Translations under genes and position numbers: made by a program
Assembly (NCBI GenBank): GCA_050692985.1
Contig: JBOGVZ010000066.1
Location: 9,885-73,884, forward strand
DNA length: 64,000 bases
Direction: 5' to 3'
Source: Actinomycetota bacterium
Lineage (GTDB): Bacteria > Actinomycetota > UBA4738 > CALAEC01
Shown: one piece after another, positions 1 to 64,000 of the stretch
Layout of the letters: each line of letters opens with the position of its first letter
Position numbering within the stretch: the first letter of the stretch is position 1
The notes under the pieces: generated by a model
What the model was told of the DNA's origin: nothing
Database searches by the model: none
The model's input: only the letters and a program-made list of their open reading frames with translations

Positions 1-68
1 ACGACGACGAGCTGGCCGCCGCGGTCGCCGCCGTCCTGACCGGCCGGACGGCGGAGGTCCGCCCGTGA
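1..68 (+). CDS. 3' end of an unidentified upstream CDS (about 22 codons in window)
   Basis: Frame is open from the window edge (...DDELAAAVAAVLTGRTAEVRP) to TGA 66-68. The stop overlaps GTG 65 of the next gene (GTGA coupling). Confidence 0.3.
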   Translation, partial: DDELAAAVAAVLTGRTAEVRP

Positions 69-532
69 CCCACCGAGCTCGATCGCCGCATGAGCACACC
101 AGCCCGCTCGACGCCGACTACGCACCGCCGGCCCCGCCCGGCGAGAAGAGGAGGACCCGATTGATCGTCGCCTTGATCCTCGCATCCGTGACCCTGGCCG
201 CCGTGGCCCAGCTCACGCTGAAGTTCGGGATGAACCAGGTGGCGGTGGAGCACCCCGCCGAAGCGCGGTCCCTGGTGGCCACGCTGCTCCAGGGGTTCCG
301 GCAGCCGGCGGTGTGGGGCGGGCTGGCCCTATTCGGGCTGTCGGCGCTGTTCTGGCTGCTGGTCCTGTCCCGGGCCTCGCTGTCGTTCGCGTATCCGTTC
401 GCCGCCCTGACCTACGTCCTGATCCTGGTGTTCGACCGAGTGGTGCTGAACGAGCCGGTGGTGGCCCTGCGGTGGGGGGGCGTGGCCCTGATCATCACCG
501 GCCTGGTGCTCGTGTCCCGGACGAGCTCGTGA
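65..532 (+). CDS. Small DMT/EamA-type (ArnE/ArnF-like) multi-TM membrane protein; possibly a lipid-linked sugar flippase
   Basis: 155 aa with about four hydrophobic helices after a hydrophilic N-terminus (LIVALILASVTLAAVAQL..., WGGVALIITGLVLV). Lies directly upstream of a GT2 and manC. Confidence 0.55.
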   Translation: MTHRARSPHEHTSPLDADYAPPAPPGEKRRTRLIVALILASVTLAAVAQLTLKFGMNQVAVEHPAEARSLVATLLQGFRQPAVWGGLALFGLSALFWLLVLSRASLSFAYPFAALTYVLILVFDRVVLNEPVVALRWGGVALIITGLVLVSRTSS

Positions 533-552
533 GCCGACCCCTCCCCTGACCG

Positions 553-1416
553 ATGTCGCGCGCGGCCGTCCCGGACCTCGCCGTCGTCGTCGTCAACTAC
601 AACGCAGGGGAGTACCTGTCCCGGTGCCTGGAGTCGGTCTACGGCGCCGCGGGGGAGGCCTCCGTGGAGGTCGTGGTGGTGGACAACGCATCCCGCGATG
701 GGAGCGCCACGGCCGCGGCCCGGCGGTTCCCGGACATCCGGGTGATCGGCAACGAGGACAACCGGGGGCTGTCGGCGGCCCTCAACCAGGGCATCCGGGG
801 GACCCGGGCGCCCTTCGTCCTCCTGCTGAACCCCGACGCGGAGGTCGTCGGCGGCACCCTGGAGGGGCTGCTGAAGGTGGCCCGCGACCATCCCCGGGCC
901 GGCGCCGTCGGCCCCCTGATCCGCAACCCCGACGGGACCGTCTACCCGTCCGGGCGCCGGTTCCCGTCGGTGGGGCAGGCCGTGGGGCACGCGCTGCTGG
1001 GCCCGTTCCGCCCCGGCAACCGGTTCTCCCGGGCGTACCGGATGGACGACTGGGACCGCACGTCGGAGCGACAGGTGGACTGGGTGTCCCTGGCGTGCAT
1101 GCTCGTGCCTCGGGCGGCCTTCGAGCAGGTGGGCCTGTTCGACGAGGACTTCTTCCTGTACGCGGAGGAGCTCGACTTCTGCACGCGCCTGGGGGCGGCC
1201 GGGTGGACGGTCCTGTTCACCCCGGAGCTCGAGGTGGTGCACGAGGGCGGCGTGTCCACCGGCCGCTCCTGGCGGATGACCATGGAGCACTCGCGCGGCA
1301 TCTACCGGTACTTCGCCAAGCACCGGGCCACGGGGTGGCGCAAGGTCCTCCTTCCGCCGGCCTGGGTGGTGCTTCGGCTGCGAGCCGTGCTGGCCACGCT
1401 GCGGGGACGGCAGTGA
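553..1416 (+). CDS. Family 2 glycosyltransferase, WbbL (rhamnosyltransferase)-like
   Basis: N-terminus LAVVVVNYNAGEYL...VVVVDNASRDGS and the motif LLNPDAEV are typical of GT2. It is 287 aa and overlaps the manC start, as wbbL-manB do in M. tuberculosis (Rv3265c-Rv3264c). Confidence 0.75.
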   Translation: MSRAAVPDLAVVVVNYNAGEYLSRCLESVYGAAGEASVEVVVVDNASRDGSATAAARRFPDIRVIGNEDNRGLSAALNQGIRGTRAPFVLLLNPDAEVVGGTLEGLLKVARDHPRAGAVGPLIRNPDGTVYPSGRRFPSVGQAVGHALLGPFRPGNRFSRAYRMDDWDRTSERQVDWVSLACMLVPRAAFEQVGLFDEDFFLYAEELDFCTRLGAAGWTVLFTPELEVVHEGGVSTGRSWRMTMEHSRGIYRYFAKHRATGWRKVLLPPAWVVLRLRAVLATLRGRQ

Positions 1417-2507
1417 AGGCCGTGGTCCTCGTGGGAGGCGAGGGGACCCGGTTGCGTCCGCTCACCGAGACGATCCCCAAGCCACTGCTGCCGTTCATGA
1501 ACCGGCCGTTCCTGGCGCACGTGCTCGACCAGCTGGCGACGCACGGCGTGGACGAGGTGATCCTGTCGTCGTTCCACCTGGAGGAGGAGTTCCGCTCGTT
1601 CCTCGACGAGCACCCGGCCCCCCCCGCGATCACGTGGATCACCGAAGCCCGGCCCCTGGGGACGTGCGGCGCGATCGCCGGGGCCCGCCACCTCCTGGAC
1701 GACACGTTCCTCGTCCTCAACGGCGACGTCGTCACGGACCTCGACCTCTCGGCGCTGGTGGCCGTCCACCGGGATCGGGCGGCGGTGGCCACGGTCGCCC
1801 TCCACCGCGTCGAGGACGCCCGGCCGTACGGGCTCGTCGAAACCACGCCCGAGGGCCGCGTGCTGGCGTTCCGGGAGAAGCCGGCCGACCCGGTGCCCGG
1901 AGAGGTCAACGCGGGGACCTACGTCCTGGAGCCTCGGGTCCTGGACGGCGTCCCCGGTGGCGTGGCCGTGTCGATCGAGCGGGAGACCTACCCCGCGCTG
2001 ATCGCCGCCGGCGAGCCCGTCTTCGCCCTGGGGTCGGACGCCTACTGGCGTGACCTGGGGACGCCGGAGGATTACCTCCAGGCGCACGTGGACGCCCTCG
2101 ACGGGCTGGTGGCCGGGCGGGAGTACCCGAGGCCGCTGCTCGGGGAAGGCGGGCACGTCGATCCCTCGGCCGTGGTGGGCGAGCATGCGGTGCTGGGCCC
2201 GGGCGTGAGGGTCGCCGCCCGAGCGGTCGTCGAGCGCTCCGTGCTCCACCGGGGGGCGATCGTGGGACGGGGGGCCGCCGTCCTGGACAGCGTCCTGGGC
2301 CCGGGGGTGGTGGTGGGGGATGGGGCCGAGGTCACGGGGTCGGTCCTGGCCGAGGAGGCGGGGGTCGGGCCCGGCGCCCGGATCGCGGAGGCCCGCCTGG
2401 GCCCGGGCCGGCGCGCCCCGGGTGGGGGGGTCCGGGGGGGTAGCTCGCCCCGAGGAGCGGAGGCAGGGGGCCGGACGGCGAGCGAACCCCCCAGTGGGAG
2501 GGATTGA
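1413..2507 (+). CDS. manC: Mannose-1-phosphate guanylyltransferase (GDP-mannose pyrophosphorylase)
   Basis: GTG 1413 overlaps the upstream TGA. N-terminus VKAVVLVGGEGTRLRPLTETIPKPLLPF is the nucleotidyltransferase signature. The C-terminus has left-handed beta-helix style repeats. Confidence 0.85.
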   Translation: MKAVVLVGGEGTRLRPLTETIPKPLLPFMNRPFLAHVLDQLATHGVDEVILSSFHLEEEFRSFLDEHPAPPAITWITEARPLGTCGAIAGARHLLDDTFLVLNGDVVTDLDLSALVAVHRDRAAVATVALHRVEDARPYGLVETTPEGRVLAFREKPADPVPGEVNAGTYVLEPRVLDGVPGGVAVSIERETYPALIAAGEPVFALGSDAYWRDLGTPEDYLQAHVDALDGLVAGREYPRPLLGEGGHVDPSAVVGEHAVLGPGVRVAARAVVERSVLHRGAIVGRGAAVLDSVLGPGVVVGDGAEVTGSVLAEEAGVGPGARIAEARLGPGRRAPGGGVRGGSSPRGAEAGGRTASEPPSGRD

Positions 2508-2577
2508 CAGGTTCGCTTCACTTCGCCGGGGCGCTGGTGTAGGGTTGGGAACCCCCCCTGTGGCAAGGCCAACCGAC

Positions 2578-4086
2578 ATGAGACGAGCGGCAGCCCTCTT
2601 CATCTCGATCGCCCTGGCCCTCCCGGCGGCGCTCACCGACGCCCCGCCGGCCGTGGCGGCCGAGGACTTCACCTTCCACGGCTCGGGGTACGGCCACGGC
2701 CTGGGCATGGGCCAGTACGGGATGCTGGGGCTGGCCCGGGCCGGGTGGCTCCCAGCGAAGATCCTGCGCCACTACTACACCGGGACGAAGGTAAAGAAGA
2801 AGCCCCCACCGGAGAAGCGCATCCGGGTGGGTCTGGTGCAGGACGACACGGAGGTCAAGCTCCGGTCGGTCGACGGGCCCTACGTCTTCCAGCTCCAGAA
2901 CGGCAAGGTCATCGAGACCGTGCCCGATGGCAAGAACCGCTGGGTCCGGGTGAAGGACGGCAAGTACAAGATCGAGAAGCCGAGCGGCGCCCTCGTCGGC
3001 GGCAAGCTGTGGGGCGGGAAGAAGACCGACCTGTACGCGATCCCCCAGGACTCCAGGATCTGGGTGGCCGACTGGGGCCACCATGTGATGCGCGGTAAGG
3101 TCGCCTTCAACATCATCGACGACAACCACCTGGACGTGGTGGCGGACGTCCCCGTCCAGCAGTACGTGTTCGGGGTCAGCGAGGTCCCCAACACGTGGCA
3201 CAAGATGGCCCTGCGGACGCAGGCCATCGCCTCACGCACGTTCGCCTACTGGCGGCTGCTGGGGCCGCGGACCGGCTGCTCGTGCGACATCCTGTCCACC
3301 ACCGCGGACCAGTTCTACACGGGCGCCGACAAGGAGACGGCGTTCAAGGGGAACCGCTGGGTGAGCGCGGCGCGCAAGACGAAGAAGAAGGTCGTCCTGC
3401 ACAAGGGGACGCCGATCTACTCCGTGTATGGCTCCTCGAGCGGGGGCCACACCGAGGCCATCCAGAACGTGTGGCCGGCGGCGGCGGCGTCACCGTACCT
3501 CAAGGGGGTGTGCGACCCGAAGGACGACGTCCCGGAGAACCCCAACACCACGTGGAAGGCGACGTTCACGGCCTCCGCGGTCACCGACGCGCTCAAGCCG
3601 TACACGGGCGGCATCGGGACCGTGGAGAGCTTCAAGAAGTACGACCGAGGGGTCTCGGGGCGCGTGACGACCGTGAAGGTGGTCGGCTCCTCGGGCAGCA
3701 AGGTGGTCGGCGGCTGGAACATCCGCACGGCCCTGGGCCTGAAGGACACTCGCTTCTACGTGAACAAGAACCTGAACATCACCGGGCAGATCCGGCAGAA
3801 GTACGACGCGATCGACTGCAAGCCGGGGAAGTCGATGAGCAAGAAGGTCGAGGTGGACGGGGGACGGTACCAGCGCTTCAAGAAGGGCCGGATCTACGTG
3901 AACGACGGCCCCGGCAAGGTGGTGTGGGTGCGAGGGAAGGTCCTGGACACCTACCTCGGGGAAGGCGGCCACAACTCGGGCCTGGGCCTTCCGAAGAAGT
4001 ACCTCAAGATCGACGGCGGCACGAAGGGCGTGTTCGACGGCGGGAAGATCGTGTGCACCGGGGGGTGCACCGTCACCTACGACTAG
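2578..4086 (+). CDS. Secreted SpoIID/LytB-domain protein with C-terminal LGFP-like repeats
   Basis: ATG 2578 opens a signal peptide (MRRAAALFISIALALPAAL). SpoIID-type motifs are present: YGHGLGMGQYG, ALRTQAIASRTFAY, YGSSSGGHTE. The upstream part of the listed ORF is Arg/Gly-rich and does not look coding. Confidence 0.8.
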   Translation: MRRAAALFISIALALPAALTDAPPAVAAEDFTFHGSGYGHGLGMGQYGMLGLARAGWLPAKILRHYYTGTKVKKKPPPEKRIRVGLVQDDTEVKLRSVDGPYVFQLQNGKVIETVPDGKNRWVRVKDGKYKIEKPSGALVGGKLWGGKKTDLYAIPQDSRIWVADWGHHVMRGKVAFNIIDDNHLDVVADVPVQQYVFGVSEVPNTWHKMALRTQAIASRTFAYWRLLGPRTGCSCDILSTTADQFYTGADKETAFKGNRWVSAARKTKKKVVLHKGTPIYSVYGSSSGGHTEAIQNVWPAAAASPYLKGVCDPKDDVPENPNTTWKATFTASAVTDALKPYTGGIGTVESFKKYDRGVSGRVTTVKVVGSSGSKVVGGWNIRTALGLKDTRFYVNKNLNITGQIRQKYDAIDCKPGKSMSKKVEVDGGRYQRFKKGRIYVNDGPGKVVWVRGKVLDTYLGEGGHNSGLGLPKKYLKIDGGTKGVFDGGKIVCTGGCTVTYD

Positions 4087-4096
4087 GGGCCTGCCC

Positions 4097-4990
4097 TCAG
4101 CCCCCAGCGGGCTCGGGGGCGTTGCTGGACCCGCGGTACTGCTGGATGAAGCCCTCGGCCACCGTGGCCACCTGGTCGACCTGGCCGGCCTCGACCTCCG
4201 GGCACGGCAGCAGCTTGTTCCACGCGGTGAACGTCACGCTGGCGCCGTCGGGTAGCGCCCGCGGGCCCTCCGCCGGGTACTGGACCAGCAACACCTTGCT
4301 CTCACGCTCGGTGATCTCGGTCAGCCGGTCGACCGCCTCCTGGGGAAGGGCACCGTCCCCGTCGGCCCGGTAGGACATGATCACGTAGGCGTGCTCGAGG
4401 TTGTGGACCAGGCTCGTCTCGAGCACCGGGTCCACCGGGTCGGGGAGGACGGGGGGACCCTGGTACGCGGCCGGGTTGTGCGGTCCCGACGTGGCCGGCG
4501 TGGAGTTGTACTCGGGGGGGACCTGCCCCGCCTGGAGGTGCTCCCGCCCCTGGACGCCCGGCTCCTCGATGGCGCCGTCTCCCTCCTCCCCGCATCCCAG
4601 GGCGGCGGCCGCCCGGGCCGCCGCCTGGTCCTCCAGGAGGAGCGGCCGGGTGTTCACGTACCAGATCGCCACGGCGACGCCGCCGATCATCCCCAGCACC
4701 AGCCCCCACCGCACCGCCCTCCGCAGGCGGCGGGCCCGGCGGGCACGCTTGATCCGCCGCTCCCGCTCGCGGCGGGCCTGCTCCTTCCGGGCCTGCCGGT
4801 TGCTGGTCGGTGCGGGGGCCTCGCGGCGTCGCGTGCGCCGGCCCTCGGGCCGCTCGGCCTCCGGCGCCCGCGTCTCCTCCCGCTCGGTCTCGAGCCGGGC
4901 CACGACCTCCTCCCGTGACCGGGCGCCCTGGGTGGGGCGGGCCTGGGGCCGGGACGGTCGCTTCCCCTTCTTGCGCTTCTTCTTCGCCAC
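4097..4990 (-). CDS. DUF3105-like membrane-anchored protein with a highly basic N-terminus
   Basis: KR-rich N-terminus, one TM helix (WGLVLGMIGGVAVAIWYV), then SGPH...LVHNLEHAYVIMSY, as I recall for DUF3105. Confidence 0.7.
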   Translation of the reverse strand: MAKKKRKKGKRPSRPQARPTQGARSREEVVARLETEREETRAPEAERPEGRRTRRREAPAPTSNRQARKEQARRERERRIKRARRARRLRRAVRWGLVLGMIGGVAVAIWYVNTRPLLLEDQAAARAAAALGCGEEGDGAIEEPGVQGREHLQAGQVPPEYNSTPATSGPHNPAAYQGPPVLPDPVDPVLETSLVHNLEHAYVIMSYRADGDGALPQEAVDRLTEITERESKVLLVQYPAEGPRALPDGASVTFTAWNKLLPCPEVEAGQVDQVATVAEGFIQQYRGSSNAPEPAGG

Positions 4991-5033
4991 GTGGTTCCTC
5001 GTTGGGTGGGCAGTAACTATATGAGGCCCGCTG

Positions 5034-6329
5034 TCACCTCGTCCGCAGGTGCTCGCCCGGGTCCAGCGGCGGGCGCGGCGGCGGCCCCCCGGTCGGGAGC
5101 GGCCCGGCGGCTACCGCCCCCATCGGGAGCCACTGCTCGTCGAGCCCCAGCGCCGCCCGAGACTCGTCCTGGCAGAACAGCGTGGACGACACCCAGCACG
5201 AGGCGTGGCCCTGCGCGTGGAGGGCCAGCATGAAGTTTTGCACGCCGGCCCCGGTGGCCAGCACGAACATGTCTCGCTCCGCCCGGCGCCGCCGCTCGTC
5301 GGGGTAGCGGTCCGCCGCGGCCAGCGACACGCTGGGGACGGCCAGCACCGGAGCCGCACCGAGCAGGGCGTCGGACCGGGCCACCCGCCGCTCGATCCCT
5401 TCTCGGTCGACGCCGTCCGCGCCCAGGTCCCGGGCCCATGCCTCGGCCATCGCCCCCAGCAGGCCTGCGCGGGCGGACCGCGACTCGACGATCGTCCATC
5501 GCCACGGCCGGGTACGGTGGCGCGAGCCGTGGGGGACCGGGGCGGTCAGGGCGGCCCGCACCGCCTCCACCAGGACGTGTCGGGGGACCGTCCCCGCTCC
5601 GAACTCGCGGACCGAGCGGCGGCCCGAGATGGCATCGAGCGGCGCGTATCGGAACAGGTCCTCTTCCGGCGGACGCACCAGCTCCGCCGCCGGGCCCGGC
5701 GGAGCCTCGGTGCGGACCCCCCGGACCACGGCCGCGGGGATGCCCTCGGCCTTGCCCATGACCAGGCCGGCCGCCGCGCACACCTCGTCGGCCAGGGCCA
5801 CGATCGTGGCGTCCAGGAGCCGGCCCGAGCGGTCGGGCGTTCCCCGGAGGTCGACGAGCGCCGGGAGGCCGGCGCAACCGACGGCCACGTTCACCAGCCC
5901 CCGTCGCCACGGACGCCCGAACGTGTCGGAGACGACCACCCCCACCTCGGCCCCCGCTCGTTCGCTCAGGCCCGACCGGATGCGCTCGGCGGACGCATCG
6001 GGGTCCTCGGGGAGCAGCGTCAGGAAGCCGGGTGCGACGTTGGACGCGTCCACGCCCGCGTTCGCGCACACGAATCCGTGCCGGGTCTCGGCGATGACCA
6101 GGTCTCCACGGCGAGCGACCACCCGGCGGCCCTCTCGAGCCACCCATGCTTGCCTGCCCGCACCCTCGGGGACCACCCGCCCCTCGGCCTTCGAGACCAC
6201 CTTCTGGGTGACGACGACCACGTCGCCGCCCCGGAGCCCGCCGGGGAGGTGGGCCGCGATCACCTCGGCCAGGTCGGTGCCCGCCTCGACCTCTGGGATC
6301 CCGGTGACCGGGAGAACCTCGAGGCTCAT
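5034..6329 (-). CDS. fbiB: Bifunctional F420 biosynthesis protein FbiB (CofE gamma-glutamyl ligase plus nitroreductase-like domain)
   Basis: ATG 6329 (MSLEVLPVTGIPEVEAGTDL...VVVTQKVVSKAEGR) overlaps the fbiA stop (ATGA). The C-terminal half is nitroreductase-like. The ORF upstream of this start is non-coding-looking. Confidence 0.85.
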   Translation of the reverse strand: MSLEVLPVTGIPEVEAGTDLAEVIAAHLPGGLRGGDVVVVTQKVVSKAEGRVVPEGAGRQAWVAREGRRVVARRGDLVIAETRHGFVCANAGVDASNVAPGFLTLLPEDPDASAERIRSGLSERAGAEVGVVVSDTFGRPWRRGLVNVAVGCAGLPALVDLRGTPDRSGRLLDATIVALADEVCAAAGLVMGKAEGIPAAVVRGVRTEAPPGPAAELVRPPEEDLFRYAPLDAISGRRSVREFGAGTVPRHVLVEAVRAALTAPVPHGSRHRTRPWRWTIVESRSARAGLLGAMAEAWARDLGADGVDREGIERRVARSDALLGAAPVLAVPSVSLAAADRYPDERRRRAERDMFVLATGAGVQNFMLALHAQGHASCWVSSTLFCQDESRAALGLDEQWLPMGAVAAGPLPTGGPPPRPPLDPGEHLRTR

Positions 6330-7309
6330 CCGGTCACGAGCTCGATCGCCGCCCGGGCCAGGCGCTCGGCCGCGTCGTCGTCGGTCATGATGGTGTCGAC
6401 GGCCGCCCCGCGGATCCCGAGCTCCTCCTCGATGCGGGGGACCAGGGCCCGGTCCCGCTCGTCGGCGATCCACCCATCCAGCAGGCCGCGATAGGCGCGC
6501 GACGCGCCCAGGGCGGAGACCTCCAGCCCGGCGGCCGGCATGAGCCGGTCGGCCATGCCCCGGAGGGGGGCCCCGGCCACGATGGGACTGATGCCGACCA
6601 CGGGCCTGCCCGCCGCGGCGTCGGCGATCCCCGGGACGGCCAGGATCGGTCCGATGCTGGCCACGGGGTTCGACGGGCAGATCACCACCGCGTCCGCGGC
6701 GCCGATCGCCTCCAGCACGCCGGGCGAGGGACGGGCCCGCTCGGCGCCGGCGTACCGGATCGCCTTGACCTCGTCGCGGGCCCCTCGGCCCACCCAGTAC
6801 TCCTGGAAGTGAAGGTCGAGCACCCGTCCGGCCTGGTCGACCGCATCGATGCGCGTCGTCACCGGGTCGTCCGACATCGGCAGCAGCGGTGGATCCACCC
6901 CGAACGCCCGACACGACGCCGCCGTGGCCTCCGACAGCGTCCGCCCGGAGGACAGCAGCCCGGTTCGCATGAGGTGCGTGGCCAGGTCCAGGTCACCGAG
7001 CCCGAACCACGCCTGGCCACCGAGCCGGCGGAGCTCCTCGAGCGTCCGGAACGACTCGGCCCCGCGGCCCCACCCGCGGTCGCGATCGGCCACGCCGGCC
7101 AGCCAGTACATCACCGAATCCAGGTCGGGCGAGACGTGGAGGCCGTGGAGGACCAGGTCGTCGCCGGTGTTGACGACGACCGACACGTCGGATGGCGGCA
7201 CGGTGCGCACCAGCCCGCGCAAGAACTTTCCCGCTCCGACACCGCCCGCCAGCGCAACGACGTTCACGTCCGAAGCGTATTCGCTATTGCTCATCGAGGA
7301 GGCGGCCAC
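6326..7309 (-). CDS. fbiA: 2-phospho-L-lactate transferase (CofD/FbiA)
   Basis: VVALAGGVGAGKFLRGL...VVVNTGDD...HGLHVSPDLDSVMY are CofD hallmarks. Start is GTG 7309 or ATG 7294. Confidence 0.9.
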   Translation of the reverse strand: MAASSMSNSEYASDVNVVALAGGVGAGKFLRGLVRTVPPSDVSVVVNTGDDLVLHGLHVSPDLDSVMYWLAGVADRDRGWGRGAESFRTLEELRRLGGQAWFGLGDLDLATHLMRTGLLSSGRTLSEATAASCRAFGVDPPLLPMSDDPVTTRIDAVDQAGRVLDLHFQEYWVGRGARDEVKAIRYAGAERARPSPGVLEAIGAADAVVICPSNPVASIGPILAVPGIADAAAGRPVVGISPIVAGAPLRGMADRLMPAAGLEVSALGASRAYRGLLDGWIADERDRALVPRIEEELGIRGAAVDTIMTDDDAAERLARAAIELVTG

Positions 7310-7315
7310 TAGGGT
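7310..7315 (+). promoter_or_regulatory. Putative -10 box (TAGGGT), 7 nt upstream of the fbiC GTG (leaderless geometry)
   Basis: TAnnnT hexamer at 7310-7315, 7-nt spacer, GTG 7323. There is no Shine-Dalgarno sequence in the spacer. Confidence 0.3.
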
Positions 7316-7322
7316 CGAGCGT

Positions 7323-9794
7323 GTGAACGCGAACGATCACGCCATCCGTCGCGCGGTGAAGCGAGCCGCCGGTGGCAAGACGGTCTCCGTGGAGGAGGCC
7401 ACGGCACTGCTCGGAGCCCGGGGCGCCGCCCTGGCCGAGCTCTGCGCGGTGGCCTCGTCGCTGCGGGAGCTGGGACACGGCCGGACCATCTCCTACTCGC
7501 GGAAGGTGTTCGTTCCCCTGACGATGCTGTGTCGCGACGTGTGCCACTACTGCACCTTCGCCAAGCCGCCCCGGGACCTCCGTGAGCCGTTCCTCTCGCC
7601 GGAGGAGGTCGTGGCCATCGGCGACGCCGGGCGACGGGCGGGTTGCAAGGAGGCCCTGTTCACGCTGGGGGACCGGCCGGAGGATCGCTACCCGGTGGCC
7701 CGCCGGTGGCTCGTCGAGCGGGGCTACCACTCCACGCTCGACTACCTGCGGGCGGTCTCGATCAAGGTGGTCGAGGAGACCGGCCTGCTGCCGCACCTGA
7801 ACCCCGGGGTGATGACGTGGGAGGACATGGCCCGGCTGAAGCACGTGTCGGCGTCGATGGGGCTCATGCTCGAGCAGGCCACGGACCGGCTCACCGAGAA
7901 GGGGATGGCCCACCACGGCTCGCCCGACAAGGTCCCCGCCGTTCGGCTGCGGACGATCGAGGATGCCGGGCGGCTGTCGATCCCGTTCACCACCGGGATC
8001 CTGGTGGGGATCGGGGAGACGCTCCGGGAGCGGGCGGAGTCGCTGTTCGCCATCCGCGAGGTTCAGGGCCGGTACCACCACGTGCAGGAGGTCATCGTCC
8101 AGAACTTCCGGGCCAAGCCGGGGACGGCCATGGCCGGCGCACCGGAGCCCGAAGACGACGAGTTCCTGGCGGCGGTGGCCACGGCCCGGGTGGTCCTGGG
8201 TCCGAGGGTCAACCTCCAGGCTCCGCCGAACCTGTCGGATCCGCACTACCCGCGGCTGCTGGACGGCGGCATCAACGACTGGGGCGGGGTCTCCCCGGTC
8301 ACCCCCGACCACGTGAACCCGGAGGCTCCGTGGCCACGGCTCGAGGATCTCCGCCGGCGCACCGAGGAGAAGGGGTTCCGCCTCCGCGAGCGGCTGTGCG
8401 TCTATCCGGGGTTCGCCACTCGCCCCGACCCGTGGATCGCCGGGAAGATGCAGCGCCCGGTGGCGGCCCTCATCGGCGAGGGCGGCTTCGCCCGTGAGGG
8501 CCACACGCCCGAACCGGTGCCGTGGCAGGACCCGGACGTGCAATGGAAGCCGCGGACCACCGCGCTGACGTTCGCCAAGGTGAACGGCCACGGCCTCCGG
8601 CCCGATGGCGATGCGGTCTACGGGGACTGGGACGCGCTCGACGTCGAGGCGACGCGGACGTGGTCCACCAGGCGCCGCGACCCGGCCCGCATCAGCGCGG
8701 AGGTCAGGACGGCCCTGGCCAGGGCCGCCTCTCGCCGGCCCATCACCGACGAGCAGGCGCTGGCCCTGTTCGAGGCCGAGGGCCCGGACCTGGAGGCGTT
8801 GTGCCGGGTGGCCGACGACCTGCGGCGGGAGGCCGCGGGCGACGAGGTGACCTACGTGGTCAACCGCAACATCAACTTCACCAACGTGTGCTACACGGGG
8901 TGCCGGTTCTGCGCGTTCGCCCAGCGGGAGGTGGACCCGGCTTCCTACACGCTGACCCTCCAGGAGGTCGCGGACCGAGCGGAGGAAGCCCGGTCCTACG
9001 GGGCCACCGAGGTGTGCATGCAGGGCGGGCTTCACCCCAGCCTTCCCGGCGATTTCTACTTCCGGTTGCTGGACGCGGTGAAGGCACGGGTCCCCGAGAT
9101 GCACATCCACGCGTTCAGCCCCATGGAGGTTCTCAACGGATCCACCCGGCTGGGGATCTCGTTCCGGGAGTTCCTCCAGGAGTGTCGCCGGCTGGGACTG
9201 GGCTCGATCCCCGGCACCGCGGCGGAGATCCTCGACGACGACGTCCGGTGGGTGCTCACCAAGGGAAAGTTGCCCGCCGACACCTGGGAGGAGATCGTGT
9301 CCACCGCCCACGGCCTGGGGATCCCGTCCTCGTCCACGATCATGTACGGCCACGTGGACGCTCCGCCGCACTGGGTGGCCCACCTGCGGCGGCTGGCCGC
9401 TATCCAGGACCGGACCGGCGGCTTCACCGAGTTCGTGCCGCTCCCGTTCGTGCACCAGAACTCGCCGATCTACCTGGCCGGCAAGGCCCGCCCCGGGTCG
9501 ACCCACGAGGAGGACCGGCGGATGCATGCCGTGGCCCGGATCCTCCTCGAGGGGGCCATCCCCAACGTGCAGGTGTCGTGGGTGAAGCTCGGGCTCGATG
9601 CCAGCAAGGTGATGCTCGCCGGCGGAGCCAACGACCTCGGCGGCACGCTGATGGAGGAGACGATCTCCCGGATGGCCGGAGCGGAGTGGGGGATCCGCAA
9701 GGAACCGGAGGAGCTCGAGGGCGCGATCCGCGACATCGGGCGCACCCCGGTCCAGCGAACGACGACGTACGACCGCGTGCATCGGGTGTCGTGA
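7323..9794 (+). CDS. fbiC: FO synthase, fused CofG+CofH radical-SAM enzyme (FbiC)
   Basis: Two radical-SAM Cys motifs (CRDVCHYCTF and CYTGCRFCAF) in one polypeptide of about 823 aa. Divergent from fbiA. Start is inferred at GTG 7323; the listed ORF extends upstream across fbiA. Confidence 0.9.
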   Translation: MNANDHAIRRAVKRAAGGKTVSVEEATALLGARGAALAELCAVASSLRELGHGRTISYSRKVFVPLTMLCRDVCHYCTFAKPPRDLREPFLSPEEVVAIGDAGRRAGCKEALFTLGDRPEDRYPVARRWLVERGYHSTLDYLRAVSIKVVEETGLLPHLNPGVMTWEDMARLKHVSASMGLMLEQATDRLTEKGMAHHGSPDKVPAVRLRTIEDAGRLSIPFTTGILVGIGETLRERAESLFAIREVQGRYHHVQEVIVQNFRAKPGTAMAGAPEPEDDEFLAAVATARVVLGPRVNLQAPPNLSDPHYPRLLDGGINDWGGVSPVTPDHVNPEAPWPRLEDLRRRTEEKGFRLRERLCVYPGFATRPDPWIAGKMQRPVAALIGEGGFAREGHTPEPVPWQDPDVQWKPRTTALTFAKVNGHGLRPDGDAVYGDWDALDVEATRTWSTRRRDPARISAEVRTALARAASRRPITDEQALALFEAEGPDLEALCRVADDLRREAAGDEVTYVVNRNINFTNVCYTGCRFCAFAQREVDPASYTLTLQEVADRAEEARSYGATEVCMQGGLHPSLPGDFYFRLLDAVKARVPEMHIHAFSPMEVLNGSTRLGISFREFLQECRRLGLGSIPGTAAEILDDDVRWVLTKGKLPADTWEEIVSTAHGLGIPSSSTIMYGHVDAPPHWVAHLRRLAAIQDRTGGFTEFVPLPFVHQNSPIYLAGKARPGSTHEEDRRMHAVARILLEGAIPNVQVSWVKLGLDASKVMLAGGANDLGGTLMEETISRMAGAEWGIRKEPEELEGAIRDIGRTPVQRTTTYDRVHRVS

Positions 9795-9862
9795 TGCGCA
9801 AATACCCGATCACCTCGCCGACGGCGCTTCAAATGCTCCGGCAAAAAGTTCATGATTGGGAC

Positions 9863-9892
9863 TGGACAAGTGCACCGCCCTTCGTTCAGAAT
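9863..9892 (+). promoter_or_regulatory. Putative sigma-70-type promoter of whiB (TGGACA-N18-CAGAAT)
   Basis: Lies in the relatively AT-rich 127-nt region upstream of whiB, about 30 nt before the GGAGGG ribosome-binding site. Confidence 0.3.
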
Positions 9893-9921
9893 CACACCGA
9901 TGTAATTCGCTTGGAGGGCGG

Positions 9922-10149
9922 ATGCACCACGACACGCCGTGGCAGGAGTTGGCGAGATGCCGGGATTTCGACCCGGAGATCTTCTTCCCCGAGAAAGGTG
10001 GGTCCTCGCGCGAGGCCAAGCGAATCTGCGCCGACTGCGAGGTCCGGATCCAATGCCTGAACTACGCCCTGCGTCGAGATGAACGCTACGGGGTGTGGGG
10101 AGGCATGAGTGAGCGGGAACGGCGACGCCTGAAGCGGATGGCGTCCTGA
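9922..10149 (+). CDS. whiB: WhiB-family Fe-S transcription factor (WhiB/WhiB2-like by synteny)
   Basis: ATG 9922 is preceded by GGAGGG. The four Cys (C-x-CADCEVRIQC) and GVWGG motif followed by a basic tail are the WhiB signature. It sits next to fbiA/B and pmm, as whiB2 (Rv3260c) does. Confidence 0.9.
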   Translation: MHHDTPWQELARCRDFDPEIFFPEKGGSSREAKRICADCEVRIQCLNYALRRDERYGVWGGMSERERRRLKRMAS

Positions 10150-10169
10150 CGGCGCGAAAGGAGGTGACC

Positions 10170-10457
10170 ATGGCAGCCACGCGCAAGAGAACGACGAGAA
10201 AGAAGTCGACCGCGAAGAGGTCGCCGGCGAAGAAGAGGACGACAGCCGCGAGGAAGAAGAGCGGCGCCAAGAAGCGCACGACGGCCAAGCGGACGACGGC
10301 GAAGCGCACCACCGCGAAGCGGAAGCCCGCCAAGCGGACGACCGCGAAGCGGAAGCCCGCCAAGCGGACGACCCGCAAGCGCACCACCGCGGCTCGCAAG
10401 GGTGGCGGGGGTCGGAAGAAGTCGACCGCGAAGCGGACCACCGCGAGGCGGAGGTAG
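10170..10457 (+). CDS. Hyperbasic Lys/Arg/Thr/Ala tandem-repeat protein (histone H1/HC-like)
   Basis: ATG 10170 lies 5 nt after AAAGGAGG. The 95 aa are almost entirely K, R, T and A (...AKRTTAKRTTAKRKPAKRTTAKRKPAKRTT...). A strong hairpin follows the gene. Confidence 0.7.
   Translation: MAATRKRTTRKKSTAKRSPAKKRTTAARKKSGAKKRTTAKRTTAKRTTAKRKPAKRTTAKRKPAKRTTRKRTTAARKGGGGRKKSTAKRTTARRR
10314..10373 (+). repeat. Perfect 2 x 30-nt tandem repeat inside the basic-protein gene
   Basis: gcgaagcggaagcccgccaagcggacgacc occurs twice back to back (10314-10343 and 10344-10373), encoding AKRKPAKRTT twice. Confidence 0.9.
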
Positions 10458-10476
10458 CCGGCCTCGGCTGCCGTCA

Positions 10477-10500
10477 GAGGGGGGGCACTCGCCCCCCCTC
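10477..10500 (+). terminator. Hairpin terminator candidate after the basic-protein gene
   Basis: Perfect 10-bp stem gagggggggc / gccccccctc with loop actc, 20 nt after the stop, followed by ctcgcttctgt. Confidence 0.5.
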
Positions 10501-10554
10501 CTCGCTTCTGTACGTTGAGGACCCTCGGGTTTCGTGGAATGCTAGGCGGCCGTC

Positions 10555-13500
10555 GTGCGCACTGAGACCCCCAGCGTCCTGGCGATCCTGGTCGTCAAGG
10601 ACGGAGCTCCCTGGCTGACGCGAGCGCTCGCATCGCTCGCGCGCCAGACCCATCCGCGGCTGGGCGTGCTGGCCGTCGACAACGGGTCCACCGATGGATC
10701 CGGCGATGTCCTGGAGGCCACCCTGGGGCCTCGACGGGTGATCCGCGTGGATGAGGACCTCGGCTTTCCGGCTGCGGTGGCCCGGGCCACGGCGGTGCCG
10801 GCGGCCGGGGAGGCCGACTACCTGCTGCTGCTGCACGACGACGCCGCGCTGGCCCCGGATGCCGTCGCCAGGCTCGTGGACACCGCCCAGCGGGTCGACC
10901 AGGCCGGTGTGGTGGGACCGAAGGTCCTGGACTGGGACCGCCCCGAGGTGCTGCTCGACATCGGCTCGACCACGGACCGGTTCGGCTATCCGTACTCGCC
11001 CCTGGAGGAGGGGGAGATCGATCAGGGGCAGTACGACGCGCTGCGAGAGGTGCTGTTCGTATCGTCCGCGGCCATGCTGGTCTCCCGGGAGGCCTGGCGC
11101 CGGGCCGGTCTGCCGGACGAGCGCCTCCGCTCGGGACAGTCCGACCTCGACTTCTGCTGGCGGGTGCGGTTGGCGGGCCTGCGCGTGCTGGTGAACCCGG
11201 AGGCCGTGGCCCTGCACCGGCTGGCCGGCGAGCGGCTGGAGCGGACCGCCGACGGCGTTCGGTCGGACCGGTACCTGGCCGAGCGTGGCGGTCTGCTCAG
11301 CCTGCTCAAGAACTACCGGGTCGTCACGTTGCTGTGGGTGCTTCCGCTCTACGCGGTCCAGGCGGCGGCCAGGGGCCTGCTGTACGTGGTCACCCGCCAC
11401 TTCGACCGGGTGTTCCAGGTGCTCCAGGCGTGGGGCTGGAACATCGTCCATCTCCCGGGCACGGTCCGTCGCCGCATCCGCACCCAGCGGGCCCGCCGGA
11501 TCCCCGACCGGGAGATCGGCCGGTTCATGGCCCCGGCAGGGGCCCGGCTCCAGCGCTGGGTGCTCCAGGCCTCGTCGCTCCTGACGACCCACCACGAGCG
11601 GCCGATGGAGGACGAGGAGGAACCGGAAGCCCCGCCGCTTCGCCAGCGAGCGGCACGGCTGGCCACGTCCCACCCCGTCGCCGTCGGGGCGGTCCTGGCC
11701 ATCCTGCTGACGGTGGTGGGGTTCCGCGACGTGCTGTTCGTCCCCCGCGTGGAGGGAGGGTTGCTCCCCGTGTTTCCCGATGGGCCGGGGGCGTTCTTCC
11801 GGGAGTTCGCCTCCGGGTGGCGGTCGACGGGGTTCGGCGGGGCCGGCGGCGCCAGCCCCGCCCTGGTGCCGCTGGGGATCGCCGGAGCCCTCACCCTGGC
11901 CGACCCGCATCTGCTGGCCCGCCTGCTGGTGGCGCTGACGCCGGCCGTGGCCGGGGTGGCCTGCTACCGGTCGGTCCGCCGGCTCACCGAGCACCGTGGT
12001 GCGGCGGTGGTGGCCGCCGCCGCGTACGCGCTGTCGGCGCTGACGCTGTGGGCGGCCTCGGAAGGGAGCATCCCGGTGATGGCGCTGCTGGTGACGCTTC
12101 CGTGGCTGTCGCTGCGCCTCGGCGCGGCGTTCGACGACCCCGCTCCCGCCCACCCGTTCCGGTGGGTGGTGGCCACCGGCGCCGTCCTGGCCGCTGCGGC
12201 GTCATTCTTCCCGGCCACGTGGCTGTCCCTGGCCGTGGTGGCGGCGCCGATGCTCCTGGCGCCGTCCCGGAACGGGAACCCGGTGCGGGGCGTGACGCTG
12301 GGAGTGGCCTCCGGGGCGGTCGCCGCCGTCCTGGTGTTCCCGTTCGCCATCGAGCTGGCCCGGGCCGGCGGAGGGACGGAGGTGGGCGCCCTGGGGTTGG
12401 CCCGCTTCGCCGACCTGCTCCGGCTCTCGCCGGGCCGTGCTCCGGGGTCGTGGCTCCCGGGGTCGTTCCTGCCGGTGGCTGCGGTGCTGGCGTTCCCGTT
12501 CGCCGCCGGGAGGCACAAGCGATGGGGCGGCCGGTCCCTCCTGGCGGCTTCGGCCTCCCTTCCCCTGGCCTGGCTCGCCGCGGCCGGGTACCTCCCGGCA
12601 CCGTTCTCGAACCCCATCGCCTATCTGGCCGCGGCGGCGTTCTCGATGAGCGTGGTGGTGGGCCTGGCCATCCCCTGGATCCTTCCGGGGCTGCGGCGGG
12701 CCGCGTTCGGGTTCCGGCAGCTCGCCGTGGCCACGCTGGCGGCCGTGTTGTTCGTGGGGATCGCCGCCCAGGCCGTGGCGGTCGTGGGGGCCGGGTGGGC
12801 CGTGCGGCCGGCCGGGGTCCCCCCGGCCTGGCCCGTGGTGGCCACGTCCGATCCCGGCCAGCCGTTCCGCGTGCTGTGGGTGGGCCGGCCCGACAGCTCC
12901 CCGTTCCCCGCCCCCGGCGGCCAGCCGCAGGGCACGGTGGAAGCGGGGCCCGCATCGGTGAGCTACGCGATCACGGGGAGGGGGGGCCGGCCGGTGCTGG
13001 CGCTCGGCCTCCCGGCGCGCGGGCCGGGTGACGAGGCGGTCCGGCGCGCGGTCGGCGCGATGCTGTCGGGGCAGGTCCGTCACGGCGGGGCCCTGCTGGC
13101 GCCCGCGGCGATCCGCTACGTGGTGGCCCCGGAGCGCGGGCTCCCCCCGGCGGCGGCATCTCGGCTCGACGACCAGCTCGACCTCGACCTCGTCCAGGCC
13201 GCCGGCGGGCTGCGGATCTACCGCAACGCTCGCGCGCTCCCGGTGGCCGGATGGTACGTTGGCGAACGTGCCGCCACCGCCGCCCGGTCCTCCCGGCTCC
13301 TGTCCGCGGTGACGGTGGAGCCGGCTCGGGCAAACGCGCTCGAGGGCGGGCTCTCCGGATGGGGCGGGACGGTGGGCCAGGACGGGTCGCTGGTCTCGGT
13401 GGCCGACCAGTTCGATGATCGCTGGCGACTGGAGGGACCGTCCGGCGACGTGGAGCCCTTCCCGGCCTTCGGGTGGGCGGTGGGGTTCGAATCGGCTCCG

Positions 13501-13701
13501 GGGGAGGTGACCGTACGGTTCGGCGGCCAGCTCCGTCGGACGCTGGAGGTGGCCGCCCTGGCGGCGCTGTGGGTCCTGGCGCTGGTGGTCACCAGGCGGC
13601 GGAGCCGGGAGCGGGCGCCGTTCCGAGCGGGGGTGGCCGGCGCCGAGGTGGCGGCGCCGGTGATGCCCGCGGGGGGCCGCCGGGAAGTGGGGGCCCGGTG
13701 A
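10555..13701 (+). CDS. Large GT2 glycosyltransferase fused to a polytopic membrane domain and an extracytoplasmic C-terminal domain
   Basis: N-terminal GT2 domain (LAILVVKDGAPWL...LAVDNGSTDGS...LLLLHDDAAL), then more than 10 hydrophobic helices, then a soluble C-terminal region ending in a TM helix. 1048 aa. Confidence 0.8.
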   Translation: MRTETPSVLAILVVKDGAPWLTRALASLARQTHPRLGVLAVDNGSTDGSGDVLEATLGPRRVIRVDEDLGFPAAVARATAVPAAGEADYLLLLHDDAALAPDAVARLVDTAQRVDQAGVVGPKVLDWDRPEVLLDIGSTTDRFGYPYSPLEEGEIDQGQYDALREVLFVSSAAMLVSREAWRRAGLPDERLRSGQSDLDFCWRVRLAGLRVLVNPEAVALHRLAGERLERTADGVRSDRYLAERGGLLSLLKNYRVVTLLWVLPLYAVQAAARGLLYVVTRHFDRVFQVLQAWGWNIVHLPGTVRRRIRTQRARRIPDREIGRFMAPAGARLQRWVLQASSLLTTHHERPMEDEEEPEAPPLRQRAARLATSHPVAVGAVLAILLTVVGFRDVLFVPRVEGGLLPVFPDGPGAFFREFASGWRSTGFGGAGGASPALVPLGIAGALTLADPHLLARLLVALTPAVAGVACYRSVRRLTEHRGAAVVAAAAYALSALTLWAASEGSIPVMALLVTLPWLSLRLGAAFDDPAPAHPFRWVVATGAVLAAAASFFPATWLSLAVVAAPMLLAPSRNGNPVRGVTLGVASGAVAAVLVFPFAIELARAGGGTEVGALGLARFADLLRLSPGRAPGSWLPGSFLPVAAVLAFPFAAGRHKRWGGRSLLAASASLPLAWLAAAGYLPAPFSNPIAYLAAAAFSMSVVVGLAIPWILPGLRRAAFGFRQLAVATLAAVLFVGIAAQAVAVVGAGWAVRPAGVPPAWPVVATSDPGQPFRVLWVGRPDSSPFPAPGGQPQGTVEAGPASVSYAITGRGGRPVLALGLPARGPGDEAVRRAVGAMLSGQVRHGGALLAPAAIRYVVAPERGLPPAAASRLDDQLDLDLVQAAGGLRIYRNARALPVAGWYVGERAATAARSSRLLSAVTVEPARANALEGGLSGWGGTVGQDGSLVSVADQFDDRWRLEGPSGDVEPFPAFGWAVGFESAPGEVTVRFGGQLRRTLEVAALAALWVLALVVTRRRSRERAPFRAGVAGAEVAAPVMPAGGRREVGAR

Positions 13702-15167
13702 GCACCAGGGCCCGCGACGGCGTGCGGGGACGGTTCGTGGTGGCCGCGGTGCTGGCCGCCGCGGTGCTGGCCGGAGGGGTCTTCCTCGAGCAGGCCCTGG
13801 GCCGCCGACCCCTGGACCAGGGTCCCCCCCCACCTGCCGGCACCGGAGCATGGTTCTGCCCCCACGGCGGCGGGGTCGGGTGGCGGGTGTGGGTGGTGGC
13901 GGCGAACCCGTCCGACCGAGAGGTGGCCCTGCGGGTGACGACGTTCGGAGGCAAGGGCGCCACCGCGACCCGGGAGCGGCTGGCCGCGGGGGCCGTGGCG
14001 TACGTGTCCGTGCCGGCCGAGGACAAGACGTCCGCGAGCGTCATGGAGTTCTTCGGGCCGCCGGTGGCGGCGGGGATGGTGGCGGTTCGTCCGGACGGGG
14101 GAGGCCTGGGCGCCGAGCCCTGTGCTCCCCGAGCCGGGACGCGGTGGCTGGTGCCCGAGGGCACCTCGGTGCGAGGCCAGTCCTCGAAGCTCGTGGTGGT
14201 CAACCCGTTCGCCGAGGCGGCCGTCATCGACGTCACCCTGCTGACCAGGGATGGGCCGATCCGGCCGGGACGGGTGTCCGGCGTGGTGATCAAGCCGCGG
14301 CGGACGGTGGCCTTCAACCTCAATGACCTGGCGCTGGGCGAGGAACCCGTGACCACGGAGGTCCACGCCTCCCTCGGCAAGGTCGCCGTGGGCGGGCTCG
14401 ACGTCGTTGGCGATGGCGGGCTTCGCTCGGTGCTGGCGGTGCCCGAGCCGGCCCGGACGTGGGTCCTTCCGGGGGCGGCGGACGACGGGACCAGCGAGGT
14501 CACCGTCACGGCCACCGGGGGCGGCAGGGTCCCGTTCCACGTGCGCGCCCAAGGCCCCGAGTCCCAGGTCGTGGTGCTGGAGGAGGGTACGGTGGCCGGT
14601 GAGTCGGCCCGCACGTCTGAGGTGGAGGCCGAGGACGCCGGGCTGGTCGTGGAGGCCGAGGGCCCGGAGCCGTTCGTGGCCGGGCGCCGCCTGTCCTCGG
14701 GGGTGCCACCGCCGGAGCCGCCGCCCCAGCGGGAGCCGGGGAAGGGGAAGAAGGGGAAGCAGCGCCGGCCGGAGCCCCCGCCACCCCCCGAGTCCACCGA
14801 CTCCGCCGCCACCTCGGGGGTCCCGTCCGGGGGGGCCGCCTGGCTGGCCCCGCCGGCACTGGCGCCCGGAGGAGGGCGGGCGATCCTGATCCTGGAGAAC
14901 GCCGGGACCACGGAGGTCCGGGCCGAGGTCGCGCTCCTGGGCCGGGATGGGCCCCCGCAGGAGCTCGAGTCCGTCGTGGTGCCCGCAGGCCTCACCGTGA
15001 CCGTGGACCTGGCCGGGGTGGTGGGACAGGAGCCCGTGGCCGCGTTCGTCCGTGGTTCCCGGGCCTCCCTGGTCGTGGCCCAGGCCGGGCTGGGCCCGGA
15101 GGGCTACGCCGTGGCCGTGGGGAGCCGCATGGAACCGTCGGCGGTCCTGGGGAGTCTAGGTATATGA
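13698..15167 (+). CDS. Membrane-anchored hypothetical protein, DUF5719-like partner of the large GT2 (family name from memory)
   Basis: GTG 13698 overlaps the GT2 stop (GTGA). It has an N-terminal TM helix (FVVAAVLAAAVLAGGVF), beta-rich repeats and a Pro/Lys-rich insert. Confidence 0.55.
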   Translation: MSTRARDGVRGRFVVAAVLAAAVLAGGVFLEQALGRRPLDQGPPPPAGTGAWFCPHGGGVGWRVWVVAANPSDREVALRVTTFGGKGATATRERLAAGAVAYVSVPAEDKTSASVMEFFGPPVAAGMVAVRPDGGGLGAEPCAPRAGTRWLVPEGTSVRGQSSKLVVVNPFAEAAVIDVTLLTRDGPIRPGRVSGVVIKPRRTVAFNLNDLALGEEPVTTEVHASLGKVAVGGLDVVGDGGLRSVLAVPEPARTWVLPGAADDGTSEVTVTATGGGRVPFHVRAQGPESQVVVLEEGTVAGESARTSEVEAEDAGLVVEAEGPEPFVAGRRLSSGVPPPEPPPQREPGKGKKGKQRRPEPPPPPESTDSAATSGVPSGGAAWLAPPALAPGGGRAILILENAGTTEVRAEVALLGRDGPPQELESVVVPAGLTVTVDLAGVVGQEPVAAFVRGSRASLVVAQAGLGPEGYAVAVGSRMEPSAVLGSLGI

Positions 15168-15180
15168 TTTAGGGCTTGCG

Positions 15181-16257
15181 ATGAGACGACGACGGAGACA
15201 CGCTCGCACGTTCGGAGGCCGGGTGCTGGGAAGTGCCCGGGTGACCGTCTCCGTCCTGTTGGGCCTGTTCCTCCTGGCCGGGGGGTCGGCCTACGCCGCC
15301 TACCGCTACGACGCCGCCACGGCGGACCGCCTGCTGCCCGGCACCACGGTGGCCGGGGTCGACGTGGGAGAGATGACCCGGGCGCAGGCCATCGACGCGG
15401 TCCGGGAGGCCTCGGAGGGCCGCCTCAACCGGCAGATCGAGGTCACCGTCGGCGACGAGACCTGGCACGTCACCCACGGAGAGCTGGGGACGAAGCCCAG
15501 GGTCAAGGCCGCCGTAGACGCCGCCCTGGGCGTGGGACAGGAGCTGTCGTGGCCCTCCCGGGTGTGGAGCCGGGTGGTGGACTCCGAGATCGGGCGGTCG
15601 TTCGACGTGGAGTATCGGCATAACGAGGCCAGGGTGACGGAGTTCGTCGAGACGGTGGCCGGGGCCGTCGAGGTCTCGCCCTCGGACGCGGCCGTGGACT
15701 TCGTGGACGGCGAGCTGGTGCTCCACAAGCCCGAGAAGGGCCAGGAGCTGCGGGTCCGGGAGGCGGAGGCTTCGCTGATGCGGGTGCTGGCCGCGCCCGC
15801 CGCGGACGTGCGGTTCGGCCTCCGCGAGCTGAAGCCGGAGGTCACCACCAAGGACCTCGGGTACACGATCGTGGTCCGGCTCTCGACCCTGAAGCTGTAC
15901 CTGTACGAGGGCCTCGACCTGGTCAGGACCTACCCGGTGGCCGCCGGGCAGCCCGCCTATCCCACGCCCACCGGCGACTGGACCGTGATCAACAAGGCCG
16001 AGAACCCCACCTGGGTGAACCCGGCCCCGGACGGATGGGGGGCCAGCATGCCGGCGGTGATCCCGGGTGGGCCGAGCAACCCGCTGGGCACGCGGGCCCT
16101 GTACCTGGATGCGCCAGGCATCCGCATCCACGGGACCAGCGCCTCCAGCTCGATCGGCACGTTCGCCTCGCACGGATGCATCCGTATGAACATGACCGAC
16201 GTCGAGGCCCTGTACGAGATCGTCCCGATCGGCACCACGGTCCACGTCGTCCAGTAG
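15181..16257 (+). CDS. L,D-transpeptidase (YkuD domain) with an N-terminal TM anchor
   Basis: The C-terminal domain carries ...IHGTSASSSIGTFASHGCIRM..., the YkuD catalytic His/Cys motif. The N-terminus has a signal anchor. Confidence 0.85.
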   Translation: MRRRRRHARTFGGRVLGSARVTVSVLLGLFLLAGGSAYAAYRYDAATADRLLPGTTVAGVDVGEMTRAQAIDAVREASEGRLNRQIEVTVGDETWHVTHGELGTKPRVKAAVDAALGVGQELSWPSRVWSRVVDSEIGRSFDVEYRHNEARVTEFVETVAGAVEVSPSDAAVDFVDGELVLHKPEKGQELRVREAEASLMRVLAAPAADVRFGLRELKPEVTTKDLGYTIVVRLSTLKLYLYEGLDLVRTYPVAAGQPAYPTPTGDWTVINKAENPTWVNPAPDGWGASMPAVIPGGPSNPLGTRALYLDAPGIRIHGTSASSSIGTFASHGCIRMNMTDVEALYEIVPIGTTVHVVQ

Positions 16258-16339
16258 GCCGGCCCCACCCCCCACGAAAGAGTGACAAGAACGGCACCTC
16301 CGCTTGCGCGTGGCCGGGTGGCGGGTGTAGCCTGGTTGA

Positions 16340-16396
16340 GTACTCCGAAGAGGCACGAAGGGGCGACCCGGAAGGCCGCTTCGGAGTACGCTTTTG
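16340..16396 (+). terminator. Long compound hairpin followed by a U-run (ldt terminator or 3' end of an sRNA)
   Basis: An 11-bp outer stem (gtactccgaag 16340-16350 with cttcggagtac 16379-16389) encloses an inner GGG-GCGA-CCC hairpin. It is followed by gcttttg. Confidence 0.4.
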
Positions 16397-16567
16397 TGCA
16401 CGGGAAGGGGCCCCACGGCGCCGCTTCCAGCGTTCCCGGGTCGGTCCGGCCCTGTCCCGCCGCCACCGCGGCGGGCCCCGGAACGTGGCATGTCTTAGGT
16501 AGCTCCTTCGTTACCCAAGAGAGCCCGCGCTCCCCTGGTTGTCGTTGCGAATCACATCGGTGTGATC

Positions 16568-16573
16568 TATGCT
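16568..16573 (+). promoter_or_regulatory. Putative -10 box (TATGCT), 6 nt upstream of the DUF3499 ATG (leaderless)
   Basis: The arrangement TATGCT-cccggc-ATG(16580) uses the same hexamer and spacing as upstream of selD. Confidence 0.4.
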
Positions 16574-16579
16574 CCCGGC

Positions 16580-16855
16580 ATGCGCCGGTGCACCAAGCTC
16601 GGTTGCGACCAGCCCGCCGCGGCGACCGCAGGCCTGCGCTACGCGGAGCGGATCCTGTGGCTGGCGGAGCTGGCCCCCGAGCGCGATCCCAACTTCCTGG
16701 AGCTCTGCGGCGGCCACGCCGACCGCCTCACCGCACCGGTGGGATGGACCCGGCTCGACGAGCGGCTCGGCGCCCGGCCCGCCGGGGCCGGGGACGGGGC
16801 CACCCCGGCGGACGTGGCCCTCCTCGACGCCGCGGTTGCCGGCCGCCTGGTCTGA
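16580..16855 (+). CDS. DUF3499-family protein (Rv3258c-like)
   Basis: MRRCTKLGCDQPAAAT...ELCGGHADRLTAPVGW matches the Cys-rich N-terminus and the LC..H..RLTAP.GW motif as I recall them for DUF3499. The position next to pmm is conserved. Confidence 0.8.
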   Translation: MRRCTKLGCDQPAAATAGLRYAERILWLAELAPERDPNFLELCGGHADRLTAPVGWTRLDERLGARPAGAGDGATPADVALLDAAVAGRLV

Positions 16856-16900
16856 CCGCTGGGTTCCACCCGCCGCTCCGGGGAAGGGTCCGGGCGCTCT

Positions 16901-16922
16901 CTTGGGTACACTCGTACCCAAG
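16901..16922. promoter_or_regulatory. Perfect 9-bp inverted repeat abutting the next start codon (operator or hairpin)
   Basis: cttgggtac-actc-gtacccaag, ending 3 nt before ATG 16926. A related string (ttacccaagagag) lies at about 16511-16523. Confidence 0.35.
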
Positions 16923-16925
16923 AGG

Positions 16926-17251
16926 ATGGCCCTGGACCGCGAGCTGATCCGGCACGTCAGAGGCCTGGACGAGTACGACCTGCGCCGGCTGATGATCTTC
17001 GCCCGAGGGCTGCTGGTGTCCCGCCAGGGCCGCGACTTCGCCGACGAGCCACCGGCCCGCCGGGGGAAGGTCACGTTCCGGAGCGCGTGCGCTGTGGCCG
17101 GGCCTCGTGCACCCGGTGCCCCCACGGGCCGTACTGGTACGCCTACTGGCGGGAAGGAGGGCGCCTCCGCTCCCGCTACATCGGCAAGGACCTGCCTTCG
17201 GTTCCCGGATCGGCCGCGTCACCTCCGGGGGACGGGCGAGCGCCCGGATAG
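16926..17251 (+). pseudogene. Small Cys-rich 'HGPYWY' zinc-ribbon protein, frame broken near 17079-17083
   Basis: Frame 0 reads MALDRELIRHVRGLDEYDLRRLMIFARGLL...RRGKVTFR. The -1 frame continues ERVRCGRASCTRCPHGPYWYAYWREGGRLRSRYIGKDLP... to TAG 17249-17251. The frame-0 continuation to 17261 is low-complexity. Confidence 0.55.
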
Positions 17252-17257
17252 TCCCGG

Positions 17258-17536
17258 ATGACTAGCCCGCTCCGCCCGATCGGGCCACGGCAAAGATGCC
17301 TCCGCCGAGCTATGGAGCGCGGGCCCCGGGTCGCCGACGATGTCCACATGAATACCCGGGCAAGAGAGGCGACCCGGTGCCCCGCCTGCGGCGGCTCCCT
17401 GATGACCATCTCGCTGCGGATGGCCGAAGGCGAGGCCATCTACCGGATCTGCCCGCCGTGCGAGGCGAACTGGTGGGAGCGCGACGGGACCCGCGTCGCC
17501 CGCGACGAGGTCCTGAGCCAGCCGACCGAACGCTGA
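17258..17536 (+). CDS. Small zinc-ribbon protein (CPxC...CPxC)
   Basis: ...RCPACGGSLMTISLRMAEGEAIYRICPPCEANWWERDG... The start is uncertain: ATG 17258 (ATGA overlap), 17312 or 17348. Confidence 0.5.
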   Translation: MTSPLRPIGPRQRCLRRAMERGPRVADDVHMNTRAREATRCPACGGSLMTISLRMAEGEAIYRICPPCEANWWERDGTRVARDEVLSQPTER

Positions 17537-17625
17537 CGGTCCCTCCGGCGTCCGCCCGGGCCGGGCCCGGCCGGGCGCGCCGGCCCGTCCCCGGCCCCGT
17601 GTGGGAGCGGCGCGGACCACCGGGA

Positions 17626-17631
17626 TAGAAT
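17626..17631 (+). promoter_or_regulatory. Putative -10 box (TAGAAT), 6 nt upstream of the pmm GTG (leaderless)
   Basis: TAGAAT-cgccgg-GTG(17638), with no Shine-Dalgarno sequence. Confidence 0.4.
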
Positions 17632-17637
17632 CGCCGG

Positions 17638-18978
17638 GTGACCTCGCCCTCCGCCATCTTCAAGGCGTACGACGTTCGGGGGATCTATCCCCATGAGCTC
17701 GATGAGGACGTGAGCCGGCGGATCGGCGCCGCGTTCTCCCGGTTCACCGGAGCTCCAGCCATCGTGGTGGGGCGCGACTGCCGGTCGTCGTCACCGGCGC
17801 TGGCCTCGGCCTTCGCCGAGGGGGTCCTGGCCCGGGGCACCGACGTGGTCGACATCGGGCTGGCCACCACCGACATGCTGTACTTCGCCTCGGGACGGCT
17901 GGACCTGCCGGGGGCCATGTTCACGGCCAGCCACAACCCGCCGCAGTGGAACGGCCTGAAGCTGTGCCGCCAGGGGGCCGCCCCGGTGGGGGAGGACTCG
18001 GGGCTGCTGGAGGTCCGCGACCTGGCCGAGCGGGCGGACGTGGCCCCGTCCGCGGCGGTGGGCCGCCTCCGGTCCGGCGACATGGTCGAGGAGTACATCG
18101 ATCACGTGCTGTCGTTCATCGACGCGGACCGGCTGGCTCCGCTGACCGTGGTGGCCGATGCCGCGAACGGGATGGCCGGGCTGGTCCTGCCGGGGATCTT
18201 CGACAGGCTCCCGGCCAAGCTCGTGGGCCTGTACCTGGAGCTGGACGGGACGTTCCCCAACCACCCGGCGGACCCCATGCAGCCGGAGAACCAGGCCGAC
18301 CTACGCCGGGCGGTCACCGAGCACGGCGCCGACGTGGGGCTGGCCTTCGACGGCGACGCCGACCGGGCCTTCGTGGTGGACGAGCACGCTCAGGGCGTGC
18401 CCCCCTCCCTGATCGTGGCCCTGGTGGCCGAGTCGATGCTCAGGAAGGAGCCGGGGGCCAAGGTCATCCACAACCTGATCACCTCGTGGGTGGTCCCCGA
18501 GGTGGTCCGCGAGCACGGCGGCCGGCCGATCCGGACCCGCGTCGGCCATTCCCTGATCAAGAAGGTGATGGCGGAGACGGGGGCGATCTTCGGTGGGGAG
18601 CATTCGGGACATTACTACTTCCGCGATCACTACCGGGCCGACTCGGGGCTGATCGCCGCCCTGCTGGTGCTGGAGCGGCTCTCGGAGGCGGAGGTGCCGC
18701 TGTCGGAGCTGCTGGAGCCGTACCGCCGGTACCACGCATCCGGCGAGATCAACTCGGAGGTCGAGGACCAGGAGGCCACCATCGGGCGGGTGGCGGCCGC
18801 GTTCGCCGACGGCCGTCAGGACCGCCTCGACGGGCTGACCGTGGAGTACGGCGACTGGTGGTTCAACGTCCGGCCCTCGAACACCGAGCCCCTGCTCCGG
18901 CTGAACGTCGAGGCCCGGTCCGACGCGCTGCTCGAGGAGAAGACCGCCGAGGTCCTGTCCGTGATCCGGGGAGGGTAG
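17638..18978 (+). CDS. pmmA: Phosphomannomutase/phosphoglucomutase
   Basis: IFKAYDVRGIYP..., active-site TASHNPPQWNGLK, and the Mg loop FDGDADR. 446 aa. Confidence 0.9.
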   Translation: MTSPSAIFKAYDVRGIYPHELDEDVSRRIGAAFSRFTGAPAIVVGRDCRSSSPALASAFAEGVLARGTDVVDIGLATTDMLYFASGRLDLPGAMFTASHNPPQWNGLKLCRQGAAPVGEDSGLLEVRDLAERADVAPSAAVGRLRSGDMVEEYIDHVLSFIDADRLAPLTVVADAANGMAGLVLPGIFDRLPAKLVGLYLELDGTFPNHPADPMQPENQADLRRAVTEHGADVGLAFDGDADRAFVVDEHAQGVPPSLIVALVAESMLRKEPGAKVIHNLITSWVVPEVVREHGGRPIRTRVGHSLIKKVMAETGAIFGGEHSGHYYFRDHYRADSGLIAALLVLERLSEAEVPLSELLEPYRRYHASGEINSEVEDQEATIGRVAAAFADGRQDRLDGLTVEYGDWWFNVRPSNTEPLLRLNVEARSDALLEEKTAEVLSVIRGG

Positions 18979-19152
18979 ATGGCTGTCGACAGGGAGTTGC
19001 TGGAGATCCTGGCCTGCCCCAACTGCCGGGGCGCCGTGGAGTACCGGGAGGACGAGAACGTCATCGAGTGCGTGGGGGAGTGCCGGTACCGGTACCCGGT
19101 CCGCGACGACATCCCGGTGATGCTGATCGAGGAAGCCACCAAGCCGGAGTGA
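18979..19152 (+). CDS. Trm112-family small zinc-ribbon protein (DUF343)
   Basis: This 57-aa ORF is not in the supplied track: MAVDRELLEILACPNCRGAVEYREDENVIECVGECRYRYPVRDDIPVMLIEEATKPE. ATG 18979 directly follows the pmm stop. Its own stop overlaps the next GTG. Confidence 0.75.
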   Translation: MAVDRELLEILACPNCRGAVEYREDENVIECVGECRYRYPVRDDIPVMLIEEATKPE

Positions 19153-20213
19153 CGGTCGCGATCGACGACGAGCGTCTCCTCCGCGCCGGCGACCCTTCGG
19201 GGATGCTCGACGCGTTCGCCTCCATCGGGACGGCGCTGGAGCGGTCCTACGGCTCGGCCCGCGACGGTACGGTTCCCCCCGTCCGCGATGCCCGGTCGGT
19301 GACGTTCTGCGCCATGGGCGGGTCCGCGGCGGCAGGGGACCTGGTGGCCGCGGCGTTCGCTCACCGGGTGGGCGTGCCGATGCTGACCCACCGGGGCCAC
19401 GACGTTCCGCTCTCGTACGGGCCGAACGATGTGGTGGTGTGCGTGTCGTACTCCGGCGATACCGAGGAGACCGTGTCGGCCCACGACTCGGCCGTTGCCC
19501 GAGGGTGCCCGGTGGTGGCGGTGTGCGGCGGCGGCCTCCTGGCGGAGCGAGCGGACGCCTCGGGGACTCCCGTGGTGCCCATCCCGGTGGACGCTCCCGT
19601 ACCCCGCGCCGGCCTGGGGACCCTGGTCGGCGGGGTGGTGGGGACGCTGGTTGCCGCCGAGCTCCTGGCGTCCCCGGACGAAGACGTGGCCTCCGCCGGC
19701 GCCACGCTGGCCTCGCTGGCCGATGAGCTGTCCCCGGGCGTACCGGCGGATCGGAACGAGGCCAAGGCCGTGGCCGCCTGGGTGGGCGACCGGGTCCCGG
19801 TGGTGTGGGGGTCGGAGGGCGTCAGCGCCCCCGCGGCCCTGCGGTGGAAGGCGGCGTTCAACGAGAACGCCGAGGTCCCCGCGTTCCGTGGCGTCCTCCC
19901 CGAGCTCAGCCACCACGAGATCGTGGGGTGGACCCGGGGGCATGGATCGCCCTTCTGCCTGCTCGTCCTGCGAGAGCCGGGCGAGCATGCCACCGTGCCC
20001 CGCAGGCTGGAGGCGACGCTGGCCGAGGTGGAGGGCTCGGGGCTCAGGTGGCGCGAGGTGTGGGCCCGGGGCGAGGAGCCGCTGGCCCGGGGCCTCTCGC
20101 TGGCGCTCGTCGGCGACCTGGCCGCCACGTACCACGCCCTGTCCCGGGGCGTCGACCCCGCGGCCATGGACGCCCTGGTCCGGGTGAAGGAACGGCTGGG
20201 CCGGGGGACGTGA
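19149..20213 (+). CDS. SIS-domain bifunctional phosphoglucose/phosphomannose isomerase-like protein
   Basis: GTG 19149 (GTGA overlap). ...FCAMGGSAAAGDL...VVVCVSYSGDTEET... (SIS domain) plus a C-terminal PGI/PMI-type domain. It has the Rv3256c-like position after pmm. Confidence 0.8.
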   Translation: MTVAIDDERLLRAGDPSGMLDAFASIGTALERSYGSARDGTVPPVRDARSVTFCAMGGSAAAGDLVAAAFAHRVGVPMLTHRGHDVPLSYGPNDVVVCVSYSGDTEETVSAHDSAVARGCPVVAVCGGGLLAERADASGTPVVPIPVDAPVPRAGLGTLVGGVVGTLVAAELLASPDEDVASAGATLASLADELSPGVPADRNEAKAVAAWVGDRVPVVWGSEGVSAPAALRWKAAFNENAEVPAFRGVLPELSHHEIVGWTRGHGSPFCLLVLREPGEHATVPRRLEATLAEVEGSGLRWREVWARGEEPLARGLSLALVGDLAATYHALSRGVDPAAMDALVRVKERLGRGT

Positions 20214-21034
20214 TGGCCGCGCTGCCCGGGCCCGGTGATACCTACGCGGAGGAGGGCGCCGCCCTGGTCCGGGGCTCCACCGAGGTTCGTCCCCGGGCGG
20301 CCGTCGTCCTGGGTTCGGGGCTCTCCGAGGCGGTGGCCGGCATGGACGTCGACGTGGAGTTCCCCTATCCATCCCTGGCGGGGTTCCCGGCGCCGACCGT
20401 GCCCGGGCACGTGGGCCGCCTCCGGATCGGCACCCTGGCCGGGGTGCCCGTGGCCGCGTTCATGGGTCGGGTCCACTTCTACGAAGGTCATCCGATGAGC
20501 GTGGGGACGCTGCCGGCCCGGCTGGCCGCGGCCCTGGGGGCGGAGGCCCTGGTGATCACGGCGTCCGTGGGGGCGGTGGACCCGGCGCTGGAGCCGGGGA
20601 TGATGGTAGTGGCCTCCGATCACCTCAACCTGATGGGGGAGAACGCCCTCCGAGGGTGGCGCGACGCGGAAGGGCGCCCGGCCTTCGCCGACCTCAGCCG
20701 GGTGTACGATCCCGGCCTGTCCCGGATCGCGGTCCAGGCCGCCGAGGAGGCCGAGGTCGGCGTGGCCCGGGGGGTGTACGCGGCCATGCCCGGCCCGGCG
20801 TTCGAGACGCCGGCGGAGATCGAGTTCCTCCGCACGGCGGGGGCCACGGTCGTGGGGATGTCGGTGGTCCCCGAGGCCACCGCGGGAGCGGCGCTCGGAC
20901 TGCGGAACGTGGGACTGTTCTGCGTGACGAACAAGACCGGCGCCGGCGTGGACCACCTGGAGGTGCTCGAGGTGGCCCAGCGGTTCGCCCCCGGCCTGGG
21001 GCGGATCGTGGAGCGGGTGCTCGGCGCCCTGTGA
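20213..21034 (+). CDS. punA: Purine nucleoside phosphorylase (trimeric PunA type)
   Basis: ATG 20213 overlaps the upstream TGA. Motifs ...VVLGSGL...GHVGRL...HFYEGH...[26 protein letters not shown]... are present. Confidence 0.85.
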
Positions 21035-21044
21035 GAGGAGAGCG

Positions 21045-22301
21045 ATGGACTGCGACGTGAAGGACCTCGGGCTCGTGGACAAGGGCCGGGACCGCATCGA
21101 GTGGGCGGCAGGGGAGATGCGGGTGCTGGCCCTGATCAGGGAGCGCTTCGAGAAGGAGCGTCCCCTCCAGGGGCTGCGGATCGGAGCCTGCCTGCACGTG
21201 ACCACGGAGACCGCCAACCTGCTGACGACGCTTCAGGCCGGAGGGGCCCAGGTGGCCGTGTGCGCCTCCAACCCGCTGTCGACCCAGGACGACGTGGCCG
21301 CGGCGCTGTGCGAGCAGGACGGCATCAACGCCTACGCGATCCGCGGTGAGGACGACGAGACCTACTATCGCCACATCCGCTCGGTGCTCGACCACCACCC
21401 CCACATCACGCTGGACGACGGCGCCGACCTGGTGTCGACCCTCCACCGGGAGCGGCCCGAGCAGCTCCCGGAGCTGATCGGGGGGACCGAGGAGACGACC
21501 ACGGGGGTCATCCGCCTGCGCGCCATGGCCGAGAAGGGCGTGCTCGGGTACCCGATCGTGGCCGTCAACGACGCCAAGACCAAGCACCTGTTCGACAACC
21601 GGTTCGGGACGGGCCAGTCGACGATCGACGGCATCATCCGGGCCACGAACCTGCTGTTGGCCGGCCGGGTCGTCGTGGTGTGCGGCTACGGCCAGTGCGG
21701 CCGCGGGATCGCCTCGCGGGCCCGGGGTCTCGGTGCCCAGGTCGTGGTGACCGAGGTGTCCCCGCTCGCGGCCCTGGAGGCGGCCATGGAGGGGTACCGG
21801 GTGATGCCGATCCGCGACGCCGCGCGGGTGGGCGACGTGTTCGTCACGGTCACCGGGGACACCTCGGTGATCCGCCGGGAGCACCTGGAGGCGATGAAGG
21901 ACGGGGCGGTGCTGGCCAACTCCGGGCATTTCGACGTGGAGATCGACAAGGGGGCCCTGGAGGAGCTGTCGGTCGCCCGCCGGCGCCTCCGGGACTCCGT
22001 CGACGAGTACCGCATGCCGGACGGGCGGCGCCTCCACCTCCTGGCGGAAGGGCGGCTGGTGAACCTGGCGGCGGCCGAAGGCCACCCGGCCGCGGTGATG
22101 GACATGTCGTTCGCCAACCAGGCCCTGTCGGTGGAGTGGATCGCCGGGCGGAGGGGGACGCTGGAGGCGGCCGTCTACCCCGTGCCGGAGGAGATCGACG
22201 CCGACGTGGCCCGGCTGAAGCTGCAGACGATGGGCGTCGAGATCGACGCGCTCACGCCCGAGCAGGAGGCCTACCTGCGGTCGTGGGAGCTGGGGACCTG
22301 A
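21045..22301 (+). CDS. ahcY: Adenosylhomocysteinase
   Basis: 418 aa with ...[12 protein letters not shown]...[10 protein letters not shown]..., the NAD motif [12 protein letters not shown], and the ending ...[13 protein letters not shown]. Confidence 0.95.
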
Positions 22302-22345
22302 GCGGGGCGACGGAGGCCGGGTCCGCTCCGGTCTCCGTCGGCGTC

Positions 22346-23005
22346 GTGTTCGAGCGGTTCCCGGCCTCGATCCGCGGCGCGGTCGTGGTCCGGGGCACCG
22401 ACCCCGACCCGCACCAGGTGGAGCTGGTGGGGGCCTGGGTGGCCGAGGCCCATGCGTGGTCCCGGCCCGTCCACGGCGTGGCCATCGACCCGGTGACGGT
22501 CGACATGGCCCCCCGCTCGGAGGTGCTGATCCCGTTCGACGTCCCGCTGGCGGGGATGGGCCCCGGCTGGTACGTGGCGGCGGCCGAGGTCGAGGTGGAC
22601 GGGAAGGGCCGCGTCCGGGGGCCGGAGGACGGGAAGCGGTTCCTGGTGCCCTGGCCGGGCGACCAGGTCCGCAAGGGCCTCGTGCCGGCCGACCTCACGA
22701 TCCGGGTCCCCGGGAGCGACGGGGCGGTGGTGGAGCGCCTCGAGTGCAAGGGCGATCGAGCGATCGTGCGGTGGCGACACGCCGCCGGTGAGGAGGCCGA
22801 GTTCGGCGACCTGCGGGTGGCGGCGGGGAGCAGGCGGCTCCCGGAGCTCGAGGCCTCACACGACGCGGCCACGGGCGCCCGGGTCACGGTGGTGTATCCG
22901 ATCCTCAAGGCCCACCGCCGACTCACGTTCGAGCTGGACCGCCGCCGGCGGCCCGACAAGCCGCCCCAGCGCGGCAAGTGGTCCGCCACCCTCGACCTCG
23001 ACTGA
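22346..23005 (+). CDS. Hypothetical protein (predicted beta-rich, two-domain)
   Basis: Reads like a coding frame after the ahcY stop. I recognise no motif. The start is uncertain (GTG 22346, or CTG 22298 overlapping the ahcY stop). Confidence 0.45.
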   Translation: MFERFPASIRGAVVVRGTDPDPHQVELVGAWVAEAHAWSRPVHGVAIDPVTVDMAPRSEVLIPFDVPLAGMGPGWYVAAAEVEVDGKGRVRGPEDGKRFLVPWPGDQVRKGLVPADLTIRVPGSDGAVVERLECKGDRAIVRWRHAAGEEAEFGDLRVAAGSRRLPELEASHDAATGARVTVVYPILKAHRRLTFELDRRRRPDKPPQRGKWSATLDLD

Positions 23006-23067
23006 CGACCACGGCGAGCCCGCGCCCCCGTCTCGATGTCGGTGGGGGGTCGTAACGTCGGGCCGGG

Positions 23068-23799
23068 ATGGGGAAGCTGCTCGACCTGGTGCTGCCGCCC
23101 CGCTGCGCCTCGTGCGGACGCGACGGCTGGCCGCTGTGTCCCGCCTGCACGGCCGAGGTGGCGGTCATCACACCCCCCTTGTGCCGGCGGTGCGGCCGGC
23201 CGGTCGAGGAGCCGCTCTCCGCGTGCGCGGACTGTCCGCCGCGCTCGATCGATGCGGCCCGGGCCCCGTTCCTGTACGAGGGGCCGGTGGCCCGGGCCAT
23301 CCGCGGCATGAAGTTCTCCGGGTGGCACGCCCTGCGCCGGCACCTGGCCGGCGCCATGGCCGAGGTCTTCGACCTGGAAGCCGACGTCGTCACGTGGGTC
23401 CCGCTGTCCCGCCGCCGGCGGGGCCGGAGGGGGTTCGACCAGTCGGAGGTCCTGGCCCGGGGGGTGGCCCCGCTCCTGGGCCTCCCGGCGATCCGCCTGC
23501 TGCGGCGCACCCGCGACACTCCCGCGCAGGCCCGGCGTTCGGGGCGGGATCGCCGGTCGTCGTTGCGGGGCGCGTTCGTGGCCGCCGGACCCTCGCCTCC
23601 CCGCGTGCTCCTCGTGGATGACGTCCTGACCACCGGCGCCACCGCCTCGGCGTGCGCCGCCGTCCTGCGGCGGGCCGGGGCCCGAAGGGTGATGGTGCTG
23701 GTGGGGGCTCGGTCGATCGGCGGTCCGGTCCCCGCGCGGTGCCGGCCCGGTGACCGCGCAGGCGGCCACGGTCTGGATGGAGGGCCGGTGGGCGGCTAG
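23068..23799 (+). CDS. comF: ComF-family phosphoribosyltransferase-domain protein
   Basis: N-terminal double CxxC (PPRCASCGRDGWPLCPACT...CRRCGRP...CADC) and the PRTase motif VLLVDDVLTTGAT. Confidence 0.85.
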   Translation: MGKLLDLVLPPRCASCGRDGWPLCPACTAEVAVITPPLCRRCGRPVEEPLSACADCPPRSIDAARAPFLYEGPVARAIRGMKFSGWHALRRHLAGAMAEVFDLEADVVTWVPLSRRRRGRRGFDQSEVLARGVAPLLGLPAIRLLRRTRDTPAQARRSGRDRRSSLRGAFVAAGPSPPRVLLVDDVLTTGATASACAAVLRRAGARRVMVLVGARSIGGPVPARCRPGDRAGGHGLDGGPVGG

Positions 23800-23819
23800 G
23801 ATGGATGTGGGCTCGCGCC

Positions 23820-24120
23820 TGGGTCTGTGGTTGCCCGGAGGAATGTCCTCCGGAAGTCGATGCCAGTCGCAGGCGAAACGACCCACGTAAGGCGACCGTT
23901 GGTTGCTGAGCATGGTGCGGCTTAGACGTAAGTCCTGCCGCGGCGGGGCCGGGCTACCCCGGCCCCGACCGAGAGAAGGTGCTAAGCCGTCCTTGGGACG
24001 GCGAACCCCTCAGCAGGCGAGTGTGGGGGCAAAGACCAGGTCAGCCAGGCGCGAGCCCATCTCCGCCGGCCCGTCGCCGCCCGGCGGCCCCGTGGGGCCC
24101 CGGCTCTCGGGTCCCCTCCC
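23820..24120 (+). ncRNA. Candidate structured ncRNA in the comF-hpf spacer (raiA-motif-like); boundaries approximate
   Basis: The 345-nt gap has no credible ORF. It contains several perfect hairpins (23835-23853, 23945-23966, 23986-24002 and two more before 24110). Its position matches what I recall for the raiA motif RNA. Confidence 0.4.
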
Positions 24121-24144
24121 GGCCATCCGACGGAAGGAGCCTGC

Positions 24145-24495
24145 ATGGACCTCGTGGTGAAGGGCAGGGGAGACCGCGTGTCCGGCCAGACCCGAGGGCG
24201 GGTCGAACGCAAGCTGGGACGGCTCTCCAGGCTCGACAGGCGCATCGCCCGGGTGGAGGTCGAGGTGATCCGCCAGCCCAGCCGACGCGTGGACGGTGGC
24301 CACCGCGTGGAGGCCTCCTGCCGCTCCTCCCGGCGGACGTTCCGGGCCTCGGCCACCGGCGCGGACGTCGACTCGGCCCTGGACCGGGTGGTCGAGCGCC
24401 TGGAGCGCCAGATCGCGCGGGAGCAAGACCGGAGGCGAAGCAGGATGCTGGATGGCGCGAACCGGATAAAATCGCGCCGACATGAACCCTCCTGA
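24145..24495 (+). CDS. hpf: Ribosome hibernation promoting factor / RaiA family (short form)
   Basis: GGAAGGAG ribosome-binding site, then MDLVVKGRGDRVSGQTRGRVERKLGRLSRL...VEVEV...: S30AE-type fold pattern. It has the comF-hpf-secA synteny seen at Rv3242c-Rv3240c. Confidence 0.85.
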   Translation: MDLVVKGRGDRVSGQTRGRVERKLGRLSRLDRRIARVEVEVIRQPSRRVDGGHRVEASCRSSRRTFRASATGADVDSALDRVVERLERQIAREQDRRRSRMLDGANRIKSRRHEPS

Positions 24496-24537
24496 CGCCA
24501 CCGCCCCCTCGGGCCCCCGGCGAGGGGGGCCCTGACC

Positions 24538-25227
24538 GTGGCCACCAAGAAGGATCGTCCCGCCTCGGACACCCTGCGCGTGCTGATCGCCGACGACCAT
24601 GCCCTGTTCCGGCGCGGCCTGGAGATGGTGCTGGAGAAGGAGCCGGACATCGAGGTCGTCGGCGAGGCCATCGATGGGGACCACGCGGTGGAGAAGGCCC
24701 AGGAGCTCATGCCCGACGTGGTCCTCATGGACGTCCGGATGCCCAAGAACAGCGGGATCGAGGCCACCCAGCGGATCAAGGAGCTCCTCCCGCACGTGAA
24801 GATCATGATGCTGACGATCAGCGACGAGGAGGCCGATCTCTACGAGTCGATCAAGGCCGGCGCTTCCGGGTACCTGCTGAAGGAGATCTCCACCGAAGAG
24901 GTGGCGGAAGCGATCCGATCGATCGTGGCCGGGCACTCCCGCATCTCCCCGGCCATGGCCTCCAAGCTGCTCACCGAGTTCGCGGCCATGACGAAGCGCA
25001 CGGACGAGCGCCAGGAGCTCCCCCCGCCGCGCCTGACCGACCGGGAGCTCGAGGTGCTGAAGCTGGTGGCCCAGGGTCTGAACAACCGCGACATCGCCAA
25101 GCAGCTCTTCATCTCCGAGAACACCGTGAAGAACCACATCCGCAACATCTTGGAGAAGCTCCAGCTCCACTCCCGGATGGAGGCCGTGATCTACGCGGTC
25201 AGGCAGAACATCCTGGAGATCAAGTAG
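24538..25227 (+). CDS. NarL/LuxR-family response regulator
   Basis: Receiver domain ([12 protein letters not shown]...VVLMDVRMP...) plus a C-terminal LuxR helix-turn-helix ([39 protein letters not shown]). Confidence 0.9.
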
Positions 25228-25507
25228 GCGTCGGCACGCCGCGCGAGCGGGTAGGGGGGGATGGGGTGGGGGGCGTCGGAGCGACCGTATCGGAGGAGCT
25301 CCGCCCGGCGCTGGTGCGCCGCACCACCGTGCCGCCGACCAGGTGGCCGGGCTGGCGGCGGCCGCGGGGGCTTTCGGCGGGGCGTTCCTGCTGGGGGCCA
25401 CCAGCTTCGGGGTGGTGGCGGTGGCGGCCATGGCGGTGCTGGCGATCCCGCTCGCAGTGCTGACGGTGGGCCGGGTCGCGGCCTGGGGGAAACCCGCAAG
25501 GCGCCCG

Positions 25508-25513
25508 TATAAT
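25508..25513 (+). promoter_or_regulatory. Consensus TATAAT -10 box upstream of secA
   Basis: An exact TATAAT in otherwise GC-rich sequence, about 35 nt before the secA start and about 20 nt before a GGAG ribosome-binding site. Confidence 0.35.
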
Positions 25514-25549
25514 CGAGGCCCGGACCACCTCCAGGAGACGACCCCTTTG

Positions 25550-28216
<2,667 letters not shown>

Positions 28217-28219
28217 GCG

Positions 28220-29333
28220 ATGACCGAGCACAGCCCTCGGGTGAAGGACCTGGCCGATCGCCTGGCGAGCGCGAAGGAGTACCTTTGACGTCCCCGGCAA
28301 GCGGGCCCAGCTCGAGGAGCTCGAGCGCCGGCTGTCCCAGCCCGGGGTGTGGGACGACCCCTCGCGCGGGCAGGACCTGACCACCCGCCTGGCCCGCCTC
28401 CGCCAGGAGCTCACTCGCTACGACGACCTGGCCGAGCGCCTGGAAGAGGCCGAGGTCCTCGATCAGCTCCTCGACGAGAGCCCCGACGGCGAGGTGGAAC
28501 GGGAGCTCACCCGGAGCCTCGATCGCCTCGAGGCCGACATGGGAAAGCTGGAGCTGGCCTCGCTGCTGTCCGGGCCGTACGACCAGTACGACGCCGTGGC
28601 CAGCCTCCACGCCGGGGCCGGAGGCACGGAGTCGCAGGACTGGGCGGAGATGCTGCTTCGGATGTACCTCAGGTGGGCCGAGCGGGAGGGACTGGACGTC
28701 GAGCTCGACGAGGTGACCCCGGGCGAGGAGGCCGGGATCAAGAGCGCCACGTTCATGGTCCGGGGGACGAACGCGTACGGCCTCCTGTCCGCGGAGCGGG
28801 GGGTCCACCGCCTGGTGCGGATCTCCCCGTATGACGCCTCCAGCCGGCGGCACACCTCGTTCGCCAGCCTCGACGTGATCCCGCTGCTGCCGGAGGACGA
28901 GGAGGTCGAGCTCGACCCCAAGGACCTCCGGATCGAGACCTATCGGTCCAGCGGGGCGGGGGGCCAGCACGTGAACGTCACCGATTCCGCGGTGCGGATC
29001 ACCCACGTCCCTACCGGGATCACCGCGGCCTGCCAGAACGAGCGCTCGCAGATGCAGAACCGGGCCGTGGCCATGCGGATCCTCAAGGCTCGCCTGGCGG
29101 CGCTGGCCCGCCGTCAGCGAGAGGAGAAGATCGAGAACCTGCGGGGGGAGCGGCGGGACATCGAGTTCGGGTCGCAGATCCGCTCCTACGTCCTGCACCC
29201 GTACCGGATGGTCAAGGACCACCGGACCGACGTGGAGATCGGCAACGTGGACCGCGTTCTGGACGGGGACCTCGACGCGCTCATCGAGGCCGCGCTCCGG
29301 CACCGGGCCACCGGCGACGGCGCCTCGGGCTAG
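28220..29333 (+). CDS. prfB: Peptide chain release factor 2, expressed via a programmed +1 frameshift: join(28220..28285,28287..29333)
   Basis: ORF0 reads MTEHSPRVKDLADRLASAKEYL, then UGA. The +1 frame continues DVPGKRAQLEELERRLSQPGVWDDP... and contains SPYDASSRRHTSF and the GGQ motif (SSGAGGQHVN). Confidence 0.95.
28274..28289 (+). promoter_or_regulatory. RF2 +1 frameshift signal (internal SD-like AAGGAG, then UAC CUU UGA C)
   Basis: aaggagtacctttgac: an SD-like element 3 nt before the CUU UGA C slippery/stop context. This matches the canonical prfB recoding site. Confidence 0.9.
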
Positions 29334-31723
29334 GAGGGCGGCGGGCGGCCGGCCTCGTCGCCGATCGGTGCGAGCGTCCGGCGCCGCCGCCGTTCCACCC
29401 GCGCGGCCGCCAGCGCCGCGGCCACCAGGACCAGGAGGGCCCCCCCGGAGCCAGCCAGGCCGGCCACGATCGTGGGATCACGGTACCGGAGCCGGACCAC
29501 GTGGCGGCCGGCGGGAACGGCCACGGCCTGGAGTGTCGAGTCCGCCACCAGGACCGGGGTGGACCTGCCGTCCACCGTGGCCCGCCAGTGCCGGTCGAAG
29601 GAGGTCCGCACCAGCAGGACGGCGGGGGCCGGAGCGTCCACGACCACCTCGGCGTCCTCCGCTCCCAGGGCCCGGTACGCCGCCGTCCCCCCCGCGGCCC
29701 CGCCGGGGCTGACCCCGGGATCCTCCTGGAGCACCAGGTCGCTCGACGGATCGAAGGTGTCCGAGGCGACCAGGGCCAGGGCCGCATCGCCGTCCGGCAC
29801 GGCGGTCCATGCTCCGAACAGCGAGGCCCTCGGCCGGGCCGGCCCTCGCTGGAGGACCCACGGGCCCTCCCGGACCGCGGGGTGGAAACCCTCGACCGAG
29901 ACCGACGGGGGGCCCACGACCCACTCGACCTGGAGCAGGTCCAGGACCACCTCGTCCGGATCCGGGAACACGGTCACGTTGTACTTGGGAGGTGCGGGGG
30001 TCGTCCGCCGGCTGAACGACCAGAACCTCAGCGGCTGGACGGGGTTGTAGCCCTGGGCGTCCTCGAGCCCGAACAGCATGGCCCGCTGGTTGTCCATCAG
30101 CCCCTCCTGTCCGGGTGTCCACGGTCCCACGTACCCCTTGGACCGGGCCTCCCGGTCGGGCTGGAGGGTCAGGTACCGCCCGCCGCCCCCGGTGCGGAGG
30201 GAGCGGGCGATGGGGCCTTCCGCCAGGTACCGGGCCGGCTCGACGTCGGGCTCCTCCAGGTTCTCGAACGGCGTGACCCAGGCGACCTCCGAGGGGCTCG
30301 GCGCAGTGGAGACCTGCCCGCCGACGGCCTGGCCCACCAGGGCCCCCAGGGACAGCTCCACGGCCAGCACCGCCGGGACCACGGCCGCCATCGCCGCCCG
30401 CCGGGCCGACGCCGCCAGGGCGACGGCTCCCACCGCCCCCGCCCCCCAGGCCAGGGCCAGGTACCGGGGAGACACGCCCACCACCACTGGGAGCACCAGC
30501 CACACGGCGGCGCCCGGGGCCAGCATCCACCATCGCCGCCCGGCCGGTGCCGCCCGCCAGGCGTCGATCCCGATGGCCGACAGCACCGGGATCACCAGCA
30601 GCAGCCCGTACCGGAGTCGGGACGGAGCGTGCAGGTAGACGTCGCCATAGGGGATGGCCCGGGCCACCGGGGCCAGGGCCCGGGCCACCCCAGGCAGCGA
30701 CAGGAGGTAACACCCGCCACCGAAGGCGGCCATGGCCCCGGCCAGCGGCCGGTGACGGCGGCTCCACAGCGCCACCAGCGAGATCACCAGGGGAACGGCC
30801 CCCAGGTAGGCCCCCGGGGAGGTGGCGAACGTCAGCGGCCAGGCGAACCCTCCCGGTGCCCGGGGAAGCACGGCCGGGGGAGCGTGGTCGGACAGCCGGA
30901 TGGTCAGCTCGCGGAGGCCGTCGTACCCCAGGCCCAGCGTGGACGTGGCCACGTAGCCGAGCCTGGGGAGCAGGTAGGCCAGGTTGACCGGCACCAGCGC
31001 CGCCACGAAGACCACCCCCAGGACCACGGCCTGTGCGCCGCTCCGTCTCCCGGCACGGACGTCAGCCGTGGCGCGGGCCGTCCCGTACAGCAGCACCGCG
31101 GCGGTCCCCAGCGCCAGCCCGTGGCTGAGGTGGGCCGCGGCGAGCTGCCCCCAGGCCACCGCCGCCAGGGCCACCCATCCGAGCCGTGACGACCAGGTCG
31201 GGGCCCGGAGGGCCCGCGACGCCAGGGCCAGCAGCACCGCCGACCACGCCAGCGCCCCGGCCACGGGGAGCGAGACCGCAACGCGGGAGCCGGCGATGGC
31301 CATGGCCATCGCCAGCCCCCCCACCGTGGCCGCCACCCTGGACAGCTCCTCGGAGCGGAGGAACGCGTACATGGCCAGCCCGGCCAGGACCGGCTGGAGC
31401 ACCAGGAACGCCGGGAGGGCCGCGGCACACGGAAGGGCCGAGTACAGGGCCATGGTCGGCAGGTACATCCAGCCGGACTGCGGGTCCGCCGCCATGGGGA
31501 CGCCGGCCAGCACGTGCGGGTTCCACGCGGGGATGTCGCCGGCGGCCAGGCTGCGGCCCAGGAGGCAGTGGTTCGGCAGCCAGAACCCCAGGACGTCGTT
31601 CTGCTGCGAGGGGGCCATCCCGCCGAACGCGAAGTCGTGGAGGACCAGGAGGACGGCCAGGACGATCAGGGCCGGCCCGGCCGCGGCCCGGGCCACCGCC
31701 GGGCCCCGGGCCCGGACGCTCAC
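29330..31723 (-). CDS. YfhO-like GT-C family polytopic membrane glycosyltransferase
   Basis: GTG 31723 overlaps the upstream stop (GTGA). The N-terminus has ...FWLPNHCLLGRSLAAGDIPAWNPHVLAGVPMAADPQSGWMYLP..., followed by more than 10 TM helices, a soluble domain of about 300 aa and a terminal TM helix. This is YfhO architecture as I recall it. Confidence 0.65.
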   Translation of the reverse strand: MSVRARGPAVARAAAGPALIVLAVLLVLHDFAFGGMAPSQQNDVLGFWLPNHCLLGRSLAAGDIPAWNPHVLAGVPMAADPQSGWMYLPTMALYSALPCAAALPAFLVLQPVLAGLAMYAFLRSEELSRVAATVGGLAMAMAIAGSRVAVSLPVAGALAWSAVLLALASRALRAPTWSSRLGWVALAAVAWGQLAAAHLSHGLALGTAAVLLYGTARATADVRAGRRSGAQAVVLGVVFVAALVPVNLAYLLPRLGYVATSTLGLGYDGLRELTIRLSDHAPPAVLPRAPGGFAWPLTFATSPGAYLGAVPLVISLVALWSRRHRPLAGAMAAFGGGCYLLSLPGVARALAPVARAIPYGDVYLHAPSRLRYGLLLVIPVLSAIGIDAWRAAPAGRRWWMLAPGAAVWLVLPVVVGVSPRYLALAWGAGAVGAVALAASARRAAMAAVVPAVLAVELSLGALVGQAVGGQVSTAPSPSEVAWVTPFENLEEPDVEPARYLAEGPIARSLRTGGGGRYLTLQPDREARSKGYVGPWTPGQEGLMDNQRAMLFGLEDAQGYNPVQPLRFWSFSRRTTPAPPKYNVTVFPDPDEVVLDLLQVEWVVGPPSVSVEGFHPAVREGPWVLQRGPARPRASLFGAWTAVPDGDAALALVASDTFDPSSDLVLQEDPGVSPGGAAGGTAAYRALGAEDAEVVVDAPAPAVLLVRTSFDRHWRATVDGRSTPVLVADSTLQAVAVPAGRHVVRLRYRDPTIVAGLAGSGGALLVLVAAALAAARVERRRRRTLAPIGDEAGRPPPS

Positions 31724-33066
31724 GCGGCCGTGGTGGCCGGTGCCCGTGATCCGCGAGTGGCCGGCACCCGGGCCTTGAAGATCATCTCGGAGCGCCCCAC
31801 GTAGCGGCACTCGAGCACCTCGAGCCCCAGCTCCTCCCGGAGCTGCCGCTCCAGCCCGTCGTGGGTGTACCGGTTGATGTGCTCCTTGGCGTACCCACCC
31901 GGGAACACCCGCCCGTAGGTCCACTCCAGCACCCGCCACAGGCGCCGCCCGTAGTCGGGCGTCCCCAGGACCAACAGGCCACCGGGGCGGACCACCCGGG
32001 CCAGCTCCTCCAGCCGCACCTGCTCCCGAGGCACGTGCTCGATGACCTCGGAGCAGATGACGGCGTCGAACGAGGCGTCGGGGAAGGGCAGATGGTTCAT
32101 GTCCGCCTGGGCCAGGTGCCGCCCCGGCCCTCGGAGCCACCGCAGCTTCCGGGAGGCCACGTCCACCCCCACGCCCTGGGCCAGCATCTGCACGATGCGG
32201 CTGGAGCCGCATCCGATGTCCAGCACCCGCCCGGCCTCGGCCACGAAGTCGCTGACGATCCGGAACCGCCGCCGCTGCCAGTACCGCTGGAGCGGGATCC
32301 ACGAGTCGAACGCGCGGTCGTCGTAGTCGGCCGCCCGGACCGAGTTGCGGAGGGCGAACAGCCGGCCCAGGCTCCGCAGGTAGCCGAACCCCAACCGGAC
32401 CATGCGGGTCCTGGTCCACGGCCCCGCTCCCCGGTACCAGATCGGTACCTCGGCGATCTTCCACCCCTGGCAGAGCGCCTTGACCGCCATCTCCGGCAGC
32501 ACGTCGAGTCCCCCGGAGGTGGGGAGCCCGATGTCCTCCAGGACCCGGCGGTGGTACAGGCGGAACCCGCTCGAGAGGTCCCGGTACGGCAGCGAGAGCA
32601 TCGTTCGGTAGACGAAGTTGAGGAGCCGGCTGGCCACCCGCCGCACGAGCTGAAGCTCGGCGTGGGCCCCGGGGACGTACCTCGATCCCAGGAGCACCTC
32701 ACCCCGGTGGCGGTGGTGCCACATGGTCCGGATGTAGCCCGGCCGGTGGGAGAAGTCGGCGTCCAGCGTCACCACGTACCGCCCCCTGGCCCGGCGCAGG
32801 CCCTCTCGCAGGATCTCCCCGTACCCGCCTTCCGAGGAGGCCACGAACGAGGCCCCCAGCGCGGTGCTCAGCTCCCGCAGGTGGGTGCCCTCGGGGCCGC
32901 CGGCCACCACGACCTCCCGGTCGAGCTCCAGCGAGTCCACCGCCGCCGCCAGCGAGGGGATGAGCCGGGGGAGGTTGTGCTCCCCGGCCCACACGGGGAT
33001 CACGATCGAGAGCGTCGGGCTCGCCACGCTTGTTGGAGTATCCGTCTCCGCGCTCCCGTAAACCAA
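31720..33066 (-). CDS. Fusion of a polyprenol-phosphate sugar synthase-type GT2 and a class I SAM-dependent methyltransferase
   Basis: N-terminal half: LSIVIPVWAGEHNL...YVVTLDADFSHRP (DPM1/Ppm1-like DxD motif). C-terminal half: VLDIGCGSSR...DAVICSEVIEHV...PGGLLVL (methyltransferase motifs I-III). Confidence 0.8.
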   Translation of the reverse strand: MVYGSAETDTPTSVASPTLSIVIPVWAGEHNLPRLIPSLAAAVDSLELDREVVVAGGPEGTHLRELSTALGASFVASSEGGYGEILREGLRRARGRYVVTLDADFSHRPGYIRTMWHHRHRGEVLLGSRYVPGAHAELQLVRRVASRLLNFVYRTMLSLPYRDLSSGFRLYHRRVLEDIGLPTSGGLDVLPEMAVKALCQGWKIAEVPIWYRGAGPWTRTRMVRLGFGYLRSLGRLFALRNSVRAADYDDRAFDSWIPLQRYWQRRRFRIVSDFVAEAGRVLDIGCGSSRIVQMLAQGVGVDVASRKLRWLRGPGRHLAQADMNHLPFPDASFDAVICSEVIEHVPREQVRLEELARVVRPGGLLVLGTPDYGRRLWRVLEWTYGRVFPGGYAKEHINRYTHDGLERQLREELGLEVLECRYVGRSEMIFKARVPATRGSRAPATTAA

Positions 33067-33153
33067 GCCCGCTCACCCCCCGCGAGCACCTCGCCACCCG
33101 TTGGTAGACTGGCCCGGATGCCGGGATCCCCCTCCCTCGCCGAAGGAGACCCC

Positions 33154-34011
33154 ATGGACACCGCCCAGACCCCCACCGGCACCGACCGCCGGGAGCTGAT
33201 CCACCGCCTGGAGGACATCGCCCGGGAACTGCGGATCATGGACATCGAGATGCTCACTGAGGCCGGGTCGGGCCACCCCGGGGGGACGCTGTCCGCGGCC
33301 GATTTGGTGGCCGCCCTGTACTTCTCGAAGATGCGCCTCCGGCCCCAGGAGCCGGACTGGCCAGACCGGGACCGGTTCGTGCTCTCCAAGGGCCACTGCA
33401 TCCCGATCGTCTACGCGGCCCTGGCGAAGCTGGGGTTCTTCGAGGCGGACCAGCTGAAGACGCTCCGCAAGCTGGGGTCGCCGCTCCAGGGCCACCCCGA
33501 CCGCACCCGGCTGCCCGGGATCGAGGCCTCCACCGGCTCGCTGGGCCAGGGGCTGTCGATCGCCGTGGGCATGGCCCTGGCCGGCAAGCTCGATGGGGCC
33601 TCCCGGCGGGTGTACTGCATGATGGGCGACGGCGAGATCCAGGCCGGCCACATCTGGGAGGCGGCCATGTTCGCCCCCCGGCACGGGCTCGACAACCTGT
33701 GCGCGATCGTCGATGCCAACCAGGTCCAGCAGACCCGCAAGGTGGTGGAGATCCTCGACGAGGAGCCCCTGGTGGCCAAGTGGCGGGCGTTCAACTGGCA
33801 CGTCCGCGAGATCAACGGGCACGACATGGGGGAGATCGTCGACGCCCTCGACGAGGCGGAGCTGGTCACGGGACGGCCCACGCTGATCGTGGCCCGCACG
33901 GTGAAGGGGAAGGGCGTGTCGTTCATGGAGCTCGATCCCGGCTGGCACGGCAAGGCCCCCGACGCCGAGACCGCCGAGGGAGCGCTGGCCGAGCTCCGGG
34001 CGGAGGGCTGA
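33154..34011 (+). CDS. Transketolase, N-terminal (TPP-binding) subunit of a split enzyme
   Basis: GAAGGAG ribosome-binding site, ATG 33154. Motifs GHPGGTLSAADL...LSKGH...GSLGQGLS...GDGEIQAG are present. Confidence 0.9.
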   Translation: MDTAQTPTGTDRRELIHRLEDIARELRIMDIEMLTEAGSGHPGGTLSAADLVAALYFSKMRLRPQEPDWPDRDRFVLSKGHCIPIVYAALAKLGFFEADQLKTLRKLGSPLQGHPDRTRLPGIEASTGSLGQGLSIAVGMALAGKLDGASRRVYCMMGDGEIQAGHIWEAAMFAPRHGLDNLCAIVDANQVQQTRKVVEILDEEPLVAKWRAFNWHVREINGHDMGEIVDALDEAELVTGRPTLIVARTVKGKGVSFMELDPGWHGKAPDAETAEGALAELRAEG

Positions 34012-34946
34012 TGGCGACCGCCACGCGGGACGCGTTCGGGGAGGCGCTGCTGCGCATCGGCGCCGACGAGCGCATCGTGGTCCTGACCGGCGACCTGCGC
34101 GACTCCACCCGCACGGAGGACTTCGGCGAGACGTACCCGGACCGGTTCTTCGACGTGGGCATCGCCGAGCACAACCTGTTGGGGGTGGCCGCGGGGCTGG
34201 CCCTGTCCGGGAAGATCCCCTGGGCCGCCTCGTTCTCGTGCTTCGTCACCGGGCGGTTCGAGGTCGTCCGGGTGACCGTGGCCTACCAGGAGGCCAACGT
34301 GCGGATCGTGGGGACCCACGCCGGCATCGGGGTCGGGGAGGACGGGTACTCCCAGATGGCCCTGGAGGACATGGCCGGGATCAGGGCCCTGCCCAACGTG
34401 GCCATCGTGAACCCGTGCGACGCGGTGGAGACCGAGCGGGCTGTCGAGTACCTGGTGGACCATGTGGGCCCGGCGTTCCTGCGGCTGACCCGGCAGAAGG
34501 TCGACGACGTGAACGGGGAGGGGTACCGCTTCGAGTTCGGCAGGGCCGTGCAGCTCCGGGACGGTTCGGACGTGGCCATCGTGGCCACCGGGGCCGCGGT
34601 GCAGGAGGCCCTGAAGGCCGCGGACGCCCTGGCGGGCGACGGGGTGAGCGCCCGGGTGCTCAACGTCCACACGATCAAGCCGCTCGACGAGGATGCCGTG
34701 CTGGCGGCGGCCTCGGACTGCCGGGCCGTGGTCACCGTGGAGGACCACAGCGCCTGGGGGGGCCTGGGAAGCGCCGTGGCGGAGCTCCTGGCAACCCGGA
34801 CCGACGGAGCTTCGGCGCCGCTGCGGATCATCGGGACCCGGACGTTCGGCGAGTCCGGAACCTCCGAGGAGCTGTACGAGAAGTTCGGGCTCAGTGGGGC
34901 CCGCGTGGCCGCCACCACCCGAGCCTTCGTAGAGGAGCTCGCCTAG
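34011..34946 (+). CDS. Transketolase, C-terminal (pyrimidine-binding) subunit
   Basis: ATG 34011 overlaps the upstream TGA. Motifs ...FDVGIAEHNLLGVAAGLA...GTHAGIGVGEDGYSQMALEDMA... are present. Confidence 0.9.
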   Translation: MATATRDAFGEALLRIGADERIVVLTGDLRDSTRTEDFGETYPDRFFDVGIAEHNLLGVAAGLALSGKIPWAASFSCFVTGRFEVVRVTVAYQEANVRIVGTHAGIGVGEDGYSQMALEDMAGIRALPNVAIVNPCDAVETERAVEYLVDHVGPAFLRLTRQKVDDVNGEGYRFEFGRAVQLRDGSDVAIVATGAAVQEALKAADALAGDGVSARVLNVHTIKPLDEDAVLAAASDCRAVVTVEDHSAWGGLGSAVAELLATRTDGASAPLRIIGTRTFGESGTSEELYEKFGLSGARVAATTRAFVEELA

Positions 34947-35093
34947 GCTTCCCCGGAGGCCCGGGGCTTGGCCCCCACCGCCGGGGTCACCGCGGTCAGA
35001 TCCGATCGCAGCTGCGCCATCTCCCGCCAGAGTTCGCGGATGTCCGCCCTGATCTGCTGCATGCGTGGCGTACCACGCCGGATCGTTCGGCCT

Positions 35094-36431
35094 TCAGCGC
35101 CTCCGGAACAGTGGCAAGCAGAACTCGTTCGTGCAGTGGGCCACGCTGAGCCCGTCGAGGACACCGCCCCCCTCTTCCTGGAGGCCGCCTCGGAAGGCGA
35201 TGATCGGGAGTCCGTCCGCCCCGAGGGTCACCGAGGGGGTTTCCCAGTTCGTCTCGGAGACGAGCGCGTAGGTGGCCGACGAGCACAGCACGTCGGTGCA
35301 GTGCGCCAGTCCCTGGGAGGTCGGGCCCGCCCGGAACTGCCCCACGAAGATGGGGAGGCCGTCCACCCCCACGGTCAGCGATTGCGGGATCGGGATCTGG
35401 GCGGATCCGGGAGGACAGCACTCCTCGTCGGGGACGGCACCGGCGGTGGTGAACGTGGCAGACAGGCAAGCCACGTCGTCGCAGTGCGCGAAGGGACCGA
35501 ACCGCCCGATCAGCGGCAGTCCGTCGGAGCCGATCACGATCGAGGTCACCGCGGCGAAGTCCTGGACGGGTGGGCCGAGGTCGGTGATGGCCGGGCCGTC
35601 GCAGAAGGACGGATCGTCGCCGTCGGCGGGGGCGCAGTAAGCCGCTCGGAGCTGGGCGTTCCCCGCCGGGCCGGCCAGGTAGGCGATGATCGGGATCCCG
35701 TCAGCCCCGGTAGCGACGGTGGTGCCCCGCCCCGCGTCCCCGTTCGCATCCACCGTCACGATGGTCTCGTTGCCGCCCGCGCACGCCGGGTCGTCGCACA
35801 GCGCGGCCTTGAGGTCCCCGTTGGTGGCGTCGTAGTAGGAGATCACGGGGCCCGCGGGGACGGGAGTCGCACCGGGCGGTGCGTCTGGAGCCGTCCGGAT
35901 CTCGGGTGCGATGGTCACGGAGGGCGATCGGCCCACGTTCCCGGCCGTGTCGACCCTGGCGTGCGTGGCCGAGGTGCAGGCCACATCGTTGCAATGGATC
36001 GCCATGAGGTCGGCCGTGCTGCCCTTGTAGTAGGGGATCAGCGGAAGGCCATCCGCGCCGATGGCCACGCTCAGCGGGGGGTTCTGTTCGGCGGCCGGTC
36101 CGGTCTGCGTCTCTACCGGTCCCTCGACGTCCTTGGCCAGCGTGGTGATGGTGGCCGACGTGCAGGCCGCGTCGTTGCAGTGGGCGGCCTTCAGGTCTCG
36201 ACGGGGCCGGTCCGTCGGGCCCGCGAGGTAGACGATCAGCGGGAGCCCATCGGTCCCGATGGTGATCACGCTGCCCACCCCGGCGCCCACGCTGGTGTCC
36301 AGGGTGGCGATCGTGTTGTCGGCCGGCGCGCCCCGGTTCGGAATGCTCGCCAGCACGACGGTCCCGACCAATGCCACGCCGAGGGCCACGCCGAGGATCG
36401 TAGACAGACGCTTCGAGCGGTTTGCGGACAT
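35094..36431 (-). CDS. Secreted/anchored protein with seven repeats, each ending in H-C-x-D-x-x-C (predicted beta-propeller); family unknown to me
   Basis: Signal anchor (LSTILGVALGVALVGTVVLA), then 7 units of the form ...(T/S)(V/I)xIGxDGLP(L/I)Ixx......L(K/R)xAHCxDxxC(T/S)SAT... Start is ATG 36431 or 36443. Confidence 0.7.
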   Translation of the reverse strand: MSANRSKRLSTILGVALGVALVGTVVLASIPNRGAPADNTIATLDTSVGAGVGSVITIGTDGLPLIVYLAGPTDRPRRDLKAAHCNDAACTSATITTLAKDVEGPVETQTGPAAEQNPPLSVAIGADGLPLIPYYKGSTADLMAIHCNDVACTSATHARVDTAGNVGRSPSVTIAPEIRTAPDAPPGATPVPAGPVISYYDATNGDLKAALCDDPACAGGNETIVTVDANGDAGRGTTVATGADGIPIIAYLAGPAGNAQLRAAYCAPADGDDPSFCDGPAITDLGPPVQDFAAVTSIVIGSDGLPLIGRFGPFAHCDDVACLSATFTTAGAVPDEECCPPGSAQIPIPQSLTVGVDGLPIFVGQFRAGPTSQGLAHCTDVLCSSATYALVSETNWETPSVTLGADGLPIIAFRGGLQEEGGGVLDGLSVAHCTNEFCLPLFRRR

Positions 36432-36866
36432 CCCCTTTCCCATGGGTGATGCCCCCTTCCGGCCGTAGAGCATTGTCTTCCTCCGAACGGCCCGGGTCAA
36501 CCCGACGAGTTGACTCACTAGAACTCTCCTCGGAATCCCATCGTTGCCTCACGTGAACAAGTCCCCGCAGGCCTGAGGCCGCTGGCGGGGGTGGCCCGGG
36601 GGGTGCGGTGGGACCTCCGATGGCCGACGGAGAGGGGTGACCAGGCACGTGGCCAGAGCTACGATAGGGCCGGCAAGGGGAGAAGGGGCGATGCTCGACG
36701 AGCTCTGTGCCCTGGGCCACCCTCCCTGTCGTTCGAGGACGCGGTCGCCATCGCCAACCAGGTGGCCTAGCCTGGGAAGCGCCTCGCCGAACGGATGTTT
36801 CCCTTCGCCCCCGGGGTCTGGTAGCATGCGCGGCGTTCGTTGCCCGCTTCTTTCTCCAGAGTGCTC

Positions 36867-37553
36867 ATGATCAAGACCGAACACGTCACCAAGATCTACA
36901 AGGACTCCGTCGTCGCCCTCGAGGACGTCTCGATCGAGGTCGAGAAGGGGGAGTTCGTGTTCGTGGTGGGCCCGTCCGGCTCGGGCAAGTCCACGTTCAT
37001 CCGGCTACTCCTGAAGGAGGAAGAGCCCAGCCGCGGCAACATCTTCGTCGCCGGCAAGAACATCGCCAACCTCTCGCCGTGGAAGGTGCCGTACCTGCGC
37101 CGGAACATCGGGACCGTGTTCCAGGACTTCAAGCTGCTGCCCGACAAGACCGTGTTCGAGAACGTGGCGTTCGCCCTGGAGGTGATCGGCAAGGGCCGGC
37201 ACGTGGTGGACCGGCGGGTGCCGGAGATCCTGGAGCTGGTGGGGCTGGGCGACAAGCTCAACAACTATCCCGAGGAGCTGTCCGGGGGCGAGCAGCAGCG
37301 GGTGTCGATCGCCCGGGCGTTCGTCAACCGGCCCCTGATCCTGCTGGCCGACGAGCCCACCGGCAACCTCGACCCCTCCACGTCCGTGGACATCATGAAG
37401 CTGCTGGACCGGATCAACCGCACCGGGACCACGGTCATCATGGCCACCCACGACAACGCCATCGTGGACGCCATGAGGCGGCGGGTCGTGGAGCTGGAGA
37501 AGGGGCAGGTCATCAGGGACCAGGCACGAGGGGTGTACGGCTATGGGGCGTAG
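36867..37553 (+). CDS. ftsE: Cell-division ABC ATPase FtsE
   Basis: [12 protein letters not shown]..., Walker [10 protein letters not shown], the signature LSGGEQQR, and Walker [12 protein letters not shown]. Confidence 0.95.
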
Positions 37554-38424
37554 GTTCGGCTACTTCTTCCGGGAGACCGGGGCGGCCCTCCGGCGCAACG
37601 CGCTGGTCACGTTCGCGGCCATCTCTACGGTGTTCATCTCGCTGTTCCTCCTGGGGGGCTCGCTCCTGGTGGAGCGGCAGGTCCGGCTGATGACCGGGGA
37701 GTGGGCCTCCAAGGTCGAGGTCTCGGTGTTCCTCCGCGACGACGCCTCGGAGGCGGAGATCCAGGCCCTGGGCGAGAAGGTCAACGCCATCCCCGAGGTC
37801 GAGCGGTCGTTCTTCGAGACCAGGGAAGAGGCCTGGGAGAACTTCCAGGAGCTGTTCCGCGACTCTCCGGCCCTGATCCAGAACGTGGACCCCGAGGCCC
37901 TGCCGCAGTCGTACCGCATCAAGCTGACCGACCCTGCCAAGTTCGAGGTGATCCGGGCCCGGCTGGCCGGCGAACCGGCCATCAACGAGGTCCGTGACGA
38001 GCAGGCCGTGCTCAAGAAGCTCCTGGCGGTCACCGGGGTCCTCCGGACCGGGGTGCTGGCGGTGGCGGTGATCATGCTGCTGTCGGCGGCCGGGCTGATC
38101 GGGAACACGGTGCGGATGGCCGTGTTCGCCCGCCGGAAGGAGATCGCCATCATGAAGCTGGTGGGGGCCACGAACTGGTTCATCCGGGTCCCGTTCCTGA
38201 TCGAGGGGATGGTCGAGGGTCTCATCGGAGGGGTGGTGGCCGTCCTGGCCATCTTCTCGATGAAGTTCCTGTTCATCGACCCCCTGCGGGGCCAGGTGGG
38301 GTTCGTCCACGCATGGATCGACACGCCCGAGATCCTGTTCACCGTGCCCATCCTCCTGGGGGCCGGCGTGCTGATCGCCGCCGTGGCCAGCCTGCTGGCC
38401 ATGCGCCGGTTCCTCGAGGTCTGA
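37543..38424 (+). CDS. ftsX: Cell-division permease-like protein FtsX
   Basis: Overlaps the ftsE end. It has one TM helix, a periplasmic domain, then three TM helices with the conserved ...[22 protein letters not shown]... motif. Confidence 0.9.
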
Positions 38425-38522
38425 GCCGCCCGAGCCCCACGGTCGTTGAACGCCGCGGCCGGGGCGTCTACCATGGCCTTCCCCCGCGGACCCGTCCCCC
38501 CACGGACCTGAGAGGCAGCCAC

Positions 38523-39728
38523 GTGCCCAGGGTGAGACGAGCCACCATCGCCATCATCGTCCTGGCCCTCGTGGCCCCGGCCGCGGCGCCGGTGGCCGCG
38601 CACGACCCCCAGAACCGCCTCGAGGAGATCCAGGCCGAGATCGAGCAGAAGAAGAAGCGGATCGCCGCCGCGGATCGGGAGCAGGCGGGCCTCCTCGAGG
38701 AGCTGGAAGCGGCCGACGAGAAGCACGACGTCCTCACGGTCCAGGTCCACAGCCTCACCGCCAGGCTCGAGGCGGCCCGGGCCCGGCTGGCGACTGTCCA
38801 GGCCAGCCTGGATGCCGCCCGGCTGAGCCTGGTCGAGTGGACCCGCAAGCTCGACCGGAGCCGGCGGGACCTCCGCGACCAGCAGTCCACGTTCGACCAG
38901 CGGGTGGCCACCACGTACAAGCTCGGGCCCGGCGCGTACCTGGACGTGCTGCTCGGCTCGGATGACTTCCGGGCGCTGGTGGACCGGTCGGCCTACCTCG
39001 AGCGCGTGTTGACGGTGGACTCGGACATGGTGCAGGGGCTGGAGACGGCCAAGGCCCTGGTGTCCGACCGGCAGGCCACCGTCGAGGAGCTGGAGCGGCA
39101 GCTCAGCCGGAAGTGGGACAAGGTCAACGCCGAGGTCGAGCGGATCTCGGAGCTCCGAGCCCGGGAGCAGGCCCTCCAGCGGCAGGTCGAGCAGGAGATC
39201 GCCACCCGCGAGGGGCTCGTCGACGACATCGAGCAGACCAAGGCCGAGTACGAGGCGGCGGTGGCGGAGCTCCAGGCGGAGTCCGACCGCATCCGCAGCG
39301 TCCTCCAGTCCGGCGGGTCCTCGGGCTCGGGCAAGGCCCCCGGCGGCCAGCTGTTCTGGCCCACCAGCGGGTCGATCGGCTCGGGGTTCGGGTGGCGGAC
39401 CCACCCCATCTTCGGGACCCAGCGCTTCCACGCCGGGGTCGACATCGGTGGGGCGTGCGGGCAGCCCATCTGGGCGGCCGAGAAGGGGACCGTGGTCTCG
39501 GCCGGCTACAACGGCGGCTACGGCAACGCCACCGTGATCGACCACGGGGGCGGGCTGGCCACCCTGTACGCGCACCAGTCGAGCTTCGCGGTCTCGTCCG
39601 GGCAGAGCGTCAAGCGGGGCCAGACCATCGGCTCCGTGGGCACCACCGGGTGGTCCACGGGCTGCCACCTCCATTTCGAGGTCCGGGTCAACGGGACCCC
39701 GGTGGACCCCGTCCCGTACCTCACCTGA
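38523..39728 (+). CDS. Secreted coiled-coil plus M23 (LytM) peptidoglycan endopeptidase (EnvC/PcsB-like partner of FtsEX)
   Basis: GTG 38523 with a signal peptide, a long heptad-rich region, and a C-terminal HAGVDIG...DHGGGLATLYAHQ...GCHLHFEV motif set. Confidence 0.85.
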   Translation: MPRVRRATIAIIVLALVAPAAAPVAAHDPQNRLEEIQAEIEQKKKRIAAADREQAGLLEELEAADEKHDVLTVQVHSLTARLEAARARLATVQASLDAARLSLVEWTRKLDRSRRDLRDQQSTFDQRVATTYKLGPGAYLDVLLGSDDFRALVDRSAYLERVLTVDSDMVQGLETAKALVSDRQATVEELERQLSRKWDKVNAEVERISELRAREQALQRQVEQEIATREGLVDDIEQTKAEYEAAVAELQAESDRIRSVLQSGGSSGSGKAPGGQLFWPTSGSIGSGFGWRTHPIFGTQRFHAGVDIGGACGQPIWAAEKGTVVSAGYNGGYGNATVIDHGGGLATLYAHQSSFAVSSGQSVKRGQTIGSVGTTGWSTGCHLHFEVRVNGTPVDPVPYLT

Positions 39729-39744
39729 GCGATACCCTGGACGC

Positions 39745-40878
39745 GTGAGCCGTTTCCGCGTCGTCGTCGCGTCCGTGGCCATCGCCGCCGTCCTGGCGGC
39801 GGGCTCGTTCGCCGCGGGCACCCGCCTGAGTGCGGGGGATGCCCCCAGCGGGTTCGAGCGCGTCGTCGAGGCCGCGGAACGGCTTCGGCGCGACTCGGCC
39901 CGCCCGGTCTCGGACGAGGAGCTCGTCCGTGCCGCCATCGAGGGGATGCTGGGGGCGCTGAACGACCCGTACGCGGCGCTGCTGGACCCGGATCAGGCCC
40001 GCGAGGTCGACGACCTGCTGACGGGCTCGTTCGTGGGCATCGGGGTGTGGCTGGAGTCCTCGGCCCAGGGGCTGCGGGTGACGAGCATCGTCGAGGGCTC
40101 CCCGGCGGAGGCCGCCGGTCTGAAGGCGGGAGACATCATCGCCGAGGCGGACGGCCATCCGATGGGTGGGGTCGGGGTGGACGAGGCGGCCCGGGTCCTT
40201 CGCGGTCCGGAGGGGACCACGGTCACGCTGGTGGTGGTCTCGGGGAAGGAGGAGCGGGAGGTCGAGGTCACGCGGGCCCGGGTGTCCCTGGCCGACGTGG
40301 ACGCCCGCATGGTGCGTGGCCGGGTGGCCTACGCGCATCCGCTCCAGTTCGGACGGGGGATGGCCGGCAGGCTGCGGGCCGAGCTGGCCCAGCTGCTCGA
40401 GGCCGGCGCCGGTGCGATCGTCCTCGACCTGCGGGGGAACCGGGGCGGCCTGGCCGACGAGGCCATCCGAGTGGCCAGCCTGTTCCTCGACCACGGTCCC
40501 GTGGCCCTGATCCGGGAGCCCGACGAGGCGGAGCGGCGGATCGAGACGAGCGGGACGCCCCTGGCCACCGACGTGCCCATGGCGCTCCTGGTGGACGGGG
40601 CCACGGCCAGCGCGTCCGAGCTCGTCGTGGGGGCCCTGGCCGACCACGACCGGGCGAGCGTGGTGGGCAGCCCGACCTTCGGGAAGGGCTCGGTGCTCAC
40701 GGTCGGCCACCTGGCGGGATCGGAGGAGTCCATCCAGTTCACCACGGCCTACTTCCTCACCCCGGACGGCCACCGCATCGAGGGCCGGGGGATCCGGCCC
40801 GACGTCGAGGTCCTCCCCGGTGGCTCGGAGGATGCCGCGCTGGAGCGGGCGGTGAGGATCGTCCTTCGGGGTGACTAG
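39745..40878 (+). CDS. S41 C-terminal processing peptidase with a PDZ domain
   Basis: PDZ domain (GLRVTSIVEGSPAEAAGLKAGDII), then LDLRGNRGGL...ATASASELVVGAL...G.PTFGKGS. Confidence 0.85.
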   Translation: MSRFRVVVASVAIAAVLAAGSFAAGTRLSAGDAPSGFERVVEAAERLRRDSARPVSDEELVRAAIEGMLGALNDPYAALLDPDQAREVDDLLTGSFVGIGVWLESSAQGLRVTSIVEGSPAEAAGLKAGDIIAEADGHPMGGVGVDEAARVLRGPEGTTVTLVVVSGKEEREVEVTRARVSLADVDARMVRGRVAYAHPLQFGRGMAGRLRAELAQLLEAGAGAIVLDLRGNRGGLADEAIRVASLFLDHGPVALIREPDEAERRIETSGTPLATDVPMALLVDGATASASELVVGALADHDRASVVGSPTFGKGSVLTVGHLAGSEESIQFTTAYFLTPDGHRIEGRGIRPDVEVLPGGSEDAALERAVRIVLRGD

Positions 40879-40881
40879 GGG

Positions 40882-41349
40882 GTGGCCGCGGGGGAGCGCG
40901 CCGTGGCCACGAACCGCCGGGCCCGCCACGACTACCACATCGAGGAGAGCTTCGAGGCGGGCATCGTGCTGACGGGCTCGGAGGTGAAGTCGCTCCGAGG
41001 TGGGCGGGCCTCGATCGCCGAGGCCTTCGCCCGGGTGACGGATGGCGAGGTGTGGCTGGAGAACATGCACATCCCCCCGTACCTCCAGGGCCAGACCCGC
41101 GACTACGATCCTCGTCGCCCCCGGAAGCTCCTGCTCCACCGCAGGGAGATCGAGCGGCTCATCGGCAAGACCCGGGAACGGGGGCTCACGCTGGTGCCGC
41201 TCCGCCTGTACTTCACCCGCGGCCTGGCCAAGGTGCAGCTCGGGTTGGGGCGGGGGAAGCGCGAGTTCGAGAAGCGCCAGGCCAAACTGGAGCAGGTCCA
41301 CCGGCGCGAGGCCGAGCGCTCCTTCGCCCACCGCCAGCGCGGCGGCTGA
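40882..41349 (+). CDS. smpB: SsrA-binding protein SmpB
   Basis: ...NRRARHDYHIEESFEAGIVLTGSEVKSLR...HIPPY...RRPRKLLLHRREI... Confidence 0.95.
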   Translation: MAAGERAVATNRRARHDYHIEESFEAGIVLTGSEVKSLRGGRASIAEAFARVTDGEVWLENMHIPPYLQGQTRDYDPRRPRKLLLHRREIERLIGKTRERGLTLVPLRLYFTRGLAKVQLGLGRGKREFEKRQAKLEQVHRREAERSFAHRQRGG

Positions 41350-41375
41350 GCCGGGCGCTCGGTACGCTTCGCCCC

Positions 41376-42159
41376 ATGGCCCAGGCGTTCTACCTCGCGG
41401 ACGGCGGTGGTTTCGTCCCCACCGAGCTGACCCGGGGCCCGTGGAGCGCCGACGCGCAGCACGCCGGCCCGCCGGCCGCCCTCCTGGGGCGGGCCATCGA
41501 GGGGCTGGAGCCGGTGGGGGAGATGGCCGTGGCCCGGTTCACCATCGAGGTTTTCCGGCCGGTACCCCTGCGACCGCTCCGGGTCGAGTCCCGGGTGGTC
41601 CGGCCGGGGCGCCGGGTGCAGTTCGCGAAGGCGGTCCTGGTGGACGACCAGGGCGATATCGCCCGTGCGTCGGCCTGGCGGATCCGCCCGGCCGGGAAGG
41701 TGCTGGCGGAGGTCGACTTGGAGCCCCCGCCGTTCCCCCGGCCCGATGACACGCCCCCCACGCCGCCGTGGAACCCACCGTGGGAGCCGAACTACTTCAC
41801 CGCCATGGAAATGGCGGACGGCCGCCGGCTCCTGGCTGGATCCGGGCCCCGCGGCCGTGTGGATGCGCCAGCGACACCCCGTCGTCGCGGAGGAGCCGAT
41901 CTCGCCGCTCGACCGGGTGCTGACCGTGGCGGACTCGGGCAACGGCATCAGCTGGGTGGTCGACCCGTCGACCCACCTGTTCGTCAATACGGATCTCACC
42001 GTGCACCTGGCCCGTCTGCCGGTCGGGGAATGGGTCTGCCTCGACGCCCGGACCCGGGTAGGCCCGTCGGGGATCGGTGTGGCCGAGAGCGTCCTGTGGG
42101 ACGACCGGGGGCGCTTCGGCAGGGCCGCCCAGAGCCTCCTGGTGGCGCCGAGGTCGTAG
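41376..42159 (+). pseudogene. Acyl-CoA thioesterase-family (double hotdog) protein, frame broken at an AAA run (41809-41811)
   Basis: Frame 0: MAQAFYLADGGGFVPTELTRGPWSADAQHAGPPAALL...NYFTAME. The +1 frame continues WRTAAGSWLDPGPAAVWMRQRHPVV...FVNTDLTVHLARLPVGEWVCLDA...SVLWDDRGRFGRAAQSLLV to the stop at 42159. The frame-0 continuation to 42224 is Arg/Gly/Pro-rich and non-coding-looking. Confidence 0.6.
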
Positions 42160-42216
42160 GTGTGGAACCGGACGGCAGCCCGCCTGCGGTTCCGTATACT
42201 GGAGACGAACTGAATA

Positions 42217-42564
42217 GGGGCTGACTTGGCTTCGACTCGGGTGGTTGCCACCCGGGGGAAGCGGGCCGAGGTCCCCGGAGTCCTCGTTAAAGAGCCGGGA
42301 TCAACACAAGCGCCGACGATTACGCGCTCGCTGCCTAGTCACTAGGTAGCCGTCCGCCGAGGTTCGCCTGTGGCCTCGGGTCGGGCGTCACTAGCAGGCT
42401 CACCAGGCCCGGTGCGCCTCGGGCCCCGCCTGGGACATCGAACCGAGGCTGGTCCGGCGGTCCTCCGCCTGTGGGAAGCCGCCGGACGAGATCTGCCACA
42501 GGCTGCGCCCGGAGAAGACCCGGATGGTCACCCGAGGACGCGGGTTCGATCCCCGCCAGCTCCA
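42217..42564 (+). ncRNA. ssrA: tmRNA (SsrA)
   Basis: 5' GGGGCUGACUUGGCUUCGAC..., 3' ...GGACGCGGGUUCGAUCCCCGCCAGCUCCA (T-arm plus a 7-bp acceptor stem containing a G-U pair). The internal tag ORF reads ...INTSADDYALAA, then TAG 42336-42338. It lies just downstream of smpB. Confidence 0.9.
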
Positions 42565-42576
42565 CTTCACGCCAGC

Positions 42577-42607
42577 GGGCCGGCAGGCGATCCATACCTG
42601 CCGGCCC
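42577..42607. terminator. Bidirectional hairpin between ssrA and the convergent RTX-like gene
   Basis: Perfect 11-bp stem gggccggcagg / cctgccggccc with a 9-nt loop, followed by gttccgttcc. Confidence 0.5.
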
Positions 42608-42619
42608 GTTCCGTTCCTC

Positions 42620-43060
42620 TCAGGTCTCGCAGCGTTCGACCGATTCTCCGCCGGAGCAGGTGTCGTGACCGGCTCCACCGTCGAGGTCGTCCACGCCCTT
42701 CCCTCCCCGGAGGATGTCGTTTCCCTTGTTGCCGTCCAGCTCGTCGTTCCCGCGTCCCCCGGCGACCCGGTCCTTCCCGGCGTCGCCGCTGAGGTCGTCG
42801 GCGCCGGGGCCGCCGCAGATGCGGTCCTTCCCGCCGTGGCCGTCGACCTCGTCGTTGCCGCCCTTGGCCACGATGACATCGGCCCCGGGGGACCCATCGA
42901 TCTCGTCACTCCCCGCGGTGCCCACGATGGTCGCTGGCTTCCCGAAGCACGTTGGTCCTCCCGCGCCGGCGGGTGTGCCCACCAGCGCCAGGCCGATCAC
43001 GGCCGCCAGGGCGAGGACCGGGATCGCGGGGCCGCGGCTCATACGGATGCTCCTGGACAT
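42620..43060 (-). CDS. Small secreted calcium-binding (RTX/hemolysin-type GGxGxD repeat) protein
   Basis: Signal peptide, then repeated G(G/S)xG(A/N/K)D(x)(L/I/V)xG nonapeptides, then a C-terminal ...DTCSGGESVERCET. Confidence 0.7.
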   Translation of the reverse strand: MSRSIRMSRGPAIPVLALAAVIGLALVGTPAGAGGPTCFGKPATIVGTAGSDEIDGSPGADVIVAKGGNDEVDGHGGKDRICGGPGADDLSGDAGKDRVAGGRGNDELDGNKGNDILRGGKGVDDLDGGAGHDTCSGGESVERCET

Positions 43061-43209
43061 GATCCCTCCTTGGTCTTTCGGTCAGCCTCCCTCGTCGACG
43101 TGAGCGAGGCCTGAACCGAGGCTGAGGGTTCCCTCAGCTTCCCGCGCGTGCCGGCGATGCGGACCGTGATCGTCGTCCGACGCCCGCGTGGCGGAGCGGT
43201 GAACCACAC

Positions 43210-44430
43210 ATGATCCGGTGGGCAGCGTCCGCCGTCGCCTTGGCTCCGAAAATGTCAGAGGCAGGTCCTAGAGTTCCACGCATGGAAGTCGCGGCCCGCG
43301 CCCGTTCGGAAGACCTCACCGAGACCATGGATGGCGGGTTCTCCGCGATGGCGGCCGCCTCGGCCGAGGTCCTGCGGGCCGTCGCCGAGTACGACGCCCG
43401 GAAGCTGTGGCGCCGGGACGGGGCCACCTCGATGACCCCGTGGCTGGCCGGGAGGTACGGCCTGGGGTGGGGCACGGCCCGGGAATGGGTCCGGGTGGCC
43501 CGGGCCCTGACCGGCCTGCCGAGGCTCGCCCGGGCCTATGCCCGGGGCCGGCTGTCGTGGGACCAGCTCCGGCCCCTGACCCGGTTCGTCACCCCGGAGA
43601 GCGAGGAGCTGTGGGCCCGCAGGGCCCCGGGGCTCCGTCCGGCCACCCTGTGGCGGGAGGCCGCCCGCCACCGGCGGGCCGCCGCCGGGGAGGCCCAGGA
43701 GGCCCACCGCCTGAGGTACCTGGAGCTGTGGTGGGACCCCGAGCGCCCCGTGGTGTACCTCCAGGGACAGGTGGGCCTCGAGCAGGGGGCGGTGTTGGAG
43801 GCGGCCCTCCACCGGCGGTCGGAGCGCGTGGCCGTGGCCGGCCATCCCGCCGACCCCGCCGGGGCCCGGCTGGCCGACGCCCTGGTGGAGCTGGCCACCG
43901 AGCCCAAGGCCGGTGCCGCCCCGGCGCCCACCGTGGTGGTCCACGCCGACGCCCGGGCCCTGACGGGGAGGGAGGCGCCGGAGGGCCCGTGGCTGGCCGA
44001 GACCGAGTCCGGCCGCCGCCTGCCCCCCGAGGCCATCCGCCGGCTGGCCTGCGACGGCCGCATCGAGTGGGTGCTGGAAGACGGCGGCCGCCCGGTGGGG
44101 ATGGGGCGGCGGGGCCGGGCCGTGCCCGGGGCGCTGCTGCGGGTGCTGCGGCACCGCGACGGGGCCGCCTGCCGGTTCCCCGGGTGCGAGCGCAAGCGGT
44201 GGCTCAACGCCCACCACCTGGTCCACTGGGCCGACGGGGCCCCCACGAGCCTCGACAACCTGGTGCTGCTGTGTGGGGCCCACCACCGCCTGATCCACGA
44301 GGGAGGGTGGAGGATCAGCGGCCATCCGGCCAGGAACCTGCGGTTCCACGATCCCGGCGGGAGGGCCGTGCCGACCCGCTGGATGCCGCACGCCGCTCCC
44401 CGGCCGGTCAGAGCCAGGCTACTGCGGTAG
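43210..44430 (+). CDS. DUF222 plus HNH endonuclease-domain protein (REP13E12-like family)
   Basis: N-terminal DUF222-like helical region (...AEYDARKLWRRDGATSMTPWLA...). C-terminal HNH motif: CRFPGCERKRWLNAHHLVHWADGAPTSLDNLVLLCGAHHRLIHEGGW. Confidence 0.8.
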   Translation: MIRWAASAVALAPKMSEAGPRVPRMEVAARARSEDLTETMDGGFSAMAAASAEVLRAVAEYDARKLWRRDGATSMTPWLAGRYGLGWGTAREWVRVARALTGLPRLARAYARGRLSWDQLRPLTRFVTPESEELWARRAPGLRPATLWREAARHRRAAAGEAQEAHRLRYLELWWDPERPVVYLQGQVGLEQGAVLEAALHRRSERVAVAGHPADPAGARLADALVELATEPKAGAAPAPTVVVHADARALTGREAPEGPWLAETESGRRLPPEAIRRLACDGRIEWVLEDGGRPVGMGRRGRAVPGALLRVLRHRDGAACRFPGCERKRWLNAHHLVHWADGAPTSLDNLVLLCGAHHRLIHEGGWRISGHPARNLRFHDPGGRAVPTRWMPHAAPRPVRARLLR

Positions 44431-44475
44431 CGAAGATCGGGCACGCCGCCCAGACGCTTGGGCTACCGTACGCAC

Positions 44476-45618
44476 GTGGCCCGGATCGTCATCCTTGGCG
44501 GAGGCTTCGGCGGCGTCTCCGCCGCTCACCACCTGCGCCTGTTCGCCCCGGAGCACGAGGTGGTGCTGGCCGCCCGGGACCCCACCTTCATGATGGGGTT
44601 CCGCAAGAACGCCGAGCTGGTCGGGGGCGAGCCCATGGAGGGAGGCCGGCGTCCCCTGTCCGCCCTCGAGGACCGGGGCGTGCGGGTCGTCCAGGGGACC
44701 GTCACTCAGGTGGACGCCGAAGCGCATGCCGCCCACGTGGACGGCCGCACGGTGGAGGGCGACGCCCTGGTGGTGGCCCTAGGCGCGGAGGTCGTTCCGG
44801 ACGCCGTCCCGGGCCTCGCCGAGCACGGGCGCAACGCCTACGACCCCGCCGAGGTCCCGGCCTCGGCCGGAGACCTGGCCGCCCTGGAGGAGGGTCGGGT
44901 GGTCATCGGCATCTTCGGGGCCCCGTACACGTGCCCGCCGGCCCCGTACGAGCTGGCCCTGCTGGCCTCGGAGGCCGCGGAGGCCCGCGGGGCCCGGGTG
45001 GACTTCACCGTGTTCACCCCCCAGCCCATGTCCCTGCCGGTCCTCGGCACCGCCGGGTGCGAGGTGGTCGAGTCACGTCTGGGGGTCCGAGACATCAAGT
45101 TCCTGGCGAACACGAAGGCCGAGCGGGTGGAGCCCGGCCGCGTGGTCACCGGCAACGGGGACATCCCGTTCGACCTGCTGCTGGCGGTGCCCCCACACCG
45201 CTGCCCCGGCGTGCTCGTCGAGGCCGGGCTGGCCGAGCCCGGAGGATGGGTGAAGGTCGACCCCCGAACCGTGGAGACGGCCGCCGAGGGCGTCCACGCC
45301 GTGGGGGACTGCACCCAGATCGCTCTGGCCACCGGACAGCCCATGCCCAAGGCCGGCGTGCTGGCCGAGGGGGAGGGCCGGGTGGTGGCCGAGCGGATCG
45401 CGGCCCGGCTGGCCGGCATCGAGCCGGAGGGGACGTGGGGCGGCGAGGGTGCCTGCTACCTGGAGGTCGGTGGCGGCCAGGCCATGATGGTCCGGGGCCG
45501 CTTCCTGGCCGAGCCGGCCCCGGAGGTAGAGCTCACGGAGGCCTCTCCCCGGTACCTCGAGGACAAGGCCCGGTACGAGGCCGAGCGCCTCGACGAGTGG
45601 TTCGGCCCCGCCGGTTGA
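44476..45618 (+). CDS. FAD-dependent pyridine nucleotide-disulfide oxidoreductase, sulfide:quinone oxidoreductase-like
   Basis: VARIVILGGGFGGVSAA (Rossmann fold)...YTCPPAPYE...AVGDC... The start is GTG 44476, or TTG 44458 as in the ORF track. Confidence 0.7.
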   Translation: MARIVILGGGFGGVSAAHHLRLFAPEHEVVLAARDPTFMMGFRKNAELVGGEPMEGGRRPLSALEDRGVRVVQGTVTQVDAEAHAAHVDGRTVEGDALVVALGAEVVPDAVPGLAEHGRNAYDPAEVPASAGDLAALEEGRVVIGIFGAPYTCPPAPYELALLASEAAEARGARVDFTVFTPQPMSLPVLGTAGCEVVESRLGVRDIKFLANTKAERVEPGRVVTGNGDIPFDLLLAVPPHRCPGVLVEAGLAEPGGWVKVDPRTVETAAEGVHAVGDCTQIALATGQPMPKAGVLAEGEGRVVAERIAARLAGIEPEGTWGGEGACYLEVGGGQAMMVRGRFLAEPAPEVELTEASPRYLEDKARYEAERLDEWFGPAG

Positions 45619-46367
45619 GCGCCAGAGCGGTGCTGGTCACCGGTGCGTCGAGGGGGATCGGGCGCGCGGTGGCCGAGGCGTTCGCCGCGAACGGCGACCG
45701 GGTGGCCGTCCACTACGTCTCCGACGAGAAGGCCGGTCTCGATGCGCTGGCGTCCCTGGCCGGGGAGGGCCACGTCCTGGTGCGCGCTGACCTGGCGGAC
45801 CCGGAGGCGGTGCGGGCCATGGTGGACGAGGTTGCCGGCGACCTGGGCGTCATCGACGTCCTGGTCAACAACGCCGCCGTCTACCTCGAGCACCGCATCG
45901 CCGAGGCCTCGTACGAGGAGTGGCAGGCGGCGTTCCGCCGCACGGTCGAGGTCAACCTGATCGGCACGGCCAACGTCACCTACTGCGCGGTGCGGCACAT
46001 GCTCGGCCGAACGGGCGGGCGGATCATCAACGTCTCCTCGCGCGGAGCCTTCCGGGGGGAGCCCACCCATCCCGCCTACGGGGCCAGCAAGGCCGGGCTG
46101 AACGCCTTGGGGCAATCGCTGGCCCAGGCCCTGGGGCCCCGCGGCATCTCCGTGGCCACGGTGGCGCCGGGCTTCGTGGAGACGGACATGGCCGGCCCCT
46201 CTCTCGAGGGGGCCGAGGGCGACGCCGTCCGCGGCCAGAGCCCCCTGGGACGGGTGGCCCGGCCGGACGAGGTCGCCGCCGCGGTCCTCTACCTGGTCTC
46301 GCCCGAGGCCGAGTTCGCCACCGGGGCCATCCTCGACCTCAACGGCGCCTCGTACCTGCGCACCTGA
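45615..46367 (+). CDS. Short-chain dehydrogenase/reductase (FabG-like)
   Basis: VLVTGASRGIGRA..., NNAA, and the catalytic S...YGASKAG. The TTG 45615 start overlaps the upstream stop (GTG 45630 is an alternative). Confidence 0.85.
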   Translation: MSARAVLVTGASRGIGRAVAEAFAANGDRVAVHYVSDEKAGLDALASLAGEGHVLVRADLADPEAVRAMVDEVAGDLGVIDVLVNNAAVYLEHRIAEASYEEWQAAFRRTVEVNLIGTANVTYCAVRHMLGRTGGRIINVSSRGAFRGEPTHPAYGASKAGLNALGQSLAQALGPRGISVATVAPGFVETDMAGPSLEGAEGDAVRGQSPLGRVARPDEVAAAVLYLVSPEAEFATGAILDLNGASYLRT

Positions 46368-46377
46368 CCGCGGATCT

Positions 46378-47558
46378 CTAGGGCAGCCCGGGGGCCGGGG
46401 CCGGGTAGGGGACGACCTGGCCGTTGGCCAGATTCGCGGAGACCTGGGTGGCCCGGGTCCCGCCCATGATCCCGATGCCGCTGCGCATCAGGGGATCGAT
46501 CCAGATGTGGGTGATGATCCCGGCCGCTTCCATGTTGGCCCCCACGGTGTCGCCAAGCACCGTGTTCGCCCCGGAGCCCGAGTCGCCGGGAGCGATGACG
46601 CCCTCGAACATGAACCACGAGGATCGCCAGGCGATGGCCGTCCCGGCCCGAGGGGTCCCCCCGGCTCCCACCCCGGCCCCGTGCCCGTAGTGCACGATGG
46701 CCTGGGCCAGGAGGGGATCGGGGGTCACCAACACCTGCGGGATCAGGCTGTTGCCCTGGAAGCTCACCGCCGCCAGGTCGCCCGTCTTCGTGTACATGCC
46801 TCGAGGCCCGCCCCAGAAGCACATCGTGGGGCTCACCAGCCCCTGGTACTCGGACTTGATGTCGATCAGGGCCCAGTCCTTCCCCAGGCCCCCGCTCTGT
46901 GACTTGGCGAACGTCCCGAAGTCGAGCAGGACGGCCCCCGCCACGCCACCCCGGTTGCCCAGCGCGGCGATCACCGTGGCGGTCTGGCCGGTCTTGCCGC
47001 AGTGGCCCGCCGTGCTGATGTCGTAGTTCCCGGGCGCCCCGTACACGTGGGCCATCGAGCACCACCCGATGCCCCCACCCGACAGCAGCAGCAGCCACGC
47101 GCCCGGCCGGATCCCCAGGCAGCCGGTTCCGGCATACGTGGCCCGGTGGGCCCTCCCTGCGAGCCGCCACCGCCACCGCCACCGCCGCCACCGCCGTGGC
47201 CCGGCCGGTGGTCCATGGCGGCCCGGAGGGCCGGCAGCGGCACGTCGAAGAAGCGGCCATCCTCGGTCACCAGCGTGGGACGCGGGTACCGGCGTGACAG
47301 GAGGACCTCCGTGGACGGCAGCCCCATCCGCGCCAGCTGGGCGTCCGTGGGCTGGAAGCGGATCGGGGCCCACGTCCCCTTCGGGTGGCTGGCCAGGACC
47401 TCCGCGCGCCACTGCTCCGTCACCTCGCACAGGGCGTCCTCGGAGACGGTGAACTCGCGGAAGCTCCAGGGAGACCCGGCGCTCCCCGCCGGCGCGGCGG
47501 TGGCCACCAGGGGAACGGACAGGGACAGGACCACGAGGAGTCGAGGGATCGTGCGCAT
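46378..47558 (-). pseudogene. Secreted chymotrypsin-fold serine protease with a poly-Gly linker, frame broken between 47140 and 47162
   Basis: The N-terminal frame runs from ATG 47558 (GGGAG ribosome-binding site): MRTIPRLLVVLSLSVPLVATA...AMDHRPGH(G)11S. The protease domain is in the -1 frame: ...YAGTGCLGIRPGAW...TAGHCG...DWALIDI...GDSGSG... to the stop at 46378. Confidence 0.6.
47163..47195 (-). repeat. Triplet microsatellite (GGC/GGT x 11) encoding Gly11
   Basis: Plus strand reads gcc gcc acc gcc acc gcc acc gcc gcc acc gcc. It lies in the linker of the protease gene, right next to the frame break. Confidence 0.8.
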
Positions 47559-47659
47559 CGGGCTCTCCCTTCCCGGCCGCGGGCAACCTCGAACGGCCGA
47601 AGACCGGACCAAGCGGATGAGAGGTACCCAGCCGAACCAGGCTCAAACCGCCCGGCGGC

Positions 47660-48505
47660 CTACGCCAGGTTCAGCTCCATGCCCTCGTAGGCCAGGATCG
47701 GCTCGGCCCCGGAGCCCTTCCACAGCGATCGGGCATGCCTCAGGATCTCCTCGAGCTGGTCGTCGGAGTGCGTGGGGTCGTGGTGGAACATCACCAGCTG
47801 CCGGACCTCGGAGATCTCGGCGAACGTCACCACATGGACGGTGCTGGAGTGGCCCCACCCGATCCGCTGCCGGTACTCCTCCTCCGTGTACTGGGCGTCG
47901 TGGAGGAGGACGTCGGCCCCCTGGGCCACCGCGTGGCCGGAGATCCACTCGGGCTCCACGCCCCGCAGGTCCACGCCCAGGGCCGGCTCGTGGTCGGGGA
48001 CGAACGACAGCACGTGGCCGTCCTCCTCGATCCGGTAGCCCACCGTGGGGCCCCGGTGAGAGACGGGATCGGCGCTGACCCGGGCCGTGCCGACCTTCCA
48101 GTCGTCGTCGGGGACGTCGTGGAACTCCGGGTGCGAGGGGATGTCCGAGAGGTGCACGGGGAACAGCGGTGGCGAGAGGTACTGGGCGATCCTCCGCTCC
48201 AGGCTCCGCAGCGGGGACGGCGGCCCCCAGATGTGGAGGTCCACGTCCGGGCTCCACAGCGGGCCGAAGAACCCCAGGCCTTCCAGGTGGTCGAGGTGCA
48301 GGTGGGTCAGGAACACGTGGATGGTCCGGGGCAGCTCCCCCATGAGGGTGTTGCCCAGCGGCCGGATGCCGGTCCCGGCGTCGAGGATGATGAGGCTGCC
48401 GTCGTCCATGCGGAGCTCGACGCAGGAGGTGTTGCCGCCGTAGCGGACGGTCTCGGGGCCCGGGGATGCGAGCGACCCCCGGCACCCCCACACCCGGGCC
48501 AGCAC
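47660..48505 (-). CDS. MBL-fold metallo-hydrolase
   Basis: ...ILDAGTG...FLTHLHLDHLEGL... (HxHxDH) plus downstream His/Asp ligands. The AAGGAG ribosome-binding site lies inside the end of the PAS gene. Confidence 0.8.
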   Translation of the reverse strand: MLARVWGCRGSLASPGPETVRYGGNTSCVELRMDDGSLIILDAGTGIRPLGNTLMGELPRTIHVFLTHLHLDHLEGLGFFGPLWSPDVDLHIWGPPSPLRSLERRIAQYLSPPLFPVHLSDIPSHPEFHDVPDDDWKVGTARVSADPVSHRGPTVGYRIEEDGHVLSFVPDHEPALGVDLRGVEPEWISGHAVAQGADVLLHDAQYTEEEYRQRIGWGHSSTVHVVTFAEISEVRQLVMFHHDPTHSDDQLEEILRHARSLWKGSGAEPILAYEGMELNLA

Positions 48506-48509
48506 GGGG

Positions 48510-48911
48510 CTACTCCTTCTCTTCCCAGAAGATGGCCACCGCTCCGACGAACTCGTCCGACCGGGCGAACAGCGGGAAGGCCGTGACCCCGATGCGGCGC
48601 TTCACGCCGTCGAGCCCCACGATCCGCATGAAGCGGTGCGCCGGCTTGCGCTCGGCCAACGCCACGGACAGCGGCATGTCCTCCGAGGCGAAGGGCTCTC
48701 CGGTGTCGGGGTCCTCGGGCGAGAACATGGCCCCGCTCCACTCCTCGGCGCTCAGCTCCCCGGCCTCCGCGTACGTCTGCCCCAGGATCTCCTCGGCCGG
48801 CTCGTTGTAGTACACCAGCGTCCCGCCCGGGTCCACCAGGAACATCGGGGTGGCCACCGAGGAGGCCAGGCCCCGGGCCAGGATGTGAACGAGGTTGTGC
48901 TCCTCGGACAT
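48510..48911 (-). CDS. Stand-alone PAS-domain protein
   Basis: 133 aa: ...PMFLVDPGGTLVYYNEPAEEILGQTY...GVKRRIGVTAFPLF...GAVAIFWE. This is a PAS fold pattern with no output domain. Confidence 0.75.
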   Translation of the reverse strand: MSEEHNLVHILARGLASSVATPMFLVDPGGTLVYYNEPAEEILGQTYAEAGELSAEEWSGAMFSPEDPDTGEPFASEDMPLSVALAERKPAHRFMRIVGLDGVKRRIGVTAFPLFARSDEFVGAVAIFWEEKE

Positions 48912-48916
48912 GGCCC

Positions 48917-49492
48917 TCAGGAGGAGGACCCCTCGTCACCGCCCTTGACGACCGACTCGATGACGTCGCGAGGGATCTGGGCGGCCGAGGAAAGGCCCCG
49001 CTTCACCGCCTCCGCGGCGTCCTTGGAGATCTCTCCCGCGGAGGTGAGGGCCTGCTCCGCGGCGCTGCGGGCCACCTCGCCCACGTCCTTGCCGACACGG
49101 CCGGCGGCCTCGATGGCCCCCTCGACCGCGCCAACGGCCGTCCCTGTGATGTCACCGCCCACCTCTGCCGCCGTTTGGATGGCCGTCCGCACGGCGTGCC
49201 GTGTCCCCTCGAGGACGTCGCCCCCCACCTCGGCCACGGCCTGCACGGCGCCGGAGACCACGCCCTTGGCTCCCTGGGCCAGCTCGACCCCGGCCTCCTG
49301 CGTTCCCCGGACCGCACCGCGGACCGTGTCGGTGACCACGCCGACGGCTGCCCCCGCTATCTCGCCGGTGCTCCGCAGGGCCCCGGTGACCAGGTCCGTG
49401 GCCGTCGCCCGGACGCTGTCAACGATGTCCCCGGCTCCCCGGACCACGCCGACCACGGCGTTCTTCGCCTTGTCGACCAGCCCCTCTGCCAT
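48917..49492 (-). CDS. Ala/Gly/Val-rich protein built from 22-residue (11+11) amphipathic repeats (LEA/apolipoprotein-like); function unknown
   Basis: GGAGG sits 8 nt before ATG 49492. Repeat units: AEVGGDVLEGTRHAVRTAIQTA / AEVGGDITGTAVGAVEGAIEAA / GRVGKDVGEVARSAAEQALTSA / GEISKDAAEAVKRGLSSAAQIP. Confidence 0.65.
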   Translation of the reverse strand: MAEGLVDKAKNAVVGVVRGAGDIVDSVRATATDLVTGALRSTGEIAGAAVGVVTDTVRGAVRGTQEAGVELAQGAKGVVSGAVQAVAEVGGDVLEGTRHAVRTAIQTAAEVGGDITGTAVGAVEGAIEAAGRVGKDVGEVARSAAEQALTSAGEISKDAAEAVKRGLSSAAQIPRDVIESVVKGGDEGSSS

Positions 49493-49571
49493 CTGCCTCA
49501 CCTCCGTACGGTCGCTTGACGGTCACTATAGGGCTCCGGGGTTGCCCCGTCACCCCTCCGGGGGTGGGCGC

Positions 49572-49577
49572 TATGCT
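49572..49577 (+). promoter_or_regulatory. Putative -10 box (TATGCT), 6 nt upstream of the selD ATG (leaderless)
   Basis: TATGCT-cggtcc-ATG(49584), the same architecture as at 16568-16582. Confidence 0.4.
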
Positions 49578-49583
49578 CGGTCC

Positions 49584-50642
49584 ATGCGCGATGAGGTTCG
49601 GCTCACGAGGTACAGCCACGGGGCCGGCTGAGCCTGCAAGCTCAGTCCGCAGGACCTGGCCCAGGTGCTGGGCCAGCTGGGCTCCACCGAATATCCGCCG
49701 GAGGTCCTGGTCTCCCAGGAGACCCGGGACGACGCGGCCGTGTACCGGCTGCCGGGCGGCGGCGTGCTCGTTCAGACGGTGGACTTCTTCACGCCGATCG
49801 TGGACGACCCCTACGACTGGGGCCGGATCGCCGCGGCCAACGCCTTCAGCGACGTGTACGCGATGGGGGCCCGTCCGGCCCTGGCCCTGAACCTGGTGGC
49901 CTGGCCGATCCAGGAGCTCCCGGCCGAGCTGCTGGCCCGGGTCCTCGAGGGGGGCGCCAAGGTGGCGTCCGAGGCCGGGGCGGCCATCGTGGGCGGGCAC
50001 AGCATCCACGACCCCGAGCCCAAGTACGGCATGGCCGTGACCGGCTTCGCCCAGGAGGATCACCTGCTGCGCAACTCCACGGCCCCGGCGGGGGCCCGGC
50101 TGTTCCTGACCAAGCCGCTGGGGCTGGGCATCATCACCACGGGGATCAAGCGGGGGAGCGCGTCGCCGGAACAGGCCGCCCGGGCGGTCGAGGTGATGAC
50201 CGCGCTCAACGCCCCGGCGGCCGAGGCCGCGGTGGAGGCCGGAGCCGAGGGGGCCACCGACGTCACCGGCTTCGGCCTGCTCGGCCACCTGCACGCCATG
50301 CTGGAGGCCTCCGGCGTCTCGGCGGAGGTCGACGCCGGCGTCGTGCCGGTGCTCCCGGGCACGCTGGACCTGGCCGAGGACGATGTGATCCCCGGGGGGA
50401 CGCGCTCGAACCTGACGTTCGTCGATCCCCACGTGGAGTGGGGCGATCTCTCCGGGCCCGAGCGGCTGGTCCTGGCGGACGCGCAGACCTCGGGAGGCCT
50501 GATGGTGGCCGCCTCCTCCGATCGGGGGGACCGGCTGGCCGAGGCCTTCCGGGGCCGGGGGGTGGGCGCGGCCGAGATCGGCCTCACCGTCCCGGGCCCG
50601 CCGGGCCGCATCCTCGTGCGAGGCCGGGTTCGGGACGGGTAA
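49584..50642 (+). CDS. selD: Selenide, water dikinase SelD with in-frame UGA (selenocysteine) at codon 16
   Basis: MRDEVRLTRYSHGAG-[TGA 49629-49631]-ACKLSPQDLAQVLG... in a single frame. E. coli SelD has ...YSHGAGCGCKISP here. The rest is the AIR-synthase-like fold (DDAAVY..., DFFTPIVDDPY, GGHSI). Confidence 0.85.
49656..49676 (+). promoter_or_regulatory. Candidate SECIS hairpin for the selD UGA
   Basis: Perfect 9-bp stem cuggcccag / cugggccag with a GUG loop, starting 27 nt after the first base of the UGA codon (24 nt after its last base). Confidence 0.45.
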
Positions 50643-50674
50643 CCGCATCCCGCTGGTAGGATTTCAGCGGGGAG

Positions 50675-51105
50675 ATGATCGAGCTGCCCATGCCGTTGTT
50701 CGAAGAGATCGTGGCCCTCGCCGTGGCCGAGCTGCCGAACGAGGCCTGCGGCGTGGTGGCGGGGGCCGACGGCCGGGCCGCCCGCGTGTACCCCATGCGA
50801 AACGCCGAGGCCAGCCCGGTCGTGTACCGGTTCGACGAGCGAGAGCAGCTCGAGGTGTTCACGAAGGTCGAGGCCAGGGGCTGGGAGCTGCTCGGCTTCT
50901 TCCACTCCCACACCCATACCCAGGCGTACCCCTCTCAGACGGACCGGGACCGGGCGCACTGGCGGGACCCCACCACGGGGAGGGAGACCCCCATGTACCC
51001 CGACACGGGCTACCTGATCCTCTCCCTCCAGGACCGGGAGCAGCCGGTGATCCGGGCGTTCCGGTTCGAGGACGGGGAGCCGGTGGAGCAGGAGGTTCGG
51101 ATCAC

Positions 51106-51109
<4 letters not shown>
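50675..51109 (+). CDS. mec: JAMM/MPN+ metalloprotease (Mec-like CysO-cysteine peptidase)
   Basis: E...HSHTHTQAYPSQTD is the JAMM motif (HxHx7Sx2D). The gene sits at the head of the moeB-cysO-cysM block, as Rv1334 does. Confidence 0.85.
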
Positions 51110-54045
<2,936 letters not shown>

Positions 54046-54055
<10 letters not shown>

Positions 54056-54807
54056 TCGTCCTGGGCGCCCACGGCACCTGGCCCGCCGCGGGCGGGGCCA
54101 CCAGCGGCCACCTGGTCCGCCACGACGGCCACGGCGTCCTCCTCGACCTGGGCAGCGGGACCGTGGCCAACCTCCAGCGGCACGGCGGGCTGTTCGACGT
54201 GGACGCGGTGGTCATCTCCCACTCGCACCCGGACCACGTGACCGACCTGTACACCTACTACATGGCCCGTCGCTTCTCGCCGCAGTGCCCCCCGCCCATC
54301 CCCCTGTACCTGGCGCCCAAGGTGCTCGACCGCGTGGAGCCGCTCCTCTCCGACGACAGCGGGGACATGAAGCTGGCCCATGCCTTCGACATCCACGTGC
54401 TGGACCCGGGCGCCGGCGTGGAGGTGGGGCCGCTCTCGATCCGAACCGAGGAGATGGCCCACAGCGTGCCGACGATCGGCGTCCGCGTGGAGGCGGGTGG
54501 CGCCGCCCTGGCCTACACGGCGGATACCGGCCCGACGGGGGCGGCGACCCGGATGGCCCGGGACGTGGACCTGCTGGTGGCCGAGGCCACCTGGCAGGAG
54601 GACGGGGACGACGATCGGCCCCCGATCCATCTCACGGGCAAGGAGGCCGGCGAGCTGGCCCGCGACGCGGGGGCGGGCCGCCTGGTCCTGACCCACATCC
54701 GTCCCTACCTGGACCGGGACCTCACCAGGGAGGAGGCCGCCGGAGCCTTCGACGGCGAGATCCTCCTGGCCGAGGAAGGGCTGCGGCTCGAGGTCGGCGG
54801 ACGGTGA
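54046..54807 (+). CDS. MBL-fold metallo-hydrolase (Rv1339-like position)
   Basis: GTG 54046. Motifs ...LLDLGSG...VVISHSHPDHVTDL... are present, in the murI-MBL-rph order of M. tuberculosis. Confidence 0.8.
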
Positions 54808-55520
54808 GGCCGGACGGGCGGGACCCGGCGGAGCTGCGACCGATCCGCTACGAGATCGGGTACCTCGACTGGGCCGAGGGCTCGGTGCTGTTCGAGATGG
54901 GCCGTACCCGGATCCTGTGCGCGGCGTCCTACGAGGCCAGGGTGCCGCCGTTCCTCCAGGGCTCCGGCAAGGGCTGGGTGACGGCGGAGTACTCGATGCT
55001 GCCCCGCTCCACGGAGGTCCGCACTCCCCGGGAGTCTGTTCGCGGCAGGCCGTCGGGGCGAACCCAGGAGATCCAGCGCCTGATCGGCAGGTCCCTCCGT
55101 GCGGTGACCCGCATGGAGGCGCTCAAGGACAGCACGCTGTGGATCGATTGCGACGTCCTCCAGGCCGACGGCGGCACCCGGACCGCGGCCATCACCGGCG
55201 GGTACATCGCCCTGGCCCTGGCGGTGCGGACGCTCAAGGAGCGGGGTGTGGTGGACGGGGATGTGCTGGCGGACTCGGTGGCGGCGGTGAGCGCGGGGAT
55301 GGTCGAGGGGGACCGGGTCCTGGACCTGTCCTACGAGGAGGACGTCCGGGCCGACGTGGACTTCAACGTGGTGATGACGGGCTCGGGCAGCCTGGTGGAG
55401 GTCCAGGGCACCGCGGAGGGGGAGCCCTTCTCCCGCGAGGACCTCGACTCGATGGTGTCGCTGGCCGCCCGGGGCATCGAGCGGCTCACCCAGGTCCAGC
55501 GGGAGGCCGCCGGGACATGA
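54804..55520 (+). CDS. rph: Ribonuclease PH
   Basis: GTG 54804 (GTGA overlap). ...RPDGRDPAELRPI...GSVLFEMGRTRILCAAS...GWVTAEYSMLPRST..RE...GRTQEIQRLIGRSLR... Confidence 0.95.
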   Translation: MRPDGRDPAELRPIRYEIGYLDWAEGSVLFEMGRTRILCAASYEARVPPFLQGSGKGWVTAEYSMLPRSTEVRTPRESVRGRPSGRTQEIQRLIGRSLRAVTRMEALKDSTLWIDCDVLQADGGTRTAAITGGYIALALAVRTLKERGVVDGDVLADSVAAVSAGMVEGDRVLDLSYEEDVRADVDFNVVMTGSGSLVEVQGTAEGEPFSREDLDSMVSLAARGIERLTQVQREAAGT

Positions 55521-55533
55521 GGCCGCCGGGCTC

Positions 55534-56130
55534 GTGAGCTTCCCCGAGCGGCTGGTGGTGGCCACGCGGAACCCGGGCAAGGTGCGGGAGATCCTGGCGA
55601 TCTGCCGCGACTGGCCGGTGGGCTGGCTCACCCACGAGGATGCGACCTGGCCCGACGTCCCGGAGACGGGTGCCACCTACGTCGACAACGCCCTGCTGAA
55701 GGCCTTGGCGGTGGCCGGGGCCGCCGGCGAGGCCGCCCTGGCCGAGGACTCCGGGATCGAGGTGGATGCCCTGGGAGGACGGCCGGGGCCCCGATCGGCC
55801 CGGTTCGCCGGGGAAGGGGCCTCCGACCGGGAGAACCTCGAGGCGCTCCTGCGGGCGCTGGAGGGCGTGCCCCCCGAGCGGCGCACCGCCCGGTACCGGG
55901 CGGTGGCCGTGGTGGCCTGGCCGGACGGCCGCGAGGTGATGGCCGAGGGCACCTGCGAGGGGCGCCTGCGCACCGAGCCGGCCGGGACCGGAGGCTTCGG
56001 GTACGACCCCATCTTCCAGCCGGCGGGCCACGAGCGGACCATGGCCCAGCTTGACCCCGAGGAGAAGGATGCCCTCAGCCACCGGGGCGGGGCCCTGAGG
56101 GCCCTCCGGGCCCGCCTGGCGGGGGACTGA
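55534..56130 (+). CDS. rdgB: Non-canonical purine NTP pyrophosphatase (RdgB/HAM1)
   Basis: ...LVVATRNPGKVREI..., EDSGIEVDALGGRPG..SARF, GFGYDPIF, SHRG. Confidence 0.9.
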   Translation: MSFPERLVVATRNPGKVREILAICRDWPVGWLTHEDATWPDVPETGATYVDNALLKALAVAGAAGEAALAEDSGIEVDALGGRPGPRSARFAGEGASDRENLEALLRALEGVPPERRTARYRAVAVVAWPDGREVMAEGTCEGRLRTEPAGTGGFGYDPIFQPAGHERTMAQLDPEEKDALSHRGGALRALRARLAGD

Positions 56131-56153
56131 GTTGCGCGTTCTAAAGAGAGCCG

Positions 56154-56169
56154 TCATTATCGATAGTGA
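56154..56169. promoter_or_regulatory. AT-rich 16-bp near-palindrome (possible operator) upstream of the small Cys-rich ORF
   Basis: TCATTATCGATAGTGA has 14 of 16 positions symmetric around ATCGAT. It is conspicuous in GC-rich DNA and lies 55 nt before ATG 56224. Confidence 0.3.
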
Positions 56170-56223
56170 TGGTTTCGGCCCCCCCGGGGGCGGGAAGGAA
56201 GCTCGAGCGAAAGGAGGACGGCC

Positions 56224-56376
56224 ATGTGTCTGACCTGCGGGTGCGGCGAGCTCAACGCGGACCACGGTGACAGCCGGCACATCACCTACGACCAGCTGAA
56301 GGAGGCCGCCGAGGCCGCGGAGATCTCCGTGGACGAGGCCGCGAACAACTTTCAGGAGACCCTCAAGAAGGTCTAA
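56224..56376 (+). CDS. Small (50 aa) Cys-rich protein, N-terminal MCLTCGCG motif; function unknown
   Basis: Not in the ORF track (under 60 aa). AAAGGAGG sits 7 nt before the ATG. The sequence MCLTCGCGELNADHGDSRHITYDQLKEAAEAAEISVDEAANNFQETLKKV has protein-like composition and ends in TAA. Confidence 0.55.
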   Translation: MCLTCGCGELNADHGDSRHITYDQLKEAAEAAEISVDEAANNFQETLKKV

Positions 56377-56442
56377 CCTCCCCCCATGAGGACCGATCGG
56401 AGGCCCCGGCGGCGCTGGGGCCTCCTCGACTGAGGAGGGGGC

Positions 56443-57000
56443 ATGGCGATCCGCCTCAAGTACCGTTCTCCCACCGGCGAGACACGGCGGTGGACCCTGA
56501 AGGAGATCGTCCAGGGCTACCCGCTGGGCCATCCCAGCCACCCCCTGTTCGTCCACTTCCCCATCGCGTTCTACTCGGCGATCCTGGCGTTCGACATCAT
56601 GAGCAGGATCGGCCGGCCAGAGGGCGCGAACCAGGGTCTGGTGCTGGCGGGCTCGTACCTCTACCTGGGGGCGTTCGCCGGCACGCTGGCGCTGGTCCTC
56701 ACGGGGCTGACCGACTGGACCACCATGGTCCGTGGATCGAGCAAGAGGCGCCTGGCCACGAACCACATGCTGTTCCAGCTGACCGCCGCGGTGTTCTTCG
56801 TGGTCACGTTCTTCCTGCGCTGGCCGAACCGGACCCAGCCCCAGGCGGAGGTCCTGTGGATCGTCCTGGAGGCCATCGGCTACGCGATCCTGATGGTGGG
56901 CCAGTACCTGGGCGGCATGCTGGTCTACGAGAAGGCCATGCGGGTCAGCACCGGGGGGAAGCTGGAGGACCTCAAGCAGCCGGCGGGTCCTACGGGGTGA
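56443..57000 (+). CDS. DUF2231-like integral membrane protein
   Basis: ...GHPSHPLFVHFPIAFY... followed by four or five TM helices. Confidence 0.75.
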   Translation: MAIRLKYRSPTGETRRWTLKEIVQGYPLGHPSHPLFVHFPIAFYSAILAFDIMSRIGRPEGANQGLVLAGSYLYLGAFAGTLALVLTGLTDWTTMVRGSSKRRLATNHMLFQLTAAVFFVVTFFLRWPNRTQPQAEVLWIVLEAIGYAILMVGQYLGGMLVYEKAMRVSTGGKLEDLKQPAGPTG

Positions 57001-57694
57001 GGGGCACGTCGACCAGGATCAGCTCGGTGATCTCGACCGCACCGAGATCCAGGCCCGCCTCGTCGGCGATCTTGGCGGCGTCGCCGGTGGCCAGCTTGTC
57101 CCCGGGAACCTCCACCGAGCCCTCGATCACGTAGAGGTAACCGCCACGGCCCGGCCCGAAGGCATGCGACACGGAGGCGCCCCCGGTGAGGCGGGCCACG
57201 TGGACCGACGTGTCCCGGCGGACCAGGACGCCCGGCCCGCCCGGTGGGGACACCACCTCCAGGAGCCGGTCGGTGCGCTCCTCGGTGGAGTACACGCGCT
57301 GCTCCACCGACGGCTCCAGCCCCTCCCGGTCGGGGAGGATCCACATCTGGATGAACCGCATCGGCTCCTCCTCCGAGGCGTTCTGCTCGGAGTGCCAGGC
57401 CCCGCTGCCGAGCGTCATGCGCTGGACCGAGCCGGCGGGAAGGATCCCGCCCGTCCCGAGGTTGTCCTCATGGCGGAAGGTCCCTTCGACGACGTAGGTG
57501 ATCCCCTCGATGTCCCGGTGGGGGTGCATCGGCCACACGGCCCCCGGGACCAGCCGGTCGTCGTTGAAGACGCGCAGGGGCCCCCATCCGTCGTTCTCCG
57601 GGTCCCGGTACCTGTCGAAGGAGAAATGCCACCGGGCCGTGAACCAGCCGCCCTCGGCTCGGTAGATGTCCTGGTCTCGGCGAACCTGGATCAC
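56990..57694 (-). CDS. Pirin-family cupin protein
   Basis: ...WPMHPHRDIEGITYVVEG.F.H.D..G... plus a second cupin half. 234 aa. Confidence 0.9.
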   Translation of the reverse strand: MIQVRRDQDIYRAEGGWFTARWHFSFDRYRDPENDGWGPLRVFNDDRLVPGAVWPMHPHRDIEGITYVVEGTFRHEDNLGTGGILPAGSVQRMTLGSGAWHSEQNASEEEPMRFIQMWILPDREGLEPSVEQRVYSTEERTDRLLEVVSPPGGPGVLVRRDTSVHVARLTGGASVSHAFGPGRGGYLYVIEGSVEVPGDKLATGDAAKIADEAGLDLGAVEITELILVDVPLTP

Positions 57695-57735
57695 GCGGCC
57701 ATGATAGAACCCGGAAGGGGTAGGTACGAGGAGAG

Positions 57736-58662
<927 letters not shown>

Positions 58663-58686
58663 GGCCCTCGGACCCCCCCTGACCGG

Positions 58687-59544
58687 GTGCCGGTCGTGGT
58701 CACCGGCGCGAACGGCCTGGTCGGCCGGACCCTGATCCCCCTCCTGGCACGGGCCGGTGGGGAGGTCCGAGCGGTGATCCGAGACCGCGCCGCCGCCGAG
58801 CCCCTCCGCCTGGCCGGGGCCAAGGTGGCCGTGTGCCGCCTGTCCGACACGGAGACGCTGGGCACGGCCATGGCCGGGGCCCACACGGTGTGCCATCTGG
58901 CCGGCGGCCTGGACCTGCCGGACGAGGGCACGTACATGGAATCGAACCTCGCCACCACCGCTTCGGCGCTGGAAGCGGCTGCGGAGGCGGGCGTCACCAG
59001 GTTCCTGCTCCTCTCCTACCCCGGTGCCTCTCCCGGCGCGTCGAACGCCTACCTCCGGGCCAAGGGTGAGGCCGAGGAAGCCGTTCGCCGCTCGGCGCTC
59101 CAGCATGTGATCCTTCGGAGCACACACGTCTACGGGCCGGGGAGCCGGTGGCTGTCGGGCCTGATGGAGGCGGCGCGCCGTCCGGTGGCCGCCACCGTGG
59201 TGGGGCCCGGGACCCAGCGGCTGTCCCCCGTGTTCGTCCGGGACGTGGCCCGCGCCCTGGCGGCCGCGGACGACCGGGCCACCGAGGTGGCCGGCACCTT
59301 CGCCCTCCAGGGGCCCGACGTGGTCACCGCGGACGAGCTGACCGACCTCCTGGCCGGGAGGCGCCGGCGAAAGGTCCACCTCTCCCCGGCGGTGGCCCGC
59401 GCCGCCGCGCGCCTCACGGTCGGGCCGATGAGCGCCACGCTGCTGGAGGTGCTGGCGGCCGACAGCCTGGCCGACGCCCCGGATGCCGCGGCAGAGTTCG
59501 GCCTGACCCTGACGCCGCTGCGAGAGGGCCTGGCCGCCTCCTGA
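58687..59544 (+). CDS. NAD(P)H-binding NmrA/atypical-SDR-like protein
   Basis: VVVTGANGLVGRTLIPLL (Rossmann fold)...Y...K. 285 aa. Confidence 0.75.
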   Translation: MPVVVTGANGLVGRTLIPLLARAGGEVRAVIRDRAAAEPLRLAGAKVAVCRLSDTETLGTAMAGAHTVCHLAGGLDLPDEGTYMESNLATTASALEAAAEAGVTRFLLLSYPGASPGASNAYLRAKGEAEEAVRRSALQHVILRSTHVYGPGSRWLSGLMEAARRPVAATVVGPGTQRLSPVFVRDVARALAAADDRATEVAGTFALQGPDVVTADELTDLLAGRRRRKVHLSPAVARAAARLTVGPMSATLLEVLAADSLADAPDAAAEFGLTLTPLREGLAAS

Positions 59545-59609
59545 TCGACTGGCGGCGCCGGACGGCCTCGTCGCATACTCCGGGTGCCCGTCGCCCGTGG
59601 GAGGGACCG

Positions 59610-60440
59610 ATGTTCTCCAAGATCCTGGTCGGCACCGACGGCTCCGACACTGCGTCGGTGGCCGTGGATCACGCAGCGTGGCTGGCCGAGCGCGTCGGCG
59701 CCGAGCTCCTCATCGTCAGCGCCTATCGCCCCGTCGGCGGGGACGTGGACACGCCCCTGGGCCGGACGAGCGACCACACCGAGGACGACCGGGCTCGGGC
59801 GATCCTGGAACACGAGCAGAAGCGGCACGGCGACCGGGTCGCGGTTCGCACCATCCTCCAGGAGGGGAACCCGGCCGACGCCATCCTCGACGTGGCGGAG
59901 GAGGAGGGCGTGGATCTGATCATCGTCGGCAACAAGGGCATGACCGGCGGCAAGCGGTTCCTCATCGGGAGCGTCCCCAACAACGTGTCCCATCACGCGC
60001 CCTGCCACGTGTTGATCGTGCACACCGCCTGGGCGGAGAGGGCCCGGGCCGAGGAGCTGGCCCGCGTGCCCGGGTACGAGCGGATCCTGATCGGCACCGA
60101 CGGCTCCCCGACGGCCGGGGGCGCCGTGGAGGTGGGTACCGAGCTGGCCGGGGCGGTGGGGGCCGAGGTCCTCCTCCTGTTCGTGGGTGACGCGGCGCGG
60201 GGCGGGGAGGTGCTCGAGCAGGCGGCCGCGGACATCGGGGACCGGGTCCCGGTGAGCTCGAACACCGCCGAGGGGGATCCGGCGGACAGGATCATCGACG
60301 TGGCGGTCCGGGAGAGCTGCGACCTCATCGTGGTGGGCAACAAGGGCATGACCGGGACCCGCCGGTTCCTGCTGGGCAGCGTCCCCAACAACGTCTCCCA
60401 CCACGCTCCCGGGAACGTGCTGATCGCCAAGACCACCTGA
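59610..60440 (+). CDS. Tandem universal stress protein (two UspA domains)
   Basis: ATG 59610 (GGGAGGGA ribosome-binding site). The pattern ...ILVGTDGS... then ...DLI(I/V)VGNKGMTG..RFL(I/L)GSVPNNVSHHAP... occurs twice. Confidence 0.9.
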   Translation: MFSKILVGTDGSDTASVAVDHAAWLAERVGAELLIVSAYRPVGGDVDTPLGRTSDHTEDDRARAILEHEQKRHGDRVAVRTILQEGNPADAILDVAEEEGVDLIIVGNKGMTGGKRFLIGSVPNNVSHHAPCHVLIVHTAWAERARAEELARVPGYERILIGTDGSPTAGGAVEVGTELAGAVGAEVLLLFVGDAARGGEVLEQAAADIGDRVPVSSNTAEGDPADRIIDVAVRESCDLIVVGNKGMTGTRRFLLGSVPNNVSHHAPGNVLIAKTT

Positions 60441-60503
60441 GGTTCGGCCGTCCGGCTCGGCGGGTACGTGCTGTTCACGGGACCGAACCCAAGGAGGGAA
60501 TCC

Positions 60504-60527
60504 GAGCCCCCGCCGCGGCGGGGGCTC
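60504..60527. terminator. Perfect 10-bp GC hairpin between usp and the 3' end of tRNA-Leu
   Basis: gagcccccgc-cgcg-gcgggggctc. It lies 7 nt from the tRNA 3' end (minus strand) and 64 nt after the usp stop. Confidence 0.45.
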
Positions 60528-60534
60528 ATCCGTG

Positions 60535-60617
60535 TGCGAGAGGGGGGATTCGAACCCCCACGCCCTCTCGGGCACCGGCTCCTAAGGCCGGCGCGTCTGC
60601 CGTTCCGCCACTCTCGC
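60535..60617 (-). tRNA. tRNA-Leu (anticodon UAG), type II with a long variable arm; CCA not encoded
   Basis: Reverse complement folds as GCGAGAG-UG-GCG GAACGGCAGA CGC-G-CCGGC CUUAGGA GCCGG-U GCCC GAGA GGGC GU-GGGGG UUCGAAU CCCCC-CUCUCGC-A. Confidence 0.9.
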
Positions 60618-60628
60618 CGACGATCCGA

Positions 60629-62285
60629 CTATACCGACGGGAGGTCCGTCACCGGGACCGGGCCCCCCAGCTCTTCCGCGGTGATCTCCTCGAGCCGACG
60701 CTTGCGCGTCTCCAGTCCCCACAGGACGAGGGCCATCGCCGCCAACAGCATGGGGACGCCCCCGAGCAGCGCCGTCACGGAGATCGACGGAGGAGCGACC
60801 GCGGCCACGACCAGGGCGATGATGATGACCCCGCCGAACTTGCTGACCCCCGCGGCCAGGCCGGCGCCGCGTGAGCGTATCCGGGTCGGATAGATCTCTG
60901 AGCTGTACGAAGAGAGGACGGCCACGACGGAGCTGATCCCCCAGATCGGGACGATCAGGAGCACCTGCAGCAGCGGGCGGTTCGACACCACGTTGTCACC
61001 GGCGACCGCGAAGCCGAACATCGCCGCTGCGGTCAGGCTGGCCAGGGCGATGATCGTCTTCCTGCTGCTCCAGAACTCGTAGGCGCAAGCCACCACGAAG
61101 TTCCAGGGGGAAGCCGATGAGCGCGGAGTCGCGAAGGATGCGGTCCGCGGTGACCTGGGACAGCCCCATGGCCTGGAGGTTCGAGGGGATCCACCGCCGG
61201 AATCCGAGCGACACGAAACCGACGCCCAGGCCCAGGGGGACGACGACCGCGGTCGGACCGAGGAAGGGCTGCCGCAGGAGCTGCCCGAACCGGCTCCTGA
61301 CGGAGTCCTCCACGGCGAGCTCCGATTCCTCGACCTCCTCCACCGCGGCGCCGTATCGTTCCATCACCGCCCGAGCCTCCTGCCCACGCCCGCGGGTCAG
61401 GAGGAACCTGGGGGACTCCGGGATCCATCGGTTCAGCACGATGAGGATGATCCCGGTGGGGAACCCGATCAGCCACAGGAACCGCCACGTGAACGTGGGG
61501 ACGAACTCCGCCGCCAGCCAGCTGGTGATGATGTAGGCGCCCGCCACGTCCCCGCCGATCAGCACCATGATCCAGCCGCGGTGCCGGGCGGGGATCGTCT
61601 CGGCCATCAGGGTGAAGGTGATGGGAAGCATCCCTCCGGCCCCAAGACCCATGATGAAGCACATCACGAAGTTCCAGATGTAGCTGGGCATGGCCCCGCA
61701 GATGGCCGTGGCGATGAAGATCACCCCGGCCAGCAGGATCGACGAGCGCCGTCCGATCCGGTCCCCCAGGAACCCCCACAGGAACGAGCCGATCACGGTG
61801 CCGGTGATGCCCGACAGCGGGAGGAGGGCCACGGGGATCGACCCCCCGGGGTTGTTCGGGGACTTCAGGCCGTATTCCTCGGCCATCCCGGGGACGACGA
61901 ACGCCAGGGACGTGGGTTTCATGACGTCGATCGTCACCGCGGCGGCCATCACCAGCAGCAGAGCCACGTGGGTCCACCTGATGGGGGCGTCGTCCAGCGC
62001 CTTCACCCGGAACCTGGCGATGTGAGCCCGGCTCATGTCCGACAGGCGGGGGAACAGGCCGAACGCCGTGGCGGACAATCCCGCCAGGATGAGGACCATG
62101 CCGGCGAGCATCGGCCGGTCCATCGGCACGCCGGCGAGGCGGTAGCCCATGTCTCTGGCGCCCAGGTACATCGGCAGGTGGAGGCCCACGCCGACGGTCA
62201 CCGCGGCGATCCCGAACCAGAACGCCACCGGACGGGTGAACGTGATGCCTTCCCGTGCCCTGGTCACCGAAGCCCGTGGAGCCAT
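60629..62285 (-). pseudogene. MFS transporter, frame broken at a G5/C5 run (61106-61110)
   Basis: ATG 62285 (GGGAGGGG ribosome-binding site). The N-terminal frame carries the GDRIGRR motif and reads ...DSALIGFP. The other frame continues WNFVVACAYEFWSSRKTIIAL... to the stop at 60629. Removing one C from the mRNA-sense string TTCCCCCTGG restores FPWNF. Confidence 0.65.
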
Positions 62286-62374
62286 GTGCCCCTCCCGTAT
62301 CGACTCGGCGTGACTCCTGGGAGCCGGCCACGCGGGAGCGTACGGTATCCGGGCCCCGGTTGCTCGGCGGGGGT

Positions 62375-62403
62375 TTGACCCGGTCACGTCGAGAGACTAG
62401 GTT
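62375..62403 (+). promoter_or_regulatory. Putative promoter TTGACC-N17-TAGGTT for the 62470 gene
   Basis: Good -35 and -10 spacing in the divergent intergenic region, about 65 nt before the ATG with a GGGAAGGGGG ribosome-binding site. Confidence 0.3.
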
Positions 62404-62469
62404 TCCGTATGCACCAGCGGGCTCGGGGAGCGAGGTGCCCAGCGGCCCGCCGAACGGGAAGGGGGTTCC

Positions 62470-63717
62470 ATGACCCGACGAGCGAGCCTGCTCTGGGTCA
62501 TCGCTGTCAGCACCGTGCTCCTGTCGGTGCCGCCGGCCAGCGCGTCCACCACCTGGAACATCGGCGACGTGTTCGTGGGGGTGGCCAATGGGTCGTACAA
62601 CGTGTACACGAACGACGGGACGTTCAAGGAAACGATCAGCGACGGCTCGGAGGGGGGGTTCACCACGGGGTGCTCGTTCAACCCCGACCTGAGCCAGCTG
62701 TACACGACCAGCTTCTCGGCGGGCACGATGCCCGTCTACCAGAACGCCTCACCCCACCCCATCGTGGACACCATCACCCCACCGAGAGGCACCCCGGAGT
62801 CGGTGGTGTTCGCCGCGAACGGGCACTTCTTCGTCGGCGGGCCCTTCAACCCGCAGATCGACGAGTACGACGCGGCGCACACCCTCGTCGACTCCGACAC
62901 GGTGACCGTGGCCGACGGGACCGGAGGACCGGACTGGATCGACCTCTCCGCTGACCAGGCCACGATGTTCTACGCCACCGAGGGCCGGATCATCGGTCGC
63001 TTCAACGTGGCCACGGACACGGATCTCTCGGACTTCGCCACGCTCCCGGGGACCGGCCAAGCGTTCGCCCTCCGTCTCCTCCCGCCGGGCGACGGGAGCG
63101 GGGGCCTGCTGGTGGCCGACCGGGTCGAGATCAAGCGGCTGGATGGGTTCGGGACCGTCGTCCAGACCTACGACGTCGCCGGCGAAGACAACTGGTTCGC
63201 CCTGAATCTCGACCCCAACGGGACGTCCTTCTGGTCGGGGGACTTCGGCACCAACAACTTCTACCGGTTCAACATCGCCACCGGCGCCCTGGAGCTGGGC
63301 CCCGTCGCCAGCGGGGGAGCGTTGTTCGGGATCTGCGTCAAGGGGGAGCCCACCGGTGCCCTTCCGCCTCCAGGCGCGGACTGCCCCGGTCTGCAGACGA
63401 AGGGCAACCTGTTCATCGGCACCCCCGGGCCCGATGACATGAAGGGGACCCTCCAGGTCGACACCATGTGCGGGCTGGGCGGGAACGACTCAATCTTCGC
63501 CGGCCACGGCAACGACCAGCTTGCCGGCAACAAGGGCAATGACACCCTGCTCGGTAGCCGGGGTGGCGACCTCATCAAGGGCGGTCCGGGCAAGGACCTC
63601 CTGGTGGGGGGCCGGGGCAACGACACCCTCAACGGGGGGCCCGGCTTCGACGTCTGCAAGGGCGGACCCGGGAAGGACACGTTCAAGAACTGCGAGGTCA
63701 TCAAGGACAAGAAGTAG
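62470..63717 (+). CDS. Secreted protein: beta-rich N-terminal domain plus C-terminal RTX-type calcium-binding repeats
   Basis: Signal peptide (LLWVIAVSTVLLSVPPASA). The C-terminus reads ...GGNDSIFAGHGNDQLAGNKGNDTLLGSRGGDLIKGGPGKDLLVGGRGNDTLNGGPGFDVCKGGPGKDTFKNCEVI. Confidence 0.7.
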   Translation: MTRRASLLWVIAVSTVLLSVPPASASTTWNIGDVFVGVANGSYNVYTNDGTFKETISDGSEGGFTTGCSFNPDLSQLYTTSFSAGTMPVYQNASPHPIVDTITPPRGTPESVVFAANGHFFVGGPFNPQIDEYDAAHTLVDSDTVTVADGTGGPDWIDLSADQATMFYATEGRIIGRFNVATDTDLSDFATLPGTGQAFALRLLPPGDGSGGLLVADRVEIKRLDGFGTVVQTYDVAGEDNWFALNLDPNGTSFWSGDFGTNNFYRFNIATGALELGPVASGGALFGICVKGEPTGALPPPGADCPGLQTKGNLFIGTPGPDDMKGTLQVDTMCGLGGNDSIFAGHGNDQLAGNKGNDTLLGSRGGDLIKGGPGKDLLVGGRGNDTLNGGPGFDVCKGGPGKDTFKNCEVIKDKK

Positions 63718-63728
63718 CCCTCGCGGTC

Positions 63729-63772
63729 TCAGAGAGAGCCCTCGCCCCCCCGGGCGGGGGCTCTTCTCTCTG
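63729..63772. terminator. Imperfect GC-rich hairpin between convergent genes
   Basis: cagagagagccctcgccccc-ccg-ggcgggggctcttctctctg (stem with bulges), located between stops 63717 (+) and 63785 (-). Confidence 0.35.
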
Positions 63773-63784
63773 ATAGGGCCCGGC

Positions 63785-64000
63785 TCAGGGTTTCTCGCAG
63801 GATGCCTTCACGCCGGTGCCCGGTCCCTGGAAGCAGGTGTCGATGCCGGGCCCCCCGATCAGGTCGTCGTTCCCACCCTGGCCCTTGAGCACGTCCGCGC
63901 CGCTCCCTCCGGCCAGGTGGTCGTCTCCGGCGCCGCCCAGGAGCGTGTCCTTGCCCGGGCCCCCCCGGAGGCGGTCGTCTCCACCCAGCCCGTAGATGAT
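63785..64000 (-). CDS. C-terminal part of another RTX-type calcium-binding repeat protein (runs off the window)
   Basis: The reverse complement reads ...[66 protein letters not shown], then a stop. Confidence 0.6.

Follow-up and report, generated by a model that had tools for sequence, protein, structure and literature searches.

The question raised by this locus is whether a TGA triplet lying in frame near the 5' end of a selD gene ends translation, as the public gene models imply, or is decoded as selenocysteine (Sec). The window, by which we mean the whole 64-kb stretch of DNA analysed (72% G+C), matches positions 29557-93556 of contig CDIABC010000039.1 in the public assembly GCA_975305695.1, and the nearest genomes to it are soil MAGs labelled Actinomycetota or uncultured Actinomycetes. 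Comparison of the gene with its relatives makes it very probable that selD (49584-50642, + strand) encodes a selenophosphate synthetase of 352 residues with Sec at codon 16, in the catalytic loop. The features on which the argument turns are the following:

49572..49577, + strand: -10-like box TATGCT, 6 nt upstream of the selD ATG
49584..50642, + strand: full selD coding sequence, 352 codons and a TAA stop, with the Sec (UGA) codon predicted at codon 16 and Lys at codon 19
49584..49628, + strand: N-terminal 15 codons, MRDEVRLTRYSHGAG, where the glycine-rich catalytic loop begins; omitted by automatic gene calls
49629..49631, + strand: in-frame UGA, putatively read as selenocysteine, aligned with Cys17 of E. 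coli SelD
49656..49676, + strand: candidate bacterial SECIS-type hairpin, CUGGCCCAG-GUG-CUGGGCCAG, with a 9-bp stem and the apical loop GUG at 49665-49667
49665..50642, + strand: truncated gene call of 325 aa, whose false start is the GTG inside the SECIS loop

From the ATG at 49584-49586 the frame reads MRDEVRLTRYSHGAG, meets the TGA, continues as ACKLSPQDLAQVLGQLG... (ACKLSPQDL...) and stays open to the TAA at 50640-50642; the 337 codons downstream of the TGA are intact and have a third-position G+C of 0.95. With Sec written as C for profile scoring, the read-through product scores 389.8 bits against the SelD equivalog TIGR00476 (cut-off 125 bits), residues 6-313 covering model positions 1-309 of 311, and 373.2 bits against NF002098 (cut-off 299); it also aligns over residues 3-346 with E. 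coli SelD (PDB 3u0o) at E = 1.3e-91. In this alignment the UGA falls in the column of Cys17 of 3u0o (...LTQYSHGAGCGCKISP), YSHGAG-U-ACK being matched column for column by YSHGAG-C-GCK(ISP), and the lysine three residues past the UGA is conserved with Lys20 of the E. coli enzyme. Both Cys17 and Lys20 have an essential role in E. coli SelD, and the loop that carries their counterparts would be present in the product only if the UGA is read through. The AIRS and AIRS_C domains (PF00586 and PF02769) are precomputed on the truncated public product. The predicted product is SelD, selenophosphate synthetase (selenide water dikinase), of 352 residues, an enzyme expected to make selenophosphate from selenide at the expense of ATP. 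A preliminary description of this DNA had given coordinates for the ATG, the TGA, the gene end and the hairpin, all of which proved exact, and had placed the UGA at the catalytic Cys/Sec position of a frame that becomes a complete SelD on read-through, a claim borne out by the TIGR00476 score and the Cys17 alignment.

Public gene models present a different gene. The mechanical ORF list breaks the selD frame into 48636..49631 and 49665..50642, and the public call P0001, a protein of 325 aa starting at the GTG at 49665, is 100% identical to the read-through product over 92% of its length and lacks the catalytic loop, just as the preliminary description had anticipated for an automatic caller. 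The same N-terminal loop is missing in 47 of the best 120 database homologues, 44 of these 47 beginning at the homologous (V/M)LGQ/LGE position; the false start of such models is a GTG or ATG lying within the SECIS loop. We considered the GTG at 49665 as a conserved internal start and rejected it, because among 23 Sec-type genes the loop codon is GTC in 13, GTG in 8 and GTT in 2; a triplet replaced by GTC or GTT in 15 of 23 genes is not a conserved start codon. The gene is thus mis-annotated in public records, gene callers cutting the Sec-type form short, and corrected models should help surveys of selenoproteomes and any inference about selenium use among soil Actinomycetota.

The TGA is shared by many relatives. 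One genome per GTDB species was scanned, yielding 80 selD loci, in 73 of which the HGAG-x-xCK motif was found; the catalytic codon of these 73 is TGA in 22 and TGC or TGT in 51. Together with one soil-metagenome contig (L085) this gives 23 other selD genes with TGA at the same codon; the 22 genomes represent three phyla, and the genes come from Actinomycetota, Anaeromyxobacter and Gemmatimonadota. Among the TGA loci are the window's nearest relatives, L016 (77% amino acid identity), L001, L002, L004, L006, L015 and L072; Gemmatimonadota MAGs contribute further ones, as do an Acidimicrobiia MAG (L069) and several isolates and MAGs of Anaeromyxobacter. Closer than any of these is L085, an independent assembly from an ENA forest-soil metagenome, which at 82% amino acid identity has both the TGA and an identical hairpin. 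The recurrence of TGA at this codon in 22 species genomes and in L085 excludes a sequencing error or a private nonsense mutation. At the same time TGA is the normal stop of 32 of the 45 called genes on the contig, so that the genetic code is standard and any recoding must be local.

Over the 45 nt from the ATG to the TGA, seven Sec-type relatives show 4-11 differences from the window, mostly at third codon positions (8 of 8 in L002, 7 of 9 in L004 and 7 of 9 in L072), whereas the 30 nt upstream of the ATG hold 13-23 differences from the same seven. The ATG is invariant in relatives, and the N-terminal peptide is kept in all of them, Sec-type and Cys-type. This pattern indicates purifying selection on the ATG and on the 15 codons ahead of the TGA. 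Alignment of the N-terminus with orthologues had been set beforehand as a test capable of overturning the preliminary description; the upstream codons and the ATG turned out to be conserved, and its reading stood.

Upstream of the gene, TATNCT is conserved at the distance of the TATGCT box in 10 of 11 aligned relatives, and no other upstream element is conserved. A -10-like box just upstream of the ATG, with no Shine-Dalgarno sequence, is the geometry of leaderless actinobacterial transcripts. Between the TATGCT box and the ATG we found no Shine-Dalgarno sequence, and a scan for the sigma-70 consensus, which also required a -35 hexamer, returned no site on the + strand. Taken together, a box at 6 nt from the ATG and the missing Shine-Dalgarno sequence suggest that the selD mRNA is probably leaderless and transcribed from this box, translation then starting at the ATG at 49584.

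The second element of the locus is the hairpin downstream of the UGA. Its stem consists of nine perfect Watson-Crick pairs, free of any bulge, with a predicted energy of -16.3 kcal/mol; the distance from the UGA is 24 nt to the stem (27 nt counted from its U) and 33 nt to the loop. These features are those that had been described at the outset, a perfect 9-bp stem with a GUG loop 27 nt from the first UGA base. The published bSECIS model asks for a loop of 3-9 nt and an upper stem of 4-16 bp (PMC13188914, Figure 2 legend), a G as the first or second base of the loop, the next base usually being G or U, a distance of 16-37 nt from UGA to loop, and a free energy of -7.5 kcal/mol or lower (PMC13188914). 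The hairpin agrees with it on all four counts, its loop GUG being 3 nt long (G, then U), its stem 9 bp, its spacing 33 nt and its energy -16.3 kcal/mol. Folding energy taken over the 72-nt stretch 49629-49700 is not unusual (z = -0.88; 39 of 200 shuffles fold as well), no surprise for DNA this rich in G+C. A perfect 9-bp stem closing a loop of 3-9 nt is nevertheless rare: the + strand of the 64 kb has 19 start positions for one, grouped into about 12 distinct sites, and the probability that a given TGA is followed by such a hairpin at a distance within the 22-nt SECIS range is roughly 0.004. A scan of the entire window against Rfam, both with the gathering threshold and with E values up to 1, places no family on the hairpin. 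A small 5-bp stem at 49629-49644 that holds the UGA itself was also considered as a functional element and rejected; it follows from the conserved U-A-C-K-L codons and is not retained in Anaeromyxobacter.

Comparative evidence for the hairpin comes from an aligned Sec-type set of 23 sequences, the window and 22 genome loci, in which the stem was counted outward from the 3-nt loop. The stem measures 7-9 bp in 22 of the 23, the exception being L064 with 6 bp and a 5-nt loop whose second base is G; by the same measure the 51 Cys-type genes average 0.9 bp and never exceed 5 bp. In the 23-sequence alignment 88.9% of the cells pair under this structure; moving the 3' partners along by 1-3 columns lowers the figure to 33-42%, and RNAalifold recovered the same helix independently. 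Four of the nine stem pairs are invariant. Pair 33:43 is G-C in 15 sequences, C-G in 7 and U-A in 1, and pair 31:45 is G-C in 21, A-U in 1 and U-G in 1; two pairs changed on both sides contribute 10 cells, a figure matched by none of 500 shuffles, these counts not being phylogenetically independent. The compensatory changes join the third position of an Ala codon (GCC/GCG/GCU, synonymous) to the first base of a Gly, Arg or Ser codon (GGC/CGC/AGC), and this coupling of a synonymous site to the opposite base argues for a constraint on the RNA rather than on the protein. Further, the encoded peptide LAQVLG(Q/R) is fixed only in Sec-type genes, while Cys-type genes at the same locus have DLESLL, ELLSVL, DLRTVL and others; being free to vary in these orthologues, the peptide is not needed by the protein. 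Agreement with the bSECIS model, together with a stem found in 23 of 23 Sec-type genes and absent from the 51 Cys-type genes, upholds the SECIS role that had been proposed for the hairpin. As its stem has no bulge and starts 24 nt after the UGA, we regard it as a predicted SECIS of the general bSECIS model and not of the fdhF type.

Translation of the gene as a selenoprotein would proceed by the established bacterial mechanism, SelB binding the hairpin and Sec being inserted at the UGA, and it would call for selA, selB and selC in this genome, genes that the preliminary description had expected to lie elsewhere than in the window. Neither selA, selB nor tRNA-Sec was found in the 64-kb window (ARAGORN, Rfam, and tblastn with E. 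coli SelA and SelB), the Rfam matches in the window, with either of the thresholds named above, being raiA, tmRNA and tRNA-Leu only; nor were they found in the contig flanks, 9.4 kb upstream and 1.6 kb downstream, the stretch read being 20109-95135 of the 95,135 bp of CDIABC010000039.1, or about 75 kb. The upstream flank holds cell-wall polysaccharide genes and the downstream flank a gene for a HemolysinCabind protein. As a positive control, the same searches recovered selA-selB-tRNA-Sec adjoining the Cys-type selD in L061, L067 and L078. Across the 80 related loci, matches to the Sec machinery lie beside Cys-type selD only (L061, L067, L077, L078) and never near Sec-type selD. A scan for TGA-joined ORFs with coding-like G+C on both sides yielded no second TGA-interrupted gene in the window or in the flanks of the Sec-type relatives, the candidates all being ordinary gene boundaries. 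Loss of selA, selB and selC from this genome seems unlikely, since many species have kept the UGA together with its flanks and the hairpin. The gene would be a sign that this uncultured lineage keeps a full Sec-decoding apparatus.

Three other accounts of the locus have to be weighed against a Sec-containing SelD. One takes the TGA as a true stop, in a pseudogene or through a sequencing error, with any real product being the 325-aa protein from GTG 49665. It has on its side that gene callers give exactly this model, that TGA is the commonest stop on the contig, and that the Sec machinery is not seen in its 75 kb. Such a product would, however, begin at residue 28, without the loop that carries the catalytic Cys/Sec and Lys; the same TGA is found in 23 other independent assemblies, the 15 codons before it and the ATG evolve under purifying selection, and the proposed GTG start is not conserved at the loop (GTC 13, GTG 8, GTT 2). 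We consider this account extremely improbable. An equally slight probability attaches to the idea that the hairpin is no SECIS, being instead a by-product of the conserved peptide LAQVLGQ or a regulatory structure of a different kind. The stem does lie within the coding sequence, where its variation is limited by codons, and 4 of its 9 pairs never vary. Against this, the peptide changes freely among Cys-type orthologues from the same syntenic locus, which are without the stem, synonymous sites covary with their pairing partners, and the hairpin decays once TGA has become TGC or TGT.

The remaining account accepts that the UGA is recoded but assigns it to a residue other than Sec, either Cys, brought by a tRNA(Cys) that resembles tRNA-Sec and has the anticodon UCA, or whatever a near-cognate read-through helped by the hairpin would insert. 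Sec recoding is known to have natural variants, and most orthologues are active enzymes with Cys at this position; the tRNA and selA genes of this genome bear on the matter. Yet the hairpin fits the model of a SelB-dependent SECIS and is common to Anaeromyxobacter, whose SelD counts as a selenoprotein; moreover, a costly signal would be odd for the insertion of Cys, when single-base changes from TGA to TGC or TGT have occurred repeatedly in the clade. We accordingly judge recoding to a non-Sec residue to be very unlikely, and favour Sec at codon 16 of selD.

The surroundings of the gene bear on the history of its catalytic codon. Sec-type and Cys-type actinobacterial loci have the same gene order, selD being followed by genes for JAB/Mec, ThiF/MoeZ, ThiS/CysO, CysM, MurI, a metallo-beta-lactamase, RNase PH and Ham1/RdgB. 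This common order implies that the Sec and Cys forms are alleles of one orthologous gene, and the presence of both at one syntenic locus illustrates turnover from Sec to Cys clearly. A neighbour-joining tree that lacks support values places the Sec-type genes as a paraphyletic set at the base of the clade, with groups of Cys-type genes nested among them. In L086 and L087 (72-73% identity), the closest Cys-type relatives, the hairpin survives apart from one mismatched pair (-7.5 and -11.9 kcal/mol, compared with -16.3 in the window); in more distant Cys-type genes it is gone. Conversions of Sec to Cys that leave relic SECIS elements have been described for SelD and FdhA (PMC1794560). The hairpins of L086 and L087 match what such relics would look like after a Sec-to-Cys conversion, the direction of change being read from the unsupported neighbour-joining tree. 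A broader scenario, which we put forward as a tentative possibility that may well prove wrong, is that Sec-containing SelD is ancestral in this clade of soil Actinomycetota and was repeatedly converted to Cys at one syntenic locus, leaving SECIS relics in various states of decay, and that SelD is also the sole or near-sole selenoprotein for which the Sec machinery is kept. Were it true, these aerobic soil bacteria would maintain a self-referential loop, in which the selenium-donor enzyme needs its own donor for its synthesis, and the clade would provide a natural series in which to date the loss of Sec and the decay of SECIS elements.

The preliminary description had also stated that Sec-containing SelD is known in other bacteria, and the literature agrees (PMC1794560, PMC13188914). 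Among prokaryotic selenoprotein families SelD ranks second in how widely it occurs, its catalytic Sec lying in an N-terminal flexible loop (PMC13188914), and no bacterial selenoproteins are more widespread than FdhA and SelD (PMC1794560). The Sec-containing SelD family as described by Zhang et al. 2006 (PMC1794560) also takes in Geobacter and Clostridia, and SelD is among the 11 selenoproteins of Anaeromyxobacter dehalogenans (PMC1794560). A table of selenoprotein losses lists Rubrobacter xylanophilus, naming SelD as what its sister organisms have lost (PMC1794560), an entry that implies a Sec-type SelD in an actinobacterium. The relic SECIS elements illustrated in the same work (PMC1794560, Figure 4) resemble the hairpins of the Cys-type relatives L086 and L087 and not that of the window gene.

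Among individual systems, E. coli SelD (3u0o) is like the window product over its full length, and YSHGAG-x-xCK is identical save for the catalytic residue; the E. coli gene, which encodes Cys17 there (the TGC/TGT class), needs no recoding signal, whereas the window has UGA. SelD of Aquifex aeolicus (PDB 2yye, 2zod, 2zau) is homologous but more distant (E = 7e-58), and the column of the UGA is occupied in it by the Cys of SSGCAAK; we take the native A. aeolicus enzyme to have Sec at this residue and the crystallised forms to be variants. The SECIS of E. coli fdhF is an experimentally defined SelB-binding hairpin inside the coding sequence just past the UGA, with a loop of G then U, a bulged U and a short fixed distance. 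The window hairpin is likewise placed within the coding sequence downstream of the UGA and has a loop with G then U, but it differs from the fdhF type in having no bulged U and in a loop 33 nt from the UGA, which is longer than the fdhF distance. The nearest parallel is the Sec-SelD of Anaeromyxobacter, in which the same enzyme has UGA at the same position of the loop, followed at the same distance by a hairpin of the same form with a GUN loop, its stem being CUGGCGCAG/CUGCGCC where that of the window is CUGGCCCAG/CUGGGCCAG. The Sec-type selD reported here is a new member of this family and nothing more, and the mechanism, already known, is left unchanged by it; what sets it apart from known Sec-SelD genes is its host, an uncultured soil actinomycetotan, and its position at the head of the actinobacterial mec-moeZ-cysO-cysM-murI-rph-rdgB block.

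The protein collection showed that Sec-type selD genes, in which a TGA occupies the catalytic codon, are systematically mis-annotated. Among the best 120 SelD matches listed (P0001-P0120), 47 entries lack the catalytic N-terminal loop, and 44 of these 47 begin at the (V/M)LGQ/LGE position, which corresponds to the codon in the loop of the SECIS hairpin. For two of the truncated entries, namely the 325-aa call of the window gene (P0001) and P0002, encoded at the locus of its closest relative (L085), the TGA was confirmed in the DNA; separately, it was confirmed in 22 genome loci.

In the alignment of 23 Sec-type sequences (A1; the window and the 22 genome loci), RNAalifold also predicted a weaker second helix, located 3' of the UGA and 5' of the SECIS hairpin, in which columns 11-16 pair with columns 24-29 (window 49639-49657). 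At pair 16:24, 9 sequences have G-C and 8 have C-G. Anaeromyxobacter has a strong form of this helix (GAUCCGC/GCGGAUC); in the window it is poorly formed, and a 4-bp GUCC/GGAC mini-hairpin is predicted in its place. The second helix may represent a lower SECIS helix.

Immediately 5' of selD, a TATNCT box lies 6-8 nt from the ATG in the window (49572-49577) and at the homologous positions in nine relatives (L085, L016, L002, L004, L006, L015, L072, and the nearest Cys-type relatives L086 and L087). A comparison of the window with its relatives revealed no Shine-Dalgarno sequence and nothing else conserved upstream of the gene. Retention of the box, together with these two absences, suggests that the selD mRNA is leaderless. 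In L001 the box precedes a different ATG, four codons farther upstream.

In some other Actinomycetota, comprising a Thermoleophilaceae MAG, an uncultured Actinomycetes MAG and a Streptomyces sp. (L061, L067 and L078), a Cys-type selD has selA, selB and tRNA-Sec no more than a few kb away, and in Actinoallomurus (L077) a tRNA-Sec is found near selD. Thus, the phylum possesses the Sec machinery; in the window's lineage it is not clustered with selD.

Elsewhere in the window, we considered and rejected another TGA as a Sec codon. It ends a stop-to-stop frame (23986-24495) that overlaps a raiA RNA and is followed in the same frame by the next ORF (24496-25227), and we judged it to be a gene boundary.
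23814-24053, +, raiA RNA motif, full-length match to Rfam RF03072 at 148.5 bits

The tmRNA gene, encoding the tag peptide ADDYALAA, is located just 3' of smpB, which is the ordinary arrangement.
42217-42567, +, tmRNA gene
40903-41349, +, smpB

The window also contains an F420 biosynthesis cluster (4097-10149), whose F420 genes have DUF3105 and whiB genes on their flanks; the cluster with its flanks agrees with an actinobacterial origin.
5034-6329, -, F420 ligase/nitroreductase, FbiB-like
6326-7294, -, CofD
7323-9794, +, radical-SAM CofH-type gene, FbiC-like
9922-10149, +, whiB

HemolysinCabind (RTX-type calcium-binding) repeats occur in the secreted proteins of two adjoining genes, the second seen at locus L088. 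The identical 415-aa protein is also present on a second long contig (50-200 kb), and hence public data seem to contain two assemblies of this organism.
62470-63717, +, HemolysinCabind gene of the window
L088 4316-5893, -, HemolysinCabind gene

Three genes (47660-49492, -) are divergent from selD.
48917-49492, -, 191-aa protein with no Pfam match
48510-48911, -, PAS protein, 133 aa
47660-48505, -, metallo-beta-lactamase-fold protein, 281 aa
This trio adjoins selD also in L016 and L002, and L085 has gene calls equal in size and family at the corresponding place; in L086 and L087 selD is adjoined by the PAS gene and the 188-aa gene.

On its other side selD is directly followed by a conserved block (50690-56130, +) with genes of a sulfur-carrier cysteine pathway. 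The order of the block is kept in nearly all actinobacterial relatives, those with a Sec-type and those with a Cys-type SelD alike.
50690-51109, +, JAB/Mec
51106-51960, +, ThiF/MoeZ
51964-52239, +, ThiS/CysO
52293-53225, +, CysM
53216-54055, +, MurI
54046-54807, +, metallo-beta-lactamase
54804-55520, +, RNase PH
55534-56130, +, Ham1/RdgB
In the Anaeromyxobacter loci, RNase PH and Ham1 are likewise found a few kb 3' of selD. The gene order of the block is similar to that of the mec-cysO-cysM...murI-rph region in Mycobacterium tuberculosis.
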